Notes under the pieces: generated by a model
What the model saw: the letters and a program-made list of their open reading frames with translations, nothing else
Databases searched by the model: none
Told to the model about the DNA's origin: nothing
IMG/VR virus record: IMGVR_UViG_3300032268_000832
Span: 242,464 to 306,463 of that record
Strand: one strand, 5' to 3'
DNA: 64,000 nucleotides
Part shown: positions 1-64,000 of the stretch, one piece after another
How the letters are laid out: each line of letters opens with the position of its first letter
How positions within the stretch are numbered: position 1 is the first letter of the stretch
Made by a program: the position numbers and the translations under genes

Positions 1-220
1 AGGTCAAGATGAAAATACTAATGAAATAGAAAATGATTTAGTTCGTATTGTATTTGATAGAAGTAAAATTAAAACCAATGGGTCGATTTATACCTCTGTT
101 ATTCATAAGAAAGATAATAGTACTTTTAATGGTTATATGTTTATTAATGACATCCCATCTTATTTTAAAAACTACAAATTATTTGAAGAAATAAAAAAAA
201 TGAAAAATTTAATCAATTAA
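1..220 (+). CDS. 3' end of hypothetical protein (partial)
   Basis: open frame from position 2 to TAA at 218-220. Confidence 0.6.
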   Translation, partial: GQDENTNEIENDLVRIVFDRSKIKTNGSIYTSVIHKKDNSTFNGYMFINDIPSYFKNYKLFEEIKKMKNLIN

Positions 221-221
221 A

Positions 222-255
222 TTTGCAAGATTAAAAATTTACTCGTATATTTGCA
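222..255 (+). promoter_or_regulatory. Bacteroidota sigma70-type promoter (representative of about 25 copies)
   Basis: TTTG-N~19-TATATTTG. The same motif precedes gene blocks near 1123, 2079, 4179, 6118, 8507, 9960, 10900, 16957, 18609, 22223, 25919, 30524, 32199, 41155, 43382, 45503, 46990, 47979, 49807, 55546, 57431, 59435, 60745, 61928, 62298 and 63885. Confidence 0.85.
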
Positions 256-289
256 TCATAATTAATATAAAACTTAAAATAAAAACAAG

Positions 290-628
290 ATGAGTAAATT
301 TGAAAAAATGATTTCGGCTAGTAATTCAACAACATTAGCAAACAGAGCTAGCGATTTAGCTGAAGAAGTGTCTTTAGAGTTAAACTCTTTCATCAACAAT
401 TTGAAAAGAGAAAAATCTCAGTTGAAAAGTAAAATCAACAAGTTAACGGATTTAGCACCAGAGAACACTACATCTTTGAGACCTGGTCATCCAGAATTCA
501 ATGCTTCGAATTGGGTAGCTGAGTTACATCAATGTCGTATGGATTTAGCATTGAAAGATGTTGAATTAGCAGAAGCACAAGCTATCCACGATGAATACTT
601 TGGTGAAGAAGCTGAAAACGCTAAGTAA
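290..628 (+). CDS. hypothetical coiled-coil protein
   Basis: ORF after promoter; helical heptad pattern; similar layout to 59469..59813. Confidence 0.8.
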   Translation: MSKFEKMISASNSTTLANRASDLAEEVSLELNSFINNLKREKSQLKSKINKLTDLAPENTTSLRPGHPEFNASNWVAELHQCRMDLALKDVELAEAQAIHDEYFGEEAENAK

Positions 629-630
629 TC

Positions 631-1116
631 ATGAGTACAAAACCGAAAGTGTATTTGGCGAAATCAAACAGAGCTAATCCAGAATTGGTTAGTAGAGTTC
701 GCCAAACTCTTTCCAAATATGATATAGAAATCGTTGAATTTAAGGGTGGTCAATTTAGTCACAAACCAATGTTAGAATGTGAACAATTAGTAGTTGTACC
801 AGACTTATCAGATGAAGAAAATATCGTAATTGGGAAAGGGTTGTATGAGCAAATTGAAAGATTTGGTTCCTCAAAAGGTTTTGAATATGTTTTAACTATC
901 ACTAGTGATAACATGTTGATTAAAGAACTTGATGATATTGATATAATTGATTATGATGATTACGTTGAATACGCTCTTCTACATTTTCAATCATCATGGG
1001 GTTCTGAACACTTGAAGGACGTTTTAGATGAAATTGGTTATAACCCAAAATCATCAAATACTTTAAAAACGTCTGGTAAATCAAATTATTATATGTTAAT
1101 TGGTAAAAAAGTTTAA
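631..1116 (+). CDS. hypothetical protein, possible TIR/Rossmann-like N-terminus
   Basis: beta-alpha pattern KVYLAKS...RVRQTLSKYDIEIV...ECEQLVVVP. Confidence 0.55.
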   Translation: MSTKPKVYLAKSNRANPELVSRVRQTLSKYDIEIVEFKGGQFSHKPMLECEQLVVVPDLSDEENIVIGKGLYEQIERFGSSKGFEYVLTITSDNMLIKELDDIDIIDYDDYVEYALLHFQSSWGSEHLKDVLDEIGYNPKSSNTLKTSGKSNYYMLIGKKV

Positions 1117-1183
1117 AAAAAACTTGCAAGATTGAAAAACACTTAGTATATTTGCATTGTAATTTTAAATAAACATCGTAGAG

Positions 1184-1302
1184 TGTTTGAGAGTAGTAGC
1201 TATTAGGAAAGTTCCTCCTCTTTATCGAAAGATAAATGAAACTTTGTACTGGCGGTGGTATCAAACACAAAGACGTAAGTATTGGGGTCTTACAACCCCA
1301 AG
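1184..1302 (+). ncRNA. candidate structured RNA
   Basis: GTGTTTGA/TCAAACAC closing stem, TTTATC-GAAA-GATAAA hairpin, TGGGG/CCCCA hairpin; no plus-strand ORF; directly after a promoter. Confidence 0.45.
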
Positions 1303-1305
1303 AAT

Positions 1306-1378
1306 GGTACCGTAGCTCAGTTGGTAGAGCAATGGACTGAAAATCCATGTGTCACTGGTTCGATTCCAGTCGGTACCA
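1306..1378 (+). tRNA. tRNA-Phe(GAA)
   Basis: GGTACCG/CGGTACC acceptor, D arm, ATGGA-CTGAAAA-TCCAT, ACTGG-TTCGATT-CCAGT. Confidence 0.97.
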
Positions 1379-1551
1379 CTACAGTAAGACGGTTAGCCTT
1401 ACGTAAAGAACTTTAAGACACCATGGAAGGTTTTAAAGGGAAATGACGCTAACAGCTGAGGAAGTGCTAGAACTTCTGGGTTTGCAGTTCGGACCCTCTC
1501 CCAAAGAAAACACTGCAATGGTACTATCATGGGAACGATAGTACCAAAACA

Positions 1552-1627
1552 CGGGGATAGCATAAGGGCGGCAGTTCCTTGCAGAACGTATACTAGTTGC
1601 CGAGGGGTTCGACTCCCTTCTCCCCGA
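1552..1627 (+). ncRNA. degenerate tRNA-like RNA (acceptor and T arm only)
   Basis: CGGGGA/TCCCCG acceptor, AGGGG-TTCGACT-CCCTT T arm; no canonical D or anticodon arm. Confidence 0.55.
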
Positions 1628-1641
1628 CTAAATTATTAACT

Positions 1642-1815
1642 ATGGCTACATTAGCACAAAAATCTAGACAAGCTAGAGCGTTAGCAATGCTTGAAACACA
1701 ACTTAAAAGTGGTGTTAAAACTCAGAAAGGAACTTCTGACGTTAAAATCGAATTGACAGATGCGGATAGAAAACGTATCAACAAAGAGATTAGTAACTTA
1801 AAAGCGAAAGCTTAA
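1642..1815 (+). CDS. small basic hypothetical protein
   Basis: ATG at 1642 follows the tRNA-like element; the track start at 1597 lies inside the RNA. Confidence 0.75.
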   Translation: MATLAQKSRQARALAMLETQLKSGVKTQKGTSDVKIELTDADRKRINKEISNLKAKA

Positions 1816-1819
1816 AAAA

Positions 1820-1965
1820 TAGGTAAAGAAAGATTATTTCAGCAATTTAAATCAACAGCCTCCTAAGCTCGTGGTCGCAGGTTCGAATCCTGTCTAGTTT
1901 TTCCTAGGAAAAGCAAGTAGCTCAGTTGGATAGAGCACGTATGAAAAAATTAATCTTGTTACCTA
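1820..1965 (+). ncRNA. circularly permuted tRNA-Arg(CCT)-like RNA in a terminal helix (YrlA/Y RNA-like)
   Basis: order is anticodon arm (ACAGC-CTCCTAA-GCT), T arm (GCAGG-TTCGAAT-CCTGT), loop-closed acceptor stem, D arm (TAGCTCAGTTGGATAGAGCA); ends pair TAGGTAA/TTACCTA and AAGATTA/TAATCTT. Confidence 0.75.
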
Positions 1966-1968
1966 CAT

Positions 1969-2044
1969 ATGAGGATAGCTCAGTTGGTAGAGCGCTCGGT
2001 GGTTCGCTGCCGAGAGGTTGCAGGTTCGAGTCCTGCTCCTTGTA
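1969..2044 (+). ncRNA. anticodon-less tRNA-like RNA (UUCG-capped arm)
   Basis: ATGAGGA/TCCTTGT acceptor, canonical D and T arms; anticodon arm is CTCGGTGG-TTCG-CTGCCGAG (8-bp stem, tetraloop). Confidence 0.8.
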
Positions 2045-2136
2045 CAAAAAAATTTTTAACTATTATTTAACAAAAAAATTTTGTAGTTACAAAAATACTT
2101 AGTATATTTGCATTGTAAAACATAAACAATAACAAA

Positions 2137-2856
2137 ATGAGTTTTTTTAAAAATCTAATCTTCGCTCAAGATGAAAATCCTAGTGAGGGTACTAGTACAC
2201 CAGCACCAGTGAAACAACAAACAACAAGTAAGTTTCCTGATTCTGGTCAAGCAACAACTGTTGCAACACCTGTTTTTTCGTTTCCAAATTCTGAAACGAC
2301 ACCAACACCTACAACCTTTGTTTCTCAAGCAAATGTTTCTCACGAACACTTAGAGAAAGCTATTGAGTTATATGAAAAGGGTTTTGATTCTTTAAACCAA
2401 AATGGTTTTGATTTCTACGAGTTTTTCCAATCAGTATCACAAGGTGGTATCGCAAACCCTCAAGTATATACTATGGCTTATGCTATGGGAACAGCAATGG
2501 ATAAAACTATTAACAAAGAGAAACTTACCTCACAAGCTGATTACTATATCGCTGAAATTACCAAAGTATACGATGAAAACGTTGCTAAAGGTCAAGGTAA
2601 AAAAGAAAGTTTATTGAGACAAAAAGAGTCTGAAAATCAAACATTAGCAAATGAGTTAACTATGTTCCAACAACAATTGGAAGCGTTGCAAATTCAAATT
2701 GTTGATAGACAAAATAAACTTCAAGCTATCAATGGTAAATACCAACCACAATTGGATGAAGTTGATAGTAAATTAAATGCCAACACAATTGCCAAGAGTA
2801 AAATTGTTGAGGCTATTGAAATTGTAAAATCAGGGATTAACACAAACATTAAATAA
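2137..2856 (+). CDS. coiled-coil protein, first gene of ABC/OmpA operon
   Basis: Pro/Thr-rich N-terminus, long C-terminal coiled coil. Confidence 0.8.
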   Translation: MSFFKNLIFAQDENPSEGTSTPAPVKQQTTSKFPDSGQATTVATPVFSFPNSETTPTPTTFVSQANVSHEHLEKAIELYEKGFDSLNQNGFDFYEFFQSVSQGGIANPQVYTMAYAMGTAMDKTINKEKLTSQADYYIAEITKVYDENVAKGQGKKESLLRQKESENQTLANELTMFQQQLEALQIQIVDRQNKLQAINGKYQPQLDEVDSKLNANTIAKSKIVEAIEIVKSGINTNIK

Positions 2857-2857
2857 G

Positions 2858-3991
2858 ATGAGTTCACAAACACAATTTAAACAACCAACTACATTAAACG
2901 CAAATTTAATGGAGTTACCAATCCTTAAGCACTTTGACCAAAATCAAATTGCAACTAAGGTAGACACATTCCGTAAAGGTGAGAAAAATCTTTTCTGGTT
3001 CATGAAATTAGCCGCATTTGGTGCTATTGGTTACGGATTATGGAAGTATGTATTACCAACCGTATTCCAAGCCATAGGTCATATGTTAGCAGTTGCCGCT
3101 ACTGGGGTGATGATTGTAGGTCTTATAATCGCAGCACCAGTAATTCTTAAAGGGCTTAGAGCCTTGACTAGAAGTCTTCATAAGATGATTATCCGTCACG
3201 ACCCTTTTGCTCAGTTGGAAATTGAGCGTCATAAGATGATTTCTAACCAAACAACATTTAGAGTTGCTAAAGGAAACATTGCTCAGTTAAAAAATGATAT
3301 GGAATTAGAATCAAGCAGAGCGCAAACAGAAGCTGAGGAAGGGCAAAAGTCAATTCTTAGACTTCAAGCCAAAGCACAAAAAATCAAAACCAGAATGGAC
3401 GAAATGGTTCAAAAAGGTGGTGTAGAAGCTAGAGGTGAAGATGAATATGTAAACTTGGCGTCTGAATTTCAAAAAGTAAACGCTGAAGCATTGCGTGTTT
3501 CAAATAAATTAACGCAAGCTAAAGACTTCGTTCAAAAATACGGTACACGTGCCAACATCATGAAGAAAATGGGTCAAAAGCTTACAATGGTTGAGACTGC
3601 TATGGAGATTAAAATCTCTGACTTTGATGCTACTGTAGAAATGCTTAAGAAAGACTATGAATTTGGTCAAAAATCTAACGCTGCTACAACTGCCGCTAAA
3701 AATGCAATGGGCTTCACCAAAGGATGGGAATTCGATTATGCTCTTGACGTTGTAACATCAACGATTGCCGCTGATATCGCGATTACAGCTGGTAACTTGA
3801 AAGACATCGAAACGCTTACAACTAACTATACGTTAGATTCTGATGAGTTGTTCGCTAACTTGAATGCTGTGGCTGACAAAATCAAAGTTGGTGAAGATAT
3901 TATTCCAAGTTCAAAACAATACAACAACCCTGAGTACGTTTTGTCATCAACTGACAGACAAAAATCAGGTGGGTTTGGTGAGTTGTTCTAA
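2858..3991 (+). CDS. membrane-anchored coiled-coil protein (PspA/ESCRT-III-like, tentative)
   Basis: two N-terminal TM segments followed by a long helical hairpin. Confidence 0.6.
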   Translation: MSSQTQFKQPTTLNANLMELPILKHFDQNQIATKVDTFRKGEKNLFWFMKLAAFGAIGYGLWKYVLPTVFQAIGHMLAVAATGVMIVGLIIAAPVILKGLRALTRSLHKMIIRHDPFAQLEIERHKMISNQTTFRVAKGNIAQLKNDMELESSRAQTEAEEGQKSILRLQAKAQKIKTRMDEMVQKGGVEARGEDEYVNLASEFQKVNAEALRVSNKLTQAKDFVQKYGTRANIMKKMGQKLTMVETAMEIKISDFDATVEMLKKDYEFGQKSNAATTAAKNAMGFTKGWEFDYALDVVTSTIAADIAITAGNLKDIETLTTNYTLDSDELFANLNAVADKIKVGEDIIPSSKQYNNPEYVLSSTDRQKSGGFGELF

Positions 3992-4008
3992 TCAAAGATA
4001 AAAAAGAA

Positions 4009-4150
4009 CTGTTCGAGTACCTTTTGTTGACCATACATCCAAAAGTGAAGTGGTGGACAAAGATACTATAGGATTGGTGAGCCTAGATGAGTAAGTAACA
4101 AGTCAGAAGAGTCTTAGACCGTATGGGTAGTTCCTCTAACTGGCGAACAT
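4009..4150 (+). ncRNA. candidate structured intergenic RNA
   Basis: GC-richer non-coding gap closed by TGTTCG/CGAACA, with internal hairpins. Confidence 0.35.
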
Positions 4151-4244
4151 TAAAAAAACGTTAAATAGAAAAAAAAGATTTGGTACATTAAAAATATGTT
4201 TGTATATTTGTACCATAAAACAATAACATTAAAATTTAAACAAA

Positions 4245-6059
4245 ATGGGAAGAATCCTTAAAATTCAAAAATTGACTACCTTTGCAGAAGGTGTAATTGT
4301 TGCTCTTGGAGCAGTATTGGTAATGGGTATCGTGTACTTCGTGTCACCAGGCCTACGTGTAGAAGTGTCTAAAACACTTGGTGGTTTAGAGCTTAATTCA
4401 GAAACCTTGAACAATGTAACAGCTGGTACTAAATTGCCGTTGCCATCTAGTACTCCATCAAGTGAAGTTGCTTCAAAAGGTCTTATTAGAATTGCAGAGT
4501 ATGCATGGAATGGTAACTCTGGTATGATTGTAGCTAACGGTGGACCACGCACAACTGAGGGGTCGCTTATGGAAGCCGCAGGTGTAAACTTAGAAATTGT
4601 TCGTCAAGACATGGTTGGTGGTTTACGTGATATGCAAGTAAAATTCGTTGAAGAATTTGATGGTGGTGCCGCTTATCCTAAATCTGATAAATCAGCTGTT
4701 GCTGTATCTATCATGGGTGATGGTGTTCCATTCTATATCACAACTACACAAAAATCGTTAGATGAAAAATTCGGTAAGGGTAAATACCACGTACAAGCGA
4801 TTGCACAATATGGTTTATCATACGGTGAAGATAAGCTTATCGGACCACAAATTTGGAAAGATAACCCTCAATCATTGAAAGGTGCTGTTATTTCTTCTGT
4901 AATCGGTGACGGTGACTGGGTTGTAGCTTGTAACTATGCGTTCGCTAACAAAATTCCAGTAAATCCAGACCCAAAAACTTACGACCCTAATGCGATTAAC
5001 TTCGTACCATCACCAAATGATGACTTTATTGAATCTGTAAAAGACTTGATTAAATCTCAAACAGCTGGTTATACGGTTCCATTAAAAGAGGTTAAAGATG
5101 GTAAATTAACTGGTAAGACGGTTAACCGTAAGATTGATGGTGCTACTACGTGGACTCCAGGTGATAAGATGGCTTTCGATGCGTTGACTGGTTTCACAGA
5201 TGTTGTTTCAACAAAAGAGTTTGTGAATCAAATGGCTACTACGCTTGTAATTGTTAAAGAGTGGGCTGTACAACACGATAAAGAAGTTATCAATTTATTG
5301 AAACAAACTTATGTTGCTTCTAATCAAATCAAACAATACGATGAATGGGCTCGTAAAGCGGCTGAGTGTGTAGCTAAAACATACAACGCAGAAACTGCTG
5401 AATACTGGTATAATATGTTCAAAGGACAAAAAGGTACCAAAGCTGGTTTAGGTTACGATGTTGGTGGTACAAGAGTATTCAACTATGCTGATGCAATGCA
5501 ATACAACGGTATCTCTGATGGTAACAACAGATACAAAGCAGTATATGACCAAGTTTCCGCTTATTTGACTGACTTGAACCCATGTGGTTTCAATGAAACT
5601 TGCCCTGAGGGTGTTATACCTTACGATGACGCGGTTAACTTATACTTCTTAAAATCAATTAACATTGGTGATGCAGGTAAAACTGAAAAAATATCATATG
5701 CTGAAAACAAAACTAAAGTTTTAGCTAGTGGTCAATGGAACATCAACTTTGCAACTGGTAGTTCAGCTATCCAAGGGTCTGAAAAAGACTTAGAAACGAT
5801 ATATAACTTGTTAGTGCAAGCTGAGGAAGCAAAACTTAAAGTTGTTGGTCACACTGATAACGTAGGTAACTCAAATTCTAATATGGACTTGTCAAAAGGA
5901 CGTGCTAACTCTGTAGTTGCATATTTAACAAGTAGAGGTATCTCTAAAGAACGTTTCCAATTGGTAGACGGAAAAGGTGATACACAACCTATCGGTGATA
6001 ACAACACTGTATCAGGTAAAGCTAAAAATAGACGTGTAGAAATTACTCTATTAAAATAG
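4245..6059 (+). CDS. ABC substrate-binding protein (SsuA/TauA/NMT1-like) fused to C-terminal OmpA-like peptidoglycan-binding domain
   Basis: N-terminal TM; C-terminal motifs INFATGSS, VVGHTDNVG, LSKGRANSV, NRRVEI; adjacent permease and ATPase. Confidence 0.85.
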   Translation: MGRILKIQKLTTFAEGVIVALGAVLVMGIVYFVSPGLRVEVSKTLGGLELNSETLNNVTAGTKLPLPSSTPSSEVASKGLIRIAEYAWNGNSGMIVANGGPRTTEGSLMEAAGVNLEIVRQDMVGGLRDMQVKFVEEFDGGAAYPKSDKSAVAVSIMGDGVPFYITTTQKSLDEKFGKGKYHVQAIAQYGLSYGEDKLIGPQIWKDNPQSLKGAVISSVIGDGDWVVACNYAFANKIPVNPDPKTYDPNAINFVPSPNDDFIESVKDLIKSQTAGYTVPLKEVKDGKLTGKTVNRKIDGATTWTPGDKMAFDALTGFTDVVSTKEFVNQMATTLVIVKEWAVQHDKEVINLLKQTYVASNQIKQYDEWARKAAECVAKTYNAETAEYWYNMFKGQKGTKAGLGYDVGGTRVFNYADAMQYNGISDGNNRYKAVYDQVSAYLTDLNPCGFNETCPEGVIPYDDAVNLYFLKSINIGDAGKTEKISYAENKTKVLASGQWNINFATGSSAIQGSEKDLETIYNLLVQAEEAKLKVVGHTDNVGNSNSNMDLSKGRANSVVAYLTSRGISKERFQLVDGKGDTQPIGDNNTVSGKAKNRRVEITLLK

Positions 6060-6076
6060 TGTTCGTGTTTTAATTA

Positions 6077-6110
6077 AAAAGTCCCTGATTAACATCAGGG
6101 ATTTTTTTTT
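6077..6110 (+). terminator. intrinsic terminator
   Basis: GTCCCTGAT-TAAC-ATCAGGGAT followed by a T run. Confidence 0.8.
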
Positions 6111-6166
6111 ATTATTATTTGGTAGTTTGAAAAATAAATAGTATTTTTGTATAAAATTATAACACA

Positions 6167-6946
6167 ATGAAAAATATAATTAAAATGTTTGTCCCTTTTC
6201 AAACAATAAAAGGGTCTGAAAAAACAATAATGCTAACAATATGGTTAGTTTCTTTGTTTGCTATTTGGGGTGTTTGTGCTATGGGTACAACGCACTTGTT
6301 TCCAACACCGTCACAAGTGTTGAAAGGGTTTGGAACTATATGGACTGATGGTCTTATTGTTCATTTATTCAATTCTTTAGCGTTATGTGCTCAAGCTGTT
6401 TTAATTTCAGTTTTTATTTCTTTGTTTGTAACTTATTTAAGTACGTTACCATTCTTTAAGGGTTGGGCTGACTTTATTTCAAAGCTTAGATTCTTACCGC
6501 TAGCTGGTATTACATTTTACATCACTATTATCATTTCTAGTGCAAGAACTATACAAGTATGGGTACTTGTAATGTTTATGTCGACTTATTTGATTACATC
6601 GCTTGTACAGATGATTAAAGACATTTCACAAGAAGAATTTGACCATGCAAGAACGCTTGGTTGTAACAGATGGGAAATGCTTTGGGAAGTGGTGATTAAA
6701 GGACGTTTTGATTACGTATTTGAATTGGTTAGACAAAACCTTGCGATTGTATGGATGATGCTTGTAAGTATTGAGAGTATCCTTATCGCTGCTGGTGGTC
6801 TTGGTGTTCTTATTAAGAATGGTGATAAGGTTGGTGACAACGGACGTGTTATTGCGGTTCAAATTGTGATTATCCTTGTTGGTATCGTGCTTGACTTCTT
6901 GTTAACAAAATTAAGAAAATTAATATTCAGGTATTCTAACTTTTAA
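6167..6946 (+). CDS. ABC permease, NitT/TauT/SsuC family
   Basis: FPTPSQV motif, six TM segments, EAA-like loop EEFDHARTLGCNR, AGGLG. Confidence 0.9.
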   Translation: MKNIIKMFVPFQTIKGSEKTIMLTIWLVSLFAIWGVCAMGTTHLFPTPSQVLKGFGTIWTDGLIVHLFNSLALCAQAVLISVFISLFVTYLSTLPFFKGWADFISKLRFLPLAGITFYITIIISSARTIQVWVLVMFMSTYLITSLVQMIKDISQEEFDHARTLGCNRWEMLWEVVIKGRFDYVFELVRQNLAIVWMMLVSIESILIAAGGLGVLIKNGDKVGDNGRVIAVQIVIILVGIVLDFLLTKLRKLIFRYSNF

Positions 6947-6957
6947 AATTAAAAATT

Positions 6958-7149
6958 ATGCTGTATGTTTTAATCATTATTATTTGTGGGTTAATTGGTG
7001 GTTTAATAGTTATAACTATTGATTATTTGTTTAATTTATTTTCTAATAAAAAAAGTAATATAGTTACTTATGAGAAAATAAAACAAACACCTGAACAATT
7101 AAAAATTAGTAAACGTTTAGATGAAATGTTAGAAGAGTTTAAAAAATAA
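6958..7149 (+). CDS. small membrane protein
   Basis: single TM ORF between permease and ATPase. Confidence 0.65.
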   Translation: MLYVLIIIICGLIGGLIVITIDYLFNLFSNKKSNIVTYEKIKQTPEQLKISKRLDEMLEEFKK

Positions 7150-7154
7150 AAATT

Positions 7155-7976
7155 ATGCCGTATACAACAAATGAAACGCTATTATACGTTGATAACGTAA
7201 GCGCAGGTTACGATGGGAAAGTCATTATTAAAGACATCAACATCATAGAAAGAAATGTAATAAGAAAAGACTTTGATTCAACTGGTCAAGTTATTGCAGT
7301 GTTGGGACGTTCAGGTAGAGGTAAGTCTACATTGTTTAAAGTTCTTACTGGTTTATTAAAACCAATGAGTGGTCAAATATTATTGGCTGATATGGATACT
7401 GACGATTCAAGCGATGCTAAACCTTTAGATGAAGGTGATGTTGGTTTTGTTGACCAAAAATACACGCTTTTCAGACATAAAACAGTTACTCAGATTTGTC
7501 AATACGCTATGCGTAAATCAACTTACCCTAAAGCAGAAAAAGATACTATCATAAACGATTATCTTACAGAATGGGGTCTTTTAGAACATAAAGACAAATA
7601 CCCATGTGAATTATCTGGTGGTCAAAGACAACGTACCGCAATCATTGAACAAATGCTTACCAACAAACACTTTATGATTCTAGATGAACCTTTCTCTGGA
7701 TTAGACGTTGGTAACATTGAAAAAGTTAAACAGTCTTTTGATAAAATTGGTTCGGCACATGAGTCTAACACAATTATGTTTTCAACACACGATATTAAAC
7801 TTGCAGTTGAATTAGCTGATAGTATTTATATTATCGGAAGACCTGAAGGTGTTGATGATTATAGCACTGTTTTAAAACACTATGACTTAAAACAAATGGA
7901 TTTAGCGTGGACACAATATAGTGATAAACATAGAGAATTGGTCAGTGAAATAAAAACTGTTTTATTGAATTCATAA
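7155..7976 (+). CDS. ABC ATPase, NitT/TauT family
   Basis: Walker A GRSGRGKS, signature LSGGQ, Walker B ILDEPFSGLD, H-loop STHD. Confidence 0.95.
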   Translation: MPYTTNETLLYVDNVSAGYDGKVIIKDINIIERNVIRKDFDSTGQVIAVLGRSGRGKSTLFKVLTGLLKPMSGQILLADMDTDDSSDAKPLDEGDVGFVDQKYTLFRHKTVTQICQYAMRKSTYPKAEKDTIINDYLTEWGLLEHKDKYPCELSGGQRQRTAIIEQMLTNKHFMILDEPFSGLDVGNIEKVKQSFDKIGSAHESNTIMFSTHDIKLAVELADSIYIIGRPEGVDDYSTVLKHYDLKQMDLAWTQYSDKHRELVSEIKTVLLNS

Positions 7977-8051
7977 TGGGTGATTTAACAATATTAGTTA
8001 TATTATCAAAAACAAAGTATTTATAAATAAAACAAAAAAAAAATATTAAAA

Positions 8052-8453
8052 ATGAGTAAATTTGATGACTTGTTCAATGACTTCTTAAATGATAAGTCAA
8101 ACAACAATAAAGATGATAACACCAATATGATGGGTGATTTATTTAAGAATATATCCAACATGAAAAACTTCGATAAAGAAGGGTTGATGAAAGAATTAGA
8201 TAAAAATCTAGGTGAACCAGATGAAATTAAAAGCTATGAAGAAAATGGTGTGTTCTTTCAAAAACAAATTTGGCACACAAAACATGGTCAAGTAATTAAA
8301 ACTATAATTTCAGACGTACCCTTTAAAAAGAAAAAAACTAGGGTTCCATTAGAAAATCAACTTGAAATCGCTGTTGAAGAAGAAAATTATGAGTTAGCGG
8401 CGAAGCTTAGAGATAGAATAACAAAAAGAAACGAAAAGAAAAATAAAAAATAA
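8052..8453 (+). CDS. UvrB/UvrC (UVR) motif protein
   Basis: C-terminal LENQLEIAVEEENYELAAKLRDRI. Confidence 0.8.
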   Translation: MSKFDDLFNDFLNDKSNNNKDDNTNMMGDLFKNISNMKNFDKEGLMKELDKNLGEPDEIKSYEENGVFFQKQIWHTKHGQVIKTIISDVPFKKKKTRVPLENQLEIAVEEENYELAAKLRDRITKRNEKKNKK

Positions 8454-8506
8454 AAAGCTGGTTTTCAGTTATTTATAAATTATTTTAAAAAAAGTTACAA
8501 AAAAAC

Positions 8507-8537
8507 TTGACTTGTATTATAATAGTTAGTATCTTTG
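8507..8537 (+). promoter_or_regulatory. sigma70-type promoter for leader peptide and tRNA array
   Basis: TTG at 8507, TATCTTTG at 8530-8537; a second motif TATTTATA at 8586-8593. Confidence 0.75.
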
Positions 8538-8615
8538 CACTATAATTAAAAATAAACAAAAAAAGAATTTTTACAAAAAACAACATATTTATAAACAAAT
8601 AGAAAAAACAAAGTT

Positions 8616-8717
8616 ATGAAAACACAAACGACATATCAAACGCAATATCAACCTAAGGGCGGGAAACCGTTCAGGTCGACTGGGTGTGTCATGTTTTCAG
8701 ACTTGACAACAATATAG
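8616..8717 (+). CDS. putative attenuator leader peptide MKTQTTYQTQYQPKGGKPFRSTGCVMFSDLTTI
   Basis: 33-codon ORF between promoter and terminator; codons 2-18 are only K/T/Q/Y/P/G; contains antiterminator strand GACTGGGT at 8678-8685. Confidence 0.75.
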   Translation: MKTQTTYQTQYQPKGGKPFRSTGCVMFSDLTTI

Positions 8718-8741
8718 TAAGTACGTAAGTACAAATTATAG

Positions 8742-8777
8742 ACCCAGTTCAGAGTAAAATCTAAACTGGGTTTTTTT
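8742..8777 (+). terminator. attenuator terminator upstream of tRNA array
   Basis: ACCCAGTT-C-AGA/TCT-A-AACTGGGT hairpin plus T7; its 5' arm is also complementary to 8678-8685. Confidence 0.85.
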
Positions 8778-8790
8778 ATGCAATAAATTA

Positions 8791-8885
8791 CTGGTAATGC
8801 GCGAGATGGTTTAAGCGGTCGGACTTGGAATCCGATGAGGGCACAAAGGTAGTGTCTTCCACAGGTTCGAATCCTGTTTACCAGA
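8791..8885 (+). tRNA. tRNA-Pro(TGG) with long variable arm (atypical)
   Basis: C1:G72 and A73; TCGGA-CTTGGAA-TCCGA; about 25-nt variable arm; ACAGG-TTCGAAT-CCTGT. Confidence 0.8.
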
Positions 8886-8913
8886 CAAGAAATACAAAAC
8901 ACAAAACAAAAAA

Positions 8914-8949
8914 ATGAAAACAATAAAGAACATAAAGAATAAACGCTAA
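8914..8949 (+). CDS. possible mini-ORF MKTIKNIKNKR
   Basis: A-rich leader, ATG..TAA, then hairpin GCACTCA/TGAGTGT just before tRNA-Lys. Confidence 0.35.
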   Translation: MKTIKNIKNKR

Positions 8950-8981
8950 CGCACTCAGCCAATTGGTTATGAGTGTAATAT

Positions 8982-9058
8982 ACCCTCGTAGCTCAGTTGG
9001 TTAGAGCACCTAACTTTTAATTAGGGAGTCAAGAGTTCGAGTCTCTTCGGGGGTACCA
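8982..9058 (+). tRNA. tRNA-Lys(TTT)
   Basis: canonical cloverleaf, CCTAA-CTTTTAA-TTAGG, encoded CCA. Confidence 0.97.
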
Positions 9059-9079
9059 AAAAACCAGAAATGGTTAAAT

Positions 9080-9152
9080 GCTTTCGAAGCTCATGTGGAC
9101 GGGCACTCCGCTTTTAACGGAGGGGTAAAGGGTTCGAGGCCCTTCGGGAGCA
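9080..9152 (+). tRNA. tRNA-Lys(TTT), divergent copy
   Basis: GCTTTCG/CGGGAGC, CTCCG-CTTTTAA-CGGAG; A8 and T-loop TTCGAGG are unusual. Confidence 0.85.
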
Positions 9153-9161
9153 CAAATATTA

Positions 9162-9237
9162 CGGGTAGTAGAGGAGTCAGGTTTATCTCGCTGGCCTTGG
9201 ACGCTAGAGCACGCTGGTTCGAATCCAGTCTACCCGA
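9162..9237 (+). tRNA. tRNA-Pro(TGG)
   Basis: CGGGTAG/CTACCCG, CTGGC-CTTGGAC-GCTAG. Confidence 0.92.
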
Positions 9238-9305
9238 CGAGACGAGACTGTTACTAATTCATAGGGGCCCATTCATTTTAAGTGTCTGCGTAGAATTAGA
9301 AAATT

Positions 9306-9379
9306 GCGACTGTCGCCTAGTTGGTATGGCACCTGACTTCCAATCAGGAATAGGGCGGGTTCGAGACCCGTCAGTCGCT
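9306..9379 (+). tRNA. tRNA-Gly(TCC)
   Basis: GCGACTG/CAGTCGC, U73, CCTGA-CTTCCAA-TCAGG. Confidence 0.95.
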
Positions 9380-9386
9380 CAAATAT

Positions 9387-9459
9387 TGGAAGATGATGTA
9401 ATTGGTTAACATACGACACTTTGACTGTCGTTTTTAGGGTTCGAGTCCCTATCTTCCAA
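9387..9459 (+). tRNA. tRNA-Gln(TTG)
   Basis: TGGAAGA/TCTTCCA, CGACA-CTTTGAC-TGTCG. Confidence 0.93.
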
Positions 9460-9463
9460 CTAA

Positions 9464-9526
9464 AGGGTGGTTTCAGCAAGTTAACAAACATCAAATTTTT
9501 ACTTTGAATCGTAACATGCCATCCTG
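9464..9526 (+). ncRNA. small TTTCAGCAA-motif stem RNA
   Basis: AGGGTGG/CCATCCT closing stem followed by TTTCAGCAA, the same motif and position as in 1820-1965. Confidence 0.5.
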
Positions 9527-9531
9527 AATTT

Positions 9532-9616
9532 GGGTCCATTGAGCAACTGGCTGGCTCGCCTGACTGTAAATCAGGTTCCTCTGGACGTGGGGGTTCGAAT
9601 CCCTCTGGGCCCACCA
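9532..9616 (+). tRNA. tRNA-Tyr(GTA)
   Basis: GGGTCCA/TGGGCCC, CCTGA-CTGTAAA-TCAGG, variable arm, encoded CCA. Confidence 0.95.
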
Positions 9617-9622
9617 ATATAT

Positions 9623-9696
9623 GCCTCCGTAGCTCAGCAGGCCAGAGCAACTCCCTTGTAAGGAGAAGGTCGCAGGTTCGATTCCTGTCGGAGGCT
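9623..9696 (+). tRNA. tRNA-Thr(TGT)
   Basis: GCCTCCG/CGGAGGC, CTCC-CTTGTAA-GGAG. Confidence 0.95.
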
Positions 9697-9714
9697 CTAA
9701 ATCAATGTAATATT

Positions 9715-9939
9715 ATGGAAGGGTTAAAATTTAGTGGTCGTTTTATGACCAAAGAGGGAAAAAAAAGATTTCTAAGAGATTGGGAACTTAAAAAAGAAGA
9801 ATTAAATGGTATTGGCAACGGTCCAATAAAAATTGAGATACCTGAGTTGAATGTTATTTTTTATGCTAAAAACATTGAAGAAGCTAAAGAAAATATAAAT
9901 GAAGCTGGTTTAGTACAAAAAATAATTAACAAAAAATAG
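9715..9939 (+). CDS. hypothetical protein
   Basis: ORF track. Confidence 0.7.
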   Translation: MEGLKFSGRFMTKEGKKRFLRDWELKKEELNGIGNGPIKIEIPELNVIFYAKNIEEAKENINEAGLVQKIINKK

Positions 9940-9985
9940 TTATGTTCAAAAATAGTTAGTATATTTGCAACATAAATATAAAACT

Positions 9986-10252
9986 ATGGATTGTACAACT
10001 CAAATTGTTAGCAGAATAAATGGTGAGTTAATTGATAAACCAAAAAAACCATTTGATACACTTGAGCAAGCTATCAAGCACGCTAAGGGTGTGAACGCAC
10101 TACCAGATAGAAAATTCAAAGTGGTGGCGTATAAATGTAAATCATGTCATAAGTTTCATGTTGGTAGAAATGGCAACACGATAAGTGACAAAGAAAAAGA
10201 AAAATGGAAACCACAAGGTTTCAAGATAGTTGGTAAAATCGACTTTAAATGA
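9986..10252 (+). CDS. small putative zinc-binding protein
   Basis: YKCKSCHKFHVG (CxxC-H); ATG at 9986 follows a promoter. Confidence 0.7.
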   Translation: MDCTTQIVSRINGELIDKPKKPFDTLEQAIKHAKGVNALPDRKFKVVAYKCKSCHKFHVGRNGNTISDKEKEKWKPQGFKIVGKIDFK

Positions 10253-10264
10253 TATACTGGTTTT

Positions 10265-10337
10265 TGAGACCGATTTACCGTTAGGAAAATCCTTTTAAGG
10301 GCTGAGACTTTATGTCAAGCGTAGCAAACGGTCTTAG
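10265..10337 (+). ncRNA. candidate structured RNA
   Basis: TGAGACCG/CGGTCTTA closing stem with internal hairpins, upstream of tRNA-Gly. Confidence 0.35.
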
Positions 10338-10391
10338 GAGATTAACAGAATACAAATGGGGTGTGACGGATGCAGAGAGAGAGGCATAAAT

Positions 10392-10465
10392 GCAGTAGTA
10401 GCTCAATTGGTTAGAGTATTGGCTTGCCAAGTCAAGGGTTGCGAGTTCAAGTCTCGTCTACTGCA
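10392..10465 (+). tRNA. tRNA-Gly(GCC)
   Basis: GCAGTAG/CTACTGC, TTGGC-TTGCCAA-GTCAA. Confidence 0.93.
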
Positions 10466-10467
10466 CT

Positions 10468-10494
10468 AAACCCATCATTATGATGGGTTTTTTT
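10468..10494 (+). terminator. intrinsic terminator ending tRNA region
   Basis: AAACCCATCA-TTA-TGATGGGTTT followed by a T run. Confidence 0.85.
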
Positions 10495-10530
10495 ATTTAT
10501 GTCAGATATTTATAGTAAAAATTAAATATT

Positions 10531-10638
10531 ATGGCAAGAGCAAAAAAAAGACCAGCAGCTAAACCTAACAGAGGTAACGTAGTTAAAAGAAAAAAATTAC
10601 TTAAACAAAACGAAGAAATTCTTAGTAAATTCAAATAA
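10531..10638 (+). CDS. small basic protein MARAKKRPAAKPNRG...
   Basis: 35-aa K/R-rich ORF preceded by TATTTATA; not in ORF track. Confidence 0.65.
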   Translation: MARAKKRPAAKPNRGNVVKRKKLLKQNEEILSKFK

Positions 10639-10671
10639 ATATGAAGTCACTAATAAAGGTGTTGTTAAAAT

Positions 10672-10702
10672 AAAAAAAGAGGGGATACCCCTCTTTTTTT
10701 TT
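10672..10702. terminator. bidirectional terminator
   Basis: A7-GAGGGG-ATA-CCCCTC-T run between convergent ORFs. Confidence 0.85.
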
Positions 10703-10853
10703 AGCGTTTTCCTTGGCCTTTATATTTTTTCAAATAATTCTTAGACTTCTTCAATTTTGAAGATTTACATTTAGAATGAACTCTTGGTCTTTTCTTTTTA
10801 GGTTTTTCGATTCTCACAGAAACACTAGCTGATTTTGATTGTGGTTTTGCCAT
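10701..10853 (-). CDS. small basic protein MAKPQSKSAS...KNYLKKYKGQGKR
   Basis: 50-aa K/R-rich ORF; ATATTTATA about 15 nt upstream on the minus strand. Confidence 0.75.
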   Translation of the reverse strand: MAKPQSKSASVSVRIEKPKKKRPRVHSKCKSSKLKKSKNYLKKYKGQGKR

Positions 10854-10921
10854 AACATTAATTTTTAATATAAATATTGTTATTTGATAAAATAATTCGT
10901 ATATTTGTAAAAAATTTGAGT

Positions 10922-11164
10922 ATGAAAACAGATATAAACATTAGCATTGATACAGAAAGCAAAACTCCAATATCAATAAACAAACCTGAGGGTGTCAACC
11001 CACCAACTACAGCTGAAGAAGCTAAAGAGGTGATTACCACAGATATAAAGTGTTTAACAGAAGCTTTGTGTTTTATGGTTGGTGTGGCTGAAGATAACGG
11101 TTATGTTAACGCTAATGAAACGTTAACACAAATAATAGTAAGATTAAATAAAGATTTAAAGTAA
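10922..11164 (+). CDS. hypothetical protein
   Basis: ATG after promoter at about 10900. Confidence 0.7.
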   Translation: MKTDINISIDTESKTPISINKPEGVNPPTTAEEAKEVITTDIKCLTEALCFMVGVAEDNGYVNANETLTQIIVRLNKDLK

Positions 11165-11577
11165 TGGAAAAGTTTAAAGGAGATAAAATAAGTGCAATAC
11201 ACTCGTTTACGGTGTTCCCACAAGACTTAAACTATGCTGACACATTGTTTGGTGGTAAGGTAATGGCTGAAATGGACGTTGCTGGTGTTAAGGTTGTTCG
11301 TAGAGCAATATATGAAACTGATTGTGATGGTGCTGTGACAGCTAGTGTTGATAAGATTGATTTTAAAAAACCAGCTTTTCTAGGTGATTTGATTACAATG
11401 AAAGCCGATATAAAAGCATTGGGTAGGTCATCAATTCAAGTTAAAATTACAGTAACTAGAGAAAGTCAACGTGGTGATATTGAAGAAATATGTGCTGCTA
11501 ATTTTACTTTTGTTACTATGAAAGATAAAAAATCTCATCATCATGATTTGAGTTTTGAGAAATTGTTAAACAAATAA
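11164..11577 (+). CDS. acyl-CoA thioesterase (HotDog fold, YciA-like)
   Basis: VFPQDLNYADTLFGGKVMAEMD, VTASVDKIDFKKP, ANFTFV. Confidence 0.92.
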   Translation: MEKFKGDKISAIHSFTVFPQDLNYADTLFGGKVMAEMDVAGVKVVRRAIYETDCDGAVTASVDKIDFKKPAFLGDLITMKADIKALGRSSIQVKITVTRESQRGDIEEICAANFTFVTMKDKKSHHHDLSFEKLLNK

Positions 11578-11584
11578 GATTACA

Positions 11585-11785
11585 ATGGATGTATTAGATT
11601 TAATTAGAGCTATACATAAGTCTGATAAGATTATAAGTTCGTGTGAAACTTGTGACCACATAGAAAATGCTGAAAAATATTTAGAAAATTTTAAACAACA
11701 ATCAAATAATGAAGAATTTTATGTCAAATTGGTTAAAAAACTTAACATTAAAAGACAACAACTTAACTGCGATTTCAGAATTTAA
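11585..11785 (+). CDS. hypothetical protein
   Basis: ORF track. Confidence 0.6.
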   Translation: MDVLDLIRAIHKSDKIISSCETCDHIENAEKYLENFKQQSNNEEFYVKLVKKLNIKRQQLNCDFRI

Positions 11786-12614
11786 TTCCCAGTCTATAAA
11801 TAAAATAAAAGGTAATATTTTCTATCAATTATTTTCAAAACCAAATCTTTATTTAAAAGTTCTGTTGTTAAGAACTATCGGTATGGGTTTATTTACCTTT
11901 ATGATTTGGTTTTTAATCAAAATTTTTGAGTTTACATCTTTTACTATACCTTCAGCTATGCATAGCCTTATTGGTATCGTTATTGGTTTGTTATTGGTGT
12001 TCAGAACCAATACAGCTTATGACCGTTGGTGGGATGGTAGAAAAATAATCGCTAGTTTGTCTAGTGAAGTTTCTATTGTAACCGCAAAATTAAATACTTT
12101 AAATTATGGTTCGAAACCATATGAAGAGCATAAAGTTGTAACACTTAAAAAAGAAATGAAAGAATTTTTGTTGGTGCTTAGAAATTATCTAACAATTGGT
12201 GAGGATAATGAACATTCCGTTAGCTTTCATTTAAAACAAACAGAATCTTTAGAACTATTATTTAAAAGTGTTTCCAGACTAGATGAAGATGATAATCTTA
12301 AATCAATATTAAACAATTCCATCGTTAAGATGATGGAGTATTCTAATCAATTAGAACGTATTAAAAACACACCAATACCTTTATCTTATGTGTTTCACAT
12401 AAAAATTAGTGTGTTGATTTATTTATTAACTTTACCTTTTGGTATGTTTCATGATTTGGGTATTTGGTCTGTTCCTTTGGTTATGTTGATTTATTACATA
12501 ATTGCTGGTGTTGAAATTATCAGTAGTGAGATTGAAAATCCATTTGCTGGAGACCCTAACGACTTACCAACATACAAGTTATTTAAAACAATGTTGGAAA
12601 CATTAAAATCCTAA
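11709..12614 (+). CDS. bestrophin-family ion channel (YneE-like); start uncertain
   Basis: LLLVFRTNTAYDRWWDGRK, ERIKNTPIP, EIENPFAGDPNDLP. Confidence 0.92.
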   Translation: MKNFMSNWLKNLTLKDNNLTAISEFNSQSINKIKGNIFYQLFSKPNLYLKVLLLRTIGMGLFTFMIWFLIKIFEFTSFTIPSAMHSLIGIVIGLLLVFRTNTAYDRWWDGRKIIASLSSEVSIVTAKLNTLNYGSKPYEEHKVVTLKKEMKEFLLVLRNYLTIGEDNEHSVSFHLKQTESLELLFKSVSRLDEDDNLKSILNNSIVKMMEYSNQLERIKNTPIPLSYVFHIKISVLIYLLTLPFGMFHDLGIWSVPLVMLIYYIIAGVEIISSEIENPFAGDPNDLPTYKLFKTMLETLKS

Positions 12615-12616
12615 AT

Positions 12617-12799
12617 ATGCAAGGTACATTTAGAAAAGAAATACATGGAAACGAGTTATACCTGTTCAATGCAAAAGGTGAACTTATTTTCAAGCGATGG
12701 CTTAATCAAGGCCGTTCAGTTGTGTTTGATGTGATGAGTTACGACAAACAAACATTAGTATCAATAACAGAAGAAACTTTAAAAAATAAAAAAAGATGA
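12617..12799 (+). CDS. hypothetical protein
   Basis: ORF track; coupled to next gene. Confidence 0.65.
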   Translation: MQGTFRKEIHGNELYLFNAKGELIFKRWLNQGRSVVFDVMSYDKQTLVSITEETLKNKKR

Positions 12800-13302
12800 T
12801 AAACATAATAGTAGCGATGTCGACTAATTTTGTCATAGGTAAAAACAATGATTTACCATGGCATTTACCTACTGACATGAAGTATTTTAAAGAAACTACC
12901 AACGGACATACGGTGGTAATGGGTCGTAAGTGTTGGGAAAGTATTCCAGAAAAGTATAGACCATTACCTAATCGTAATAACATTGTTATGTCTAGAGACC
13001 CAAACTATGTAGCTAATGGGGCGACTGTTTCTGATGATTTAGAACGTATTTTAGTATCACATGAAAACAGTGATAAACAAGTGTTTATTATTGGTGGTGC
13101 TGAATTATACAAAGAAGCTTTTAAATATGCGACAAAAGTTTATTTAACACAAATATATGCCAATATTGAAGGTGATATATATTTAGAAGGTTTAGAAACT
13201 GGAAAATGGTGTTTAAAAGAGGGTAGTGAAGTGTATGAAGAGAATGGTTTAAAGTTTAGATTTGAACTTTATGAAAAAAAAGAACAAAAAGATTGTTTTT
13301 AA
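12796..13302 (+). CDS. folA: dihydrofolate reductase
   Basis: IGKNNDLPWHLPTDMKYFK, VMGRKCWESI, RPLPNRNNIV, IIGGAELY. Confidence 0.97.
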   Translation: MINIIVAMSTNFVIGKNNDLPWHLPTDMKYFKETTNGHTVVMGRKCWESIPEKYRPLPNRNNIVMSRDPNYVANGATVSDDLERILVSHENSDKQVFIIGGAELYKEAFKYATKVYLTQIYANIEGDIYLEGLETGKWCLKEGSEVYEENGLKFRFELYEKKEQKDCF

Positions 13303-13329
13303 AAATTTAATTTAGTATCTTTGTGATAT

Positions 13330-13617
13330 ATGGCAAAAGAAAGAAAAAAAGCAGTTGTAAAACCTGTAATTAAACCGATTGTCCCTAAAAAAAGAGAAAC
13401 TGCTGAAGAACCAGAAAAAAAACCAGTTGTTGAAGCGACAAACAAAGAAGAAAAGAAACGTAAGAATGATTTTAAAACCATCAGAATAGCATCCAACGCA
13501 GATATTGAAGAACGTAAACATATATCTGAAAGAGTGCAAAAAGGTGAATTAACACTAGCATATTATGCTGTTGATGGTGAAAACTCATATCATTATTATT
13601 TTATAAATAAAAATTAA
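13330..13617 (+). CDS. hypothetical protein
   Basis: ORF after promoter. Confidence 0.65.
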   Translation: MAKERKKAVVKPVIKPIVPKKRETAEEPEKKPVVEATNKEEKKRKNDFKTIRIASNADIEERKHISERVQKGELTLAYYAVDGENSYHYYFINKN

Positions 13618-13629
13618 AAATTAAAAAAT

Positions 13630-14025
13630 ATGACACTTAAAGAAAGAATAAACGCTGATTTTATCGAAGCGTTCAAAGCAAAAGATATGGCTAAAAAAAC
13701 ATTTTTGGGTATCTTAAAGGGTGAAATACAAAACGAAGAGGGTAGAGGTACTGTTTCAACAGATGAATCTGTATTGAATATTATCAAGAAAATGGAAAAA
13801 TCTCTTAAAACTACAAATACACCAGAATCGATGTCTGAGTTAGAGTTTATCAAACCTTATTTACCTATATTGATGGGTGAAGATAAAATCCGAGAGGTTT
13901 TGACAAACTATAAAAATAACGGAATGACTAATATGGGTCAAATGATGGGTGAGTTTAACAAATCATTCAAGGGTATGGCTGATAATAAATTAGTTTCTGA
14001 AATTGTTAAAGAAATTCTTGCGTAA
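13630..14025 (+). CDS. GatB/YqeY domain protein
   Basis: LKERINADFIEAFKAKD...YLP...MGQMMG...ADNKLVSEIVK. Confidence 0.88.
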   Translation: MTLKERINADFIEAFKAKDMAKKTFLGILKGEIQNEEGRGTVSTDESVLNIIKKMEKSLKTTNTPESMSELEFIKPYLPILMGEDKIREVLTNYKNNGMTNMGQMMGEFNKSFKGMADNKLVSEIVKEILA

Positions 14026-14417
14026 TGGATATTGTTACTATTATTTTCGCTTACGTATTGTATTTCCTTTTAGTTCATTGGGTTGCTGATTTTGTTTTAC
14101 AAAGCGAAAAAATGGCGTTGAATAAAAGTACTAGTAACTATTGGTTGGGTATACATGTTAGTGTTTACACCTTAACGACAATTTTGTTGTGGTGTTTATT
14201 GTTTTCAATTATTGGTTTACATGCAACATTTTTACAATATATCTCAGCGGCTATGTCAATATTCGTAATGCATTTTATAACAGACTATATAACTAGTCGT
14301 ATAACTGGAAAGTATTACAGAGCCAATAAAAACCACGAATTTTTTGTTACTATTGGGTTCGACCAATGGTTACATTACTCACAAATATTTATCGTAATAA
14401 ACTATATAATTTTATAA
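14025..14417 (+). CDS. DUF3307-like membrane protein
   Basis: HWVADFVLQS, HFITD, GFDQWLH. Confidence 0.85.
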   Translation: MDIVTIIFAYVLYFLLVHWVADFVLQSEKMALNKSTSNYWLGIHVSVYTLTTILLWCLLFSIIGLHATFLQYISAAMSIFVMHFITDYITSRITGKYYRANKNHEFFVTIGFDQWLHYSQIFIVINYIIL

Positions 14418-14420
14418 AAA

Positions 14421-15023
14421 ATGAATAAACAAGAGATTTTTGCAAAGCTAGATGGGATGTTAGCTGATTCTAAAAAAAGGGGATTTTTAAACCATTTAGT
14501 ACGTTCATACGTACCGATTAGTAAGGTTGAAAAAGTTTTTGAAAAACCAACAGGTCCTTTCGTTTGTGTGTTAAGTAACACAAAACTATTCTCAATCCAA
14601 GATATTTTTGAGGGAATTCAAACAGAAGAATTTAAAAAAGAGTTTTTTGATAGTCTTAAATTTGCGTTGGATGATAAAGCTCCAAGTATCACACCGATTA
14701 AAAAATTAATTGGTGATAGAAAGTTAGGTTTGTCTGGTGATAAAACTACAACTTTTATGTCGTTGGATAGTTACCATGAATTCTTCGACTGGGTTATTAC
14801 CAAATCATTAAGCGGTGATAAACACATCAATTGGTTATTGGGGGATATCAGACGTGAAAGCTTTTTAGATAGAGCAAAACAAATTGGAGATGAAAAAATC
14901 CAAAACAAGGTAAAAAAATTAGAACCAAAAAAACATGGCGCAAGTTATTCATTGGGAGCAGCCAGTGATGCGCTTTTAAAATTAAAAGAACAATTAGAAA
15001 AAAATGAGATTAAAAATAGATAA
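14421..15023 (+). CDS. hypothetical protein
   Basis: ORF track. Confidence 0.8.
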   Translation: MNKQEIFAKLDGMLADSKKRGFLNHLVRSYVPISKVEKVFEKPTGPFVCVLSNTKLFSIQDIFEGIQTEEFKKEFFDSLKFALDDKAPSITPIKKLIGDRKLGLSGDKTTTFMSLDSYHEFFDWVITKSLSGDKHINWLLGDIRRESFLDRAKQIGDEKIQNKVKKLEPKKHGASYSLGAASDALLKLKEQLEKNEIKNR

Positions 15024-15594
15024 CCAAAATGTTTGGTTTGCATCTGATTACCATTTTTGTCATTCTAATATTATCAAATATGATAATCGACCATTTGCCA
15101 ATGTGCAAGAAATGGACCATACTCTTATAGAGAATTGGAACGAATTGGTAGATGTAAACGATACGGTAATCTATATGGGTGATTTATGTTTTGACCGCTC
15201 AGGCGGTGCAGCTAAATCCATAGTTGACCAACTAAACGGTAAGATACACTTCGTATTAGGTAATCATGACAAAGAAAAAGATATCAGAAAATTAGGTAGA
15301 TTTGAAACGGTCAGCGACTATATCAATCTATCAATATTAGACGAAGAAAACCCTAGAAAACATCAAGGGATTATGATTATGCATTATCCTATATTATCAT
15401 GGGATAAGTCACATCACGGTGAATGGCATTTACATGGCCACTGTCACCAAAGTCTTGTACCAAACAACCCAGAGTATTACAAAAGAAAAGTCTTAGATAT
15501 GGGTTGCAATGGATGGGATTATAAACCTGTTAGTTATACTCAAATAAAAGAGATAATGAAAAATAGAGAAATTGAATCGGTAGACCACCATTAA
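15004..15594 (+). CDS. calcineurin-like metallophosphoesterase
   Basis: SDYHF, MGD, LGNHD, HYP, HGHCH. Confidence 0.92.
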   Translation: MRLKIDNQNVWFASDYHFCHSNIIKYDNRPFANVQEMDHTLIENWNELVDVNDTVIYMGDLCFDRSGGAAKSIVDQLNGKIHFVLGNHDKEKDIRKLGRFETVSDYINLSILDEENPRKHQGIMIMHYPILSWDKSHHGEWHLHGHCHQSLVPNNPEYYKRKVLDMGCNGWDYKPVSYTQIKEIMKNREIESVDHH

Positions 15595-15604
15595 AATAAA
15601 AAAA

Positions 15605-16915
15605 ATGAGTAAAAATACAGTTAAAGAATTAATGCCAGAAGCATTTTTAGAAGCAATTAAAGGAACTAATAAAAAGAAAAAAATGGATGAACTTGAAATT
15701 AAATATGTAGACCCAGCGGAAACACAAGAAAACTTAGAAGATGAGTTTGATGATTACACCAGTAATGAATTTACTGAAGATGTATCATTTGTTGAATTTG
15801 CGATTATTAATTCCTATTTTCACGATTTATACGTGAAAAAAGAAACCAAAGACATTTCTGTTAGAATGTATGGTGACACTGACAATATCGGTAGAATCAC
15901 TATTGGTGGTTCTTTCAACAATATCGATTCATTTTGGTTTAACTGTACTTTTGCTGGTGACGATAACGATTGGTTTGTACAAACCAAAATGTTCACAGAT
16001 GGTAGAGGTGATTTAATTAACCAAGTACACATCACAAGCAAGAAAGGTCTTAAATACAAAGAATTTGAAGATACATTCAAGAAAATCAAATCTCTTGCGT
16101 TTAACAACTCAGAGTACAAAGGGAAATGTATCAAAATTTCGCTTATTGAAGGTCGTTTTAAAGGTATCTCTGTAATCGATATCAAAGAAGCTTCGAATGA
16201 ATTAATTATGACCGAAGTTCAACGTAGATACATTGAACACTTTATTTCTCGTGTGGCTAGAGGTGGTAGTGCTAGATATTTGTTGAATGGAGAGCCTGGT
16301 ACGGGAAAAACCGAAAGTATTCGTGAAATTTGTCGTCGTCTTATCCCAGATGTTACATTCGTAATTCCAGACTTTACAACAACTGGTGATTTGAATTCAA
16401 TCATGGAAGCTTGTGAGATTTTTGAAAGCGCGGTAATCATCATGGATGATATTGACTTATACTTAGGTTCACGTGATAACGGTTCCTATACAAGAATGCT
16501 TGGTCAATTCTTATCGTTCTTTGATGGTGTTAAGAAACGTAAAATTAGTTTATTGGCTTCGACAAACGACAAAGGACTTGTTGATAAAGCGGCTGAGAGA
16601 CCAGGTCGTTTCAATTTCACTTTAGATTACACCTTCTTAAACGAAGAACAAATCATCAAAGTTTGTGATATCCACTTACCAGAAAAATGGAGAATGAAAG
16701 AAGTATACGATGCTCTTACAGAAAACATCAATGGTAAAAAACCTAACATTACTGGTGCGTTTATCGCTAACTTAGCTGAAAACATTGTTGAAATGTCAGA
16801 AGAAGATGATAAATGGACGCTTGATGATACGATAAGTCTAATCAAAGAGTCTTATAAAGGGTTCTATATGAGCCAAGTAGATAAAGAAAAAACCAAAATG
16901 GGTTTTGTTAATTAA
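15605..16915 (+). CDS. AAA+ ATPase
   Basis: GEPGTGKT, IIMDDID, STN, RPGRF. Confidence 0.92.
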   Translation: MSKNTVKELMPEAFLEAIKGTNKKKKMDELEIKYVDPAETQENLEDEFDDYTSNEFTEDVSFVEFAIINSYFHDLYVKKETKDISVRMYGDTDNIGRITIGGSFNNIDSFWFNCTFAGDDNDWFVQTKMFTDGRGDLINQVHITSKKGLKYKEFEDTFKKIKSLAFNNSEYKGKCIKISLIEGRFKGISVIDIKEASNELIMTEVQRRYIEHFISRVARGGSARYLLNGEPGTGKTESIREICRRLIPDVTFVIPDFTTTGDLNSIMEACEIFESAVIIMDDIDLYLGSRDNGSYTRMLGQFLSFFDGVKKRKISLLASTNDKGLVDKAAERPGRFNFTLDYTFLNEEQIIKVCDIHLPEKWRMKEVYDALTENINGKKPNITGAFIANLAENIVEMSEEDDKWTLDDTISLIKESYKGFYMSQVDKEKTKMGFVN

Positions 16916-16983
16916 AAAAAAAGTCCCAATAATTTTTTTATTGGGATTTTTTGTGTATATTTGCAAAATAAAATTATAAAAAA

Positions 16984-17964
16984 ATGGAAGATTTAAAAAG
17001 AAATGAAATTGGTGTGATTATCGGAAGATTTCAATTACCAGCATTACATGAAGGGCATATTTCAGTATTAGATTATGTTACTGAACATCATTCAAATGTT
17101 GTTGTGTTTTTAGGTGTACCTAGAATTCAAAACACGAAAAGAAACCCATTAGACTTTTCAACTAGAAGAAAGTTAATCCAAGAATCATATCCTGATATTA
17201 TTGTAATGGCTTTACCTGATAACAGAAGCGATGAAAAATGGAGTGAAAATGTTGATAATACATTATCGACTATATTCCCAGAAACCAACGCTATTTTATA
17301 TGGTAGTAGAGATTCTTTTTTACCATATTATTCTGGTAAACATAAAACACAAGAAATTGAACAAGTAGGGTCACATAACGCTACTGAAATAAGAGAAGAA
17401 TGTTCAACAAACGTTTTAGACTCTGAAGATTTTAGAGCTGGTGTTATTTATGGGATTTACAAACAAAGACCAGTAACATATCCAACTGTCGATATTGTAG
17501 TTGTAAATAATGAAGGTCAAATCCTTTTAGCTAGAAAACCTGCTGAAGATAAATTTAGATTTGTTGGTGGGTTTGTTGATAGAACTGATGCTTCTTATGA
17601 AGTTGCGGCTAGAAGAGAATTATTTGAAGAAACTAAATTAAGTGGTTTAACACCAACTTATATTGCTAGTCAGCAAATTAAAGATTGGAGATATGGAAAA
17701 GAAGAGTCTGGGATTATGACTACTTTGTTTCTATTTTACGAATGGGACCAAATGGGTAAAGCTGAGGCTTCTGATGACATAGCAGAGGTTAAATGGTTTG
17801 ATTTAAGTGATTTATTTGAACATTCACAAGAACCAAGTCTTGGTGAGGGTCATATCACACCAATCAAATACACTTGGAAATTGAATGATAAAATAGTTCC
17901 AGAACACATTGAATTAATGCAAACGTTTTTAAAGAAAGTAGTAACTAATAAATTAATTAAATAA
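16984..17964 (+). CDS. nadM: bifunctional NMN adenylyltransferase / ADP-ribose pyrophosphatase (NadM-Nudix)
   Basis: IGRFQ..LHEGH (HxGH), RNPL, NATEIR; Nudix box GGFVD...AARRELFEET, ASDD. Confidence 0.93.
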   Translation: MEDLKRNEIGVIIGRFQLPALHEGHISVLDYVTEHHSNVVVFLGVPRIQNTKRNPLDFSTRRKLIQESYPDIIVMALPDNRSDEKWSENVDNTLSTIFPETNAILYGSRDSFLPYYSGKHKTQEIEQVGSHNATEIREECSTNVLDSEDFRAGVIYGIYKQRPVTYPTVDIVVVNNEGQILLARKPAEDKFRFVGGFVDRTDASYEVAARRELFEETKLSGLTPTYIASQQIKDWRYGKEESGIMTTLFLFYEWDQMGKAEASDDIAEVKWFDLSDLFEHSQEPSLGEGHITPIKYTWKLNDKIVPEHIELMQTFLKKVVTNKLIK

Positions 17965-17965
17965 T

Positions 17966-18580
17966 ATGAAATTATTAGAAAAATTAAATATTGATTTAGA
18001 ATATAACCCATTAGTAGTCTTTGGGTCATTTTTTGGTAGTGGTAAGTCAACTATTTTGACTATATTGGCTTCTGAATGTTACAATAACGATAAAAAGATA
18101 TTGTATTTAACAGAAACTAAAGGGTTACATACTATAAAAAAGTTTAACAAAGCTTTAAATGAAAAAAACCTAAATTCTAAATTAACGGTTGTTTCTTTAG
18201 GGTTATTAGACACTGATTTAGAACTTTTCTTTAAGAAAGGTTATGATTTAATCGTAATTGATTATCCATATAATCATAGTGATATTGACAAAATATCTAG
18301 ATTTTCTAGCAACTACAAAACAACAGTTTTTTTAAGTGTACAATTATCTAGGTTTGAACCTCAGAACGGTGTTTTAGAAACTAACAGAAAACCACTACAT
18401 GCTTCTGATGTTTTTGTGATTGTAACTAGAAAAGAAACAAAAAAACAAAATATTTTAGCTAAACTTATGTTTTGGAAAAAACAAAAAAATGTTAATTTAC
18501 GTGTTTTTAAAAACAGATTTGGAAATGAATTTTCCTTAGATGTACATGTTGATTTTGAAAATGTAAAATTTAAATGTTAG
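17966..18580 (+). CDS. stand-alone DnaB/RecA-like ATPase domain
   Basis: GSFFGSGKS, LIVIDY, SVQLSR, KNRFG. Confidence 0.65.
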   Translation: MKLLEKLNIDLEYNPLVVFGSFFGSGKSTILTILASECYNNDKKILYLTETKGLHTIKKFNKALNEKNLNSKLTVVSLGLLDTDLELFFKKGYDLIVIDYPYNHSDIDKISRFSSNYKTTVFLSVQLSRFEPQNGVLETNRKPLHASDVFVIVTRKETKKQNILAKLMFWKKQKNVNLRVFKNRFGNEFSLDVHVDFENVKFKC

Positions 18581-18634
18581 TATAAATTGTAAAATATAAA
18601 AATAAATAGTATATTTGTATAAATTTTAATTATT

Positions 18635-20194
18635 ATGAGACTTAAAAGAAATATTATTCGAAAACTAGAACAAGCTATCGCTAACGATGATATGTCATCT
18701 ATTAAATCGATTGAAAAGGTTCTAAAAAAAGTATTGGAAAAACCAGAAAACTTGGTTTTATGTTCTGATGCTTACAAGTATTCACACCACAGATTCTATG
18801 GTAGTGAAATGACCAAAATGGTTTCTTATTTGGAATCAAGAGGTGGTAAATTCTCTGAAACCGTATTCTATGGCCTTCAAATTATCCTTAAACGTTTCTT
18901 AGAGGGTGTTGCTATCACAAAAGAAGAAGTTGATGAAGCTTACGAATTCTTAGGTACTAAATACGGTGTATTTGGTCGTGATGATGTGTTCGACAGAAGT
19001 AAATTTGATTACATTGTTGAAAAATACGATGGTCATTTACCAGTTAGTATCAAAGCGGTGCCTGAGGGAACTGTTGTAGGTACTCACAATGTACTTATGG
19101 TTATTGAAAGCCTTGACCCTGAGTGTGCATGGTTAACTAACTTCTTAGAAACAATCTTGTTACAAGTTTGGTATCCAATTACTGTTGCTACGTTATCAAG
19201 AGAAGTACGAAAAATTGTTGATGAAGCTTATAGAAATTGTACTTCATACGATGATGGTCTTAGAAGTTTCCTTGTAGATTTTGTACTTAATGATTTTGGA
19301 TTCCGAGGGGTATCATCAGTTGAATCAGCTGGTATTGGTGGTTCTGCACACCTTGTAAACTTTAGAGGTTCAGATACGCTTATGGGTTCAAAATTCATTG
19401 TAGAAAACTACAACACCGACACTATTTATGGTTTATCTATCCCTGCGACAGAACATTCTATTATGACTCTAAGAGGTGAAGAAGGTGAATTAGATTTAAT
19501 GAAACGTGTTTTAACACTTTTCCCAACTGGTATCGTTGCTTGTGTGTCTGATTCATTCAACATTTTTAGAGCGTGTAAAGACTATTGGGGTGGTGAATTG
19601 AAAGAATTAATCCTGTCAAGACCTACTGAGCCTGGTAATCAACTTGTTATCCGTCCTGACTCTGGTCACGTAATCAACTCACTAAGAGAGATTTTCCACA
19701 TTCTTTTCGAACAATTTGGTTATACCGTAAACGAAAAAGGTTACAAAGTTTTACCTCCACAAGTTCGTGTTATTCAAGGTGATGGTATCAATTTAGAGTC
19801 TATCAAAGAAATCTACGCATTGTTGGAAGAAGAAAAAATATCACCAGAAAACTTAGCGTTAGGTATGGGTGGTAAATTACTTCAAGCTGGTATTGACCGT
19901 GATACTCAAAACTTTGCAACAAAAGCTTGTTTTGCGGTACTTGATGGAAAAGAAGTTGATGTGGTAAAAGCACCAACTGAAATGGATGCTGATGGTAACA
20001 TTACCAAATCATTCAAGAAGTCTAAAAAAGGACGTTTGAAATTGGTTAAAAATGAAGATGGTACATACAGAACAGTTACATCTTCAGAGGTTGAATTTGA
20101 TACTGTAAAAGACGAGTTAGTTGAAGTGTTTAACATGGGTAAGCTAACACACGAATGGTCTTTTGAACAAGTAAGAGAAAAAGCGAAATTATAA
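18635..20194 (+). CDS. nadV: nicotinamide phosphoribosyltransferase (NAMPT)
   Basis: SDAYKYSH, LNDFGFRGVSS, IPATEHS, VSDS, IRPDSG, IQGDG, GMGGKLLQ. Confidence 0.95.
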   Translation: MRLKRNIIRKLEQAIANDDMSSIKSIEKVLKKVLEKPENLVLCSDAYKYSHHRFYGSEMTKMVSYLESRGGKFSETVFYGLQIILKRFLEGVAITKEEVDEAYEFLGTKYGVFGRDDVFDRSKFDYIVEKYDGHLPVSIKAVPEGTVVGTHNVLMVIESLDPECAWLTNFLETILLQVWYPITVATLSREVRKIVDEAYRNCTSYDDGLRSFLVDFVLNDFGFRGVSSVESAGIGGSAHLVNFRGSDTLMGSKFIVENYNTDTIYGLSIPATEHSIMTLRGEEGELDLMKRVLTLFPTGIVACVSDSFNIFRACKDYWGGELKELILSRPTEPGNQLVIRPDSGHVINSLREIFHILFEQFGYTVNEKGYKVLPPQVRVIQGDGINLESIKEIYALLEEEKISPENLALGMGGKLLQAGIDRDTQNFATKACFAVLDGKEVDVVKAPTEMDADGNITKSFKKSKKGRLKLVKNEDGTYRTVTSSEVEFDTVKDELVEVFNMGKLTHEWSFEQVREKAKL

Positions 20195-20195
20195 T

Positions 20196-20426
20196 ATGGT
20201 TAAGTATGTAACAAAAAAAACAAAACATAACACAGAATTTAATCTAAAATTGGATAATGACAAAGTTATGGTTAAGTTTGAACCAACTTTCACTCATGAT
20301 TACATTATGGTTACGGAATTTCTAGAAAAACATAGATTGACTAACCATGAAAAGATTGTTTTAATGAATGGGATTTATGATTTGGGTTTCATGTTATCGT
20401 ATAAACCAATTTTAAAAAAAAGATAA
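20196..20426 (+). CDS. hypothetical protein
   Basis: ORF track. Confidence 0.65.
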   Translation: MVKYVTKKTKHNTEFNLKLDNDKVMVKFEPTFTHDYIMVTEFLEKHRLTNHEKIVLMNGIYDLGFMLSYKPILKKR

Positions 20427-20429
20427 ATT

Positions 20430-21044
20430 ATGTTAGAATTTTTAGCAAATAGTTACGTTATACTTATAGTAGGTATCGTAGCAGCCATAGTGACGATGAT
20501 TTCACTAGAGGTAGAAGAAGAAGGGTGGGCAACAACCGCTGTAAGTATAGCGTTAGCTTTGTTGCTTTGGAACTACGGACATGACCTTTGGTCGTTCGTT
20601 AAAGAGGATTACGGAACAACTTTATTGTTTGTTTTGGGTTATCTTGTGGCAGGAGTGGTGTGGTCATTCTTGAAATGGAATGAATTTGTTAAGCGTAAAG
20701 TTAGCATCTACAAAAAAGTTAGAGCTGAGTTAATAGTTAAAAGACCAGATTTTGATGAAAACAGTGATAAAAGTGTGGAGATGTTATGTCAAAAACTTAG
20801 AGAGAATAGAATCTCTGTTTGGGGTTACGAAGTTAAAACAATGGCTGAGTTAAAACTTAAAATAATGCCAATAGGTAGTGAAAACAAAGCTAGTATTATT
20901 GCTTGGATTTCATACTGGCCATTATCTTTGTTGGCAACGTTGTTAAACAATCCATTCAGAAGACTTTTTGAGTATGTATACAGTCTTGTTGCTAATGCTT
21001 ATGATAAAATAAGTCAAAAACATTTTAAATCTTTAAATGACTAA
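20430..21044 (+). CDS. membrane protein
   Basis: 3-4 TM segments, WISYWP motif. Confidence 0.8.
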   Translation: MLEFLANSYVILIVGIVAAIVTMISLEVEEEGWATTAVSIALALLLWNYGHDLWSFVKEDYGTTLLFVLGYLVAGVVWSFLKWNEFVKRKVSIYKKVRAELIVKRPDFDENSDKSVEMLCQKLRENRISVWGYEVKTMAELKLKIMPIGSENKASIIAWISYWPLSLLATLLNNPFRRLFEYVYSLVANAYDKISQKHFKSLND

Positions 21045-21046
21045 TC

Positions 21047-21535
21047 ATGAAAACAGATAAATTCATATTTTTCTGGGGTGGTACCTTTAGTCAATGGTGC
21101 CCCTCAAAGTTTGTTATCGATGGTGTTGAATATAACTGTTGTGAGCAATACATGATGGCTAAAAAAGCTTTGTTGTTTGAAGACGTTGATTCTTACAACA
21201 AAATCATGAACACCAAAGGACCTAAAGAACAAAAAGCCCTAGGGCGTAAAGTCAAAAATTTCAACAAAGACAAATGGGAAACTGTATGTCGTGAAGTTGT
21301 GTATGAGGCTAACTACGCTAAGTTTAGTCAAAACTCTTTGATGAAAAAAGAGTTGTTGCGAAGTGGTAAATTAGAAATAGTTGAAGCTAGTCCAGAAGAT
21401 AAAATCTGGGGTATTGGTATGCACGAATCACATCCAGACATTAACGACAAAACAAAATGGCAAGGAACCAACTGGCTTGGTGAAGCTATTATGAGAGTTA
21501 GAGATAAATTTGATGAAGAGGAAAAATGGCATTAA
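21047..21535 (+). CDS. NADAR (YbiA-like) protein
   Basis: FSQW, EQYMMAKKA, KALGRKV, KFSQN, EASPEDKIWGIG, GTNWLGEAIMRVR. Confidence 0.95.
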   Translation: MKTDKFIFFWGGTFSQWCPSKFVIDGVEYNCCEQYMMAKKALLFEDVDSYNKIMNTKGPKEQKALGRKVKNFNKDKWETVCREVVYEANYAKFSQNSLMKKELLRSGKLEIVEASPEDKIWGIGMHESHPDINDKTKWQGTNWLGEAIMRVRDKFDEEEKWH

Positions 21536-22197
21536 AAGACAATTACCAAAAAAACGATTTCCTAATCAAAAAGACTGGTAAATACAAAACGTTAAGAAGC
21601 GGAATAGTAAAACACGTTCTTAAAATTGGAAACCATCGATTGAAAACAATCGATACGGTTTTAAACCCGATAATTATAAATGGTAGAAGAAGATACAGCG
21701 CTGAAACTGTGTTCTTATATCGAGATTTAACAAGACCTGTATTAAGTATGATAAAGTATATCGATGGCGATTTGGTCCGAGATGCCGACCAATATGACGT
21801 AATTGCGCATTGTTGCAATTGCTTCTGCACGATGGGTGCTGGTATAGCCCCACAAATTAAACATAAGTTCCCTGAGGCGTATGCTGCTGATTGTACAACA
21901 ACAGTTGGGGACCAGAATAAATTAGGTACCATAACCTATACTGAAAACACAACACCTATTGTTGTTAACTTGTATGGTCAGTATGACTACAAGGGTAGAC
22001 AGTTTGGTAAAATGGACTTAGACTATGCCGCTTTGCGTTCAGCACTAGCTGCTATGAAAGATAAGTTTACTGGTAAAACATTTGGTTTACCTATGATTGG
22101 CAGCGGTTTAGCTGGGGGGTCGTGGAATATCATTGAAAGGATAATCCAAGAGGAATTGAACGGTGAAGATGTAACTGTTGTAAAATATGTTCCATAA
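21526..22197 (+). CDS. macrodomain (ADP-ribose hydrolase, DarG-like); domain starts near ATG 21748
   Basis: IDGDLV, HCCNCFCTMGAGIA, NLYGQ, PMIGSGLAGGSW. Confidence 0.9.
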   Translation: MALKDNYQKNDFLIKKTGKYKTLRSGIVKHVLKIGNHRLKTIDTVLNPIIINGRRRYSAETVFLYRDLTRPVLSMIKYIDGDLVRDADQYDVIAHCCNCFCTMGAGIAPQIKHKFPEAYAADCTTTVGDQNKLGTITYTENTTPIVVNLYGQYDYKGRQFGKMDLDYAALRSALAAMKDKFTGKTFGLPMIGSGLAGGSWNIIERIIQEELNGEDVTVVKYVP

Positions 22198-22249
22198 TGT
22201 TTGATTTTTCAAAATAAATTCGTATCTTTGCGGTACGAATTTATTTTTT

Positions 22250-22735
22250 ATGAAAGCTATATTTTTAGACATAGATGGTGTGTTGAACGTAATGCACAGA
22301 GAACGAGATGAGTTTGGTGCGATTTTCCACCAAAATTTTGTTGACAACTTAGGAAAAGTTATCAATGAAACTGGTGCGAAAATAATCATAAGTTCATCAT
22401 GGCGTCATGGTGGTTTACAAAGGATGATTGATATGTGGGTGTTTAGAGAATTGCCAGGTGAGGTCATCGGTATAACACCAGATTTATGGAATGAAATTGA
22501 AGGTGAAGATTTCTATGAAAAGTTGCAAAGAGGTCATGAAATCCAATCAGTGTTGGATAGAAAACCTGAAATCACATCATACGTAATTTTTGATGACGAT
22601 GATGACATGTTACCGTCACAAAAAGGTAATTTTGTGATGTGTTCAAATAACATAAACCACCCTGATTGTATTGATATAGGTTATGGTTTAACAAAAGAAT
22701 GTGCTAACAAAGCAATTCGTATTCTTAACAGATAA
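22250..22735 (+). CDS. HAD-family phosphatase (Swiss-Army-knife RNA repair type)
   Basis: FLDIDGVL, ISSSWR, RGHEI, YVIFDDD. Confidence 0.88.
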   Translation: MKAIFLDIDGVLNVMHRERDEFGAIFHQNFVDNLGKVINETGAKIIISSSWRHGGLQRMIDMWVFRELPGEVIGITPDLWNEIEGEDFYEKLQRGHEIQSVLDRKPEITSYVIFDDDDDMLPSQKGNFVMCSNNINHPDCIDIGYGLTKECANKAIRILNR

Positions 22736-22739
22736 ATTT

Positions 22740-23327
22740 ATGAAAGCATTATTTTTAGACCACGATGGGGTGATATGTCTAGGTAGCGAATTTGGTAGCA
22801 GATTCAAAAAACAAAAAAGAAGCGTTAGTCAAACAATAGCTAATGGTTCTATTCCAGTGATGGAACGATTTGATAATTTCAATGGTAAAGCAATTAAAGT
22901 ATTGAATGAAATACTTGAAAAGACTGGTGCTGAAATTGTTGTTTCCTCTGATTGGAAAAAATGGGCTAATGTTGAAGAATTAGGTGAGTTTTATGAATCA
23001 CAAGGTATAATTAAAAAACCCATAGCACTAACACCAAACCTTAAAGATTTTGATGAATATAGTGATGCTTTATTCCACTACAAAGGTTGGTATGAACGTG
23101 CTAGAATACTTGAAATTGAACATTGGCTTAAGAATAACCCAGTTGAATCATGGGTAGCGGTAGACGATATGCTGCTAGGTGAATATATCAACCAAGATGG
23201 TTCGATTAGATATGGGCTTAAAAATTTTGTTCATACACCAAGACTTTACGAGGGTATTAAACAATCTGGGGTTAAAGAAAAAATAATAAAATTTTTAAAC
23301 GATAAAAATGGCGGAACAATCGATTAA
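22740..23327 (+). CDS. HAD-family phosphatase, tandem paralog
   Basis: FLDHDGVI, VSSDWK, EIEHWL, WVAVDD. Confidence 0.88.
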   Translation: MKALFLDHDGVICLGSEFGSRFKKQKRSVSQTIANGSIPVMERFDNFNGKAIKVLNEILEKTGAEIVVSSDWKKWANVEELGEFYESQGIIKKPIALTPNLKDFDEYSDALFHYKGWYERARILEIEHWLKNNPVESWVAVDDMLLGEYINQDGSIRYGLKNFVHTPRLYEGIKQSGVKEKIIKFLNDKNGGTID

Positions 23328-23490
23328 ATTAGGTGTAGCCAACGAGGGTGAAACTGTTTTACCTATTAATGTTTTAGAAAAATGGGAACCTAAGAATGTA
23401 ACCCAAATAGGTGACACCGTATTCTTCAAACAAGAAGATACATATTATTCAATGAAAGTTGTAGATTTTAGACAATTATATAAATTATGA
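23308..23490 (+). CDS. hypothetical protein
   Basis: ORF track. Confidence 0.6.
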   Translation: MAEQSIKLGVANEGETVLPINVLEKWEPKNVTQIGDTVFFKQEDTYYSMKVVDFRQLYKL

Positions 23491-23930
23491 GCATAACAAA
23501 AGCAATTCAAATCAATCATTTTGATTTAAAAGAAAAAAGAAATTGGGACCGTACTTTTTGGGCGTTTGATATACATGGTACTATCTTAAAACCAAATTAT
23601 CAATATGGTAATACACCAAATAAGTTTTACCCAATGGCTAAAGAAACATTACAATTTCTAAGCAAAATACCAGATATTGTTATGTTTTTATACACATGTT
23701 CTCATCCACATGAAATTGAAGAATACATAAAGTTGTTTGAAAGCAACGATATTCATTTCAAATATGTGAATGAAAACCCAGAAGTTCCAACTGACCCTAA
23801 GGGTTATGGAAATTATGATAAAAAACCTTACATGAACGTTTTGTTTGAAGACAAAGCTGGGTTTGACCCAGAAACAGAATGGTCTGAGGTTTATGAATTA
23901 ATGTCTAACCATTATGGCTCGAATATGTGA
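23487..23930 (+). CDS. HAD-like protein
   Basis: AFDIHGTIL, LYTCS, KPYMNVLFEDKAGF. Confidence 0.75.
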   Translation: MSITKAIQINHFDLKEKRNWDRTFWAFDIHGTILKPNYQYGNTPNKFYPMAKETLQFLSKIPDIVMFLYTCSHPHEIEEYIKLFESNDIHFKYVNENPEVPTDPKGYGNYDKKPYMNVLFEDKAGFDPETEWSEVYELMSNHYGSNM

Positions 23931-24300
23931 TTTAGGTAGATACAATACTTTGAGGGTAAACGATACGTTTTCACCCTTTGAAGAAAAAACAATAAGTTTT
24001 GAGAATCATCAAGGTGAAACTATGCTTATTACCCCTATTGAATTAAAAGAAGAGTTAAATAAATTTATTGACCTTCAGTTTGCTTCCATGACTAGTGAAG
24101 ATTTAGAACGCAAAAAAGAATATATTAAACGAGAGTTAGATAGACAATTAAACAATTTTGAAGTTTCTTTAAGACAACATGTTGAAGATAAGATTAATAA
24201 GATAACTCAAAATGTAATAGAAAGTGTAACATCTAGAGTTTTTGAGGATAAAGTTAAACAAGAAGTAAAACAAAGATTAAAAAAATTATTAGAAGAATGA
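23914..24300 (+). CDS. hypothetical coiled-coil protein
   Basis: ORF track. Confidence 0.7.
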   Translation: MARICDLGRYNTLRVNDTFSPFEEKTISFENHQGETMLITPIELKEELNKFIDLQFASMTSEDLERKKEYIKRELDRQLNNFEVSLRQHVEDKINKITQNVIESVTSRVFEDKVKQEVKQRLKKLLEE

Positions 24301-24599
24301 AAAATAGAATATTTACAGTTTTGTTAATGTTGCTGGTGGCAATCTTAGCAATGGGCTGTGCAGATGTTTCGCAGGTAACTTTCACAAACCCAAATGAACA
24401 TGTTTATGGGTTCTGGGGTGGAACATGGCATGGGATGATTATGTTGCCAAGCTTTATTGGTAGCCTTATTTGGGATGATGTTGCTGTCTATGCAATAAAT
24501 AATAACGGTGCATGGTATGACTTTGGTTTCGTGGGTGGTTTTTTCATTATGTTAAGATTTATCGTTAACCTTGTTAAACCTTTATTTAGTAACAGATGA
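24297..24599 (+). CDS. membrane lipoprotein
   Basis: lipobox LAMGC; GFWGGTWHG...YDFGF. Confidence 0.75.
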   Translation: MKNRIFTVLLMLLVAILAMGCADVSQVTFTNPNEHVYGFWGGTWHGMIMLPSFIGSLIWDDVAVYAINNNGAWYDFGFVGGFFIMLRFIVNLVKPLFSNR

Positions 24600-25351
24600 A
24601 AAAAATAGTTATATTTACAGGTGCTGGTATCAGCAAAGAATCTGGAATCGAAACCTTTAGAGATTCCAAGGATGGTTTATGGGAAAACTTCAAGATTGAC
24701 GAAGTAGCTACACCTGAGGGTTGGCAAAGAGATAGAAGTAAAGTTTTAGACTTCTACAATGCTAGAAGAAGACAATTACCAACAGTGGAACCCAACGATG
24801 CGCATAGAGCGTTAGCCAGTTTAGAGTCTGAATATGCTGTAACAATTGTAACGCAAAATGTTGATGATTTGCATGAGAGAGGTGGTTCGACAAATATAAT
24901 TCATTTGCATGGTGAGTTGACCAAAGCTAGAACATGTTTTGGTATGAATAACCCAAACCTTGTCGCAACACAAACTGTTTATGATATTGGTTACAATGAC
25001 ATAAACATGGGTGACAAGGATGAAAAATATGGTGCTCAACTAAGGCCACATATAGTTTGGTTTGGTGAATATCCTTTTTTCTTTTATAACGCGTTAGAAG
25101 CTTTTATAGAAGCTGATATTATAATCATAATTGGTACAAGTATGAATATTGGTTATACTTATGAATTCTTTAAAAACTGTAAAAAAGACACGCCTATTTA
25201 TTTTGTAGACCCAGAACCAACAAAATCAATTGAGTTAGAATATCCAGACTTGAAAATTACATACATTGAAAAGGGTGCTGTTGAAGGGGTGAATGAATTA
25301 ATAAATAAACTAATGCTACAAGCCATTGGTGATGATAAAAACGACAAATAA
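24596..25351 (+). CDS. cobB: Sir2/CobB NAD-dependent deacylase
   Basis: TGAGISKESGIETFR, TQNVDDLHERGG, HLHG, RPHIVWFGE, IGTS. Confidence 0.93.
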   Translation: MKKIVIFTGAGISKESGIETFRDSKDGLWENFKIDEVATPEGWQRDRSKVLDFYNARRRQLPTVEPNDAHRALASLESEYAVTIVTQNVDDLHERGGSTNIIHLHGELTKARTCFGMNNPNLVATQTVYDIGYNDINMGDKDEKYGAQLRPHIVWFGEYPFFFYNALEAFIEADIIIIIGTSMNIGYTYEFFKNCKKDTPIYFVDPEPTKSIELEYPDLKITYIEKGAVEGVNELINKLMLQAIGDDKNDK

Positions 25352-25713
25352 TGAGTGTAATTAAATTTGAATTAAAAGAAGAACACGTAAAACTATTAAA
25401 AAATTTACGTTGGTCTGTTAACCAAGAGGGTCATATCGCAGGTATTGGTCACGATGGTGTGGAATATAACGAACCCTTTGGTGAAGATGATATGTATGAA
25501 GCCATAGACATTATATTAAATGGTAGACCAGCTGATTTCGACCCGTTTAATACTGAGGAAAAAGTTAAGTATACCGATGAACAAAAAGAAGCGTGGGATA
25601 ACTTATACCATGAATTACCAACAGCGTTGGATGTTGTCTTGTATAATGGAAACTACGAGTTGGGATTATATAAAACAAAATACCACGATAGAGTGTGGAA
25701 AAAAATAAATTAA
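25351..25713 (+). CDS. hypothetical protein
   Basis: ORF track. Confidence 0.75.
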   Translation: MSVIKFELKEEHVKLLKNLRWSVNQEGHIAGIGHDGVEYNEPFGEDDMYEAIDIILNGRPADFDPFNTEEKVKYTDEQKEAWDNLYHELPTALDVVLYNGNYELGLYKTKYHDRVWKKIN

Positions 25714-25717
25714 TATT

Positions 25718-25891
25718 ATGAAAACAAAACTTATTATCTATTTTCTAGTAGCATTGCTAATTATCATTTTGTTTAAAATGATGTTTATTGGTGTGATTAT
25801 CTTTATTCACCTTGTAAAATACATAGCCATAGCAGCCGCTATAGCCTATGGTGCCTACTGGATAAACAAAAAATTAAAAAAAGATGAATAA
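25718..25891 (+). CDS. small membrane protein
   Basis: 57-aa hydrophobic ORF, not in track. Confidence 0.6.
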   Translation: MKTKLIIYFLVALLIIILFKMMFIGVIIFIHLVKYIAIAAAIAYGAYWINKKLKKDE

Positions 25892-25942
25892 CCATTTGGT
25901 TATTCATTTTTTATTTTGTATCTTTGCTAAAAATTACAAAAT

Positions 25943-26926
25943 ATGTTAGAATCTGTCCTTATATCAATTGATGGTCGAGAAAAATTGGCCGAAGAAATTG
26001 TTAAAGCAATCCGAAAAAAATCGTCAGACCCGATAGTTGTTGATTATGCTAATTCACAAAAGTTTTCAGATGGGGAACTATGTGTTGATTTTTGCAATTC
26101 AATTAGAGGTAAACGTGTTTATCTATTGACTAGTCCAAACAACTCGGATGAAATCATCAAATTAAATTTAGCCATAGATGCCGCAAAGCGTGCAGCTGCT
26201 AAAGAAATTATTCCAATATTACCTTATTTTCCGTATGCTCGTCAAGACAAAAAAGACCAATCAAGAGGACCAATCGGTGCTAAGGTTATGGTTGAAATGA
26301 TTGAGCATAGAGGAGCAACTGGTGTTATTACTTTTGATTTACATGCTGACCAAATTCAAGGTTTTTTCAACATACCAGTAACCCATCTAGAAGGTAAAAA
26401 TATATTTGATAGCTATGTGGCTAGTATCTATAACGAAAACACAATCTTGTGTGGTCCTGATGCTGGTTCTGGTAAACGTGTAAAGCGTATGAAAGACCAA
26501 TTAGGTAAATACCATGACATTTCAATCAATTATGTTATGTTGGATAAAACTCGTAAACAAGCTAATGTAATCGATGAAATGGTTATTATTGGTGATGTGA
26601 CTGGTAAAGATGTCATCATATTGGATGATATGGTTGATACAGCTGGTACACTATGTAAAGCGGCTGAAGTAATTATGGAAGCTGGTGCCAATAGCGTAAG
26701 AGCAATCATCAGCCATGGTGTATTATCTGGACCTGCTTTGGGTCGTATTGAAAAATCAGTATTAAAAGAACTTATTATTAGCGATTCTTTGGATAAAGGT
26801 GAAGGCGATATAGGTTTCGGTGTTCAAAAGATAAAAGTCGTGTCAATGGCAAAACAAATAGCCTTAGCAATTATAGCAATTAATAGTCATTCAAGTTATG
26901 AAGGGCTTAAAAAAGAACGTTTCTAA
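25943..26926 (+). CDS. prs: ribose-phosphate pyrophosphokinase
   Basis: KFSDGE, PYFPYARQDKK, DLHADQIQGFF, PDAG, DDMVDTAGTL, HGVLSG. Confidence 0.95.
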   Translation: MLESVLISIDGREKLAEEIVKAIRKKSSDPIVVDYANSQKFSDGELCVDFCNSIRGKRVYLLTSPNNSDEIIKLNLAIDAAKRAAAKEIIPILPYFPYARQDKKDQSRGPIGAKVMVEMIEHRGATGVITFDLHADQIQGFFNIPVTHLEGKNIFDSYVASIYNENTILCGPDAGSGKRVKRMKDQLGKYHDISINYVMLDKTRKQANVIDEMVIIGDVTGKDVIILDDMVDTAGTLCKAAEVIMEAGANSVRAIISHGVLSGPALGRIEKSVLKELIISDSLDKGEGDIGFGVQKIKVVSMAKQIALAIIAINSHSSYEGLKKERF

Positions 26927-27849
26927 TGCAAACACAATTATTAGACTATATCAAGAAATTATCACTTGATGATAAAAAAACGCTTTCACAAAAAGCTCTT
27001 AAGGTTGCTGAGGAATCTGGTGAGTTAGCCAAAGTGGTATTGCCTTTTGACAATGCCGCTGGAACTATTCACAGATTCATCGAGAAAGGTAGAATCCTAG
27101 AAGAGTCAGTAGACGTGATTTTAACCGCTATTTCTATCGCATATGAGTTAGGATATTCCCACGAGGAAATCGAAGAAACAATGCGCTTAAAAGCAGAAAA
27201 ATGGCAAGGTATCCAATACAAGGAAACCCAAGTTGATGACATGATTCCTTTTGAGATACATGTTACTGTTCAATCGTTTATAGAGACAGATGAAATTTTT
27301 AGAGACCTTTGTGCAGAGATTGGGGTTAAACCAATCATATTAGAGTTGGAAAATAAAGGGCAAAATGTGATGCATGATGTAATGACATCATCACATTTTT
27401 TTGGAACCAACACGGGTGCTTACCATGAGTGTTTAAGAATTGAATCATTTTTATTAAAAAATGGGTTTAAGGTTGTTCGTAAAAAAATAGAAACAGTGCC
27501 ATGGCACCCAGCCGCACCAGTTGGTGAAGCACCTATGCCAAAGGATTGTTACTTTGAAGCTCATATTGGATGTATTATAAACGAAGAACAAAAACCTAGA
27601 TTACAAGAGTTGGCAGAGATTAACAATGCTCACTTGTCTAGGAATTTCTTTAAGAAATTGGATAACGGAATGTTCGTTAACATGCTGACACTTAGATGGT
27701 ACGATTGTAACTACGAGAAAGTTAAACATGATGTTCAGAGAACCAAGTTACACTTGACTAGAAACGGAATGGAATACGAAAAAGTAATAGTTGAGTTTTG
27801 CCTATACGACACAAAGGTGAGCCACGATTTTAAATGGTTAGAAAAATAA
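26926..27849 (+). CDS. MazG-like NTP pyrophosphohydrolase fused to uncharacterised domain
   Basis: KVAEESGELA...EESVDV; C-terminal FEIHVT / FEAHI repeats. Confidence 0.75.
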   Translation: MQTQLLDYIKKLSLDDKKTLSQKALKVAEESGELAKVVLPFDNAAGTIHRFIEKGRILEESVDVILTAISIAYELGYSHEEIEETMRLKAEKWQGIQYKETQVDDMIPFEIHVTVQSFIETDEIFRDLCAEIGVKPIILELENKGQNVMHDVMTSSHFFGTNTGAYHECLRIESFLLKNGFKVVRKKIETVPWHPAAPVGEAPMPKDCYFEAHIGCIINEEQKPRLQELAEINNAHLSRNFFKKLDNGMFVNMLTLRWYDCNYEKVKHDVQRTKLHLTRNGMEYEKVIVEFCLYDTKVSHDFKWLEK

Positions 27850-27867
27850 CAAATAATTTTATATATT

Positions 27868-28755
27868 ATGTCACATTTTGCAGTACTTGTTATCGGAGAT
27901 AACATTGAGGAACAATTAGAGAAATTTGATGAAAACTTGGATACACCAAGATATGTCAAATACACCAAAGAACAATTAATCGCTGAAAAGCGAAAAGAGA
28001 TTGAGGATTACAAAAACGGTACGTATGCTAAGTATTTAGCTGACCCTGAGGCGTATTCCGCTGATTGTAAAAATGAAAACCATATGGAATATTTAAAGAA
28101 TGAGTTCCCTAAAAAGTTAGAAATGACTGACGAGGAAACTTATGCTGAAGCAATCGAGTGGTACCAAAAACATGAAATTGGACCTGATGGGGAAGTTTAT
28201 TCAACTTACAACCCCAACTCAAAATGGGATTGGTACCAAATTGGTGGTCGATACGCTGGTCGTCTTATTCTTAAAGAAGGTGTTGAAAAAGAATTTGACC
28301 CAGAGTTTTCTTGGGGTTGGAATGAAAAAGCTAAAGAAGAAGTTCTTAACGAACCAAGAGTTGATACCGCGTTGGTTAAAGACGTTGATTGGTCTAAGAT
28401 GCATCATGTTCAATCTAAATATGATAAAGCTATTCGTTTCTGGGAAATGAAAGTTGAAGGTGCTGAGCCTCAAACCGATGAAGAAAAAGAAGAACTAAAA
28501 TACGATTGGTACAAAGAAAGTTTCTATACTGACCGTTACAAAAACAAAGAAACGTTCGCTAAGTCACGTTCTAGCTTCACTATGTGGGCTATCGTAAAAG
28601 ACGGTGAGTGGTTTGAAAAAGGTTCAATGGGGTTCTGGGCGATGTCAGATGAAACTGACGATGAAGCTTTGGATTGGGAATTGAATATGTTCGACAGATT
28701 CATCAAAGATTTGCCAGAGGACACAAGAATTACAGTGGTTGATTGCCACATCTAA
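27868..28755 (+). CDS. conserved hypothetical phage protein
   Basis: MSHFAVLV...NPNSKWDWYQIGGR...VVDCHI. Confidence 0.85.
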   Translation: MSHFAVLVIGDNIEEQLEKFDENLDTPRYVKYTKEQLIAEKRKEIEDYKNGTYAKYLADPEAYSADCKNENHMEYLKNEFPKKLEMTDEETYAEAIEWYQKHEIGPDGEVYSTYNPNSKWDWYQIGGRYAGRLILKEGVEKEFDPEFSWGWNEKAKEEVLNEPRVDTALVKDVDWSKMHHVQSKYDKAIRFWEMKVEGAEPQTDEEKEELKYDWYKESFYTDRYKNKETFAKSRSSFTMWAIVKDGEWFEKGSMGFWAMSDETDDEALDWELNMFDRFIKDLPEDTRITVVDCHI

Positions 28756-28766
28756 AAACAAAAACA

Positions 28767-29669
28767 ATGGTAAAAACAAACTTAAAACTGTGGGAAAAAC
28801 TATCTAACTTTAGTTTAGATAACCCAGAAGCGTCATTCTCGTTCACTGACAGACTTGCCAGAGAGAATGGATGGTCAATTGAGTTTTCAAAACGAGTGGT
28901 TGATGAATACAAGAAATTCATCTACATGTCAGTCGTATCTGGAAAGTCATTAACACCATCGGATGAAGTTGACCAAGCATGGCATTTGCACTTGGTTTAT
29001 TCCTACTCATATTGGGTAGAAATGTGTGAAAACACACTCGGTGGGTTCAGATTACATCATGGACCAACCAAAGGTGGTATGACTGAGAAAAAAAGATATG
29101 ATGACCAATATTCACAAACTCTAGAGTTTTATCGAAACGAATTTGGTTACGATGCACCTAGAGACGTTTGGCCAAGCCATGATGTTAGATTTGGTAAGAT
29201 TAACTTTAGACGTGTGAGTATGCACGACAACTATGTGTTAAACAAAGAAAAGGTTAAAAAACACATGTTTAGTATAGCTACTGTATTGTTTAGTTTGTTT
29301 GGTGCTGCTTTGTTTTTATCGGCAACACCATCAGAATCCGATACTGGTCTTTCGATACTTATTTGGTCTATTGTAATCTCAGTAGGTCTCTACTTTGTGA
29401 TTAGAGGTATTTACCGCTATTCAACTAGAAGTTCTAGAAGTAACAGATACACAAACACGTCTAGTAGATATAATAGCTCATCATCCAGCTCATCAAAGTC
29501 CTCGTCTAATTCGTCATCTAGTTCAGCTGACAGCGGATGTACAATAATCTCATCATTCTTTGGATGTGGTAGTGATAGTAGTTCATCATCAGGGTGTGGT
29601 TCATCAGGATGTGGCTCATCTGGTTGCGGTTCATCAGGATGTGGTGGTTGCGGAGGATGTGGAAGTTAA
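28767..29669 (+). CDS. glycine-rich-domain (GRDP/TIGR04222-like) membrane protein with Cys/Gly tail
   Basis: RLARENGWS..EYKKF..PSDEVDQAWHLH..HHGP; two TM segments; (GCGSS)n tail. Confidence 0.85.
   Translation: MVKTNLKLWEKLSNFSLDNPEASFSFTDRLARENGWSIEFSKRVVDEYKKFIYMSVVSGKSLTPSDEVDQAWHLHLVYSYSYWVEMCENTLGGFRLHHGPTKGGMTEKKRYDDQYSQTLEFYRNEFGYDAPRDVWPSHDVRFGKINFRRVSMHDNYVLNKEKVKKHMFSIATVLFSLFGAALFLSATPSESDTGLSILIWSIVISVGLYFVIRGIYRYSTRSSRSNRYTNTSSRYNSSSSSSSKSSSNSSSSSADSGCTIISSFFGCGSDSSSSSGCGSSGCGSSGCGSSGCGGCGGCGS
29560..29666 (+). repeat. tandem GCGSS/GCGG coding repeats
   Basis: GG(A/G/T)TG(T/C)GG(T/C)TCATC units. Confidence 0.8.
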
Positions 29670-29682
29670 AAAATAAAATAAA

Positions 29683-30507
29683 ATGGGAAAAAACACAAGT
29701 TTTGGTGACCGTATGAAAGAATACGAGTCATGTTATAATTTTAAAATACCGAACAGGTCGTATGTAATCATACGACTTGACGGTAAGGGGTTTAGCAAAT
29801 ATACAACAATGTTTGACAAACCGTTTGACGACATACTATCCAATGTGATGGATGCCGCTACTATTGAACTATGTAAGTATTTGAATCCGCTATTTGCTTA
29901 TACACAATCAGACGAGATTAGCCTTTTGTTCTCCACTATTGAGAATATTGATGCTGACTTACCATTTGATGGTAAAGTACAGAAGTTATGTAGTATTTCA
30001 GCTTCAAAAGTTACAGCGGCGTTTAATAAGATAATGCTTAGATTGTTGGGTTCATTCAAATACAACCCAGAAGAATTGTTTGCTAAAATCACCAGTGGAG
30101 ATTTCGCTGAGATTGATGCGGTATTTGATTCAAGGGTATTTGTAATCCCAGACTTTAGAGAGGTATCTAACTATTTCCTTTGGCGCCAACAAGATTGTAC
30201 TAGAAATAGTATTAGTATGGCAGCACACGCTTTGTTAGGTCACTCAGCCACTATGAACAAGTCTAGTGATGAAAAACAAGAGATGCTTTTTAAAGAGAAG
30301 GGTGTCAATTGGAGTGATTACAAAGTTAAATACAAGCGAGGTGTTGTTGTAAAAAAACAAACCATTTGGGTTGATGGTCAAAATGGTGAACCAATTCAAA
30401 GAAGTAAATGGCTTCCAGATTACAATATTCCAATCTTTACACAAGAAAGAGAATATTTGTATAATTTAATCCCAGTAATTAAAATTACTGAAGATAATGT
30501 TGTATAA
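29683..30507 (+). CDS. tRNA-His guanylyltransferase Thg1-like (3'-5' polymerase)
   Basis: GDRMKEYE, IRLDGKGFSK, YTQSDEISL, FDSRVF, YFLWRQQDCTRNS. Confidence 0.95.
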   Translation: MGKNTSFGDRMKEYESCYNFKIPNRSYVIIRLDGKGFSKYTTMFDKPFDDILSNVMDAATIELCKYLNPLFAYTQSDEISLLFSTIENIDADLPFDGKVQKLCSISASKVTAAFNKIMLRLLGSFKYNPEELFAKITSGDFAEIDAVFDSRVFVIPDFREVSNYFLWRQQDCTRNSISMAAHALLGHSATMNKSSDEKQEMLFKEKGVNWSDYKVKYKRGVVVKKQTIWVDGQNGEPIQRSKWLPDYNIPIFTQEREYLYNLIPVIKITEDNVV

Positions 30508-30561
30508 TTCAAATTTTTTGTGTATATTTGTTAAAATAACATTTTGATAATATAAAAATTA

Positions 30562-32151
30562 ATGAAATTTAAAGACCTTTCGGTAAAAGATAAACAACGC
30601 ATTTATGATGTTTATCATAAAAAAGATGATGGTCCGTGGGAAAAGAGAGCGGCTAAATTAGGTGAACATTTCGGTGTTTCCGAGCGTACTATTCGTAAAT
30701 GGTGTGCTGAAAAATTAGGTTTTAAAGAAAAAGTAGATTCTGAACCTGAACAATATGTTAAAGCAAAAGAAAAACAACATGATTCTGAAAAGAAAAGATT
30801 CATAGTTACTTGGGCTCAAAATAATACACCAGTTCACAAGAAACTGTTGAGAAACATTGAGGCTTATGCCAGTTTTATTGATGCAGATATTCTTGTGATT
30901 GCTGGTCGTTATAAAAATCCAACTAGTATTTGGACTAACAATAATAAAAACGAAGAACATTGGAAAAAAGAGGTAGAACCTTACTTGGATGCCAACAGAC
31001 ATGACATACACAAGTATGTTTCTATTTTGTCAGACATCAAAGTGCAACCAACAGCTGTAAATCCAATGACTGGGATGCAAGCCCTTAGCGGTGTTAACTC
31101 ATGTATCTTTGGTAGTCCAAAGGTACAACTAGAGATGATTCCTGTGTTGGAAGGAAACAAACCTAAAATCATGCTTACCACTGGTGCTGTTACAATGAAG
31201 AACTACACTGACGCTAAAGCTGGTAAAGTTGGTGAATTTCACCATACATTTGGTTTTGCTATTGTTGAAATAAAAGACGATGAAACTTTCTTCGTTAGAC
31301 AAGTAACTGCTGATGATAAATCAGGTAATTTTACCGATTTAATTTATTGTGTTGAAGATGGTAATGTAAGTCAAATAAACTCAATAGCTGCCGCTGTATT
31401 TGGTGATATCCACTACGGTCATCATGACCAAGAAGTGTTAGACACTACGCTATCGTTTTTGGATAAAATAAAACCAGAACACGTAGTGTTGCATGATGTG
31501 TTTGACGGAGATTCGATTAGTCATCACCAAATGAAAGACCCTTTCATTCAGTATGGTAAAGAAATTACTGGAACCAATGATTTGGAGAAAGAAGTCAATG
31601 CTATGTTATTAGGACTTGAATCCTTTAATAAATTTAACAACGTAGTTATTGTTAGAAGTAATCATGATGATTTCTTAGACCGATGGCTTAAGAATGAGGA
31701 TTGGAAAAAGCAACCAACGTTCAAGAATTCAAGACTTTACATGAAGTATTCTGATATATTGTTGGAACAATATGGTAAAGACCCTAATAATGTTAAGGGT
31801 GTTATTCCATACTTGATTAATGAGAAATTCCCTAGGTTTAAAACACTTGGAAGGTCAGCTTCTTATAGAGTTAATGGTTGGGAATTAGGTCAACATGGTG
31901 ATGTTGGTTCAAATGGTAGTAGAGGTTCATTGTTACAGTTTAGAAAATTGAACACTAAGATTGTTGTGGGACATTATCACTCACCAGGTCGTAAAGACGG
32001 TGCCATAGCTGTTGGTACATCGACAAAATTACGCGTTGGTTACAATCAAGGTCCTAGTTCTTGGTTACAATCACATGTGATTATCCATAATGATGGAAGA
32101 GCACAACATATTAATTTTGTAAATGGAGAGTTTACAACGTTTAAAATATAA
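30562..32151 (+). CDS. HTH plus metallophosphoesterase protein (T5 A1-like)
   Basis: N-terminal HTH GVSERTIRKW; AQNNT; GDIH, HDVFD, SNHD, HGD, GHYHSP. Confidence 0.75.
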   Translation: MKFKDLSVKDKQRIYDVYHKKDDGPWEKRAAKLGEHFGVSERTIRKWCAEKLGFKEKVDSEPEQYVKAKEKQHDSEKKRFIVTWAQNNTPVHKKLLRNIEAYASFIDADILVIAGRYKNPTSIWTNNNKNEEHWKKEVEPYLDANRHDIHKYVSILSDIKVQPTAVNPMTGMQALSGVNSCIFGSPKVQLEMIPVLEGNKPKIMLTTGAVTMKNYTDAKAGKVGEFHHTFGFAIVEIKDDETFFVRQVTADDKSGNFTDLIYCVEDGNVSQINSIAAAVFGDIHYGHHDQEVLDTTLSFLDKIKPEHVVLHDVFDGDSISHHQMKDPFIQYGKEITGTNDLEKEVNAMLLGLESFNKFNNVVIVRSNHDDFLDRWLKNEDWKKQPTFKNSRLYMKYSDILLEQYGKDPNNVKGVIPYLINEKFPRFKTLGRSASYRVNGWELGQHGDVGSNGSRGSLLQFRKLNTKIVVGHYHSPGRKDGAIAVGTSTKLRVGYNQGPSSWLQSHVIIHNDGRAQHINFVNGEFTTFKI

Positions 32152-32210
32152 AGTGGGATAAAAACCCACTTTTTTTTGGAAGATAATAAATAATTTAGTA
32201 TATTTGCAAT

Positions 32211-32621
32211 ATGAAAGAAATACTCGTAGATTTTGATGGTACGGTAGTAACGCATGACTTTCCATTTATTGGAAAAGACATAGGTTCAGTTCCAGTATTA
32301 AAACAATTAGTTGAAAAAGGTCATAAACTTATATTGTTTACAATGCGTAGCCACAGACCTTACATTCACTCAGATGGTAAGTCAAGAGATTGTTTACAAG
32401 AAGCAATTGATTGGTTTGCTAAGAATGATATTCCGTTATACGGAATAAATACGAATCCAACTCAACACGAATGGACTGATAGTCCTAAGGCTTATGGACA
32501 ACTTATGATTGATGATATTGCATTTGGGGTTCCATTGGCTTTTGATAAAGAATTATCTCAAAGACCTTATGTTGATTGGTTTCATTTAGAAATGATGTTA
32601 AAAGCTAATTCTATAATATAA
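32211..32621 (+). CDS. HAD phosphatase (BT0820-like)
   Basis: VDFDGTVV, LILFTMRS, SPKAYGQLMIDD. Confidence 0.88.
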   Translation: MKEILVDFDGTVVTHDFPFIGKDIGSVPVLKQLVEKGHKLILFTMRSHRPYIHSDGKSRDCLQEAIDWFAKNDIPLYGINTNPTQHEWTDSPKAYGQLMIDDIAFGVPLAFDKELSQRPYVDWFHLEMMLKANSII

Positions 32622-33076
32622 TGGGTAAAACGATAGCATCTGGGTTATTTATTGTAAGAAAAGACAATAAATTATTGATTTGTCATCCAACAAATCACCC
32701 AAAAAATGTTTATAGCATACCTAAGGGTAAGGTAGAAGATGACGAAATCTTCTTAGAAGCTGCATTTAGGGAAACATATGAAGAAACTAACTTGGATTTA
32801 AACGGTTCTACTGATTTCACAATACATCCTTTGAGTTCTGTAAACTACAAACACAAAAAGAAAATACTTTATCCGTTTTTGGTTCATGAAAACAAGAAAT
32901 CTAAGTTTGATTGGGATAGTGTTGAGTTGAAATGTAATTCAAACGTACCAGAGGATAGAGGTGGATTTCCAGAAATGGATGGGTACAAATGGGTTACGTT
33001 GGATGAAGCGAAGAGTTTAATACATGACACGCAAGTTAAGTGTTTACCGAAAATAAAAGAAATTATTGAAGAATGA
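32621..33076 (+). CDS. Nudix hydrolase
   Basis: IPKGKVE...AAFRETYEETNL, FPEMDGYKW. Confidence 0.9.
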   Translation: MGKTIASGLFIVRKDNKLLICHPTNHPKNVYSIPKGKVEDDEIFLEAAFRETYEETNLDLNGSTDFTIHPLSSVNYKHKKKILYPFLVHENKKSKFDWDSVELKCNSNVPEDRGGFPEMDGYKWVTLDEAKSLIHDTQVKCLPKIKEIIEE

Positions 33077-33297
33077 AACTAGATTTACACGGATTAAGAC
33101 ATAATGAAGTCCCAGAAGTTTTAGACTCATTTGTTTGGGATTGCATAAAATTTGGTGTTGACCAAGCAGAAATTATAACTGGAAATTCAACAGAAATGAA
33201 GACAATAGTTAAAAACGTACTCATGGATTACGGTTTAGAACCTTGTAACTTCTTCAATTTAGGTGGCAGTATGACTGTCGATTTTGTAACAATTTAA
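33073..33297 (+). CDS. Smr domain protein
   Basis: LDLHG...IITG...NLGG. Confidence 0.8.
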   Translation: MKLDLHGLRHNEVPEVLDSFVWDCIKFGVDQAEIITGNSTEMKTIVKNVLMDYGLEPCNFFNLGGSMTVDFVTI

Positions 33298-33306
33298 TAT
33301 TAAAAT

Positions 33307-34560
33307 ATGGCTGAAGTAAAAAAAGTCTGGAATGCTGATGGTAACGCATTGTATTTAGGTTATCCATCAGAAGAGTTTGAGAAACTCGAAAATGTAATTT
33401 ATAAAGTAGGTTTGGATATGTTTGAAAGACCGTTCTTATCTAAGGTTGCTGACAACTTTACATTTGATTATAAACTATATGGTTTAGAAAGTGAATTAAT
33501 TCGTCGTATTCTAAAAACGTATAACGCAACTGACCATGGAAACTTGGGTATCTTGTTAAATGGTCTTAAAGGGACTGGTAAAACTGTTACCTCAAAACAA
33601 ATCGCTAATCAGTTAAATCAACCGATTATCATTGTTGGTGAAAATAAACCACAATTTCCTCAGTTCTTAAATAGTATTCCTCAAAATATCACGATATTTA
33701 TTGATGAGTACGAGAAAACATTTGGTAATGCTTCAAACATGCTTACAATCATGGATGGTGCTTCAAACTCTGAGTACAGACGTGTGTTTTTGTTGACAAC
33801 CAACGAATTGAGAGTTGAATCTAATATGATTCAAAGACCAGGTCGTGTTCGTTATCTTAAAACATTCGACCACTTGAAACCAATTATTATCAAAGAAATC
33901 ATTGATGATATTTTGATTCATAAACAATTCACTGATGAGTGTATTAATTTCATTTCAAGTCTTGAAACAATCACTGTGGATATCGTTAAAGCGGTCTTGA
34001 ATGAAGTTAATATTCATGAGGAATCGCCAACAGTGTTCGAAGGTATCTTTAATGTTAAGAAACTTAAGGGTAAATACAACGTTTCTATTCGTGAAGAAGA
34101 TGGTACGCTTACTGAAATTGCATCAAATGTTGGTATATACCCTAGACCAATGTATAATGAAAGCAATGTTGGTTATAGTGTTGAAGTTGATAATATATCA
34201 ATAGGTGAAATCGTTAGAGTTATTAATTATAACACAGTTGAAATTGAACCATACGAATTTGAAGATGGTACACAAATTGGTTTCAAAGAAAATGTTATGA
34301 TTAAAATCGAGGATGCTGATTTAATCAACTATTCTTATGCTTACGATAGTTACGGAAGTACTCAAGTTTCCAGACCAAAAAAGAAATCTTCTGATTTTCT
34401 TAAAAATATAAATAAGGAATGGAGTGAATACGAAAATAATCGTAAAACCCAAAACAAAAAATTGCCAGTTGCTGGAAAAATTTCTAGGGGTGAAGAAATT
34501 ATGGATGATATTTCAAGTAGTTTTGAAACTTTAAGTTCAAATGGTATAATTGGTGGTTAA
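33307..34560 (+). CDS. AAA+ ATPase
   Basis: GLKGTGKT, IFIDEYEK, TTN, RPGRVRY. Confidence 0.9.
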   Translation: MAEVKKVWNADGNALYLGYPSEEFEKLENVIYKVGLDMFERPFLSKVADNFTFDYKLYGLESELIRRILKTYNATDHGNLGILLNGLKGTGKTVTSKQIANQLNQPIIIVGENKPQFPQFLNSIPQNITIFIDEYEKTFGNASNMLTIMDGASNSEYRRVFLLTTNELRVESNMIQRPGRVRYLKTFDHLKPIIIKEIIDDILIHKQFTDECINFISSLETITVDIVKAVLNEVNIHEESPTVFEGIFNVKKLKGKYNVSIREEDGTLTEIASNVGIYPRPMYNESNVGYSVEVDNISIGEIVRVINYNTVEIEPYEFEDGTQIGFKENVMIKIEDADLINYSYAYDSYGSTQVSRPKKKSSDFLKNINKEWSEYENNRKTQNKKLPVAGKISRGEEIMDDISSSFETLSSNGIIGG

Positions 34561-34589
34561 CATAACATTTTGATAACTATGAAAAAGAA

Positions 34590-34793
34590 ATGGTTAATAA
34601 AAAAACAATCGATTTAGGTGAATACATTGTAGTTATCACCTATGACAATGAAACAGGTTCAATATCTGTTGAAGTTTTAGATGAATTACATGAGATTATA
34701 GAATCGATTGACATCACTAATTCCGAAGATTCAAATAACGATGATGATGAGGATAATGATGCGGCCATTGACATAAATATCAGTTTAAATTAA
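34590..34793 (+). CDS. small acidic protein
   Basis: ORF track; Asp/Glu-rich. Confidence 0.65.
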   Translation: MVNKKTIDLGEYIVVITYDNETGSISVEVLDELHEIIESIDITNSEDSNNDDDEDNDAAIDINISLN

Positions 34794-34797
34794 TTTT

Positions 34798-35265
34798 ATG
34801 CAAAAAGCAATTGAGGTGCAAGCACCTAATACATTTACTATTAACCAAGAATATTTAAACGTATTCTTGGCTGGTAGTATCGAAATGGGTAAGGCGGTAG
34901 AATGGCAAAAAGACTTTATCGCCGCACTATCGGATAAACCTATCCAATTTCTTAACCCAAGAAGAGATGATTGGGATTCATCATGGGGACAAACAATGAA
35001 TGACTCTAACTTTGTAGAACAAGTTCAATGGGAATTAGACTCAATGGAAAAATCTCACATGATAGTCATGGTATTTGACCCTAACACGTTATCACCAATT
35101 TCAATGCTAGAATTGGGGTTACACGCCAAAGAACAAAAACTTATGGTAGTATGTCCAGATGGATTCTGGAAAAAAGGTAATATTGATGTTACGTGTGAGT
35201 TCTATGGGATTAATCAATTTAATACCATGGATGAATTAATTGAATTTATGAGAAAACACATATAA
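34798..35265 (+). CDS. nucleoside 2-deoxyribosyltransferase-like protein
   Basis: VFLAGSIEMG..WQ, NPRRDDWD, EQVQWEL, SPISMLELGL. Confidence 0.88.
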   Translation: MQKAIEVQAPNTFTINQEYLNVFLAGSIEMGKAVEWQKDFIAALSDKPIQFLNPRRDDWDSSWGQTMNDSNFVEQVQWELDSMEKSHMIVMVFDPNTLSPISMLELGLHAKEQKLMVVCPDGFWKKGNIDVTCEFYGINQFNTMDELIEFMRKHI

Positions 35266-35772
35266 ATGATTAAGAAAAACAAACAAAAAGAAAGACAACA
35301 CAAATTAAATTTTGAAATTAAACACCCAATGGTGCGTGTTGGTGAACATGGTGTGATTACAGTAAAAGAAGCTCAAAAAATGGCTGATGAACAAGAACTT
35401 GATTTGGTTCTTATCAATGAAAACGCTCAACCACCAGTTTGCAAAATAATGAATTATGAAAAATTCATTTATCAACAAAATAAAGCGGTTAAAAATAAAT
35501 CGCTGGATGTTAAAGAGATAAAACTCGGACCAAATACTTCTGAAAACGACTTATCTTATAGAACAAAACACATATGCGAGTTCTTAGATAAGGGTCATAA
35601 AGTTAAATTGACAATGCAGTTTAGAGGTCGTGAAATGGCGTTTGTTGACAAAGGACAAGAAGTGATGTTAAAATTAATTGTTAGTGTTGAAGACCATGGT
35701 TCTGCTGAGTCTGTACCAAAACTTGAAGGTAAAAAGTTACAATGCACACTTAAACCAAAACCAAAGAAATAA
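35266..35772 (+). CDS. infC: translation initiation factor IF-3
   Basis: LDLVLI..AQPPVCKIMNYEKF, KEIKL.P, FLDKGHKVK, FRGREM. Confidence 0.95.
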   Translation: MIKKNKQKERQHKLNFEIKHPMVRVGEHGVITVKEAQKMADEQELDLVLINENAQPPVCKIMNYEKFIYQQNKAVKNKSLDVKEIKLGPNTSENDLSYRTKHICEFLDKGHKVKLTMQFRGREMAFVDKGQEVMLKLIVSVEDHGSAESVPKLEGKKLQCTLKPKPKK

Positions 35773-35809
35773 GGTTTACATTTTAGTTTTCCGTTAGTAT
35801 TATTGGACT

Positions 35810-36376
35810 ATGAAAAAATACATAGTCAAATACTTAACGGAAAATTATTTTTTAGACAAAAGTCAAATTGGGAACGCTGGAATATATTCCTTTGATGATA
35901 CTAGAGAGTGGAAGACTCCAGTCAACGCTAAGGAGTTAATTGAAGAAATTGTAACATTATTTGGTTATTCTTTCACTAGAACCAAATGGTTTATTCATGC
36001 ATGGGCTAAGAACCAAAAACCAGATTATTGCTTAAAATTTTATTGGACTAGTCATAAGATTGATGGTGATATATTCTTGCCTATTGCTAGGCGAGTTATG
36101 GCATCAACAATTGCTCAAGACTTAGTTAGGGTTGAACCCATGAGTGGTCCAACAGGAACTATTATGTATTTAGACCACTCGACACCAGATTATTTAATAG
36201 GTGGTGTTGACCCAGTGGTTGACAACCCACACATCAATATAGCAAAAGTTAGAAATCCAGATAGGGATGCGATAATAAGAAAATGGGAAGCCAGTGGTTT
36301 ATTAGAGGGTATTGATAATTCAAAACAAAGTATTGCTGCGCTGTATGAAGCCCAAGCAAAGCAATTTTTGAAATAA
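35810..36376 (+). CDS. hypothetical protein with T4 gp23-like major-capsid fragments
   Basis: LPIARRVMASTIAQDLVRVEPMSGPTG and IRKWEASGLLEG...AALYEAQA. Confidence 0.65.
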   Translation: MKKYIVKYLTENYFLDKSQIGNAGIYSFDDTREWKTPVNAKELIEEIVTLFGYSFTRTKWFIHAWAKNQKPDYCLKFYWTSHKIDGDIFLPIARRVMASTIAQDLVRVEPMSGPTGTIMYLDHSTPDYLIGGVDPVVDNPHINIAKVRNPDRDAIIRKWEASGLLEGIDNSKQSIAALYEAQAKQFLK

Positions 36377-36442
36377 TAGAAATATTTATTAAAAGAGTTG
36401 TATAACTTAAAAATAAGATGTATTTTTGCACCAAATGAATGA

Positions 36443-36790
36443 ATGAAGTTTAATATTATAAAAACTAGAAATGGAAAATTAAGGAACAAATTATCTAACA
36501 ATTTTCTAAACAATAAATTAACCGAAGAGGATATTGATTTGTTAATGTCCATGATTGATGATTATGAGAAAGCTAATTTATTAGTTATTGAAAAATTAAG
36601 AAAAGAAAAAAAGATTGAAGCAAAAAGAATAAGTGGTGCACTTAAACAAACAATACATGCACATGGTGCAATAACCAAAGTTTTTATAGGAAGCGCTACA
36701 AAACGCATAATGGGCGCCCTATTAACCAACGAAAAAAAAGAAAGTTTTATCAACAAATTAAAAAAGTTTTTTATTAAATGGATAAGTTAA
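36443..36790 (+). CDS. hypothetical protein
   Basis: ORF track. Confidence 0.7.
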   Translation: MKFNIIKTRNGKLRNKLSNNFLNNKLTEEDIDLLMSMIDDYEKANLLVIEKLRKEKKIEAKRISGALKQTIHAHGAITKVFIGSATKRIMGALLTNEKKESFINKLKKFFIKWIS

Positions 36791-37620
36791 AAATAATTTT
36801 TAAAAATAATTGGAAATCGATAATGTTATCATATACGCTATTTTCAATAAATTCTATTTTAATGTTAATGTATCCAAAAATATTGGGTAATACAATTGAC
36901 CATTTAATTGCTAAAGATTATACGTATATTTGGTATATGATAGGGACATTTATTTTATTAATGTTTTTTGGTTATATCAGTAAAATATACGATATAAAAG
37001 TCTTTTCAGGTATATTTAGAAAATTTGCTTCTGATGAAACTAAAAAACAATTTGAAAACGGTGTTGAAACAACAAAAATAAATGGTAGATTAACACTGAT
37101 GCATTCTGTTATTAGATTTTTTGAATTTGATATGATTGTGGTTCTTAACACAATCTTTGGTGTTTTAGGTTCATTATATTTTTTATCTTTAGTTAGTTGG
37201 CCAATTGTTGGGTTTTTATTAATAAGTGGTTTAGCTATTTTAGCTGCTAGTTATTATTATTCACCAAAATTAGCAGCAATGACTAGATTAAATAATGATA
37301 TATCTGAAGAACAAACTGATATAATATCTGATAGAAAAATAAAGGGTGTTAACAATTTATTAAGAAGAGGTCAAAAAATAGCTATTAAAAAATCATACAT
37401 AGATTCAAATTTTGGTCTTTGGATACAAACAATAGTTTATGGTAGCGTAACAGCTTTATTAACATACTATGTTATGTATAATAAAGTTACGGTAGGTAGT
37501 GTATTTTCAACTTATCGTTATATGTTTGATTTCTGTAATGCTTTATTAGGGTTACCTACAATATTGACATCTTATCTTAATATTAAAGATGTTGTAAAAC
37601 GATTAGAAACAGAAGAATAA
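36778..37620 (+). CDS. ABC-exporter-like six-TM domain protein (no ATPase domain)
   Basis: YPKILGNTIDHL, YDIKVFSGI, TVGSVFS; six TM segments. Confidence 0.75.
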   Translation: MDKLKIIFKNNWKSIMLSYTLFSINSILMLMYPKILGNTIDHLIAKDYTYIWYMIGTFILLMFFGYISKIYDIKVFSGIFRKFASDETKKQFENGVETTKINGRLTLMHSVIRFFEFDMIVVLNTIFGVLGSLYFLSLVSWPIVGFLLISGLAILAASYYYSPKLAAMTRLNNDISEEQTDIISDRKIKGVNNLLRRGQKIAIKKSYIDSNFGLWIQTIVYGSVTALLTYYVMYNKVTVGSVFSTYRYMFDFCNALLGLPTILTSYLNIKDVVKRLETEE

Positions 37621-37621
37621 A

Positions 37622-38143
37622 ATGAAAAAATTTACAAAATTATCGGTATTTGACTTTGATGGGACGCTTATAGATACACCGCTTCCAGAAGAAGGAAAAA
37701 AAATATATAAAGAAAAAACTGGCAAGGATTGGCCACATGCTGGATGGTGGGGCCAACCTATGAGTCTTGATATGCAAGTCTTTGAGATGCCAACAATAAG
37801 CAATGTAATTAATGATTATAAGAAAGAAACCAAAAACCCTGATACTATGATTGTTATGGTTACTGGTAGAATGGTTAAATTAACTGATTTGGTTAAAGAC
37901 ATACTTAACAGACACGGTCTTAAATTTCATGAATACCATTTCAACAGAGGTGGTAGCACAGAATCAGCTAAAAAGAAAACATTTGACCAAATCCTATCAC
38001 AACACCCTTCAATAAAAGAAGTTGAGTTATGGGATGACAGAGAGGAACATATACCCATTTTTCAAGCATGGGGTGATGAACATGTTGCATCTGGTCGATT
38101 AGATAAATTTAATATAAATGTAGTGCCTTCTGTAAGGCATTGA
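37622..38143 (+). CDS. HAD Swiss-Army-knife RNA-repair-like phosphatase
   Basis: VFDFDGTLIDTP, GWW, MVTGR, LWDDREEH. Confidence 0.85.
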   Translation: MKKFTKLSVFDFDGTLIDTPLPEEGKKIYKEKTGKDWPHAGWWGQPMSLDMQVFEMPTISNVINDYKKETKNPDTMIVMVTGRMVKLTDLVKDILNRHGLKFHEYHFNRGGSTESAKKKTFDQILSQHPSIKEVELWDDREEHIPIFQAWGDEHVASGRLDKFNINVVPSVRH

Positions 38144-38212
38144 TAAACAGCCCGCTATAAAATAGTGGGTTTTTTTATTGTTAAAAAGAAAAAAAATAAG
38201 TATTTTTGTAAT

Positions 38213-40168
38213 ATGAATAAAGAAAATAAAATAAAAATAGGTGATGTTTTAGAAGGTAGAATAAGTGTTAACGCTAGTGGTTCAGCATATTTGACGGACC
38301 CAAATCTACCAAAAGACATTTACATACACAAATCCAACACCAACAAGGCGTTGCATTTGGATAAAGTAAAAATCCGCACCAAAGAAGGTGTTGGTAGAGC
38401 AATGGAAGGTGAAGTAATTGAAATCGTTGAACGATTCAGAACGGAATTTGTAGGTACGCTTCAAATAAGTCCTAAATTTGCATTTTTTATCCCAGACAGT
38501 AACAAATTACCAATAGACTTTTTTATACCGTTAAACTCGCTTAATAAAGCTCAAAATGGTCAAAAAGTTGTTGTTAGACTTACTGAATGGAAAGATGATG
38601 CAAAGAACCCTAATGGTGAAGTTATTCGCGTGTTGGGTGATGCTGGTGAGCACGAAACTGAGATACACAGTATACTTGAAGAATATGGATTACCATACGA
38701 TTTTGAGGAAGATGTGTTAGCAGAAGCTAGAGCGATTCCAATTGAGATAACACAAGCTGAAATTGATAAACGTAGAGATATGCGTAACGTACTTACGTTC
38801 ACCATTGACCCAGCGGATGCCAAAGATTTTGATGATGCGTTGAGCGTTGAATGGGTTGACGGTGAGCTGTTTGTTGGTATTCACATTGCTGACGTATCAC
38901 ACTACTTACGTCCAGACACAGAGTTAGACAAAGAAGCGTTTGCCAGAGGTACCAGTGTGTATTTAGTTGACAGATGCGTTCCAATGCTTCCTGAGAACTT
39001 ATCTAACGGATTGTGTAGTCTTAGACCTAACGAGGACAAATTGTGTTTCTCAGCGGTGTTTAAGTTGGACCAAAACGGTCATGTGTTGGAAGAATGGTTC
39101 GGTAGAACTGTGATAAACTCTAACCGTAGATTTACTTACGAAGAAGCACAGATGCTTATTGAAGCCAAAAAGTTACCAGAAGAATATGAAGAATATTTCC
39201 AAACAGAGGAAGGTCATGCGTTATGGAAATCTATTCTAACACTTAATAGAATAGCACAGAAAATGCGCAAAGGTCGTTCAAAGAAAGGTTCTATTTCGTT
39301 TGACAAACAAGAGGTTAAGTTCAAGTTGGATGAAAACAACAAACCAGTTGGTATTCATTTCAAGGTTGCAAAGGATTCAAATAAACTTATTGAAGAATTT
39401 ATGTTGTTGGCAAACAGACATGTTGCTCAATACATAAACAAACGAGAATTACCTAATGTAAACAGAGCGCATGATAAACCTAACGATGATAAATTAAATA
39501 ACTTAAAAGAATTTATTTCACAGTTTGGATATGAAATCCGTATTGATACACCAGAAGAAACTACAAGAACGCTTAACCAGTTGTTGTTGGACGTTAGAGG
39601 TACTGCTGAGGAAGATATGATTAACAACTTGGTTGTGAGAACAATGCAGAAAGCAAACTATACAACCAAAAACATTGGTCACTATGGACTTGGGTTCAAA
39701 GACTACAGCCACTTCACCAGTCCGATTAGACGTTATCCTGACGTTATAACACACAGACTGTTAGGGTTGTACTTGGAGAACAAACCAACGCTACCTAAGA
39801 TTGAAAAACTAGAAGCTAGATGTCAACACTTATCTGAAAGAGAAAAGAAAGCACAGAAAGCCGAAAGAGATTCAATTAAATTTATGCAGTGTGTGTATAT
39901 GAGTGAAAACGTAGGTAAAGTGTTCAAAGGAATAGTTAGTTCTGTAACGGAATACGGTATCTTTGTTGAAATTTTAGAGAACAAGTGTGAAGGACTTATC
40001 AAATTATCTGAAATACAAGGTGACACATATCAAGCTGATACTTTAAATCATTGTGTTAAGGGTTATAACACTGGTCACAAGATTAGACTTGGTGATATGG
40101 TTCATGTAATAGTTTCAAGTGTAGATATAGAAAAAAAGAACATAAATTTATCTTTGATTAACCTTTAA
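38213..40168 (+). CDS. rnr: ribonuclease R
   Basis: cold-shock domains, FTIDPADAKDFDDALS, LIEEFMLLAN, HFTSPIRRYPD, C-terminal S1. Confidence 0.96.
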   Translation: MNKENKIKIGDVLEGRISVNASGSAYLTDPNLPKDIYIHKSNTNKALHLDKVKIRTKEGVGRAMEGEVIEIVERFRTEFVGTLQISPKFAFFIPDSNKLPIDFFIPLNSLNKAQNGQKVVVRLTEWKDDAKNPNGEVIRVLGDAGEHETEIHSILEEYGLPYDFEEDVLAEARAIPIEITQAEIDKRRDMRNVLTFTIDPADAKDFDDALSVEWVDGELFVGIHIADVSHYLRPDTELDKEAFARGTSVYLVDRCVPMLPENLSNGLCSLRPNEDKLCFSAVFKLDQNGHVLEEWFGRTVINSNRRFTYEEAQMLIEAKKLPEEYEEYFQTEEGHALWKSILTLNRIAQKMRKGRSKKGSISFDKQEVKFKLDENNKPVGIHFKVAKDSNKLIEEFMLLANRHVAQYINKRELPNVNRAHDKPNDDKLNNLKEFISQFGYEIRIDTPEETTRTLNQLLLDVRGTAEEDMINNLVVRTMQKANYTTKNIGHYGLGFKDYSHFTSPIRRYPDVITHRLLGLYLENKPTLPKIEKLEARCQHLSEREKKAQKAERDSIKFMQCVYMSENVGKVFKGIVSSVTEYGIFVEILENKCEGLIKLSEIQGDTYQADTLNHCVKGYNTGHKIRLGDMVHVIVSSVDIEKKNINLSLINL

Positions 40169-40215
40169 TATTTATTTTTACATACAAAATGCTTATATTG
40201 TGTAAAATTAAAGTT

Positions 40216-40989
40216 ATGACAGATAAAAAAATTATTCTTAATTTCATTGAAAGAAACTATACTGTTCAATTATCAGAAAGTTTTAAAGTCTATGATAAAG
40301 TTGAAAATAACACTCTTACAGTTGAAGGGTTTTACGAAGAGGTAAAAATCATATTGGGTGATTTTGGCAAAGAAGAAAACAATGTTATCAACATTGTTAG
40401 AAACTGGCTTTCAGATAAAAAAGCGCAATTGGTTAAAGACTTAGATTCTTTTGTTAGAAAAATGGATTTGACTAAGGGTTTTGAACATATTTCAAAACTA
40501 ATGCTTAAAAAATTCTCGGATGATTATAAATACAACAAAGCGTTTATGTTGGAATATGCTTCCGAACATTACAATGAAAAAGTCCTTGTTCCAAAATTAC
40601 AAATTCATATTGAGTATCTTAAGAATATAGAAAAAAACAGACTTAGTTATGATAAAACAATATCAGATTTTGAATCAGAAATGAAATTTGAAGGTTTTAA
40701 ACAACAAGAGTTTGTTAGAGAATATTTGTTAAAATGGTATAAAGATACTGTAATTGATGAGAAAATAGATGATTTGCTAAGCCAATTGGTTATTACGTTG
40801 GGTCCTAGAAGTTGGAAAGTAACATGGATAGGACATGGTGAGTTGAATAGACCTAAAATTGAATCAGTGTTTGGGAATCAATCACCGTCAATTTATGAAT
40901 ACATCATGAAAAAATACGACCAATGGTATGAAACAGCTGTTGAATTTGCTGCTGAAAGATTAATAAGTAAAAATTTTGGAGGGTTTTAA
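40216..40989 (+). CDS. hypothetical protein
   Basis: ORF track. Confidence 0.75.
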   Translation: MTDKKIILNFIERNYTVQLSESFKVYDKVENNTLTVEGFYEEVKIILGDFGKEENNVINIVRNWLSDKKAQLVKDLDSFVRKMDLTKGFEHISKLMLKKFSDDYKYNKAFMLEYASEHYNEKVLVPKLQIHIEYLKNIEKNRLSYDKTISDFESEMKFEGFKQQEFVREYLLKWYKDTVIDEKIDDLLSQLVITLGPRSWKVTWIGHGELNRPKIESVFGNQSPSIYEYIMKKYDQWYETAVEFAAERLISKNFGGF

Positions 40990-41186
40990 AATGGAAAATA
41001 CAACAGGAACAACACAAAACCAAAACGTAAGAGTTTTTGGTGCTTCTACTCGTTTTAAGGGTAGTAAAACAATATATATGCAATTAGAAGAAGAAAAAAA
41101 GAGAAAAGAAGAAAATAAAGAGTAGTTTTATTTGTATTGTTTGATTTTTATTTGTATATTTGCAAAGAATTTAAAACAAAAACATA

Positions 41187-42407
41187 ATGAGTATCTTTAA
41201 TTTTTTTAAAAAACTTTTCTTTAAAGAAAAAAACACAGCGTATGTAAATCACCCAGAAGCGGTTATCATCGCTTGTTATTTTAATCCTGAAAAAAACCCT
41301 TACAGGTTGATTGCATTTAACAAGTTTTACGAATCAATCAAACATTTAAACCACAGAATTGTGGAATGTGTTATTGGTGACGCTAAACCAGAACTAAACC
41401 ATAACAACTTAAACTTTAGTTTGGTACACACCAAAACAACTCTTTGGCACAAAGAAACTTTGTTGAATGGTTTGATTAAAAAATTACCATATTCTTTTAA
41501 GTATGTTATGTGGGTTGATGCTGATGTATTGTTCACAAATAAAAATTGGTTAGTAGATGCTGTTAACAAATTGCAAAAAAATAGAATCGTTCAATTGTTT
41601 GAATATTGTGTTCACTTAGAACAAGACCAATATGAACCAGATTTTAATTTACATGAGGCTAAAGACTTAATGAGTTGTGAACCATTAGTTAGACACCCTA
41701 GAATGTGGAGAAGCTTTGCAGCTAATTTTGTAACAACAAACTACTCTGACGACCACAACTATGACAAACATGGGCATGTTGGTTTTGCGTGGGGTGCTCA
41801 AAGAAGTCTTTTGAGAGAAATGCCTTTGTACGATAAAGCATTGGTTGGTGGTGCTGACCACATCATGGCACATGCAGCTGCTGGTCACATTGGTCACAAC
41901 TGTATTACAAAATCATTTACAGAAGACATTGAAGCTGTTAACAAATGGTCTAAAAAATTCTTTAAAAAGACTAAGGGTAAATTGGGCTTTGTTGAAGGTG
42001 ACTTATATCATATTTGGCATGGTAGCCTTGAAAATCGCCAATATTTAAAACGCATTAAAGAATTTACACCAATTGCTAAGAAAATTAGCAAAAAAGACAA
42101 GAACGGTTTGTATATAACTGAGGATGATACTTATGTTAAAAACTATTTTAAACATAGAGAAAACACTGGTCAAACTAAAACTACAAACGTTAGTGTTGAT
42201 AACGATAATTCTTTTGTTGAATCAGCTGTCATTGGTTACATGACTGATTCAACGGCCATTGGAACTATTGTTGGTGGTAATATGGTTGGTGCGATGGTTG
42301 GTGATGCATTGAATAATAACGAAGGTTTTGCAGATGGTTTTGGTGGTGGAGATTTCTCTGGTGCTGGTGCTGGTGCATCCTTTGATGATAATGAAAATTT
42401 TTCATAA
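41187..42407 (+). CDS. GT-A fold glycosyltransferase-like protein with Gly-rich tail
   Basis: WHKETLLN, WVDAD (DxD), GFAWG, GGAD, HIWHG; tail GFGGGDFSGAGAG. Confidence 0.7.
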   Translation: MSIFNFFKKLFFKEKNTAYVNHPEAVIIACYFNPEKNPYRLIAFNKFYESIKHLNHRIVECVIGDAKPELNHNNLNFSLVHTKTTLWHKETLLNGLIKKLPYSFKYVMWVDADVLFTNKNWLVDAVNKLQKNRIVQLFEYCVHLEQDQYEPDFNLHEAKDLMSCEPLVRHPRMWRSFAANFVTTNYSDDHNYDKHGHVGFAWGAQRSLLREMPLYDKALVGGADHIMAHAAAGHIGHNCITKSFTEDIEAVNKWSKKFFKKTKGKLGFVEGDLYHIWHGSLENRQYLKRIKEFTPIAKKISKKDKNGLYITEDDTYVKNYFKHRENTGQTKTTNVSVDNDNSFVESAVIGYMTDSTAIGTIVGGNMVGAMVGDALNNNEGFADGFGGGDFSGAGAGASFDDNENFS

Positions 42408-43057
42408 TGAAGATAACTTGCATAAGTGATACACATAATCAACATTTACATATCCCACCTGATTGGTTAGAAGGTGGGGATGTGTTGGTGCATGCTGGTG
42501 ATGTATCTGGAAGAGGAACTTTGAAAGAAATCGAAGCTTTTTTAGAATGGTTCAATGAGCAACCATACACACATAAAATTTTTATAGCTGGAAATCATGA
42601 TTTCTGGTTTGAAAAAACAACTGGTTTTGTTGTTAACGAAATGTTGCAAGAAAAGTATCCTAATGTTAAATACCTAAACGATAGTGGTGTTGAAATTGAT
42701 GGTGTAAAGTTCTGGGGTTCACCTGTTCAACCATGGTTCTATGATTGGGCATTCAACAGAGTTGGTACTGATATATGTGAGCATTGGGATATGATACCGC
42801 TTGATACCGATGTGCTTATAACACACGGTCCTATGAAAGGTATTTTGGATATGACTCTTAGAGGTGTATCAACTGGCTGTCCTTATTTGTTGGAGAAGTC
42901 AGCTGAAATGACTAACCTAAAACTATTCGTGTGTGGTCACATACATGAGGCTTATGGTAAGTTTGAGTTCCCAGATGGTGGTGTGTTTGTAAATGCATCA
43001 ACACTTAATTTCAACTATAACGTACAAAATAAACCAATTGTGGTAGAAATAAAATGA
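42407..43057 (+). CDS. metallophosphoesterase
   Basis: ISDTH, HAGD, AGNHD, THGP, GHIHE. Confidence 0.93.
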   Translation: MKITCISDTHNQHLHIPPDWLEGGDVLVHAGDVSGRGTLKEIEAFLEWFNEQPYTHKIFIAGNHDFWFEKTTGFVVNEMLQEKYPNVKYLNDSGVEIDGVKFWGSPVQPWFYDWAFNRVGTDICEHWDMIPLDTDVLITHGPMKGILDMTLRGVSTGCPYLLEKSAEMTNLKLFVCGHIHEAYGKFEFPDGGVFVNASTLNFNYNVQNKPIVVEIK

Positions 43058-43338
43058 GTGAAAAGTATAAACCAATAGCAAAAGAAACAGAACAATACCA
43101 TTATTTTAGTACTGCTGAAATGATTGGTTTTATCACAACCAATTCAGGTATGGATTGGAATAAGTGTTGTGACTATGTAATCAAAGTAGGTATTTGCAAT
43201 GATGATGGTCGAAACTTATGGGATAAAGATGTTCTTAAAAACCCAAAAGATTATAACGAAGACGTTGTTAAATGGGTTGGAGCATTCTTTGAAGCTCATC
43301 CATGGGTAGAAAGATTTTATTTAATTTTTGATGATTAA
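43054..43338 (+). CDS. hypothetical protein
   Basis: ORF track. Confidence 0.7.
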   Translation: MSEKYKPIAKETEQYHYFSTAEMIGFITTNSGMDWNKCCDYVIKVGICNDDGRNLWDKDVLKNPKDYNEDVVKWVGAFFEAHPWVERFYLIFDD

Positions 43339-43401
43339 AAAAATAATCATAAAAAAATTTGACTTGAATTAAAAAAGTTAGTATATTTGCATTATAAAAT
43401 A

Positions 43402-43485
43402 GGTCAAGAGTCGCAAAAGGCGATGGAAACACATGTGGTTTCCGAGAACATAAGTCTCTTTTAGGTGAAGACCCTAATGTTGACC
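43402..43485 (+). ncRNA. candidate multi-way junction RNA
   Basis: GGTCAA/TTGACC closing four hairpins (TCGC/GCGA, GGAAAC/GTTTCC, GAGA/TCTC, TTAGG/CCTAA) right after a promoter. Confidence 0.55.
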
Positions 43486-43585
43486 GCAAGAAACCCAACA
43501 GTTAAGTCCCTAGTAATAGGAAATTGACAAAAGTGGTCTGGAACACTTTACTGCTATGGTTGACACTGGGAATAGACTAGAAAAC

Positions 43586-43684
43586 GCGAGAGTGGCGAAG
43601 TTGGTAAACGCTAAGGTTTTTAGCCAGAAGTACTATGGAACAACTAAGAACTTGGTGTCGGTGGTTCGAGCCCACCCTCTCGCA
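43586..43684 (+). ncRNA. tRNA-Leu-like RNA with extended non-canonical anticodon arm
   Basis: GCGAGAG/CTCTCGC-A, TGGCGAAGTTGGTAAACGC D arm, GGTGG-TTCGAGC-CCACC; no 7-nt anticodon loop. Confidence 0.75.
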
Positions 43685-43696
43685 CAATTAAAATAG

Positions 43697-43890
43697 AAAA
43701 CTTTCTACAGAAGACATATTAGCGATGTTGAAAGGAACCTTGGCTTCATGGGATTAGCTACCCAACCGAAGTTCGAATGCCCCAAGGTACTCTGTGATGG
43801 ACCCTGCTCTGATGTGCACGATTAACAGGTGAGAAGTAAAATATTCTCAGTAAAATCCACAACTGCGGTGAGCGTAGAGAAGGTTTTTTT
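43697..43890 (+). ncRNA. candidate structured RNA, about 190 nt
   Basis: TTCTAC/GTAGAG and ACCTTGG/CCAAGGT stems; GC-rich; no ORF. Confidence 0.45.
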
Positions 43891-43901
43891 ATTTTAGTTA
43901 T

Positions 43902-44019
43902 GGTTAGGTGGCGGAATAGTAGACGCTCGGAGGTCAAAAGATTTTGTACATAACTGCGGTAAGTGAGGATATTGACTGTTGAACACTTACAATTACAGGT
44001 TCAAGTCCTGTCCTAACCA
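43902..44019 (+). ncRNA. tRNA-like RNA with expanded anticodon/variable region
   Basis: GGTTAGG/CCTAACC-A, TGGCGGAATAGTAGACGC, ACAGG-TTCAAGT-CCTGT; about 68-nt middle with GTAAGTG/CACTTAC stem. Confidence 0.75.
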
Positions 44020-44219
44020 CAAGTCGCTTTAGGGGGTCGACCACAGACAACAGTTTGGTATAGTCACGTAAACTGGGAAAATAGAGTGGAGGGTTTTAAA
44101 TGTTTACCATAAGAACGTAAGGCTTATTATCGATGAAACGAAGTTCCTAGCGTAAAACAGAACTAAAAACTAAAAAGTAAGGACACATATGGGTGAGACT
44201 TCAAACCTAGTCCTGAAAT

Positions 44220-44295
44220 ATCCGTATAGCTCAATTGGTAGAGTATTCGGTCCGAGGGGGCCGAAAGGTTGTAGGTTCGAGTCCTACTGCGGATA
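44220..44295 (+). ncRNA. anticodon-less tRNA-like RNA (tetraloop-capped arm)
   Basis: ATCCGTA/TGCGGAT-A; TTCGGTCC-GAGG-GGGCCGAA; GTAGG-TTCGAGT-CCTAC. Confidence 0.8.
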
Positions 44296-44313
44296 CAACT
44301 AAAAGTATTGAAT

Positions 44314-45027
44314 ATGAAAATAATAGCCTTAGGTGACACGCATGGTCGTGACACATGGAAGAGTATCGTTAAAACGGAATTAGAAAGTAGCGATAAAATT
44401 ATCTTTATTGGTGATTATTTCGATAGCAGAGATGATATTGACGCTTCAGCACAAATTGAAAACTTCAAACAAATATTAGACTTAAAAAAAACGAACCCAG
44501 ATAAAATTGTGTTACTAATTGGTAATCACGATTTTCATTATTTAAAAGGGTGTGGTGAAACTTATTCAGGGTATCAGCAATATGCTGCCATGGATATTAA
44601 TGAGGTCTTACAACCAGCTTTATCTTCTGGACATATACAAATATGTTATGTTCATGATGGGTATATTTTTTCACATGCTGGTTTAACTCAAACATGGTGT
44701 GGTGAGAATGAAATTGATTTATATAACATTGAAGAATCTGTTAACATTAGGTTTATGAAAAACATGGAATCGTTCAGATTTGAATATGGTGAAAACATGG
44801 ATAGAAGTGGTGATGATGTAACTCAATCACCACTATGGGTTAGAATACCATCATTGTTAAAAGATATGGTTAAGGGGTTTACATACATTATAGGTCATAC
44901 AACTGTTAAAGAAATGTATATGGCTAATAACATTATAGCTATTGATTGTTTAGGTACAAGTGGTGAGTATTTAGTAATTCAAAATGAAACAGCTTTAGCT
45001 AGAAAAATAGTTATAGAAAAAGAATAA
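44314..45027 (+). CDS. metallophosphoesterase
   Basis: GDTHG, GDYFD, GNHD, SHAG, GHT. Confidence 0.92.
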   Translation: MKIIALGDTHGRDTWKSIVKTELESSDKIIFIGDYFDSRDDIDASAQIENFKQILDLKKTNPDKIVLLIGNHDFHYLKGCGETYSGYQQYAAMDINEVLQPALSSGHIQICYVHDGYIFSHAGLTQTWCGENEIDLYNIEESVNIRFMKNMESFRFEYGENMDRSGDDVTQSPLWVRIPSLLKDMVKGFTYIIGHTTVKEMYMANNIIAIDCLGTSGEYLVIQNETALARKIVIEKE

Positions 45028-45032
45028 TAAAA

Positions 45033-45491
45033 ATGAAAAATTTAATAACAAACCGTAAGGCTTATTATGAATATCATATTTCAGAAACTCTGTCATGTGG
45101 TATTCAATTAAATGGTTCTGAAATAAGACCAATAAAAGAATCAAAGACATCTATAAACGAAGCTTACTGTTACATATCAGAAGGTGAACTTTTCATCAAA
45201 GGGATGTATGTTGCACCACATAATGGTAACATTAAGAACTATACACATGATACCAATAGAGATAGAAAATTATTGGTTAAAAAAATTGAAATTGAAAGAC
45301 TTCAACAAAAGGTTGGTGAGAAAGGGATGACGATTGTTCCAGTTTCTATCGTATTAAATGATAAAGGTTTAATAAAAATAATCATTGGTTTGGCTAAGGG
45401 TAAAAACGTGAGGGACAAATCTGTAGCTATTAAACTTAAAGATTTAGATAGAGATATGAAAAAAAATATTAAAAATAATTTTGGAGAATAA
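45033..45491 (+). CDS. smpB: SsrA-binding protein
   Basis: NRKAYYEY, GIQLNGSEI, RDRKLL, GMTIVP, GLAKGK. Confidence 0.95.
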   Translation: MKNLITNRKAYYEYHISETLSCGIQLNGSEIRPIKESKTSINEAYCYISEGELFIKGMYVAPHNGNIKNYTHDTNRDRKLLVKKIEIERLQQKVGEKGMTIVPVSIVLNDKGLIKIIIGLAKGKNVRDKSVAIKLKDLDRDMKKNIKNNFGE

Positions 45492-45535
45492 AAAATAAGT
45501 ATTATATTTGCCACATAAATTTAAAATTACAAAAA

Positions 45536-46408
45536 ATGAGAGCATTAAAAATCAACAAAAAAATTACTAGTAGAGAAAATTCGTCTTTCATTCAATATAT
45601 GAGAGAGGTTAACGAGATTCCTTTACTTACACCTGCACAAGAAACTGAATTGGCTGAAAAAGCGGTAAATGGTGATAAATTAGCAGCTGAAGAATTAGTT
45701 GTTAAAAATTTACGTTTCGTTATTTCAGTAGCTAAACAATACGCAACTGACAAAATTTCCTTGGAAGATTTGGTAAATGAAGGTAACATTGGTCTTATCA
45801 AAGCTGTTGAAAAGTTTGATATCACTAAGGGTTATAAATTTATTTCATTCGCTGTATGGTGGGTTAGAAAATTAATGATGGAATATGTTTCTAATTATGG
45901 GAAAACTGTTCGTATCCCAGCCAATCGAATCAATGAAATGTCAAAATTAAATAAATACATTTCAGCTGTAGAACAAAAAAATTGTCATAAAGTTGATATT
46001 GAAGAAATTATTTCTGAATTTCCAACTGAATTTGCTTCAGATGATTTTGTTTTATTGGATAGTTTAAGTAATTTTAAAGTGGATTCTTTAGACCGTGAGA
46101 TTCATTCAGATGAAGGGAATAGTACGTCAGTGTCTGATTTAATGTTTGACGAAAATGCTGATGATACTGATTATTTATTAGGTAAGTCTGATATTAAATC
46201 AGAAATCAACGCTGCTTTATCTACTCTTAAACCAAGAAACAAACAAATAATGGAAATGTTGTTTGGTCTTAATGGTTATCCAGCAATGACACTTCAAGAA
46301 GTTGGTGATGAAATCGGTTTAACTAGAGAGATGATAAGACAAGTAAAGGAAAAATCACTTAAACTAATGAGTAAAAATAAAAGGATTCAATTAGTGGCTC
46401 AAAGTTAG
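45536..46408 (+). CDS. RNA polymerase sigma70 factor (Bacteroidota primary-sigma-like)
   Basis: NLRFVISVAKQY, DLVNEGNIGLIKAVEKFD, FISFAVWW, TLQEVG..LTREMIRQ; no region 1.1. Confidence 0.95.
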   Translation: MRALKINKKITSRENSSFIQYMREVNEIPLLTPAQETELAEKAVNGDKLAAEELVVKNLRFVISVAKQYATDKISLEDLVNEGNIGLIKAVEKFDITKGYKFISFAVWWVRKLMMEYVSNYGKTVRIPANRINEMSKLNKYISAVEQKNCHKVDIEEIISEFPTEFASDDFVLLDSLSNFKVDSLDREIHSDEGNSTSVSDLMFDENADDTDYLLGKSDIKSEINAALSTLKPRNKQIMEMLFGLNGYPAMTLQEVGDEIGLTREMIRQVKEKSLKLMSKNKRIQLVAQS

Positions 46409-46452
46409 TATTTTTATTGTTATTGTGATATTTATATATAAATGTAAAGAAC

Positions 46453-46908
46453 ATGAGCAAAAAATTTATACAACAATTAGTTAGAGAAGACTTGCTGTCT
46501 AGAATACGTGAAGCTGGTAAAAATAGTGGTGAAAAATCAGAACCATCAGGCAAAAAAGACTCTGAAAATGAATACCCAAAAGACACGTCTAAAGTAGATA
46601 AACCTGCTGAAGATAAAGATTTTGAGGATTTGAATGCTGGTGAAAAGAAAAAAGTTAGAACACTTACATCTAAGATTAAAAATTCAACGCAAGGTTCAAA
46701 TAGAATTCTAAAGTTATCACAAGTAATGGATGCTTCTGGTGCCATGTGTGGTGACCATAAGTGTAACGCTGATAGCGCTTCTGATAGGTCTATTACCGCT
46801 AAAGAAATATCTGGTAAACCAGATGCTGATGGTAAAGTCAGACACCCTAAGTTAAGTAAAGTAACAGCGATGGGTAAAGTAGTTGATAACCCACAAGCAT
46901 ATAACTAA
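46453..46908 (+). CDS. hypothetical protein
   Basis: preceded by TATTTATA; followed by a terminator at about 46915-46938. Confidence 0.75.
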   Translation: MSKKFIQQLVREDLLSRIREAGKNSGEKSEPSGKKDSENEYPKDTSKVDKPAEDKDFEDLNAGEKKKVRTLTSKIKNSTQGSNRILKLSQVMDASGAMCGDHKCNADSASDRSITAKEISGKPDADGKVRHPKLSKVTAMGKVVDNPQAYN

Positions 46909-47022
46909 AAATTAAACCCCGAATTATCGGGGTTTTTTATTTTTATTAAAAAAAAGTTTAAAAATATTTGGTAGTTTAAAAATAAGTAGTATCTTTGTCT
47001 CAATAATTTAAAATTATTAATA

Positions 47023-47658
47023 ATGACTTACACATTTGAAAAAGTAGCTGATTTAGAATACGATGAATTAACATCGTTATATCTTATTGAAACTGACGAA
47101 TTGTTAAATGAACTATTCGTTGAAAAAATAAAAACACCTTTTAATCTTTTATATAAATTTATTAAAGATGGTGATGAATTGTTAAGTACTGAAACAAAAG
47201 ATTATATCTTTGAACTTTTTGACAAAATCATTTCTACTCGTTCAAATTTAGCTGAAAGATATCAACATCTTCAAACAACAGATTATGTTAACCAAAAATT
47301 AATAAATAAAGGTGTAATTGAAAACCTAGAAGCAACACCAGTTGTAATACCAGTTGTTGAAAAAGAACCAACAAACGTGGCGGTTAAACCTAAAAAAGAA
47401 AAAGAACTACCTAGACGATACGGTAAGGATAAAATACAAAAAGACATCAAAGAACAAGGTACACCAGCAACACCGCTGCAACGTGCTATGATTGATTTGA
47501 ATGACGTAAGAAACTTATACGTTAAATTGTCTGATAGAGGTATCAAAGATTTGTTAGGTGGTGGACAAAACTTCACAGAAGAAGATTGTCGTAAAATCAC
47601 TTCAATCGTAAAAACATTCAAACAACAAGCGGAAGCTATAATCAATAAAAAGAAATAA
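47023..47658 (+). CDS. hypothetical protein
   Basis: ORF after promoter. Confidence 0.8.
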   Translation: MTYTFEKVADLEYDELTSLYLIETDELLNELFVEKIKTPFNLLYKFIKDGDELLSTETKDYIFELFDKIISTRSNLAERYQHLQTTDYVNQKLINKGVIENLEATPVVIPVVEKEPTNVAVKPKKEKELPRRYGKDKIQKDIKEQGTPATPLQRAMIDLNDVRNLYVKLSDRGIKDLLGGGQNFTEEDCRKITSIVKTFKQQAEAIINKKK

Positions 47659-48020
47659 TTATGAAATTTCAAAAATTCAGAAATTTTTGCTGGGGTATCG
47701 TTTTCGGTACATGCCTATCAGGAATCGTTCATCACAGAGAACACGTTATCATACCAACAATTGTTATGGTATTGGTCGGTGTAATGTTTATTATTAACTT
47801 AAAAGAAGAATAACAATGGAATTACTTTATGCGTTAATCGGAATGGCTTTGTGTTTATTTGCGGTTGGATTCATGTTACATGGATTCCCAAATATAACAA
47901 TCAATAAACATTATCACGAGTCAGAGAAAAAAAGAAAAAATAATCAATAAAAAATTTGTATGCTAATATTATTATGCGTATATTTGCTATCTAAATTAAA
48001 AACATTAAAATTTACAAAAC

Positions 48021-48590
48021 ATGGAAAACAATTTCAGTAACACTACATTAATCAAATTCGGTCTAATCGGTTTAGCCGTAATCATGTTCTTCGTATTTAT
48101 TGGGAACTTTATTTCGTTTTCGAATAACGAAATCGATTTGCGAAATACCTTTGAACAAAAAATGGATGAAAGAACTTCATTCTATGATAAAATGTTCAAA
48201 GTAATTTCACAGAAAACACAAATTGCTGTGAAGAACGATGAATCATTTCGTAAGAACATTAACATCATCATGGAAGGTCGTAAAGACTCTGAGGGTGTGT
48301 TTATGAAATGGATAACAGAATCTAACCCAAATGCAAATTATTCGGAAGTGAGTGTTTTGTATAAAGATTTATCAAGAGCAGTTGACGCGCAACGTGAAGG
48401 GTTTTTTAATGAAGAAAAAGTTTTACAAGATGTTGTTAGACAACACAAGAACTTGATTCAGAAGTTTCCAAACTCGTTCTACAATATGTTCTATGGACGT
48501 ACTAAATTGGAATACACCCCAATCAAATCTTCTTTAACCGAAGAAGTTATGCGAACTGGAAAAGATGATAACGTAAAACTTGACCTGTAA
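48021..48590 (+). CDS. LemA-like membrane-anchored protein
   Basis: N-terminal TM, helical body, C-terminal KFPNSF. Confidence 0.65.
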   Translation: MENNFSNTTLIKFGLIGLAVIMFFVFIGNFISFSNNEIDLRNTFEQKMDERTSFYDKMFKVISQKTQIAVKNDESFRKNINIIMEGRKDSEGVFMKWITESNPNANYSEVSVLYKDLSRAVDAQREGFFNEEKVLQDVVRQHKNLIQKFPNSFYNMFYGRTKLEYTPIKSSLTEEVMRTGKDDNVKLDL

Positions 48591-49750
48591 TGATTTGGTA
48601 CGCATTAATTATACCCATTCTAGCCGCTGTGATAGGATGGGTATTGTTTAAAAACAAAATAGTTTGGTGGGAAATTCTTATCCCAGTTGCTGGTAGTGCA
48701 TTGTTTATATTAATATCTTATTATACAATGAAATCAGTAACTTTAGATGATGTTGAATACAACAGTTATATAGTGACTGAAGCCAAGCATTATGAAGCTT
48801 GGGAAACGTGGAAGAAAAAAACGTGTAGTAGAACTTATAGTACTGGTAGCGGTAAACATAGAAGAAGTCATACTGTTTACTATGATTGTTCTCATTGTGA
48901 TTACAATTCAGAGTATTATGTTATGGTTGATTCTGATGGCAACGAAATTAGAATTAGTCGAGAAAAATACTTGTCATTAATTAAATTATGGAAAGCCAAC
49001 CCTAAGTTTGTTGAATTGAATCGTGACATTAATTACCGTGGCAGTTGTGGTAAAGATGGTGACATGTATCGAATAGTTTGGAATCGTGATATAAACACTT
49101 CTATAACAACAACACACACTAAACATTTTACAAACATATTAAAGTGTAATCACTCAGCGTTTAACTATCCAACTATTGAACAAGATAAAGCTAGAACCAC
49201 TGGTTTATATGAATATCCAGATATTGTGAGTTACGACTATCAAACAAGTGTTTTAGGTATTAATGAACTTAATTCAAATCACAAAAAAAAGATAGTTAAG
49301 ACTCTAGATTATATAAACGGTGCTTATGGACATAAGCATAAAATAAAAATATTTACCTTATTTTATAAAAACCGAGATATTGATATTGCTTTTCAACAAG
49401 AAGCATATTGGGATGGTGGGAATCAAAATGAAATGATTGTTTGTATAGGTTTGGATAATCTAGGAAACATCGAATGGGTTAAACCATTCTCATGGTGTGA
49501 TAATAAACGTGTTCTAGTCGACATTCGTGAGGATTTGATGGAAGCACCAGTAAAAGACGAAAAAGCCTTTTATAACGCTTATATGAACGCCGTTAAAACA
49601 CATTGGCATTACAAATCATTCAAAGATTTTAATTATTTATCTTTCGAACCAACATCTGGACAATTATGGTTTGTTTATATACTAACAATCATAATTTCAA
49701 TAGGTTGTGTTTGGTGGGCAGTTGTTAATGAAGAAAATCCTGAGAACTAA
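48590..49750 (+). CDS. membrane protein with large extracytoplasmic domain
   Basis: two N-terminal TM and one C-terminal TM; QEAYWDGGNQNE; coupled to the LemA-like gene. Confidence 0.75.
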   Translation: MIWYALIIPILAAVIGWVLFKNKIVWWEILIPVAGSALFILISYYTMKSVTLDDVEYNSYIVTEAKHYEAWETWKKKTCSRTYSTGSGKHRRSHTVYYDCSHCDYNSEYYVMVDSDGNEIRISREKYLSLIKLWKANPKFVELNRDINYRGSCGKDGDMYRIVWNRDINTSITTTHTKHFTNILKCNHSAFNYPTIEQDKARTTGLYEYPDIVSYDYQTSVLGINELNSNHKKKIVKTLDYINGAYGHKHKIKIFTLFYKNRDIDIAFQQEAYWDGGNQNEMIVCIGLDNLGNIEWVKPFSWCDNKRVLVDIREDLMEAPVKDEKAFYNAYMNAVKTHWHYKSFKDFNYLSFEPTSGQLWFVYILTIIISIGCVWWAVVNEENPEN

Positions 49751-49832
49751 TTAAAATTAGTTCTCAATTTTTTTATAAAAAAATTTGGTAGATTAAAAAT
49801 AAGTTGTATATTTGCATCAAAATAATGATATT

Positions 49833-50138
49833 ATGAACGGTATAAACACAAAAATATTCACAATTGATGAATTAAAAGGTAAAAAATATGCTGACTTAGT
49901 TAATAGTTTAGCTGATATGATTGAATTAGTTGATGATATTGAAAATGAAATTGACACTATTCAAATTTTAGAAGAAGAAGATGGTTATTTAGAACCAGAA
50001 TTAGAGTATGAATTAAACATCATTACAACTCAATTAGATTATATGTTGAAAAACATTTCAACAATAAAAAAAGTGTTAAACATGATTGAAATGAAATCAT
50101 TTTTCGTGGTTAATAATTTCAACATTTGCTTAAATTAA
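49833..50138 (+). CDS. acidic hypothetical protein
   Basis: ORF after promoter. Confidence 0.65.
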   Translation: MNGINTKIFTIDELKGKKYADLVNSLADMIELVDDIENEIDTIQILEEEDGYLEPELEYELNIITTQLDYMLKNISTIKKVLNMIEMKSFFVVNNFNICLN

Positions 50139-50142
50139 AAAC

Positions 50143-50469
50143 ATGAAAGATAGTATTAAAAAATTAGAAGAGGAAAAACAAAAATTGGTTGAAAACCAAA
50201 CGCAAATTTGGCGAGCTTTAGGAAGTTTAGAACGATTTTACGATAAGAAAGAAACTCCAACATGCGCCCAAGAAACCATAGATTTGTTACGTTATCAATA
50301 TGAGGATGTTACTAACCAAATTAAAGGATTCACCAAAGCCATAGAAGGTTTTCAAGGTGTTTGTACACACAAAAACGATGATGGTTCTAAAGCGATGATT
50401 TATGATAGTCATGATAGTCATAAAACATATTACAAGTGTACCATTTGTGGTTACAAAAACGATTATTAA
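50143..50469 (+). CDS. coiled-coil protein with C-terminal zinc-finger-like motif
   Basis: CTH...YKCTICG. Confidence 0.7.
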   Translation: MKDSIKKLEEEKQKLVENQTQIWRALGSLERFYDKKETPTCAQETIDLLRYQYEDVTNQIKGFTKAIEGFQGVCTHKNDDGSKAMIYDSHDSHKTYYKCTICGYKNDY

Positions 50470-50471
50470 AA

Positions 50472-50729
50472 ATGGATTTAGAAGATAAAATACAAGATTT
50501 AGAAGGTGATATCGTTGATTTAAAATTTGATTTAAAACAATCTAAGGATAAAGAAATTATATACAAAGACATCTTGTTTAATATCGAAACATCATTAAAT
50601 GATTTGATTAAACGTGACCAAGAAAATGAAAGATTTAATTTAGGTGAAACAATTGATTATAAAGAATCAATAATTAACTTAAAAAAATCCTTAGATGAAT
50701 ACAAACGAGTTTATAAATTAAGATTTTAA
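50472..50729 (+). CDS. hypothetical coiled-coil protein
   Basis: ORF track. Confidence 0.7.
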   Translation: MDLEDKIQDLEGDIVDLKFDLKQSKDKEIIYKDILFNIETSLNDLIKRDQENERFNLGETIDYKESIINLKKSLDEYKRVYKLRF

Positions 50730-50734
50730 AAAAA

Positions 50735-51205
50735 ATGAATATATTTGTACTAGACACTGATACAAAAAAGTGTGCTTTATATCACAATGATAAGCATGTA
50801 ATCAAAATGATTCTTGAAACAGCACAATTATTATGTGGTGTTCACCATATGACAGAATCAACACATACGGTTCCATATAAATTATCACATAAGAATCACC
50901 CTAGTGCAATATGGGCTAGACAATGTCTAGAGAACTATATTTGGCTTTGTGATTTGGGTCTGGAGTTATGTAAAGAATACACTTTTAGATATGGTAAAAC
51001 TCATAAGAGTCAAGCTGTAATAGAATGGTGTTTAACACATAAACCTAAATTAATAGTTAATGACGATTTAACACCATTTGCTTTGGCTATGCCAGACGAA
51101 TGTAAAGTTGATGACGCTATACAAAGCTATCGTAATTATTACATGACAGAGAAGCGCAGAATGGCAAATTGGAAAAATAGAGAAATACCTGAATGGTTTA
51201 AATAA
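50735..51205 (+). CDS. pyrimidine-dimer DNA glycosylase/DenV-like family protein
   Basis: MNIFVLD, DKHVIKMILETAQLL, HKNHPSAIW, EYTFRYGKTH, SYRNYY. Confidence 0.8.
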   Translation: MNIFVLDTDTKKCALYHNDKHVIKMILETAQLLCGVHHMTESTHTVPYKLSHKNHPSAIWARQCLENYIWLCDLGLELCKEYTFRYGKTHKSQAVIEWCLTHKPKLIVNDDLTPFALAMPDECKVDDAIQSYRNYYMTEKRRMANWKNREIPEWFK

Positions 51206-51212
51206 AATAGAT

Positions 51213-51422
51213 ATGACAATAACTGAATTATTAATAGGTATCCTATGGGTTATCATAGGGTTTTGGGTGGCTTACAAACGTAAATGGTATATAAAACAAA
51301 AAAATGACCCAGATTTGCCGCAAGAATTGGCTATATTTTTAGCGGTTGTTTTGGCACCATTATTTTTGATTGGTGCGTTTGTTAGAGAAATGTTAATAGA
51401 CGATTGGAATAATAATAAATAA
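51213..51422 (+). CDS. small membrane protein
   Basis: two TM segments. Confidence 0.65.
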   Translation: MTITELLIGILWVIIGFWVAYKRKWYIKQKNDPDLPQELAIFLAVVLAPLFLIGAFVREMLIDDWNNNK

Positions 51423-51427
51423 ATAAT

Positions 51428-52645
51428 ATGAACGAAATTTTTAGTAACACCATATTAAAGGGTGGGTTAGTTTTATCAATAGTTGCTGGGTTAGGCATGT
51501 GGTTTAAGAGTTTATTACCAGTTCTTTGGAATATAATTTTGCGTAATATCAGTTATAATATTACTGTTGAAAGTAAAACAATGCTTTACTTTGTATTGAA
51601 CGATTGGTTATCAGAAAACCATAAAGACAAATTTAAAAATGTTTTAGGTAAATCAGTATATAAAACTGATTCCAAATTAGAATTCCAACAAAGCAATTTC
51701 AACACATTGTTTTGGATTTGGTATGATAACCGACCAGTTTTAATAACAACCTCCAGAGAAAAGTTTGAAGCAAATTATGGTGGTGGTGAAGGTTCACATA
51801 TTGATAGTTATAATTTAAGAATTTTCTTTTCAAAAGGCAAATTGAAAAAATTGTTTGATGAATTAGTGACTGAATATAATTCTAAATTAGATAACAATGT
51901 TTCATTGTATACATATAAATTAAACCATGAAAATTGGATTAAGGTTGAGGAATTAAAATCTAAGTCTTACGATAAAATATATAATGACGAGAAAATAGAA
52001 TTATATGATGATTTAAATTATTTTTTTAATAATAAAACCTTTTATGAAGAAAGAGGTATCCCTTATAAAAGAGGTTATATGTTGTATGGCGCGCCAGGTA
52101 ATGGAAAAACATCTACAATATTAGCGTTGGCAAAAAAACTTAAAAGAAACGTTTATAATTTAAATATATCTTCATTTATGGCAGATGACCAATTAATAAC
52201 AGCTTTCAGAAAATTACCAAGCAATTCATTCTTATTAATAGAAGATGTTGATGCTTCAACAGAAGGTAGAGATATTGCAAATAAATTAAGTTTTAACACT
52301 TTTTTGAATATATTAGATGGTGTATTGTCAAAAGAAAATATCTGTGTGTTCTTTACAACAAATCACATAGAAAAATTAGATGAAGCTTTTTTAAGGTGTG
52401 GTAGAATAGATAAAAAAATAAAATTTGAACATCCAACATATGAAAATGTTGTAGGTTTGTTAAAATTATTTTATTCAACCGAGGAAATTCCAGAGTTTAA
52501 CTATGAAAGAAAATTCTCAGCATCTGATTTACAAGAAATTTTCATCTCAACCGAAAAATTAGAAAACGCAATAAATAAAATTAAACATGGAAAAAATAAA
52601 GGGTCAGTACATTTTCGACAAAGCTTCTTGGAAAGTACGTTATAA
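51428..52645 (+). CDS. BCS1-like AAA ATPase
   Basis: N-terminal TM, FYEERGIPYKRGYMLYGAPGNGKTS, IEDVD, LNILDG, TTNH. Confidence 0.88.
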   Translation: MNEIFSNTILKGGLVLSIVAGLGMWFKSLLPVLWNIILRNISYNITVESKTMLYFVLNDWLSENHKDKFKNVLGKSVYKTDSKLEFQQSNFNTLFWIWYDNRPVLITTSREKFEANYGGGEGSHIDSYNLRIFFSKGKLKKLFDELVTEYNSKLDNNVSLYTYKLNHENWIKVEELKSKSYDKIYNDEKIELYDDLNYFFNNKTFYEERGIPYKRGYMLYGAPGNGKTSTILALAKKLKRNVYNLNISSFMADDQLITAFRKLPSNSFLLIEDVDASTEGRDIANKLSFNTFLNILDGVLSKENICVFFTTNHIEKLDEAFLRCGRIDKKIKFEHPTYENVVGLLKLFYSTEEIPEFNYERKFSASDLQEIFISTEKLENAINKIKHGKNKGSVHFRQSFLESTL

Positions 52646-53126
52646 AATAGAAGATGGTGATGAGCAACACTATGAACAAGTGATGTTACATCCAAACAAT
52701 GTTCAACACGCTAAAGAAAACAAAACTGATTGGTTCGTTATCAGGGACTCACCTAACTTATATAACGGTGGTTCATGGGAGCCAATGGCAATTGTTGTGC
52801 CTAGCGACAAGATTGAAGATGTGGCTGAACAAATTAAAGGAAAAGAATTATTCAAGAGACTTAATGAACATGCTATGTCAGTTCTAACAGAAGTTGATGG
52901 TATTCCAGAACCTAAGCCAAAGGATGATGTCGTTTCATCTTTCAATAAATGGCAAAGAAAAGATATAAAACGATTAAAAAAATTAAATATGAATGAAAAT
53001 AAAACATTTTGGAATTGGAGTAAAATCATCGATATAATTTTACTTTTTGGTATTATATTTCTAGCAGCTTTAGATAAAGAGGGTTGGGGTTGGTTATTGT
53101 TTGCGTATATTGTTAAAAACTTTTAA
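52587..53126 (+). CDS. hypothetical protein with C-terminal TM
   Basis: ORF track. Confidence 0.65.
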   Translation: MEKIKGQYIFDKASWKVRYKIEDGDEQHYEQVMLHPNNVQHAKENKTDWFVIRDSPNLYNGGSWEPMAIVVPSDKIEDVAEQIKGKELFKRLNEHAMSVLTEVDGIPEPKPKDDVVSSFNKWQRKDIKRLKKLNMNENKTFWNWSKIIDIILLFGIIFLAALDKEGWGWLLFAYIVKNF

Positions 53127-53218
53127 AATATGAAAAATTTAGAACTTAGACTTGTTTTGATTCATGATGTTATTCTTGGGTCTTCTTACGAACTACGTTA
53201 CGTAGAAATCGACTAATT

Positions 53219-53602
53219 ATGAAAAAAACATTTTACAGAGTGTGTCATAAAGACACCTTGCAAGGACTTTGGTACGATTACACAGGAAACTTTACTGGAC
53301 TTATCCATGAGGATTTCAATTTCTGTGCCAACAATGAATTACGTATGGATTTCGACCCAGAGATTGTGGGTTGGTTATCCGCAACTGAAACACTTGAAGA
53401 CTTATGGCGTTGGTTTACGCAAGAGGACATTCAAAAACTACAAGACCACGGATGGTTTATCCATGAGTTTGAAGCAGTCGACTATAGATTGTATGAGCGT
53501 TTTCAACACATTGTTATCAAACAAGATACATCTGTTGTCACAAAACTAATAACACTTAACGATATGAATAGTGTTAATTTTAAATTAGAAATGACAAAAT
53601 AA
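53219..53602 (+). CDS. hypothetical protein
   Basis: ORF track. Confidence 0.75.
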   Translation: MKKTFYRVCHKDTLQGLWYDYTGNFTGLIHEDFNFCANNELRMDFDPEIVGWLSATETLEDLWRWFTQEDIQKLQDHGWFIHEFEAVDYRLYERFQHIVIKQDTSVVTKLITLNDMNSVNFKLEMTK

Positions 53603-53605
53603 AAT

Positions 53606-53899
53606 ATGGACTTAAAAGAAAAATTTGCACAGAAAATGCTAGATGAGAAATTAGATTTCTTACCTCTAGAAGAATCATTACAGCTTATTGAAGCTGGTGT
53701 TCAACTGAAAACTAAATTTAGTTGGGTTTGTAGTATTGAAGAAATCGGTGAGGATTTTGACACAAGAAGACAGTTCGCTGAAGCCGCTTTGGATTTTTAT
53801 GGTGAATATGGTATCGAAGTAGGTAATGGGTATGACCACCATGAAGAATTTACCTACAACATTTGCCCAGCACCAACGTATATTGACCTAATAAAATAA
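53606..53899 (+). CDS. hypothetical protein
   Basis: ORF track. Confidence 0.7.
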   Translation: MDLKEKFAQKMLDEKLDFLPLEESLQLIEAGVQLKTKFSWVCSIEEIGEDFDTRRQFAEAALDFYGEYGIEVGNGYDHHEEFTYNICPAPTYIDLIK

Positions 53900-53903
53900 A
53901 ACA

Positions 53904-54119
53904 ATGAGCAAAATTTTAGAAATCAGAGAAAAAGTACCTCAAACGGCAAAGTTGCCAGATGGTTCCTATTTTGGGACATGGGGTGGTTATGTAATTGAAT
54001 TACAGTACAATGGTAAAACTTACGAACTAACAACCCAAGAAGGTGTTAGAGGTATTGGTTTTAAAGTAGTTGTAACTATCAAAGATGGTGTGGCAACATT
54101 TAACGAACTTAAAAACTAA
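53904..54119 (+). CDS. hypothetical protein
   Basis: ORF track. Confidence 0.7.
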   Translation: MSKILEIREKVPQTAKLPDGSYFGTWGGYVIELQYNGKTYELTTQEGVRGIGFKVVVTIKDGVATFNELKN

Positions 54120-54124
54120 AACAT

Positions 54125-54331
54125 ATGTCAACAAGAGTAGTTTGGACACAAGAAAAGAAAGATAAAGCAATTGAAAAACTCACTGAGTATTTCCAAAAAT
54201 ATGGTATTGGTGAAATGATTCATCAAAACGATGATGCTCTTATCGAAGCACCAGAATATCTGGGCGACATAGCAGACGATATATTAATTTACCGTGAAGG
54301 TATAATCTTTGAAGACGATGACGACATTTAA
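54125..54331 (+). CDS. hypothetical protein
   Basis: ORF track. Confidence 0.7.
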   Translation: MSTRVVWTQEKKDKAIEKLTEYFQKYGIGEMIHQNDDALIEAPEYLGDIADDILIYREGIIFEDDDDI

Positions 54332-54746
54332 TGATGTGTTAGACCGATTAAAAAAAGAAAATTTTAGATTTTCTTTTGATGGTGATTCAACAATTGAAGT
54401 GTTTTTAGGGTTGTTATCAGTATCAGCATTTTTTGAATTTGATGATGAAAATATTGATAGACCAATAGCTGTTCAATTTTCTTTAGTTGTTGGTGATAAT
54501 CACTACGAAACGTTAGAAAATGAATTTTATGATGAGTATGATTCTGAAACCAAACAGTTTAATGATTTGAACTTAGATACAATTATAAGCAAATTAACAG
54601 AAATGATAGAAAATTCAATACCAGTTAATAAGGCTTTGATAAGAATTTCAAAACACGTTGATGATATAGTATCAGAAATTGAAGAACATGAAATCCCAGA
54701 AAATGTGGTTGTTGAAATGATAACAAAAAAAATAGATTTTTATTAA
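54318..54746 (+). CDS. acidic hypothetical protein
   Basis: ORF track. Confidence 0.7.
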   Translation: MTTFNDVLDRLKKENFRFSFDGDSTIEVFLGLLSVSAFFEFDDENIDRPIAVQFSLVVGDNHYETLENEFYDEYDSETKQFNDLNLDTIISKLTEMIENSIPVNKALIRISKHVDDIVSEIEEHEIPENVVVEMITKKIDFY

Positions 54747-54748
54747 AC

Positions 54749-54964
54749 ATGGAAGATAAATTAATTAGAATATTTACAAGTTTATTTTTTCTAGCTTGTA
54801 TTATATTTAGCGTTTGTTTACTAATTGAAATATATGTGTTTGTTACTCAAGGTATTGCTTGGGTACCCTTATATTATTTCTTATTTATTGTACCAACACC
54901 ACTTATAGGTTATGTTATGATGTTAATAGGTGAATATTTCGATAATAAAAAATACAAAAAATGA
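54749..54964 (+). CDS. small membrane protein
   Basis: two TM segments. Confidence 0.65.
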   Translation: MEDKLIRIFTSLFFLACIIFSVCLLIEIYVFVTQGIAWVPLYYFLFIVPTPLIGYVMMLIGEYFDNKKYKK

Positions 54965-55518
54965 GAACAGAAGTTTATAATAAAGGTGTTGAATCAACTG
55001 AGAGTTGTTTAACCTTAATTGACCCGTTTAAACAACACAATTTTAAACGCAAGAATAAATTTAACATCAATATTAATCACGACCAATATGTTGTTAGAGT
55101 ATTCCACGATGATAAATCAGATAAAACGTATTCAATCGTAACTGATGGGCGTGAAACAAAGGTAATGGAAACTAACCTTTACAATTTTCGAAATACCATA
55201 AAAGAAATTCAAGCTGTTGCTAGTAAAGTATATACTCACGATTACGGCGAAGTCTGGCTTAACCCATGGGAAATGAAAATCTGGGTTAGTGGTGGTGATG
55301 GTGGTATCGTTAGATGGGATGAATCACCAGCAAAGTTAGCTAGAATTATTGAAGAAGAAGGTTTTGACTTCGATGATGAGTTAGGTTTCGCTAACATTGA
55401 AGGTGTAAAAGAAGAAATAATTGAAGCTGAATGTTCACCAACTTCGGGTGATGAAGATGATGCTAATGATTATTTATTGGTTGCCTTGTGCAAGGACATA
55501 ACAAATTATATGGATTAA
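54961..55518 (+). CDS. hypothetical protein
   Basis: ORF track. Confidence 0.7.
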   Translation: MRTEVYNKGVESTESCLTLIDPFKQHNFKRKNKFNININHDQYVVRVFHDDKSDKTYSIVTDGRETKVMETNLYNFRNTIKEIQAVASKVYTHDYGEVWLNPWEMKIWVSGGDGGIVRWDESPAKLARIIEEEGFDFDDELGFANIEGVKEEIIEAECSPTSGDEDDANDYLLVALCKDITNYMD

Positions 55519-55577
55519 TAATTTGGATGTTAAATAAATTGTTAGTATATTTGTATAAATTTTAAAAAATAATAATT

Positions 55578-55886
55578 ATGAGCGAAAAACGCAATAAGGA
55601 AAAACGTCACCGTAAGGGTGACAGTAGTGGTAAAAAAAGACAAAAACCAACAGAACAAGAATTAAGAGATAAGCTTACCAAAGATATCAATAAACTTGTC
55701 GATGAAAACGAAAAATTGTCAGAACAAAAAGACAATTTAATCCAACTTATGGATTTTAATCATAACGCAACTCAATTTCATTTGAGCAAAGTTAAAGAAA
55801 TGACTGGGTCAATTGAAGAAGAAGATATTAACTACTGTCTGACTTTGTCTAAAAGAATCATAGACCATTATCTTAATAACCATTAA
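55578..55886 (+). CDS. hypothetical protein
   Basis: ORF after promoter. Confidence 0.7.
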   Translation: MSEKRNKEKRHRKGDSSGKKRQKPTEQELRDKLTKDINKLVDENEKLSEQKDNLIQLMDFNHNATQFHLSKVKEMTGSIEEEDINYCLTLSKRIIDHYLNNH

Positions 55887-55889
55887 GTT

Positions 55890-56174
55890 ATGCAAGAACT
55901 AGATGATACAGAACACTTAATGTCATCAGACAAAAACAAAGAACGCTTGCTCGATTCAATCGAGCAAGCTAACTCTGTTTCAGATGAAGAATTGTTAGGT
56001 TATTTCATGCAAGGTTTTGAAGATGAACTATATGGTCTAGATGAAAAAACTTATGATACGCCGCTTAAACAACGTGCATATAATTTAGGTAGGCTTGATG
56101 CGATTGCTGGTGATGATATGCCATCGCTTGATTACAAATCCAATCAAGATATTATTAACCAAATTAGAAAATAA
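55890..56174 (+). CDS. hypothetical protein
   Basis: ORF track. Confidence 0.7.
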   Translation: MQELDDTEHLMSSDKNKERLLDSIEQANSVSDEELLGYFMQGFEDELYGLDEKTYDTPLKQRAYNLGRLDAIAGDDMPSLDYKSNQDIINQIRK

Positions 56175-56684
56175 ATGAAAATTTTGTGTTACATATATTT
56201 AATGATTTCATTAACAACTAAGAATCCACAACATATTTTAATAGGTGATTCTCAGACTTATTTGTTAAAAAAACATTCCTCATTTGTAATACAAAAATCA
56301 AAATTGTGCCAATCTGGTATAGGTGTACAGCAGTTGATTTCTAAAGTTAGAAGGTTTCCAATACAATCAAATATCAAATCAGTAACAATATGTATTGGTG
56401 TTAATGATAGTTACATAGATAAAGGTATTAATCAGTTAATGTTACGAGTAAAGAAAACATTCCCTAACGCTTTTATCTACGTTATTAAGGGTTCATGGGG
56501 TTGGGGAAACGTTAGAAGATTAAATATCGATAAATTTAATAACTATTATAAAAAGTTTGAAGATTTAGGTGCATGTATCATCCAAACACCAATAGGTCAT
56601 GGTGACCCACACAAAAACAAAAAAGTATATAAAACAATAATGTCAGAATTAGAATGGAAAATTACTCAGGAACGACAAGAATAA
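56175..56684 (+). CDS. SGNH/GDSL-like hydrolase
   Basis: IGDSQ, GIG, IGVND, DPH. Confidence 0.65.
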   Translation: MKILCYIYLMISLTTKNPQHILIGDSQTYLLKKHSSFVIQKSKLCQSGIGVQQLISKVRRFPIQSNIKSVTICIGVNDSYIDKGINQLMLRVKKTFPNAFIYVIKGSWGWGNVRRLNIDKFNNYYKKFEDLGACIIQTPIGHGDPHKNKKVYKTIMSELEWKITQERQE

Positions 56685-56869
56685 GTAATCCTAAAACACT
56701 ACAAAGATGGATTGATTTGGGTTGGTTCGATGAAAACATTAAAGAAGGTTACACCTTTAATGTAGGTTGCGGCAGATTCAAATTAGAAGAAAAATGCACA
56801 TGTTCTCAATGTAGAACCAAAACAAGACCAGAACTGGTTGAAGTATTAACAATAAACAATCGATTATAA
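56654..56869 (+). CDS. small Cys-containing hypothetical protein
   Basis: CTCSQC. Confidence 0.6.
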   Translation: MENYSGTTRISNPKTLQRWIDLGWFDENIKEGYTFNVGCGRFKLEEKCTCSQCRTKTRPELVEVLTINNRL

Positions 56870-57426
56870 TGAAACAAATTGAAATCCTAGATAAAACATA
56901 TCTATATGAGGTTATACATCGCGAAAGTGATTACGCTAGCTGGTCAGGTACTTATTTCTACAAACCAACACCAATAATCAAAACAAGAAAAAAATACATA
57001 TTTTGGGGTCCAGAAGTAAGTCACTTAGAATATGAGGGTTTATTTAGTATGACCATTGATATTGAATCAGAGCGTTATACTAAAAAAGACATCACTCAAA
57101 GGATTCTTAACGAAATTGCTTTGTTAAATCGAAAAGAAGAAATTAAACGAGGTGAAATTATCGCAACACAAGAAGATGCAAAGATTTTTATTGAAAACAT
57201 AACAAATCCACCAGCACCCAATGATAAATTAAAAGAAGCTGGTGCAACCCATATTAAACAATATACAGATAAAGATATGACAAATTTTGTATCGTTCGTA
57301 GGTAAAAACTACATTAAAGCCAAAGGTTTTTACTACATGAAAGGTGACTTTGAAAAGAAACACAAACTATCCATTCATCAAATACTTGCAGAATTTAAGG
57401 AAAAAAATTTGGAAGTTAAAAAATAA
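56869..57426 (+). CDS. hypothetical protein
   Basis: ORF track. Confidence 0.7.
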   Translation: MKQIEILDKTYLYEVIHRESDYASWSGTYFYKPTPIIKTRKKYIFWGPEVSHLEYEGLFSMTIDIESERYTKKDITQRILNEIALLNRKEEIKRGEIIATQEDAKIFIENITNPPAPNDKLKEAGATHIKQYTDKDMTNFVSFVGKNYIKAKGFYYMKGDFEKKHKLSIHQILAEFKEKNLEVKK

Positions 57427-57461
57427 ATAGTATCTTTGTACAAAATAAAAATATAAACATC

Positions 57462-59405
57462 ATGAGTAAATATAGATTTAAAACTGAAGAAGAGTTTAAA
57501 AGAGATGGTAGTTGGAATGGCCATGGCTATGGCCATCCTAATATGTGGGCTTCAAGTGGAAATATGAATAAATATCTTGGACAAGATATTCCTGATAGTT
57601 ATAATACAATCTGTGATAAGTACGAAGGATTTATATATGAAACTTGGAGTTTTCTTCCTTCTGAGTATGTATTAAAAGAAACAGCTTTTGTTCTTCCTTC
57701 TAAATGGTGTGTTAAAGTTGATAGAAATTGTCAACCTGAAGAAGTGTATAAATGGAGAAAAATGAGTTGGGTTGATGCTGGGTACATAAATAATTCTACA
57801 ACTTGGACTGATGTAGTTCTACATAATTACACAGAAATTACTCTAGAACAATTCAAACAACATGTGTTAAAAGAATCTCCTGTTGTAGAATCTCCTAAAG
57901 CAATAGACATGAAAGAAATACAAGAAGAAGCTAAAAAAAGATTTCCTATTGGTTGTAAGTTTATTCCTGTAGATTGGGATGAAACTTACACATTATACAC
58001 ATTAATAGAAGATAACTGTACTTATAAAATTTTAGGTACCCAAATTTGGGCACAAAGTATGTGTGGAAGTCTTTATAATAATGGTAAATGGGCAACATTA
58101 GTTTCTCTTCCTGAAATAAAGAAAGAAATGTTCCATCAAGGAGATTACATTGTTACATTAGATGTTGAAGATGGGTACAATTGTGCTAAAAGAAACTATT
58201 GCTTTAAACAAAGAGTGAATAATAAAGGAATATACCCAGCAGTAGATTTAAGAGGGAGTACAGGTAATGGTCATGGTGCTATGTCTTTTGATAAAAAAGA
58301 ATATTTAAAAGACTGGAGATATGCTACACCTGAAGAAGCAGCTGAATATGAAAGAATACGTAAGCCTTATGATGTAACAACATTACAAAAGAAAGAAGAA
58401 TCTATTCCAGAGTATGTAGAATGTATTGAAGTGCCTACAGGTTGGAGTATAACTAAAAAAGGAGTTATTTATAAAATTGATTCTTTTGATTCGGCTAATG
58501 GTTATTTTATATTAAAATTTGATAAAGGAGGTCAGCGAGTTACATCAGAAAAACATTGCTTTAAACCTTCTACAAAAGAAGCTTATGAAGCTCAAAATAC
58601 ACCTAAGAAGTTGACAAAAGAAGACCTTGTTGAAGGAGAGATTTATTTTTATGATAATAAACATATTGTTATTTACCCAGAAGGACCTGTTCTTTATCAT
58701 GGAAAAGATTATGAATTTAATGTAAATTGGATGTGGATGCTATCTATTGCACATGCAACAGAAGAACAAAAAGCTTTGTTAAGAAGTTATATGAAAAAAG
58801 ATGAAAAACAAGAATGGTCAGAAGGAACTTATGTTGTAGGTATAAAAGGTGGGTTTGGAGTATTTTCAGAGGAGAGAGAACCTGTTGGTTTAGGAAAAAT
58901 ATACACTATTGAAAATGATAGACATTCTAGTGTTGGAATTAAAGAATCTAAATTTTGGATATATAAAGAAAATCTTAAATGGTTTGCAACTCATGAAGAA
59001 GCTTTAGCTTTTTCTAACCAATTAAAAGCCAGTCCTGTACCAAAAAAGTCAGATACATCTGAATTAACACCTTTAGAAATCTGTAAACAGAAATACAGAA
59101 AAGGAATGAGAGTAATGAGTGCCGATAATTCTGGTATGTTTACAGGAGAGTTTATTATTGAAGTAGACCCTGATAAGTTTACAAAAACAGGTTCTGGTGT
59201 AGATTACCAAAATTCTAAAGGTTGGTTGTATGCGGTGGGTAAATATGCTGAAATATTAGAAGATAATGTTTGTGAAATATCTTCACATGAACCATTCATC
59301 AAAGAGGTTGTTAAAACACAACCTAACGAAGAATTAATTAAACCGATTTATTCGGTTAATATTGACTTGGTAGTTAAGAATAAAAAAAATAAAATTATTT
59401 TTTAA
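57462..59405 (+). CDS. large multi-module hypothetical protein
   Basis: ORF track; repeated small modules; Gly codon usage shifts to GGA. Confidence 0.8.
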   Translation: MSKYRFKTEEEFKRDGSWNGHGYGHPNMWASSGNMNKYLGQDIPDSYNTICDKYEGFIYETWSFLPSEYVLKETAFVLPSKWCVKVDRNCQPEEVYKWRKMSWVDAGYINNSTTWTDVVLHNYTEITLEQFKQHVLKESPVVESPKAIDMKEIQEEAKKRFPIGCKFIPVDWDETYTLYTLIEDNCTYKILGTQIWAQSMCGSLYNNGKWATLVSLPEIKKEMFHQGDYIVTLDVEDGYNCAKRNYCFKQRVNNKGIYPAVDLRGSTGNGHGAMSFDKKEYLKDWRYATPEEAAEYERIRKPYDVTTLQKKEESIPEYVECIEVPTGWSITKKGVIYKIDSFDSANGYFILKFDKGGQRVTSEKHCFKPSTKEAYEAQNTPKKLTKEDLVEGEIYFYDNKHIVIYPEGPVLYHGKDYEFNVNWMWMLSIAHATEEQKALLRSYMKKDEKQEWSEGTYVVGIKGGFGVFSEEREPVGLGKIYTIENDRHSSVGIKESKFWIYKENLKWFATHEEALAFSNQLKASPVPKKSDTSELTPLEICKQKYRKGMRVMSADNSGMFTGEFIIEVDPDKFTKTGSGVDYQNSKGWLYAVGKYAEILEDNVCEISSHEPFIKEVVKTQPNEELIKPIYSVNIDLVVKNKKNKIIF

Positions 59406-59468
59406 TTTTATTTGGTAGATTAAAAATAAACTTGTATATTTGCAAAGTAAAACAATAAACATTTAAAA

Positions 59469-59813
59469 ATGAACAAAATGAAAAACATCGTAAAAACAGT
59501 AGTAGCAATCATCAAAGGTGATGACGCAGAAGTGTTAGGTTTAAGAATTATCAGACAAGCTGAATCAGCTTTAAAGTCTCAAATTGCATCACTTAATGGT
59601 GATATTATCACATTAGAAGATAATGTTTCTGATGCTAAAGAGAATTTAAACTTAGCGTTAGCCAATTATGGTAAAAACATAGCTGATAGAAATGTCTATG
59701 TAAGAAACTTATTAGACGCTGAAAACAAAATAACATTAGCTGAGGACGCTTTAGAATTACATAAAGCTAAAATTGTTGTGTTAGAAAAACACTTAGCTAA
59801 CTTAGATAAGTAA
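59469..59813 (+). CDS. hypothetical coiled-coil protein
   Basis: ORF after promoter; resembles 290..628 in layout. Confidence 0.8.
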   Translation: MNKMKNIVKTVVAIIKGDDAEVLGLRIIRQAESALKSQIASLNGDIITLEDNVSDAKENLNLALANYGKNIADRNVYVRNLLDAENKITLAEDALELHKAKIVVLEKHLANLDK

Positions 59814-59819
59814 TCAAAA

Positions 59820-60525
59820 AAACTGGTTGGTGTTAACCAACTACAAGGCTAAACATTGAATACCTTTGTAAATTAGTAAAACGCAAACCCTCAACTATCT
59901 ATTGCAATAGATTAGGGGCACTGGTTGAAACTGGATGACTTAATTTACATAAAGATGCTATCAGTAATGGTAGATGTGTTGGGGTAAATGAGAAAACCCT
60001 GAACGGTCATAACAGTTATTATATTCTTAAAGAAGTTAAGAAGGTAAAGAAGATATAATATAGGCTGATGGCGGTTTACTTACAACACAAATGAGTTCTC
60101 AGCAAGTAGTTAACTGATGTAAATGCTCTGTACTTGAAATGTAACTATAAAGTATAATTCATTAAAGATTCTTAATCAAATGGTAGTACATTATCTATGA
60201 TTAACTACGTGACCCTACTCTTATATAAGCTTACGCAGAAATGTTGTAGTAATATAAGACAAGAGGGTGCTAAAATAAATCACTTGACTTGAAGATAAAC
60301 AATAATATCAATACCTATAAACATAAAGTAGGCTTATACCTTTAGGAGTATTATAAACTGTACTAGCAGTTGTGTTTATTGTAAAGATTAACGAAGAATA
60401 ATAGAGTAACTACTTAGGCGTAATGTATAAAGTGTTGAATGGGCTGTTTGAAGTAGTGAGGGTATCCTCGTAACTGGGGTGTAGTATGAAGTTATTCCAC
60501 TAGAATTTGGTCAAGTGATTTTTTT
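59820..60525 (+). ncRNA. about 700-nt non-coding region of tandem structured RNA modules
   Basis: no ORF of 60 aa or more; long-range stems such as AAATCACTTGAC (60277)/GTCAAGTGATTT (60510), GTAGTTAA/TTAACTAC, GTGTTG/CAACAC. Confidence 0.55.
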
Positions 60526-60529
60526 ATAT

Positions 60530-60698
60530 AGTCAGGTGGCGGAAAGCTTATAGTGTGAGAAATCCTGCTATAACGAGGTAGACGCTGATTGGCATGTGGA
60601 TTCGATAGGTGAAAGACCTATAGGGAAGTAAGGTTCAAAAGTAATCCGATACACGACATGCAGTTCCTTACGTACAGGTTCGAATCCTGTCCTGACTA
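60530..60698 (+). ncRNA. giant tRNA-like RNA (169 nt) with D-loop and anticodon-arm insertions
   Basis: AGTCAGG/CCTGACT-A, TGGCGGAA...GGTAGACGC split by a hairpin, nested GCATGT/ACATGC and GGATT/AATCC stems, ACAGG-TTCGAAT-CCTGT. Confidence 0.75.
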
Positions 60699-60778
60699 CA
60701 AAAAATAAATGTTAAAATATTTTGGTATATAAAAATTAAAGTTTTACATTTGCGTTATAAATTATAAAAAAACAAATT

Positions 60779-61576
60779 ATGAAGATTATCTTTACTGATT
60801 TCAACGAAATCTATTTTGAGACCGACACAGAAGAAATGGTTGGTTGTACTGCTGAACAATTAGTTAGATACCTTAAGGGTGTTCATACTATTTATGAAAG
60901 ATTTATGAACCGTTTCATCAACGTTAAGAAAAATATTTTCTTAAATGGATACCCTAAGGGTAGTATGCCAGACTTAGATTTTGATATCCCAAGTTTGTTA
61001 GAATCTTGTGGCCAAGAAGAATACGACAAAACTGTTAAGTTTTTTGATAGCTTAACGGAAATATATGACAACGTAGAACCATTCACGTTTAAAGAATCGT
61101 TTGAATTAGAAAACAGAAGTTTTCAAGCGCTAGTGTTCTCGTCAATCGATATCCCACAAATGATTAATGAATTGGGTGCTGAAAGACTTAAAACTGATGG
61201 TATCGAAGTTAACCACAGAAAATATGATGAAAATGGTAATTTCACTGGCACTGAAGCCTACCATAACGTTTATGAAACCTATGAAATCCAAGGTGAGAAA
61301 TTAGGGTTGGAAGAATCATTATACGCTGTAAAATGCTGGTGCACATCAACCAATAAAGAACATTGGTTATGGATTAATGATGAGTTTAAAGACGACCCTC
61401 TTAATGCAATTGCATCAACATTTGTTGTTCACAAAAACATTATCCCACATATCAAAGCAATCAAACGCCAAGGTGATTTATTGTTAACTGAAATGGATGA
61501 AGACATCAAACCAGAAGGTGAATTGGTTTCGTTAACTAAAGAACAATACTTTGGTTTGTTAGTGGCGCAATCATAA
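60779..61576 (+). CDS. hypothetical protein (DUF6745-like C-terminus, tentative)
   Basis: AVKCWCTSTNKEHWLWI...NAIASTF. Confidence 0.7.
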   Translation: MKIIFTDFNEIYFETDTEEMVGCTAEQLVRYLKGVHTIYERFMNRFINVKKNIFLNGYPKGSMPDLDFDIPSLLESCGQEEYDKTVKFFDSLTEIYDNVEPFTFKESFELENRSFQALVFSSIDIPQMINELGAERLKTDGIEVNHRKYDENGNFTGTEAYHNVYETYEIQGEKLGLEESLYAVKCWCTSTNKEHWLWINDEFKDDPLNAIASTFVVHKNIIPHIKAIKRQGDLLLTEMDEDIKPEGELVSLTKEQYFGLLVAQS

Positions 61577-61584
61577 ATTAGTTT

Positions 61585-61764
61585 ATGGAAGAACTTAAAC
61601 CAGTAAATGGGTTAGGCCAAAGACATGGTAAATGGTATATAATACCTAAATCATTTGATTATACTGGTTATTCCGCATATTTTGTTAATGATGAAATATT
61701 TGGGTTTTCTGAAGATTTGAATGTAGAATCAATTGTTTATCAAAGTGAATATTATGCAAAATAA
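61585..61764 (+). CDS. small MORN-variant-like protein (YYAK family)
   Basis: RHGKW..YFVND..YYAK; not in track. Confidence 0.65.
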   Translation: MEELKPVNGLGQRHGKWYIIPKSFDYTGYSAYFVNDEIFGFSEDLNVESIVYQSEYYAK

Positions 61765-61897
61765 ATTAAACGGTATTAAAGAGTTTGATTTTTCTAGTAT
61801 TGGTTATACTATGAAATATTATGTTTTAAATGGTAAAATTTTTGGTCCTACAGAAGTAACAAGTCATGGGATAAAAAATAAAAGTTATTATTGTTGA
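61754..61897 (+). CDS. small MORN-variant-like protein
   Basis: starts inside the TATTATGCAAAATAA junction; ends SYYC. Confidence 0.55.
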   Translation: MQNKLNGIKEFDFSSIGYTMKYYVLNGKIFGPTEVTSHGIKNKSYYC

Positions 61898-61970
61898 ATT
61901 TAACTTGTTTTATTAAAAATTAATTAGTATATTTGTACTATAATAAAAATAACATTAAAAAAAGAAAATT

Positions 61971-62204
61971 ATGGTTGGAAACAAAACTATTGTACTAGAA
62001 CCTAGTACTAACACACACACAATGACTAACGTTGTTGACGTTGAGAAAATCGATGAAAACATCCTTAAAATCAAAACTAGCAAGAATAGTCAAGTGTTAC
62101 ACGGCGAACATGGAACCATCGGTATTGAAGCTCCTCATGTAATCAAGTACGTTCAACAAGAGTTGAACCCAGTTACTAAGAAGTTACAAAATGCGTGGGA
62201 CTAA
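61971..62204 (+). CDS. small His-motif protein
   Basis: HTM...LHGEHGTI...QQELNP..AWD. Confidence 0.75.
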   Translation: MVGNKTIVLEPSTNTHTMTNVVDVEKIDENILKIKTSKNSQVLHGEHGTIGIEAPHVIKYVQQELNPVTKKLQNAWD

Positions 62205-62325
62205 GAATTTAAGTTAAAAAAAAAAATAAAAATAACTCTAACATATGTTAGGGTTATTTTTTTGTTAATAATATTTGGTTATTTAAAATAAATTAAGTAT
62301 ATTTGTATAAAATAATTAACAACTG

Positions 62326-62463
62326 ATGATGGAATATAAAACTGAACATTTTGAACTACTTGGAACCAATGGTGTTATTATGGCTAAGGGCGTTTTTGTT
62401 AATTTTATTGATTACGGATTCTGGATTGAAAGAAAAACTGAAAAAATATATTATGCAAGATAA
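62326..62463 (+). CDS. small MORN-variant-like protein (YYAR family)
   Basis: KGVFVNFIDYGFWIE..YYAR; follows a promoter. Confidence 0.6.
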   Translation: MMEYKTEHFELLGTNGVIMAKGVFVNFIDYGFWIERKTEKIYYAR

Positions 62464-62614
62464 AATTTCATATAATAATAAACAATTACATGGTATATGG
62501 GAAGTATACTCTACTTTAACTGGAGAAATTAATTCCAAGGGATTTTTTGTTAACGATGTTGATTATGGTTTTTGGATTGAAGGAAGAATAAATTTTATAT
62601 ATTATGCAAGATAA
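62453..62614 (+). CDS. small MORN-variant-like protein (YYAR family)
   Basis: MQDK..LHGIW..KGFFVNDVDYGFWIE..YYAR. Confidence 0.7.
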   Translation: MQDKISYNNKQLHGIWEVYSTLTGEINSKGFFVNDVDYGFWIEGRINFIYYAR

Positions 62615-63230
62615 AATGAAAGAAATATTAATTAAATTAGGTTTATATTATAAAATTAAATTTTTTATTAAAAGATTTGATTTTATTAAAACATACAACT
62701 CACCATTTAAACCTATTATACCAAAAATATACATAGGTAAAATAGCGGTGGGTGTCCCTTATTTCTTCCCTAGAAAATTAGTAAGGTTAACAGAACAAGA
62801 AGCGATAGACGCTACTTTAAATGAACTAAAGAATAACCCTAATGCTGAAAAAATAGGGTTCGAAAAACTATACTATGATTATAGTAGAAGAGGTAAATTT
62901 ATTGATAAAAAAATAGGTTTTGATTTTGTGGGTCTTGGTTGGAAAACAAAATGGAAAGATACAGATTATAGACATGAATGGAATCCAGTGTGGAGCTTCG
63001 TATTGATTAAATGGCAAGTAGCTATCAAGTTCACACCAATAGAAGATTCACATTATTGGGAATGTTGGTTGTATTATACGAGAAACACCGATAAGACAAA
63101 ATCAACAAAAGAAAGACTTATACAAGCAAGAAAAGAATTTCCTTGTGTTTGGATAAGATATAATAACGGTGAAGAAGAAAGAATATGTTTCTGGGACGCA
63201 ATTTTAAAACATAAATGGTATGACAAATAA
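62604..63230 (+). CDS. hypothetical protein (start 62604 or 62616)
   Basis: ORF track. Confidence 0.75.
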   Translation: MQDKMKEILIKLGLYYKIKFFIKRFDFIKTYNSPFKPIIPKIYIGKIAVGVPYFFPRKLVRLTEQEAIDATLNELKNNPNAEKIGFEKLYYDYSRRGKFIDKKIGFDFVGLGWKTKWKDTDYRHEWNPVWSFVLIKWQVAIKFTPIEDSHYWECWLYYTRNTDKTKSTKERLIQARKEFPCVWIRYNNGEEERICFWDAILKHKWYDK

Positions 63231-63501
63231 TTTTTTAGAACAAACATTTAAAGAGTTAATTTATATGTTTGGTGAAATTAATTGGAATATAATTAAGAAC
63301 GAATCATGGGATAAGTATATCAACAAAGATGAACCTTTCAATGAAAAGCAGTTTGATGAATTAAGACATATAGCTTATGATATAGCCGACGATTACGCTG
63401 TTGAGTTTGCAGAGTGGTTAAAAGACAAACCAAGAAGTCAATTCAACCGAGAATCACTAGAACAATTTAAAAAAGAAAAAGGTTATGAAAGCAACATTTG
63501 A
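63220..63501 (+). CDS. hypothetical protein
   Basis: ORF track. Confidence 0.7.
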   Translation: MTNNFLEQTFKELIYMFGEINWNIIKNESWDKYINKDEPFNEKQFDELRHIAYDIADDYAVEFAEWLKDKPRSQFNRESLEQFKKEKGYESNI

Positions 63502-63670
63502 AGACTATCTAGCAGCTGTAAAAGTGCTTAGAGATGAAAATCAGTATAGTTATACTGATAAAGACCTTGAGAAATATCAAGACTATATTCATGATTGTTT
63601 TAAAACAAATTTAAGCGTTTATAAATGCTTAGAATTTATGTATTTTGAAGTTTTAAAAGATAATATCTGA
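63485..63670 (+). CDS. hypothetical protein
   Basis: ORF track. Confidence 0.65.
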   Translation: MKATFEDYLAAVKVLRDENQYSYTDKDLEKYQDYIHDCFKTNLSVYKCLEFMYFEVLKDNI

Positions 63671-63674
63671 TACC

Positions 63675-63860
63675 ATGCAAGATAAAAGAGACTATAATAA
63701 TAAATCAAACCCTCATGGGTTCTGGATAACACATTATGATGAAAAGCATTTAGGTCGCTTATCATGGAAAGCATATTTTGTTGATGGAAAGACTTTAGGT
63801 TTATTTCAAGCTAACCATTATGATGGTGAAGTGGCAAAAAAAAGTTATTATGCAAAATAA
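63675..63860 (+). CDS. small MORN-variant-like protein (YYAK family)
   Basis: MQDK..PHGFW..YFVDG..YYAK. Confidence 0.7.
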   Translation: MQDKRDYNNKSNPHGFWITHYDEKHLGRLSWKAYFVDGKTLGLFQANHYDGEVAKKSYYAK

Positions 63861-63908
63861 TTTTGTATATTAAAAAATAAGTATTATCTTTGCAAAAAAA
63901 TAATAACA

Positions 63909-64000
63909 ATGAGCACAGTTAAAAAATTGAAATTAGGACCTCTAAGATTAAAATGGGTATTAAGACATATCTGGGAAGAAGATAGAGATATTACAAACTA
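63909..64000 (+). CDS. 5' end of hypothetical protein (partial)
   Basis: ATG after promoter; frame open to window end. Confidence 0.55.
   Translation, partial: MSTVKKLKLGPLRLKWVLRHIWEEDRDITN

What the first reader, a model, noticed from the sequence alone, without database searches (positions are those of the whole stretch)
1969..2044. Anticodon-less tRNA with UUCG-capped arm and G3.U70 pair
Seen: normal acceptor, D and T arms, but the anticodon loop is replaced by three extra base pairs and a UUCG tetraloop. The acceptor has G3.U70 and A73. Known: G3.U70 is the AlaRS identity element, also used by the tmRNA tRNA-like domain; the U2.G71 pair here may weaken it. Inference: a chargeable, non-decoding tRNA that could be a decoy or inhibitor of anticodon nucleases or uncharged-tRNA sensors, or an aminoacyl donor for ribosome rescue.
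Basis: partly seen in the sequence, partly recalled or inferred. Interest (0 to 1): 0.75.

Follow-up and report, generated by a model that had tools for sequence, protein, structure and literature searches.

The report
Anticodon-less tRNA-like gene in jumbo phage
A 306-kb freshwater jumbo phage carries a conserved tRNA gene that keeps every part of a tRNA, including the mark that alanyl-tRNA synthetase reads, but has a capped hairpin where the anticodon loop should be, so it cannot read codons and probably acts as a tRNA mimic with an as yet unknown job.

Summary
Window 1969-2044 (+) is a 76-nt cloverleaf (Rfam tRNA 54 bits; ARAGORN 'undetermined'). It has canonical acceptor, D and T arms, G3.U70, U2.G71 and A73. 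Its anticodon arm is 5 bp plus U.G/G.U/G-C plus UUCG.

It is neither an assembly error nor a recent lesion:
- The same sequence occurs in four other independent assemblies.
- Diverged orthologs keep the tRNA body through compensatory changes. At the anticodon site they carry other closed inserts: an 18-nt hairpin capped GAAA, GCAA or GUAA, or a 53-nt insert.
- A paralog (44220-44295) has UCC-GAGG-GGG.
- No copy has a 7-nt loop with U33.

In this phage clade G3.U70 occurs in 7 of 8 tRNA-Ala, in 4 of 6 anticodon-less genes and in 0 of 131 other tRNAs.

The gene is the last element of a transcription unit and abuts a Y RNA-like (permuted tRNA-like) element. Metatranscriptome contigs span that junction.

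The phage encodes a CCA-adding enzyme, tmRNA, SmpB and RNase R. It encodes no AlaRS and no Fem-type transferase.

Best reading: a selected, non-decoding and probably alanine-accepting tRNA mimic. Its cellular role is not established; a decoy or sink, or a processing and stability module, are the leading options. I found no published precedent.

The parts
1969..2044 (+). und1: anticodon-less tRNA-like gene. Acceptor 1969-1975 with 2037-2043; D arm 1978-1993; proximal anticodon stem 1995-1999 with 2010-2014; distal 3 bp 2000-2002 with 2007-2009; UUCG cap 2003-2006; variable loop 2015-2019; T arm 2020-2036; discriminator A73 at 2044.
   Evidence: Parsed. Covariation.
1849..1965 (+). Y RNA-like (YrlA-like) permuted tRNA-like element: T arm, loop-closed acceptor-like stem, D arm, and pairing 5' and 3' tails. 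It ends 3 nt before und1, is conserved with und1 in relatives, and lies on the same RNA contigs.
   Evidence: Rfam YrlA 36 bits, E 5.6e-6, below the gathering score of 69. Compensatory changes in relatives. RNA contigs spanning 1654-1988.
222..253 (+). Nearest upstream Bacteroidota-type promoter match (TTTG-N-TAnnTTTG). It is the putative start of the transcription unit that ends with und1.
   Evidence: 24 matches in the window against 5.1 +/- 2.3 expected.
2080..2110 (+). Bacteroidota-type promoter match of the next unit (the 239-aa gene at 2137). It marks und1 as the last element of its own unit.
   Evidence: Conserved in relatives.
44220..44295 (+). und2: paralog of und1 (78% over 63 nt by BLAST; 71% over the full length). 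Same architecture, with 5 bp plus U.G, C-G, C-G and a GAGG loop. The acceptor has C3-G70 and A73. No U is available to serve as U33.
43358..43389 (+). Promoter match for the non-coding array that ends with und2. The unit holds the tRNA-like 43586-43684, the freshwater-1 motif 43793-43855, the tRNA-like 43902-44019 and und2, and runs on into the metallophosphoesterase and SmpB genes.

Best explanation
und1 is a selectively maintained, transcribed gene for a tRNA-shaped RNA that cannot decode.

Shown:
- The acceptor, D, proximal anticodon and T helices are conserved through compensatory changes.
- The anticodon-loop site is occupied in every ortholog and in the paralog by a closed insert of varying length (UUCG; GAAA, GCAA or GUAA; GAGG; or 53 nt).
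- G3.U70 and A73 are invariant in the und1 lineage.
- The gene sits at the 3' end of a transcription unit, directly after a Y RNA-like element.

Inferred:
- The transcript is cut by RNase P at its 5' end, which would also create the 3' end of the Y RNA-like RNA.
- It is trimmed and receives CCA, which is not encoded; the phage supplies its own CCA-adding enzyme.
- It folds into a normal L shape with a nuclease-resistant capped arm.
- It is alanylated to some degree by the host AlaRS, the one synthetase for class-I-shaped tRNAs that ignores the anticodon.
- Because it cannot pair with a codon, it acts off the decoding pathway as a tRNA mimic. The most likely role is a stable decoy or sink for factors that recognise the tRNA body or 3' end, such as host tRNA-targeting defence enzymes.

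My probabilities: functional non-decoding tRNA mimic about 0.85; alanine-accepting about 0.5; decoy or anti-defence role about 0.25. The confidence given for this entry (0.5) refers to the combined statement 'functional, non-decoding, alanine-accepting tRNA mimic', not to the decoy role.
For: - Detection: cloverleaf found by two methods.
- Reproducibility: identical sequence in four other independent assemblies and in many lake metagenomes.
- Orthologs: five und1 variants plus und2 give 124 of 126 helix cells paired, with 10 positions changed on both sides.
- Tool count: 98.3% of cells paired against 42-49% when the partners are slid; 0 of 500 shuffles reach the covariation score.
- Inserts: they close into hairpins, and the cap varies GAAA/GCAA/GUAA, all GNRA.
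- No hidden anticodon: und2's loop has no U33 candidate.
- G3.U70: present in 11 of 145 clade tRNAs, namely 7 of 8 tRNA-Ala, 4 of 6 undetermined and 0 of 131 others, all with A73. The two orthologs ARAGORN missed also have it.
- Ala identity set and its independence from the anticodon: PMC9976931 and established minihelix work.
- Phage CCA-adding enzyme, 131 bits.
- Expression: RNA-library contigs span 1654-1988 at depth 12-24 against 3-8 for the flanking genes.
- Unit boundaries from promoter matches.
Against: - No direct evidence of processing, CCA addition or charging. The RNA evidence comes from assembled contigs that break at 1988, and DNA carry-over cannot be excluded.
- The window copy lacks G2-C71, G4-C69 and G20 and starts with A1-U72, so it may be a poor AlaRS substrate.
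- und2 and L072:7971 have no G3.U70, so charging cannot be essential for every anticodon-less copy.
- An anticodon nuclease that reads the anticodon loop would not bind a decoy that lacks the loop.
- No partner protein was identified. The neighbouring genes are coiled-coil and envelope-type, and the phage has no AlaRS or FemAB.
- Only about three independent lineages support the G3.U70 conservation within und1.
Confidence: 0.5

Rival explanations
1. Processing and stability module only. The tRNA shape serves as an RNase P/RNase Z 'punctuation' signal and 3' cap, defining the 3' end of the upstream Y RNA-like RNA (und1) or separating a non-coding array from the downstream mRNA (und2), in the way MALAT1 uses mascRNA. 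Aminoacylation is irrelevant.
For: - und1 starts 3 nt after the Y RNA-like element in the window, L072 and L105, with a conserved junction sequence.
- Both lie on one RNA contig.
- und1 is the last element before the next promoter. und2 is the last non-coding element before the metallophosphoesterase and SmpB genes, with no promoter between them.
- und2 lacks Ala identity.
- The insert is hypervariable, as expected if only the tRNA body matters.
Against: - It does not explain why G3.U70 and A73 stay fixed while neighbouring pairs change, nor why anticodon-less genes are enriched for a pair otherwise exclusive to tRNA-Ala.
- Any of the phage's 36 ordinary tRNAs could serve as punctuation, so loss of the anticodon needs a separate explanation.
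- In L076/L108 about 100 nt separate the two elements.
Confidence: 0.25
2. Scaffold for a payload hairpin. The tRNA body stabilises and presents the capped insert (a GNRA or UUCG hairpin, or a T-loop-like hairpin) for docking to another RNA or to a protein, such as the neighbouring Y RNA-like RNA or a large ornate phage RNA.
For: - GNRA caps are kept as GNRA in three variants, together with a conserved 3x3 internal loop.
- The 53-nt insert contains a T-loop-like hairpin.
- Ornate phage RNAs (GOLLD) occupy the equivalent place beside SmpB in distant relatives and are reported to carry embedded tRNAs.
Against: - The payload is the least conserved part: UUCG, then GNRA plus internal loop, then 53 nt, and GAGG in und2.
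- UUCG loops are not docking modules.
- No GOLLD or ROOL match was found in the window.
Confidence: 0.1
3. Alanyl donor for ribosome rescue together with the phage SmpB: a minimal tmRNA without a message.
For: - G3.U70/A73 and the lack of an anticodon parallel the tmRNA tRNA-like domain.
- The phage encodes SmpB and RNase R.
- und2 appears to be co-transcribed with SmpB.
Against: - A canonical tmRNA is present (72 bits), with its own G3.U70 and tag.
- und1 keeps a full D arm and anticodon arm where SmpB would sit (established structural knowledge).
- und2, the copy next to SmpB, lacks G3.U70 and is absent beside SmpB in relatives with 81-84% SmpB identity.
- Without a message and a stop codon, rescue could not terminate.
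Confidence: 0.05
4. Decaying tRNA pseudogene in a fast-evolving tRNA island.
For: - tRNA islands in this clade turn over quickly. Different tRNA-like elements occupy the same sites in L078 and L094.
- und2 is lineage-specific.
- The closure of the window's 10 nt is not significant on its own.
Against: - There are many compensatory changes and almost no broken pairs across orthologs whose flanking protein is only about 72% identical.
- The T arm and the 3' acceptor strand are nearly invariant.
- The caps stay within stable tetraloop classes.
- The region is present in RNA libraries.
Confidence: 0.05
5. A decoding tRNA after all: either a quadruplet or expanded-loop (frameshift-suppressor type) tRNA, or a tRNA with a mini-intron that is removed to restore a 7-nt loop.
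For: - ARAGORN reads 4-base anticodons (ttcg, gagg) in 8-nt loops.
- Other viral contigs do carry tRNAs with 8-nt loops.
Against: - There is no U33/R37 framing. und2's loop has no usable U.
- Orthologs have 18- and 53-nt inserts.
- There is no bulge-helix-bulge geometry and no group I intron match in Rfam.
- RtcB is absent.
- The standard code fits the genome.
Confidence: 0.03

Closest known systems
tRNA-Ala and alanine-accepting minihelices (AlaRS substrates)
   Same: Cloverleaf body; G3.U70 and A73; charging by AlaRS does not need an anticodon (PMC9976931; established minihelix work).
   Different: No anticodon loop. The window copy lacks G2-C71, G4-C69 and G20 and starts with A1-U72. Overall sequence is no closer to the phage's tRNA-Ala than to its Gly, Phe or Val tRNAs.
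tmRNA tRNA-like domain (RF00023)
   Same: A non-decoding, alanine-identity tRNA mimic; present in the same phage together with SmpB.
   Different: und1 keeps complete D and anticodon arms and has no pseudoknots or tag reading frame. It is 76 nt, not about 350 nt. The phage has a separate genuine tmRNA.
Bacterial Y RNA-like RNAs (YrlA, RF02553) with a tRNA-like module
   Same: tRNA mimicry without an anticodon loop. Y RNA-like RNAs are substrates for RNase P and CCA addition (PMC4201824). One such element lies directly upstream of und1.
   Different: YrlA is circularly permuted, with the acceptor closed by a loop and the 'anticodon stem' open as the Ro-binding stem. und1 has the opposite topology: open acceptor, closed anticodon arm. 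No Ro60 gene was found in the phage.
mascRNA (from MALAT1), the MEN-beta tRNA-like element and gammaherpesvirus 68 vtRNAs (recalled from established literature; not tested here)
   Same: tRNA-like RNAs cut out by RNase P and RNase Z and given CCA. They do not decode, and their excision defines the 3' end of an upstream RNA.
   Different: They are eukaryotic or from a eukaryotic virus, have poorly conserved anticodon arms and are not known to be aminoacylated. und1 has a full canonical elbow and an Ala identity pair.
Engineered 'tRNA scaffolds' with an RNA inserted into the anticodon stem (recalled; not tested here)
   Same: The same design: a tRNA body for processing and stability, with the anticodon loop replaced by a helix and insert.
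   Different: Those are artificial. In und1 the insert is short and variable, and the conserved part is the body.

Membership tests
tRNA (RF00005), canonical decoding tRNA | Cloverleaf with a 7-bp acceptor stem, D arm with G18G19, and T arm with a UUCRA loop | tested here: met
   Rfam 54.2 bits against a gathering score of 29; ARAGORN; RNAfold; covariation.
tRNA (RF00005), canonical decoding tRNA | 7-nt anticodon loop with U33, a 3-nt anticodon and a purine at 37 | tested here: not met
   There are 10 nt between the stem halves, and they form 3 bp plus UUCG. Orthologs have 18 or 53 nt and the paralog has UCCGAGGGGG.
Alanine-accepting tRNA (bacterial AlaRS substrate) | G3.U70 wobble pair | tested here: met
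   G3.U70 in all five und1 variants. In the clade it is otherwise restricted to tRNA-Ala.
Alanine-accepting tRNA (bacterial AlaRS substrate) | Discriminator A73 | tested here: met
   A at 2044, and A73 in all orthologs.
Alanine-accepting tRNA (bacterial AlaRS substrate) | Secondary determinants G2-C71, G4-C69 and G20 (PMC9976931, Table 1) | tested here: not met
   The window copy has U2.G71, A4-U69 and U20. Orthologs have C2-G71 and G4.U69.
Alanine-accepting tRNA (bacterial AlaRS substrate) | Actual alanylation by AlaRS | not testable with these tools
   Needs an in vitro charging assay or acid-gel/periodate analysis of cellular RNA.
tmRNA (RF00023) | tRNA-like domain joined to pseudoknots and a tag-encoding reading frame | tested here: not met
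   und1 is 76 nt with no such domain. The tmRNA model hits G000:194292-194645 (72 bits) and does not hit und1.
Y RNA-like (YrlA, RF02553) | Permuted tRNA-like module plus a terminal stem with the Ro60-binding motif | tested here: not met
   und1 is not permuted and gives no YrlA hit. The sub-threshold YrlA hit belongs to the neighbouring element at 1849-1965. No TROVE gene in the phage.
Frameshift-suppressor (quadruplet-decoding) tRNA | 8-nt anticodon loop with U33, a 4-nt anticodon and a purine 3' of it | tested here: not met
   The loop framing is absent, and insert length varies among 10, 18 and 53 nt in orthologs.
Intron-containing tRNA | A group I intron or a bulge-helix-bulge intron in the anticodon loop, whose removal restores a 7-nt loop | tested here: not met
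   No intron family match; the geometry is not bulge-helix-bulge; und2 offers no U33; no RtcB ligase. A splicing endonuclease gene was not searched for.

The most novel reading that the evidence does not exclude
Freshwater jumbo phages of Bacteroidota maintain a class of alanine-charged tRNAs that have deliberately lost the anticodon. At least two families are involved: the und1 lineage, and a 7-bp/AGAC-loop family in relatives that meets the A73, G2-C71 and G3.U70 marks, plus G4-C69 in two of its three variants. On this reading they use the one synthetase that ignores the anticodon to stay chargeable while remaining invisible to decoding and to anticodon-loop nucleases. They would act as charged decoys that neutralise host immunity aimed at the tRNA body, the 3' end or aminoacyl-tRNA, or as codon-independent alanine donors.
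Probability: 0.25. Interest if true: 0.85.

Novelty: new variant of a known kind. Interest (0 to 1): 0.72.

Why it matters
Phage tRNA genes are normally explained by codon usage or by replacing tRNAs that host defences destroy. Neither explanation can apply to a tRNA without an anticodon.

A conserved, transcribed, probably chargeable tRNA that cannot decode points to a non-translational use of the tRNA shape by phages. It joins tmRNA, Y RNA-like RNAs and viral tRNA-like structures as a natural tRNA mimic, and it is a natural counterpart of the engineered tRNA scaffold.

The hypothesis is directly testable. The RNA is a small, easily synthesised substrate with an obvious control mutant (G3.U70 to G3-C70). 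That makes it possible to ask whether aminoacylation has roles outside decoding during infection.

It also shows that 'undetermined' tRNA calls, and tRNA-model hits that tRNA finders reject, can hide a real RNA class in huge-phage genomes.

Tried and rejected
- Cultured relatives: megablast of 7.8 kb around the locus against GenBank phages found no match.
- Pattern scans of IMG/VR: the strict pattern returned only identical copies. The loose pattern returned unrelated viral tRNAs with 20-nt anticodon arms. These include an abundant family with a 6-bp stem and a variable 8-nt loop, and sporadic capped arms in L028 and L045. None has G3.U70 and none is related to und1.
- Y RNA link: no Ro60/TROVE and no RtcB in the phage. 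The upstream element lacks a good Ro-binding motif and is below the family threshold.
- SmpB link: the phage has its own tmRNA. und2 is not conserved next to SmpB, and more distant relatives have a GOLLD RNA there instead.
- Enzymes that would charge or use the RNA: no AlaRS and no FemAB.
- Neighbouring genes: no Pfam or PHROG function for the closest ones. Atlas look-alikes are coiled-coil PspA/IM30-like.
- Isoacceptor origin: und1 and und2 are about 70% identical to several isotypes, so no parent could be named.
- Stop-codon recoding as context: the standard code fits.
- Intron and quadruplet readings: rejected on loop framing and ortholog inserts.
- MAFFT misaligned the 53-nt-insert ortholog, so that copy was parsed by script.
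- I did not run complex prediction with SmpB or AlaRS, because its only RNA controls are shuffles and any tRNA-shaped RNA would beat them.
- Literature searches found no description of this architecture.

Full report
WHAT THE WINDOW IS

The window is the last 64 kb of a 306,463-bp IMG/VR virus record, rated 86% complete. It is a jumbo phage found in many lake-water metagenomes.

Bacteroidota-type promoters (TTTG-N17-21-TAnnTTTG) are strongly enriched: 24 matches against 5.1 +/- 2.3 expected. The nearest protein clusters are labelled Bacteroidota. A Bacteroidota host is therefore likely, but this is an inference.

The phage carries 38 ARAGORN tRNA genes, a tmRNA, SmpB and an RNase R-type enzyme, and a CCA-adding enzyme. 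None of its tRNA genes encodes CCA.

THE OBSERVATION

It is a 76-nt cloverleaf with A1-U72, U2.G71, G3.U70, A4-U69, G5-C68, G6-C67, A7-U66 and A73. The D arm (G18G19) and T arm (UUCGAGU loop) are canonical. The anticodon arm consists of a 5-bp stem (CUCGG/CCGAG) enclosing UGG-UUCG-CUG.

- ARAGORN reports an undetermined tRNA with a 4-base 'ttcg' anticodon.
- The Rfam tRNA model gives 54.2 bits and treats the loop as an insertion.
- RNAfold's minimum-free-energy structure closes the arm into 8 bp and a tetraloop.

Taken alone, the three extra pairs are not statistically remarkable: 405 of 2000 shuffles of the 10 nt fold as well. The case rests on comparison.

NOT AN ERROR AND NOT A RECENT LESION

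The identical 76 nt occur in four other independent assemblies (three IMG/VR contigs and one metagenome contig), although their flanks differ by about 4%.

Diverged orthologs were fetched through the flanking 377-aa gene and by a T-arm/3'-acceptor pattern. They keep the tRNA body but carry different closed inserts at the anticodon site:

| Loci | Insert at the anticodon site |
|---|---|
| L072/L107 | CGA-GGGA-GAAA-UCCC-AGA |
| L104 | the same, with GCAA |
| L105 | GUAA cap, with the closing G-C replaced by G.U |
| L076/L090/L108 | 53 nt, containing a T-loop-like hairpin |

. Three different GNRA caps on one helix are the usual signature of selection for a GNRA tetraloop.

A paralog in the window (und2, 44220-44295) has the same layout, with UCC-GAGG-GGG. 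Its loop has no U that could serve as U33.

SELECTION ON THE tRNA BODY

Across the five und1 variants and und2, 124 of 126 helix cells are standard pairs and 10 positions change on both sides. Between the window and L076 copies alone, pairs 5:68, 13:22, 30:40, 31:39 and 50:64 are compensated.

The tool count on alignment A4 gives 98.3% of cells paired, against 42-49% when the partners are slid. Six pairs change on both sides, and 0 of 500 shuffles reach the observed score. The tool itself warns that related sequences inflate such controls.

The insert is the most variable part. The T arm and the 3' acceptor strand are almost invariant.

ALANINE IDENTITY

G3.U70 and A73 are kept in all five und1 variants, while pairs 2:71, 4:69, 5:68 and 7:66 change.

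Among 145 ARAGORN tRNAs of this phage and six relatives' loci, G3.U70 occurs in 11: 7 of 8 tRNA-Ala, 4 of 6 undetermined genes and 0 of 131 others. All 11 have A73.

The other three undetermined carriers form a second family in relatives, at L075:3770, L076:4053 and L078:2020. They have a 7-bp arm with an AGAC loop and three different acceptor sequences. All three have G2-C71, and two of them (L076, L078) also have G4-C69.

The published bacterial set is A73, G2-C71, G3.U70, G4-C69 and G20 (PMC9976931). The window copy meets only G3.U70 and A73.

AlaRS is the synthetase that charges class-I-shaped tRNAs without touching the anticodon (established knowledge). A tRNA that must stay chargeable after losing its anticodon would therefore be expected to carry exactly this identity.

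This is suggestive, not proof. und2 (C3-G70) and L072:7971 (G3-C70) are exceptions, and und1 has no recognisable isoacceptor parent.

CONTEXT

und1 starts 3 nt after an element at 1849-1965 that matches the YrlA (Y RNA-like) model below threshold (36 bits, E 5.6e-6). That element has a T arm, an acceptor-like stem closed by a loop, a D arm, and pairing tails.

The pair is conserved, with compensatory changes and a conserved junction sequence, in L072 and L105. It is present with about 100 nt of spacing in L076/L108.

The nearest upstream promoter match is at 222-253, and the next promoter lies at 2080-2110. So und1 is the last element of its unit.

In three freshwater metatranscriptomes, assembled contigs run from the small ORF through the Y RNA-like element into und1: 1732-1988 at depth 24, 1654-1895 at depth 12, and 1837-1988 at depth 5. 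The flanking genes have depth 3-8. The contigs break at 1988, in D-arm sequence shared with other tRNAs. This fits co-transcription, but it says nothing about 5'/3' maturation and cannot exclude DNA carry-over.

und2 ends a promoter-led non-coding array: the tRNA-like 43586-43684, a freshwater-1 motif, the tRNA-like 43902-44019, and und2. The array runs on into a metallophosphoesterase gene and SmpB.

WHAT IT IS NOT

- Not a partner the phage needs for SmpB. A canonical tmRNA with G3.U70 and an ...ELAVA tag exists. und2 is missing beside SmpB in relatives with 81-84% SmpB identity, and more distant relatives have a GOLLD RNA in that place.
- Not a Y RNA. Its topology is the opposite, and the phage has no Ro60.
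- Not an intron-containing or quadruplet-decoding tRNA. The loop framing is wrong, the ortholog inserts do not fit, there is no intron model hit and no RtcB, and the standard code fits the genome.
- Not linked to a neighbouring tRNA-using enzyme.

MECHANISM

Shown: a conserved, non-decoding tRNA body with an invariant G3.U70/A73, a capped and variable anticodon arm, a position at the end of a unit, and presence in RNA libraries.

Inferred:
- RNase P cuts at 1968/1969, which also forms the 3' end of the Y RNA-like RNA.
- The 3' end is trimmed and given CCA.
- The RNA folds into an L shape.
- The host AlaRS charges it with alanine to some degree.
- It then acts away from the decoding site as a tRNA mimic.

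I rank a decoy or sink for factors that recognise the tRNA body or 3' end first. A pure processing and stability role comes second, and a scaffold for the capped insert third. The rescue, pseudogene and decoding readings are unlikely.

NOVELTY

Full-text searches found no natural phage tRNA gene described with its anticodon loop replaced by a capped helix. It is a new variant within the known kind 'tRNA mimics'.

Noticed in passing
window 1849-1965 (+): Sub-threshold YrlA (Y RNA-like) match: a permuted tRNA-like module directly upstream of und1. It is conserved in relatives with compensatory changes. The Ro-binding motif is poor and the phage has no Ro60 gene. It also contains a 3-bp hairpin with a 7-nt anticodon-like loop (CUCCUAA; CUCUUAA in relatives).
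   Followed up: partly
window 43586-43684 and 43902-44019 (+): Two further tRNA-model hits (41.5 and 36.1 bits) that ARAGORN misses. They have class-II-style D arms, long inserts or variable arms, discriminator A73 and no clear 7-nt anticodon loop. Relatives carry a related long family with discriminator G73 (L077:2903, L075:3848, L076:3845, L078:659). Anticodon-less copies might carry only Ala-, Ser- and Leu-type identities, but this was not tested.
   Followed up: partly
window 43793-43855 (+): Near-threshold match to the orphan 'freshwater-1 RNA' motif (RF02979; 70.6 bits against a gathering score of 72; E 4.5e-16). It lies between tRNA-like genes in a promoter-led non-coding array upstream of SmpB.
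   Followed up: no
window 45033-45491 (SmpB), 38165-40168 (RNase R type); G000:194292-194645 (tmRNA); G000:203801-204169 (CCA-adding enzyme): The phage encodes a full trans-translation kit (tmRNA, SmpB, RNase R-type nuclease) and its own CCA-adding enzyme. The tmRNA acceptor appears to have U rather than A at the discriminator position.
   Followed up: partly
L096:3489-3902, L098:3484-3896, L099:412-824: In more distant phages a GOLLD RNA (about 328 bits) lies immediately upstream of SmpB, with a tmRNA just downstream. GOLLD is thus linked to trans-translation genes there. It takes the place that the tRNA-like array holds in this window.
   Followed up: no
G000:199106-199179 (anticodon CUA) and G000:239866-239941 (anticodon UCA): Amber and opal suppressor-type tRNA genes are present, although the standard code already gives 89% coverage by long stop-free frames and recoding adds almost nothing.
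   Followed up: partly
window 8791-8886 (+): A 96-nt tRNA-Pro(UGG) with a normal anticodon loop and a long, class-II-like variable arm, next to a normal-sized tRNA-Pro(UGG). Several other oversized duplicates (Ile, Met, Asn, Cys, Val) occur elsewhere in the genome.
   Followed up: no
L010-L071 (for example L014:10652-10699, L013:5052-5099): An abundant, unrelated family of viral tRNAs (acceptor GCGCAAG...) in 35-65-kb contigs. It has a 6-bp anticodon stem and an 8-nt loop whose middle varies (UUUAUGAG, UUCUUCCC, UUUCUCCC). These are possible quadruplet decoders or another non-canonical class.
   Followed up: no
window 4245-7976 (+): A phage-encoded OmpA-domain protein (604 aa), an ABC-transporter permease and an ATPase lie downstream of two PspA/IM30-like coiled-coil proteins. 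This is an envelope-directed cluster that is unusual for a phage.
   Followed up: no
window 1380-1625 (+): The stretch after tRNA-Phe is 89% identical to relatives whose neighbouring protein is only 64% identical. It ends in a T-arm and acceptor-like segment (a tRNA-Pro call in L078), so it may be another conserved non-coding RNA or a degenerate tRNA.
   Followed up: no

Follow-up and report, generated by a model that had tools for sequence, protein, structure and literature searches.

Organisation of the locus

The locus examined lies in a window of 64,000 nucleotides (positions 242,464 to 306,463) of the IMG/VR virus record IMGVR_UViG_3300032268_000832, which derives from an uncultured freshwater jumbo phage. 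An open reading frame encoding a small protein of 188 aa (hereafter P0001) was identified on the + strand, directly downstream of the gene for translation initiation factor IF3 (infC). The features of the locus, in window coordinates, are as follows:

35266..35772 (+), upstream neighbour, translation initiation factor IF3 (Pfam IF3_N and IF3_C)
35775..35803 (+), promoter-like site TTTACA-17 nt-TATTAT, ending 6 nt before the ATG
35810..36376 (+), coding sequence of P0001, stop codon included
35810..36064 (+), X domain (aa 1-85), a new domain with a predicted alpha/beta fold and conserved F-G-Y-x-F-T-R-T-K-W and C-L-K-F-Y-W motifs
36071..36184 (+), NARM module (aa 88-125), homologue of the N-arm and start of the E-loop of the major capsid protein (MCP), the Gol region of T4 gp23
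36185..36265 (+), linker (aa 126-152), LDHSTPDYLIGGVDP...VRNPDR, the least constrained part
36266..36373 (+), PRO module (aa 153-188), homologue of the MCP propeptide motif KW-x2-G-L-L-x-G ... I-A-x-L-Y-E-x-Q-A, with which the protein ends
36443..36790 (+), downstream neighbour, conserved 115-aa ORF of unknown function without Pfam or PHROG hit, followed by ABC_membrane_3 and HAD_SAK_1

The gene is located about 220 kb from the head genes, in a conserved block holding NUDIX, Smr, IF3, HAD and RNase R. Related contigs also carry SmpB and a sigma-70-family gene there, with tRNA_bind nearby. All contigs examined (seven genomic contexts) belong to one abundant clade of uncultured jumbo phages, and six of them share the same gene slot. 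IF3 is followed by the X gene in five of the six syntenic contexts, namely, the window and the related loci L005, L006, L032 and L033, but is absent from locus L034. The downstream order is the same in L005, L006 and L032, whereas L034 and L031 keep the small ORF and HAD_SAK_1 but lack ABC_membrane_3.

A single promoter-like site of this kind is no rarer in the scanned sequence than in shuffled sequence. However, it is conserved as TTTAC(A/T)-17-TAT(A/G/T)(A/T)T at the same distance from the ATG in 13 of 15 loci compared (not L031 or L034), while the flanking bases vary, and no such site is visible upstream of the MCP gene. Its function as a sigma-70-like promoter is inferred. Contigs from RNA libraries overlap 35856-36163; these contigs show presence over the gene rather than a transcript start, strand or level, and DNA carry-over is not excluded. 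Two of them bridge the IF3-X gap, so read-through transcription from IF3 is possible.

Homology of the tail to the major capsid protein

The matches between P0001 and capsid proteins are statistically solid. The Pfam family Gp23 (PF07068) aligned aa 88-124 to profile positions 7-43 with 28.5 bits (gathering cut-off 24.4; E 1.3e-6), and PHROG 138 'major head protein' gave E 2.7e-5. The phage's own MCP is a 609-aa ORF outside the window (G000:C1:55681-57510, where G000 is the phage genome). Comparison with this MCP using phmmer aligned aa 156-187 of P0001 to MCP 26-58 and aa 88-139 to MCP 73-127, and the order of the two segments is therefore permuted. With family profiles, the two matches reached 40.5 bits (E 1.2e-11; MCP 23-58 for the PRO module) and 29.2 bits (E 5e-8) among 1181 genome ORFs, and no other protein in the genome carries the propeptide or N-arm motif. 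A profile built from six MCPs placed the NARM module at MCP 73-110 (E 2.9e-11) and the PRO module at MCP 25-58, and did not match the linker.

P0001 is not a capsid protein. Only 37 of 376 Gp23 profile positions are matched, plus the propeptide motif, and the tail is predicted disordered. The PDB chain of T4 gp23 shows VMGMVRRAIPNLIAFDICGVQPMNSPTGQVFAL at 95-133 and LLNKWKPLLEGEGLPEIANSKQAIIAKIFENQEK at 5-44, which align with the N-arm module of the family (12 bits; family profile 89-127) and, only weakly, with its propeptide module (0.5 bits). The NARM module is thus the positional homologue of the gp23 segment containing the Gol peptide (probably around residues 93-122). NARM tails resemble other T4-type MCPs (mean scores 76-82) more than the MCP of the clade itself (66), and 12 of 33 residues of the segment in P0001 are identical to the own MCP. 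The PRO module shares 14 of 31 residues with the own MCP and 17 of 30 with the MCP of Flavobacterium phage immuto.

These results support the original prediction of a small non-structural protein next to infC that carries permuted MCP segments, one of them Gol-like; the region it placed at 36074-36373 corresponds to residues 89-188 and contains both peptides, and its account of the T4 gp23 sequence is correct. However, the N-terminus, which it described as unrelated, is a conserved domain shared by a large family. The original prediction missed this family, as well as a second paralogue in the same genome that carries a different MCP piece.

The X domain and its family

The X domain was predicted by AlphaFold2 with a pLDDT of 82-89 in P0001 and 94-98 in the relative P0106. 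No Pfam or PHROG family was assigned to it. BLASTP and phmmer comparisons between the N-termini of the two paralogues were not significant, but the profile-profile comparison (hhalign, probability 91%, E 1e-6) and a reciprocal HMM search established their relationship. The domain, with conserved Y8, Y13, E46, F51 and W65, occurs at the very N-terminus of at least 257 clusters of small proteins (at 50% identity) in a library of 1.84 billion proteins. Fold searches (VIA-wide twice, BFVD, PDB Foldseek and Atlas) gave nothing above background. Only weak winged-helix-like matches were obtained, with a best Z of 5.2 (PurR, TopoVI-A, RFX; rmsd 2.3-3.1 over about 60 residues), Atlas returned VapE/VirE-like segments with rmsd 3.2-3.7, and Foldseek found nothing. 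A protein-atlas feature search returned only small Gp23-hit clusters at score 0.86.

The tails of X proteins carry varying subsets of four MCP blocks, namely, N-arm (NARM), C-terminal strands (CTERM), spine helix (SPINE) and propeptide (PRO). Among 153 members, the architectures were X-NARM 65, X-SPINE 12, X-NARM-CTERM 9, X-CTERM 5, X-NARM-PRO 3, X-PRO 2 and X-NARM-CTERM-PRO 2, and nothing was detected in the tails of 55. The blocks appear in the fixed order N-arm, C-terminal strands, propeptide. No tail segment was assigned to the A domain of the MCP or its insertion region (about aa 135-370), although the same profile covers them. Weaker propeptide remnants are present at further C-termini, and about 20 of the 153 are stand-alone X proteins of 97 aa or shorter.

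The tails are predicted to behave as linear peptides. The pLDDT is below 50 in the tail of P0001, whereas in P0106 it is 45-66 for NARM/CTERM and PRO forms two short helices (pLDDT 67-81). NARM and CTERM tails are not predicted to fold into a small P-domain-like sheet.

P0001 has 59 full-length relatives at 44-95% identity, of which 50 also match Gp23. The tails are under purifying selection; dN/dS is 0.20 (NARM), 0.23 (PRO), 0.27 (X domain) and 0.39 (linker). PRO is present in every member of this subfamily, including short forms of ~130 aa, from which NARM was removed together with the linker by at least four different in-frame deletions. The gene is the fastest-evolving in its block: the X protein is 46/37/51% identical between loci whose neighbours are 46-86% identical. 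By contrast, the MCPs of the clade are 78-96% identical, with the four blocks invariant. In the 362-kb relative G001, the copy has a stop codon exactly at the KW of the propeptide motif.

Scans of viral and metagenome contigs returned only 5 and 8 loci. No cultured relative was found: tblastn of three family members (P0001, P0076 and P0121) against 50,697 phage records hit only MCPs. The Lak-phage hit is the 610-aa MCP of Lak itself, and the RsoM2USA hit is a 411-aa protein. No phage-encoded Cpn10 (GroES) or Cpn60 (GroEL) was found. A complex prediction of the own MCP with P0001, run without controls, gave a score of 0.01 and no verdict, and counts neither for nor against binding.

Possible function

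Function is inferred only. Our preferred but tentative interpretation (probability about 0.3) is that the gene encodes a soluble, non-structural mimic of unfolded MCP, in which the X domain is followed by a disordered tail displaying conserved linear segments of the T4-type MCP. The protein may be transcribed from its own sigma-70-like promoter, independently of the MCP gene and probably before it, although early expression is inferred from a sequence motif alone. The tail would compete with nascent or unfolded MCP for host proteins that read these short segments. The spine helix and strand segments probably belong to the core of the HK97-type fold and should be readable as linear motifs only before the MCP folds. 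The most likely purpose would be to blunt or pre-empt host systems that detect MCP through short motifs or through MCP-EF-Tu complexes (Lit-like, CapRel-like), with X supplying the activity or bulk that makes the encounter non-productive. EF-Tu (Gol-like segment) and the chaperonin (propeptide-like segment) are the candidate contacts. The permuted order most simply comes from a junction of two tandem MCP copies, or a circular permutation, followed by internal deletion.

Fast, modular evolution against an almost invariant MCP fits a variable, host-side partner better than the invariant MCP or scaffold. Together with the disordered tails, the conserved sigma-70-like site and the closeness of NARM to the general T4-type consensus, it shifts the odds modestly towards a host-facing mimic among the functions offered by the original prediction (immune decoy, EF-Tu binder or assembly modulator), none of which was shown. 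The T4 gp23 N-terminus strongly targets fusion proteins to GroEL (PMC3012670, citing Snyder & Tarkowski 2005), Lit and CapRel detect MCP through short motifs, and Avs7 builds EF-Tu into its MCP-sensing complex (bioRxiv 10.64898/2026.01.04.697583). The Gol peptide probably binds EF-Tu domains II-III (Bingham et al. 2000). However, no binding partner was shown, the host is unknown, X has no identified activity, and the spine-helix and C-terminal modules have no documented host partner. EF-Tu and GroEL are highly conserved, which fits poorly with fast tail evolution, and EF-Tu is too abundant to be titrated. A Gol-like peptide alone appears sufficient to activate Lit in T4/E. coli; a displayed motif could therefore trigger a motif-reading sensor rather than block it, and the repeated loss of NARM could reflect exactly that cost.

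A role in the prohead or in assembly is only slightly less likely. In this case the tail would dock on the scaffolding core, the prohead protease or neighbouring MCP subunits, and the protein would be packaged as an internal, injected protein or would time or limit capsid assembly. The four blocks represent the N-arm and P-domain side of the HK97 fold, the N-terminal regions lie inside the prohead in T4, and how proteins are localised to the core is unresolved (PMC9958956). The PRO module stops just before the LTE-A sequence (aa 58-61) of the aligned own MCP, which would fit an L/I-x-E cleavage rule as in T4. The T4 capsid-targeting sequence, encapsulin cargo-loading peptides and the SaPI CpmB mimic of the scaffold C-terminus are possible precedents, in which a short peptide borrowed from, or aimed at, the capsid machinery is attached to an unrelated protein. 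However, those peptides are conserved addresses on variable cargo, whereas here the carrier is conserved and the peptides vary although MCP and scaffold are nearly invariant in the clade. P0001 lacks the N-terminal ~10-aa targeting sequence of T4-type internal head proteins, its N-terminus being the X domain and its MCP-like peptides C-terminal. The distance from the head module, the sigma-70-like site and the closeness of NARM to foreign MCPs count against this role.

It is less likely that X recruits or retunes EF-Tu and the chaperonin for phage translation and MCP folding without an immune role. The modules correspond to the two gp23 segments with reported host-factor binding, the gene shares its block with IF3 and RNase R, the phage has no chaperonin genes of its own, and a SelB winged-helix domain appears among the weak fold matches (Z 4.5). 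However, conserved partners do not explain the fast evolution and module turnover, NARM is dispensable in many orthologues, similarity to the propeptide of T4 itself is weak, and synteny in phages is weak evidence for function. An assembly-coupled regulator, in which X binds nucleic acid and free MCP binds the tail, is improbable. Winged-helix domains (PurR, RFX, MCM, Rpa2 and the primase-helicase C-terminal domain) dominate the fold-match lists and stand-alone X proteins exist, but no Z exceeds 5.2, which is below the informative level, X-domain net charge ranges from -14 to +14 (median +2), too variable to support nucleic-acid binding, and an invariant MCP partner does not fit variable tails. 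Equally improbable is that the tails are in-frame debris of a duplicated or rearranged MCP gene. Repeated module loss, the stop codon in G001 and the scrambled order agree with this view, whereas dN/dS of the modules is as low as for the X domain, the modules persist across at least 98 diverged clusters, and the choice of blocks is non-random and their order fixed.

Relation to known systems

The NARM module resembles the Gol region of the Lit/EF-Tu system in being short and linear, and is displayed outside a folded capsid protein, but it sits on a separate small protein, and many orthologues lack it. The PRO module carries the KW...GLLxG...LYExQ motif of T4-type propeptides and ends where the motif ends, but it is located at the C-terminus of another protein, after the N-arm segment. 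The vertex protein gp24 of T4 is also derived from the MCP gene and matched by the same Pfam family; it is a full HK97-fold capsid subunit, whereas P0001 keeps only about 70 residues of MCP-like sequence, out of order and predicted disordered, on a foreign domain. Like phage anti-defence proteins that bind immune sensors, the protein is small, fast-evolving, variably present between close relatives and apparently transcribed on its own. We found no described anti-defence protein built from fragments of the trigger protein itself, and no precedent for a new domain carrying scrambled, selected pieces of the virus's own capsid protein.

A more speculative and unlikely possibility is that these proteins are trigger mimics, a new class of anti-defence protein displaying the MCP motifs that abortive-infection sensors read, alone or in complex with EF-Tu. 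The four kinds of module would then map the linear MCP segments that bacterial immunity actually reads. If the tails work as linear mimics, they isolate the MCP segments tied to two old questions, namely, why the Gol region binds EF-Tu and whether the gp23 propeptide serves chaperonin targeting or scaffold binding.

The MCP of this clade has more than 8000 relatives in metagenomes, and the window's own stretch occurs in lake, freshwater and wastewater samples. Annotation pipelines will mislabel these genes as 'major capsid protein' because they pass the Pfam Gp23 cut-off.

Location of the gene and similarity to the major capsid protein

The window is the last 64 kb of a 306,463-bp IMG/VR phage record (G000:C1:242464-306463), with a GC content of about 32% and nearly all genes on the + strand. 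The following two genes were identified at the site of interest:
35266-35772, translation initiation factor IF3 (Pfam IF3_N and IF3_C), directly upstream
35810..36376 (+), ORF encoding a 188-aa protein, designated P0001

Both capsid-like peptides noted in the original prediction are present in P0001, and their coordinates (36074-36373) correspond to residues 89-188.

The similarity of P0001 to the major capsid protein (MCP) was evaluated using profile and pairwise searches, and is real. Pfam Gp23 matched aa 88-124 to profile positions 7-43 at 28.5 bits, above the cut-off of 24.4, and PHROG 138 'major head protein' agreed. The true MCP of the phage is a 609-aa ORF about 220 kb away (G000:C1:55681-57510), preceded by an acidic scaffold-like protein. 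Alignment with phmmer placed P0001 156-187 on MCP 26-58 and P0001 88-139 on MCP 73-127; the two pieces are therefore in reversed order. Profiles built from the family raised the scores to 40.5 bits (E 1.2e-11) for the C-terminal motif and 29.2 bits (E 5e-8) for the middle module, and no other ORF in the genome matched. The PDB copy of T4 gp23 confirmed the T4 sequences given in the original prediction, and placed the middle module of the family on gp23 95-133 and, weakly, the C-terminal motif on gp23 5-44.

Conservation of the gene

A word search revealed 59 small proteins (104-210 aa) at 44-95% identity, all unnamed and all metagenomic. Their alignment showed three parts, namely, a conserved N-terminal domain (aa 1-85), an optional middle module comprising the MCP N-arm segment plus a linker, and a C-terminal propeptide-like motif that is always present. 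The short forms of about 130 aa lack the middle module; they show at least four different deletion boundaries, and some leave stubs of the N-arm segment. Nei-Gojobori estimates on 14 coding sequences gave median dN/dS values of 0.27 (N-domain), 0.20 (N-arm module), 0.39 (linker) and 0.23 (propeptide motif). The gene is conserved and is unlikely to be debris. In the complete 362-kb relative from IMG/VR (G001; locus L012 4390-4600), the orthologue has an in-frame TAA exactly at the KW of the propeptide motif, created by a perfect 14+14-nt palindrome (arms ATCTAACAACCCAC and GTGGGTTGTTAGAT) whose right arm is the normal coding sequence. This is either a template-switch mutation or an assembly artefact, and the rest of the motif continues in frame after the stop.

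A second paralogue and a shared N-terminal domain

The genome-wide Gp23 search found a fourth hit outside the window, in a 152-aa ORF at G000:C1:226364-226822 (locus L002 1255-1713), which matched the MCP spine helix (MCP 384-426, 38 bits) and also has relatives. This copy contains an internal tandem duplication of the end of the helix (NEIDREIINDLIAINGN / NEIDREIITDLITINGN), which relatives lack. Its N-terminus is homologous to that of P0001: hhalign gave a probability of 91% and E 1e-6, its N-domain HMM found P0001 at E 6e-4 among 1181 ORFs, and the joint alignment has invariant Y8, Y13, E46, F51 and W65. We refer to this domain as X. Two further short ORFs outside the window, at G000:C1:25793-26038 (-) and 27086-27451 (+), matched the X-domain profile (E 7e-5 and 4e-3 within the genome) without an MCP-like tail, and may be stand-alone X paralogues.

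No Pfam or PHROG family was found for X. AlphaFold2 modelled the domain confidently, with pLDDT of 82-89 in P0001 and 94-98 in the relative P0106; the predicted fold is a helix, two or three strands, and then three helices. Fold searches returned only weak winged-helix-like rows (best Z 5.2) and VapE/VirE-like segments, and the fold was treated as unassigned.

Composition of the superfamily

A profile of X was searched against 1.84 billion representatives and found 257 clusters at E 1e-3 or better (60 at 1e-10 or better). A profile was then built from six full-length T4-type MCPs (own, G001, Flavobacterium phage immuto, Microcystis phage Mel-JY01, P-SSM7 and Lak-A2), and the tails of 153 X proteins were mapped onto the coordinates of the phage's own MCP. 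The modules correspond to the following MCP regions:
NARM, MCP 67-112
SPINE, MCP 385-429
CTERM, MCP 541-599
PRO, MCP 19-60

Table. Architectures of 153 X proteins (architecture, count)
X-NARM, 65
X alone or undetected, 55
X-SPINE, 12
X-NARM-CTERM, 9
X-CTERM, 5
X-NARM-PRO (the type of P0001), 3
X-PRO, 2
X-NARM-CTERM-PRO, 2

No tail segment was assigned to the A domain or the insertion region, although the same profile covers them. When several blocks occur, the order is always NARM, CTERM, PRO, and weaker propeptide remnants are visible at further C-termini. Two small X-less proteins from short metagenomic contigs (P0069 and P0070) carry the MCP pre-spine strand and spine helix followed by the N-arm segment, which is another permutation of MCP pieces. 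In one contig, an X-SPINE gene and an X-NARM-CTERM gene sit in tandem. The order CTERM then PRO is what a junction between two tandem MCP copies would give, and we infer an origin by tandem duplication or circular permutation followed by internal deletion.

Properties of the tails

The tails are predicted to be disordered, with pLDDT below 50 in P0001 and 45-66 for NARM/CTERM in P0106; only PRO forms two predicted helices, at 67-81. The four blocks are invariant in 40 clade MCPs that are 78-96% identical to the MCP of the window's phage. By contrast, the X protein is the fastest-evolving gene of its block, with identities of 46%, 37% and 51% between the window and three related loci, whereas the neighbours (NUDIX, Smr, AAA, deoxyribosyltransferase-like, IF3, the 115-aa ORF, ABC_membrane_3, HAD_SAK_1 and RNase R) are 46-86% identical. 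NARM modules scored better against MCPs of other T4-type lineages (means 76-82) than against the clade's own MCP (66), while PRO and SPINE are closest to the clade's MCP.

Genomic context and expression

The gene lies in a dense island of RNA and translation-related genes (window 32621-43057), which includes IF3 and the following:
32621-33076, NUDIX
33073-33297, Smr
33307-34560, AAA ATPase
34798-35265, nucleoside 2-deoxyribosyltransferase-like gene
37622-38143, HAD_SAK_1 RNA-repair-type phosphatase
38165-40168, RNase R-like RNB nuclease
42407-43057, metallophosphatase

Six of the seven contexts examined share the gene slot, namely, the window and the related contigs L005, L006, L032, L033 and L034. 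The order is NUDIX ... (IF3), X gene, small ORF of 113-127 aa, (ABC_membrane_3), HAD_SAK_1 ... RNase R ... SmpB, sigma-70-family gene. IF3 and ABC_membrane_3 are absent in L034, and the short contig L031 shows only the X gene, a 107-aa ORF and HAD_SAK_1. SmpB, a tRNA_bind protein and a sigma-70-family gene are added nearby in related contigs. A 280-aa protein (window 36778-37620) matching ABC_membrane_3, the transmembrane part of an ABC transporter, has no ATPase partner next to it; it is conserved two genes downstream of the X gene in the window, L005, L006 and L032, and is absent from L031 and L034. Related IMG/VR phages each carry both kinds of small ORF. G001 also shows the true MCP, whereas no full MCP was found on G002 and G003, which are about 26% complete. 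A tblastn search of three family members against 50,697 GenBank phage records hit only MCPs, and the family appears confined to uncultured phages.

A promoter-like TTTACA-17-TATAAT (TATTAT in the window, 35775-35803) ends 6-7 nt before the ATG in 13 of 15 loci compared. As a single site it is no better than chance in this AT-rich DNA, so only its conservation counts; no such site was visible before the MCP gene. A TAnnTTTG element (TATTTTTG in the window at 36421, TATATTTG in L012) lies about 15 nt upstream of the 115-aa ORF. This is the -7 promoter motif typical of Bacteroidota and is a hint about the host, and the nearest cultured relatives of the MCP include a Flavobacterium phage. A strong terminator-like hairpin (window 38149-38171; 10 pairs plus a T-run) lies between the HAD gene and the RNase R-like gene and overlaps the predicted GTG start of the latter, the true start of which may be further downstream.

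The stretch occurs in lake-water, freshwater and wastewater DNA runs, and the runs holding it (DNA and RNA together) come from 17 studies. Contigs of four metatranscriptome libraries overlap IF3, the X gene (35856-36163) and the downstream ORF, although these contigs show no start, strand or level of transcription and DNA carry-over is possible. Two of them bridge the IF3-X gap.

Comparison with known proteins and possible function

Our analysis confirmed and considerably extended the original observation. The original prediction, which proposed permuted capsid fragments on a non-structural protein acting as a decoy, EF-Tu binder or assembly modulator, is partly supported: the architecture is right, and the function remains open. 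P0001 is not a capsid protein; it fails the full-length criterion of the Gp23 family although the local match passes the cut-off. Positionally, it contains homologues of the Gol region and of the MCP propeptide. It does not fit T4 internal proteins, because it has no N-terminal targeting sequence. We found no description of a protein built from scrambled fragments of the MCP on a separate domain, and the architecture is regarded as categorically new. Peptide mimicry in capsid assembly (SaPI CpmB, encapsulin cargo peptides) and small fast-evolving anti-defence proteins appear to be the nearest concepts.

Any function is inferred. The segments kept are expected to belong to the N-arm and P-domain core of the HK97 fold, and should not be free linear peptides in a folded MCP; a disordered tail showing them would therefore resemble unfolded or nascent MCP. 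Two of the segments are tied to host factors in the literature. The T4 gp23 N-terminus targets fusion proteins to GroEL (PMC3012670, citing Snyder & Tarkowski 2005), and the Gol peptide probably binds EF-Tu domains II-III and licenses Lit (cf. Bingham et al. 2000). A 2026 preprint (bioRxiv 10.64898/2026.01.04.697583) states that Lit and CapRel detect MCP through short motifs, and that Avs7 incorporates EF-Tu into its MCP-sensing complex.

The tails vary and turn over while the MCP and its assembly partners are nearly invariant, and a host-facing mimic is therefore tentatively ranked first (probability about 0.30). Such a protein would be a competitor for host proteins that read MCP motifs, most likely to blunt capsid sensing. 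The main objection is that a bare Gol-like motif is expected to activate a motif reader rather than silence it, and the repeated deletions of NARM might reflect that cost. A prohead or assembly role is possible and only slightly less favoured; the one complex prediction, of the MCP plus P0001, returned no verdict. A non-immune hijack of EF-Tu and the chaperonin is less likely, and an assembly-coupled regulator and a functionless remnant are both considered improbable.

Follow-up and report, generated by a model that had tools for sequence, protein, structure and literature searches.

The stretch of DNA analysed here, hereafter called the window, comprises the last 64 kb of the 306,463-bp IMG/VR virus record IMGVR_UViG_3300032268_000832. 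The source genome (coded G000) has a GC content of 31% and a CheckV completeness of 86%, and belongs to a jumbo phage found in lake-water metagenomes. On the + strand, genes for RNase R (38165-40168), two proteins of unknown function, a phosphoesterase and a 94-aa ORF are followed by 970 nt free of ORFs, then by genes for a second phosphoesterase (44314-45027), SmpB (45033-45491) and a sigma-70 family protein, also on the + strand. The ORF-free region ends with the object of this study, a tRNA body with a closed anticodon arm that we call a blank tRNA and of which the window holds two copies. A megablast search with positions 43000-46000 of the window against deposited phage genomes gave no match. 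Among the neighbouring proteins, one of 266 aa gave no usable match, and one of 406 aa was rejected as a candidate ligase because it resembles a viral glycosyltransferase-like protein. The phage possesses a trans-translation kit of its own, made up of the above RNase R and SmpB and of a true tmRNA (G000:194292-194645, 72.4 bits) located approximately 92 kb away from smpB. The features considered below are the following:

1849-1965, + strand: YrlA-like (Y RNA-like) element; Rfam YrlA full model, 36 bits, E 5.9e-6, below the gathering score of 69
1969-2044, + strand: blank tRNA copy 1; UUCG-capped 8-bp arm, G3.U70, A73; Rfam tRNA 54.2 bits
43358-43389, + strand: promoter-like site TTTG-N20-TATATTTG of Bacteroidota type, predicted to open the unit
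43586-43684, + strand: tRNA-like A; tRNA body whose anticodon loop region carries 28 inserted nt, missed by ARAGORN
43686-43901, + strand: segment 2; 216 nt, holds the freshwater-1 motif, closed cycle in two RNA runs
43902-44019, + strand: tRNA-like B; tRNA body with 64 nt replacing the anticodon arm, missed by ARAGORN
44021-44219, + strand: segment 3; non-coding, between tRNA-like B and the blank tRNA, covered by RNA-run contigs
44220-44295, + strand: blank tRNA copy 2; full cloverleaf, Rfam tRNA 57.5 bits
44297-44313, + strand: 17-nt spacer from C74 to the phosphoesterase ATG, identical in all copy-2 orthologues
44314-45491, + strand: calcineurin-like phosphoesterase (44314-45027) and SmpB (45033-45491), downstream, within the predicted transcription unit of the blank tRNA

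Copy 2 reads ATCCGTA-TA-GCTC-AATTGGTA-GAGT-A-TTCGGTCC-GAGG-GGGCCGAA-AGGTT-GTAGG-TTCGAGT-CCTAC-TGCGGAT-A. Its acceptor stem (44220-44226/44288-44294, ATCCGTA/TGCGGAT) has 7 bp, including A1:U72 and one U.G pair, and is followed by U8 and A9. The D arm (44229-44244) consists of a 4-bp stem and of the D loop AATTGGTA, which contains the GG of the elbow; the variable loop AGGTT occupies positions 44266-44270 and the T arm GTAGG-TTCGAGT-CCTAC positions 44271-44287; A73 lies at 44295 and is followed by an encoded C74 at 44296. Between the D arm and the variable loop, a canonical 5-bp anticodon stem and 7-nt loop with U33 and a three-base anticodon is replaced by a closed arm of 20 nt, in which TTCGGTCC (44246-44253) pairs with GGGCCGAA (44258-44265) over 8 bp, seven of them Watson-Crick pairs and one U.G, around the tetraloop GAGG (44254-44257). 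Folded alone, this arm gives a hairpin of 7-8 bp with an energy of -12.7 kcal/mol. The features listed in a preliminary description of positions 44220-44295, namely an 8-bp arm, a 4-nt loop, AGGTT, A1:U72 and A73, are thus all present. The nucleotides engaged in tertiary contacts in tRNAs (U8, A14, G18G19 and the GTTCRA T loop) are found together with the cloverleaf, in columns that are invariant in the six-sequence alignment discussed below. The Rfam tRNA model (RF00005) matches copy 2 with 57.5 bits over model positions 1-71, treating the loop region as an insertion, and ARAGORN reports a tRNA-??? with a four-base 'anticodon' gagg and no amino acid. No U33 is found in any register, and copy 2 cannot decode. 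It also lacks a G3.U70 pair (C3:G70 is present instead), a long variable arm and a G-1, and has no alanine identity.

The twin announced 42 kb away in the preliminary description, copy 1, is located 42.25 kb upstream of copy 2, with the arm CTCGGTGG-TTCG-CTGCCGAG. As an alternative, ARAGORN reads copy 1 as a tRNA-Ala(cgc) with a 3-nt 'intron', that is, once 3 nt are removed; since G3.U70 and A73 are kept, copy 1 probably descends from a tRNA-Ala whose loop became closed by the insertion of 3 nt. Copy 1 stands at the end of a non-coding unit which has its promoter -7 box at 1147 and contains a tRNA-Phe (1306-1378); the next promoter, at 2080-2110, stands ahead of a gene at 2137. A YrlA-like element ends 3 nt upstream of copy 1. 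It is a circularly permuted tRNA-like in which a T arm, a capped acceptor and a D arm are closed together by a long terminal helix, a topology that fits YrlA and Y RNAs at a sub-threshold score. This RNA is conserved in the related loci L200, L206 and L210, and the phage has no Ro/TROVE gene. Both copies of the blank tRNA therefore directly follow a conserved non-coding RNA, segment 3 in the case of copy 2 and the YrlA-like RNA in that of copy 1. A segmental duplication of a 'tRNA-like plus downstream gene' was also considered and found to be unsupported, the proteins encoded downstream matching different families or none.

Because few relatives of the phage are present in IMG/VR, orthologues were located through the neighbouring proteins. 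Copy 2 is found at the same syntenic place, 18 nt ahead of the phosphoesterase ATG, in L180, L183 and L187. Compared with the window, the L187 copy differs at 6 of the 14 acceptor positions (ATTCACA/TGTGAGT), all seven pairs being kept, and at 3 of the 10 positions of the T stem (GCGGG/CCTGC), and it carries GAAA, a GNRA tetraloop, in place of GAGG; none of the 16 positions of the arm stem has changed. In L183 one G:C pair of the arm has become G.U. Orthologues of copy 1 were found in L206, L200 and L103. The arm of the L206 copy, ATTGGTGG-TTCG-CTGCCGAT, shows a change of its first pair from C:G to A:U and of its third from C:G to U.G, and the L200 and L103 copies have an arm of 28 nt capped by GAAA or GCAA. 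G3.U70 and A73 are retained in all four copy-1 variants. Alignment of six sequences of 76 nt reveals that every one of the 144 pair cells (100%) holds a standard pair, compared with 86.8% in shuffles, and that pairing falls to 42-51% when the partner columns are slid by 1-3. Nine of the 24 pairs change on both sides, among them three of the eight in the closed arm. Compensatory changes occur in the acceptor, in the arm and in the T stem, and no pair is broken in the six variants; the loss of pairing without compensation that characterizes a tRNA pseudogene is not seen.

The preliminary description had proposed that the abnormal geometry is kept by selection rather than by decay. Selection on the shape is supported by these comparisons, since the orthologues keep every pair through compensatory changes while the loop goes from GAGG to GAAA. 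As judged from the alignments, the conserved feature is an intact tRNA body with a closed, anticodon-less arm; the exact geometry of 8 bp and 4 nt, assumed to be common to the copies, varies, as the 28-nt arms of two copy-1 orthologues demonstrate. Indeed, the anticodon region bears no sign of a decoding constraint, its loops being GAGG, GAAA or UUCG and, in the two longer arms, GAAA or GCAA. A search for covariation in the three pairs that extend the anticodon stem had also been suggested. Two-sided changes are found at 33:40 and 34:39, where they separate the paralogues only and so count as one event each in this small sample of six sequences; the third pair, U32.G41, is invariant. A covariance model of the family, suggested as a further check, finds exactly two sites in the 306-kb genome, at 98-99 bits. 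The best ordinary tRNA scores 58.5 bits. A match by chance can thus be discounted, and the model applied to 42 further loci retrieved no new family member between 93 and 71 bits. Copy 2 is missing from L186 and L189-L196 and copy 1 from L202 and L210; the blank tRNA is therefore dispensable. In L202, copy 1 has been removed by a deletion running from T arm to T arm, and in L210 the YrlA-like RNA is present without copy 1.

We further analyzed the organization of the region upstream of copy 2. The window contains 21 copies of the Bacteroidota-type motif TTTG-N17-22-TAnnTTTG on its + strand and 5 on its - strand, a frequency that suggests a Bacteroidota host. One such site lies at 43358-43389, the next at 45480-45510, and a motif scan of the window found none between 43389 and 45480. 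A single unit is thus predicted, comprising the promoter, segment 1, tRNA-like A, segment 2, tRNA-like B, segment 3, the blank tRNA, the phosphoesterase and smpB, of which the blank tRNA would be the last RNA module. In relatives without the blank tRNA, the phosphoesterase gene has its own promoter directly ahead of it. Three further copies of the roughly 30 nt at 43370-43399 are present in the source contig, two of them exact and one with 3 differences.

The two sister tRNA-likes of the unit, which have no anticodon either, are more remote from ordinary tRNAs than copy 2, with Rfam tRNA scores of 41.5 and 36.1 bits versus 57.5 bits. With introns allowed, ARAGORN reads tRNA-like A as a 'tta' tRNA with a 23-nt intron. 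Segment 2, enclosed by the two, contains the orphan Rfam motif freshwater-1 (43793-43855, 70.6 bits; gathering score 72), and its termini are self-complementary over about 20 pairs in the minimum-energy fold, a pairing that would hold its ends together. The first 165 nt or so of segment 3 (44021-44185) are about 90% conserved with respect to L187, more than the acceptor stem of the adjacent blank tRNA, whereas conservation is lost in the last 45 nt ahead of the blank tRNA. No ORF and no Rfam match were found in 44021-44185, and the folding energy of segment 3 is unexceptional (z = +0.4); the segment may be another non-coding RNA. Downstream of the blank tRNA, the 17-nt spacer is predicted to be a short mRNA leader left by processing at the 3' end of the tRNA-like. 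At the DNA level, the order and content of the modules differ between strains (run X25), and the cluster has the appearance of a hot spot of recombination formed by tRNA-like ends. Many variants of tRNA-like B with different inserts are seen in the relatives L007, L187 and L189. In L180-L185 a gene for a GIY-YIG homing endonuclease (about 2000-2800) lies beside the non-coding RNA cluster. L007 is a more distant phage (SmpB 48% identical), in which a GOLLD RNA (326.8 bits) and a tmRNA flank smpB, the sites around smpB being L007:9489-9902 and 11119-11516, with many odd tRNA-likes nearby.

Parts of the copy-2 locus were found in six metatranscriptome runs from lakes and rivers, where the evidence consists of assembled contigs from mixed strains. 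In two of these, X17 and X19, the deepest contig has 246 nt and a depth of 64-74, and its first 30 letters are identical to its last 30, so that it represents a closed cycle of 216 nt, linearised at different points in the two runs. The joint connects 43901 to 43686 without ambiguity. Position 43901 is the base preceding G1 of tRNA-like B, which is the RNase P site, and 43686 is the base following A73-C74 of tRNA-like A. A third run, X15, contains a cycle of 335 nt (43686-44020 within a 5-nt ambiguity) that ends at C74 of tRNA-like B. Both the 5' end (43901|43902) and the 3' end (after C74, 44020) of tRNA-like B hence coincide with joints of circular RNAs. Such joints are absent from the DNA runs: the source run X1 gives one collinear 59-kb contig, and the contigs of the lake run X2 are collinear as well. 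The contigs of the RNA runs have a depth of 30-74 on the non-coding segments versus 2-3.5 on the downstream coding region, a contrast that fits processing followed by different stability. On copy 2 itself the depth of these contigs is almost nil, standard RNA libraries being known to under-sample tRNAs; among them, no joint was found at the ends of copy 2 and no cycle of segment 3. A tandem DNA repeat carried by some unseen strain is a conceivable but improbable source of the cycles, as two distinct repeats would be required, each delimited precisely by sites of tRNA processing. In the simplest reading, the tRNA-likes would be cut as tRNAs are, the spacer would be released with a 5'-phosphate and a 3'-hydroxyl, and a ligase would close it. 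Among the 38 tRNA genes of the phage, 29 have T at -1 and 34 have C74 followed by a base other than C, and the tRNA-likes, the two blank tRNAs with their U(-1) included, are built likewise. Moreover, the phage encodes a CCA-adding enzyme and RNA ligases of Rnl1 and Rnl2 type (G000:203801, 216038, 221285), and has no RtcB. Ligases of these two types join the 5'-phosphate and 3'-hydroxyl ends left by RNase P and RNase Z.

Taken together, we give an even chance to the reading in which the blank tRNA is a non-decoding processing handle that sets the ends of the neighbouring RNAs. Its starting points are the shape of the module, the compensatory conservation of this shape, its place in the operon and the processing that occurs exactly at the ends of the sister tRNA-likes; that copy 2 is cut as tRNA-likes A and B are, and that being cut is its main purpose, we infer by analogy. 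One long precursor containing the blank tRNA would be transcribed from the promoter at 43358-43389 through smpB, and the tRNA-maturation enzymes of the host would recognise the intact stack of acceptor and T arm and the elbow formed by the D and T loops. Cleavage by RNase P at 44219|44220 would provide segment 3 with a precise 3'-OH end, and a 3' processing activity cutting after C74 (44296|44297) would free the phosphoesterase-smpB mRNA with its 17-nt leader. The sealed hairpin would keep the module out of translation and give it a compact, nuclease-resistant fold. Copy 1, located 3 nt downstream of the YrlA-like RNA, would act likewise, the RNase P cut at its 5' end setting the 3' end of that RNA. 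The completeness of a tRNA body that nevertheless has no anticodon counts in favour of this model, as does the location of the blank tRNA, within one transcript, between RNAs that need defined ends; Y RNAs are known to require them. Since copy 2 has neither G3.U70 nor a long variable arm nor G-1, a function common to both copies is unlikely to need aminoacylation. The situation in L210 and L202 indicates that the handle would be useful and not indispensable. On the other hand, the closed arm is more conserved than a pure handle for RNase P and RNase Z needs (no change among 16 positions with respect to L187, and an invariant U.G), which hints at an additional ligand or role, and it also speaks against the model that many relatives do without the blank tRNA, that segment 3 gave no cycle and that an ordinary tRNA could serve equally well as a handle.

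This excess conservation of the arm is the strongest argument for the main alternative reading, in which the matured, CCA-added blank tRNA acts alone in trans, as a mimic of tRNA. Indeed, the arm stem with its U.G wobble is better conserved than the acceptor stem, as would be expected of a recognised surface. The mimic could carry an aminoacyl group for a reaction outside the ribosome, in which case copy 1 would be charged by AlaRS on the strength of its G3.U70 and A73. Alternatively, it could act as a decoy or sponge for host proteins binding the tRNA body, for example EF-Tu, modification enzymes, or toxins and defence nucleases that target tRNAs. In both cases neither the ribosome nor anticodon nucleases would see it. 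The presence of G3.U70 and A73 in all four copy-1 variants, the descent from tRNA-Ala suggested by the Ala(cgc) reading of ARAGORN, the CCA-adding enzyme of the phage and the occurrence of closed-arm tRNA bodies in unrelated metagenomic and viral contigs agree with such a role. However, copy 2 carries no known set of identity elements that act independently of the anticodon, and its orthologues differ from one another at pairs 2:71 and 3:70; the blank tRNA is absent from many close relatives, no partner protein came to light, and copy 2 has almost no depth in the RNA-run contigs, a point softened by the under-sampling of tRNAs in standard libraries. We consider a trans-acting mimic unlikely, while keeping it in view. 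Improbable, in our judgement, is a purely structural role, in which the tRNA fold would stay attached and uncut and would block 3'-to-5' exonucleases, the RNase R of the phage included, or lend stability to the downstream mRNA at its 5' end. An uncut cap would suit the position of each copy as the final RNA module of its array, the RNase R gene 4 kb upstream, and the fact that no intrinsic terminator was noted after either copy on reading the sequence by eye. Such a cap does not agree with the cutting of the sister tRNA-likes of the same transcript at their tRNA ends, nor with the higher tRNA score of copy 2 (57.5 versus 41.5 and 36.1 bits).

At a locus that is recombinogenic, with the deletion in L202, the varying order of the modules and the homing endonuclease genes beside the cluster in relatives, one might imagine a tRNA pseudogene in decay, or a neutral sequence generated as the numerous tRNA genes recombine. 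The absence of any broken pair in six variants, the compensatory changes, the invariance of the nucleotides of the tertiary contacts and the exchange of the loop for a stable tetraloop make this explanation very improbable. We find it scarcely credible that the blank tRNA is an unusual decoding tRNA, be it a quadruplet or expanded-loop suppressor (5 bp and a 10-nt loop), a tRNA interrupted by a mini-intron of 3 nt, or a minimal tmRNA-like molecule that works with SmpB. These ideas derive from the ARAGORN output, a four-base anticodon and, for copy 1, Ala(cgc) with a 3-nt 'intron', and from the presence of smpB 740 nt downstream. A quadruplet suppressor has an open loop of 8-9 nt with U33, whereas the ten central bases of the blank tRNA are self-complementary and form three further pairs and a tetraloop; as these bases pair and covary, with 33:40 and 34:39 changed on both sides and 32:41 always U.G, an expanded-loop suppressor does not fit, and copy 2 has no U33 in any register. 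Introns of 3 nt are not known from bacterial tRNA genes, whose introns belong to group I. A role as SmpB partner or mini-tmRNA was rejected because the real tmRNA of the phage, with its 72.4 bits, is encoded elsewhere in the genome (G000:194292-194645) and because copy 2 has C3:G70; ARAGORN detects no tmRNA at copy 2. In place of the tRNA-like domain of a tmRNA, copy 2 has a 4-bp D stem and a closed arm of 20 nt, and a full anticodon stem would fill the space that SmpB occupies on tmRNA.

Returning to the processing handle, its logic comes closest to that of mascRNA and of tRNA punctuation, and the chemistry of the circles to that of tRNA intronic circular RNAs, with other cut sites and another class of ligase. 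mascRNA and its MEN-beta counterpart, at the 3' ends of MALAT1 and NEAT1 in vertebrates, resemble the blank tRNA in being tRNA-shaped, in having no meaningful anticodon loop and in following a non-coding RNA immediately. In that system RNase P cleaves at the 5' end of the element, which creates the mature 3' terminus of the RNA upstream, and the small RNA itself is completed by RNase Z and the CCA-adding enzyme. Here, by contrast, a phage and not a eukaryote is concerned, the tRNA body is near-perfect with a sealed 8-bp arm and a tetraloop, and an mRNA follows; the neighbouring released RNA appears to be circular, whereas theirs ends in a triple helix, and cleavage at copy 2 is proposed by analogy. 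In tRNA punctuation, as seen in mitochondria, in tRNA-flanked small RNAs and in synthetic tRNA-guide-RNA arrays, tRNA shapes likewise alternate with other RNAs in one transcript, and RNase P and RNase Z release the pieces; the likeness extends to the circle joints, which fall exactly at 5' and 3' ends of tRNA-likes. In our case, however, the two ends of at least one excised piece appear to be ligated to each other, and the marks are non-decoding, so that they appear to be dedicated to processing. Ligase-made circles such as the tRNA intronic circular RNAs also result from tRNA-processing cuts followed by the action of an RNA ligase, with the difference that the circle here is the spacer between two tRNA-likes and not an intron, and that the expected 5'-P/3'-OH ends suit the ATP-dependent Rnl-type ligases encoded by the phage and not RtcB, which it lacks.

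Mimicry of tRNA without decoding is also a property of the tRNA-like domain of YrlA, but the topology is opposite: in YrlA the acceptor is capped, entry is through the 'anticodon' stem and the 5' and 3' ends form a long terminal helix, whereas the blank tRNA has an open acceptor and a capped anticodon arm and therefore does not belong to the YrlA or Y RNAs. With the tRNA-like domain of tmRNA the blank tRNA shares the quality of an anticodon-less mimic and a nearby smpB gene; tmRNA, however, has no D and anticodon stems and carries G3.U70 and, linked to its acceptor strands by a long helix, an mRNA-like domain with a tag reading frame, and copy 2 has none of these traits.

Searches of IMG/VR with a fixed-spacing pattern for the 20-nt arm recovered this lineage only, apart from two unrelated cases with 7 bp and a 6-nt loop; patterns built on the 3' end of either copy recovered only near-identical copies and the known orthologue in the genome coded G001. 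Among the metagenome matches listed, ordinary tRNAs and apparent intron-bearing tRNA-Asn genes were set aside. Closed-arm tRNA bodies of other sequence are found in unrelated metagenomic and viral contigs with GC contents of 0.29-0.67. Because such bodies occur in unrelated contigs, the class may be broad. The searchable literature yielded no account of phage tRNA bodies with a tetraloop cap, and none in which freshwater-1 is a circular RNA.

The tRNA genes of phages are usually regarded as codon-usage helpers or as answers to anticodon nucleases. A tRNA body that has lost decoding and is maintained by selection would add a second use of the tRNA shape in phages, as a transferable mark that directs RNase P and the enzymes of 3' processing to an RNA. 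Should the processing model be correct, it would explain how a single promoter yields several small structured RNAs in jumbo phages; freshwater-1 would acquire a molecular form, the 216-nt circle, and engineered tRNA-flanked RNA arrays would have a natural counterpart. We tentatively propose, with confidence clearly short of even, that the blank tRNAs may be the dedicated excision handles of a phage RNA factory, in which RNase P and the 3' tRNA-processing activity of the host would cut, the Rnl-type ligases of the phage would close the circles and freshwater-1 would be a circle resistant to the phage-encoded RNase R. This would be the first natural tRNA-flanked production line for circular RNA described in a bacterial virus. 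As for annotation, a 'tRNA-???' with an odd anticodon can be a functional non-decoding RNA and not an error or a pseudogene.

Other unusual tRNAs are present elsewhere in the phage. Two have CTA and TCA anticodons, of amber and opal suppressor type (G000:199106-199179 and 239866-239941); the large ORFs of the window are open under table 11, and no recoding is therefore claimed. Long variable arms characterize a second set of tRNAs, 82-96 nt in length, whose anticodons are those for Met, Ile, Asn, Cys, Val and Pro (positions 8791-8886 of the window; G000:196385, 210106, 210605, 238139 and 238635). A body with a long variable arm is normally found only in Leu, Ser and Tyr tRNAs, and each of these long-arm tRNAs has an isoacceptor of normal length elsewhere in the genome.
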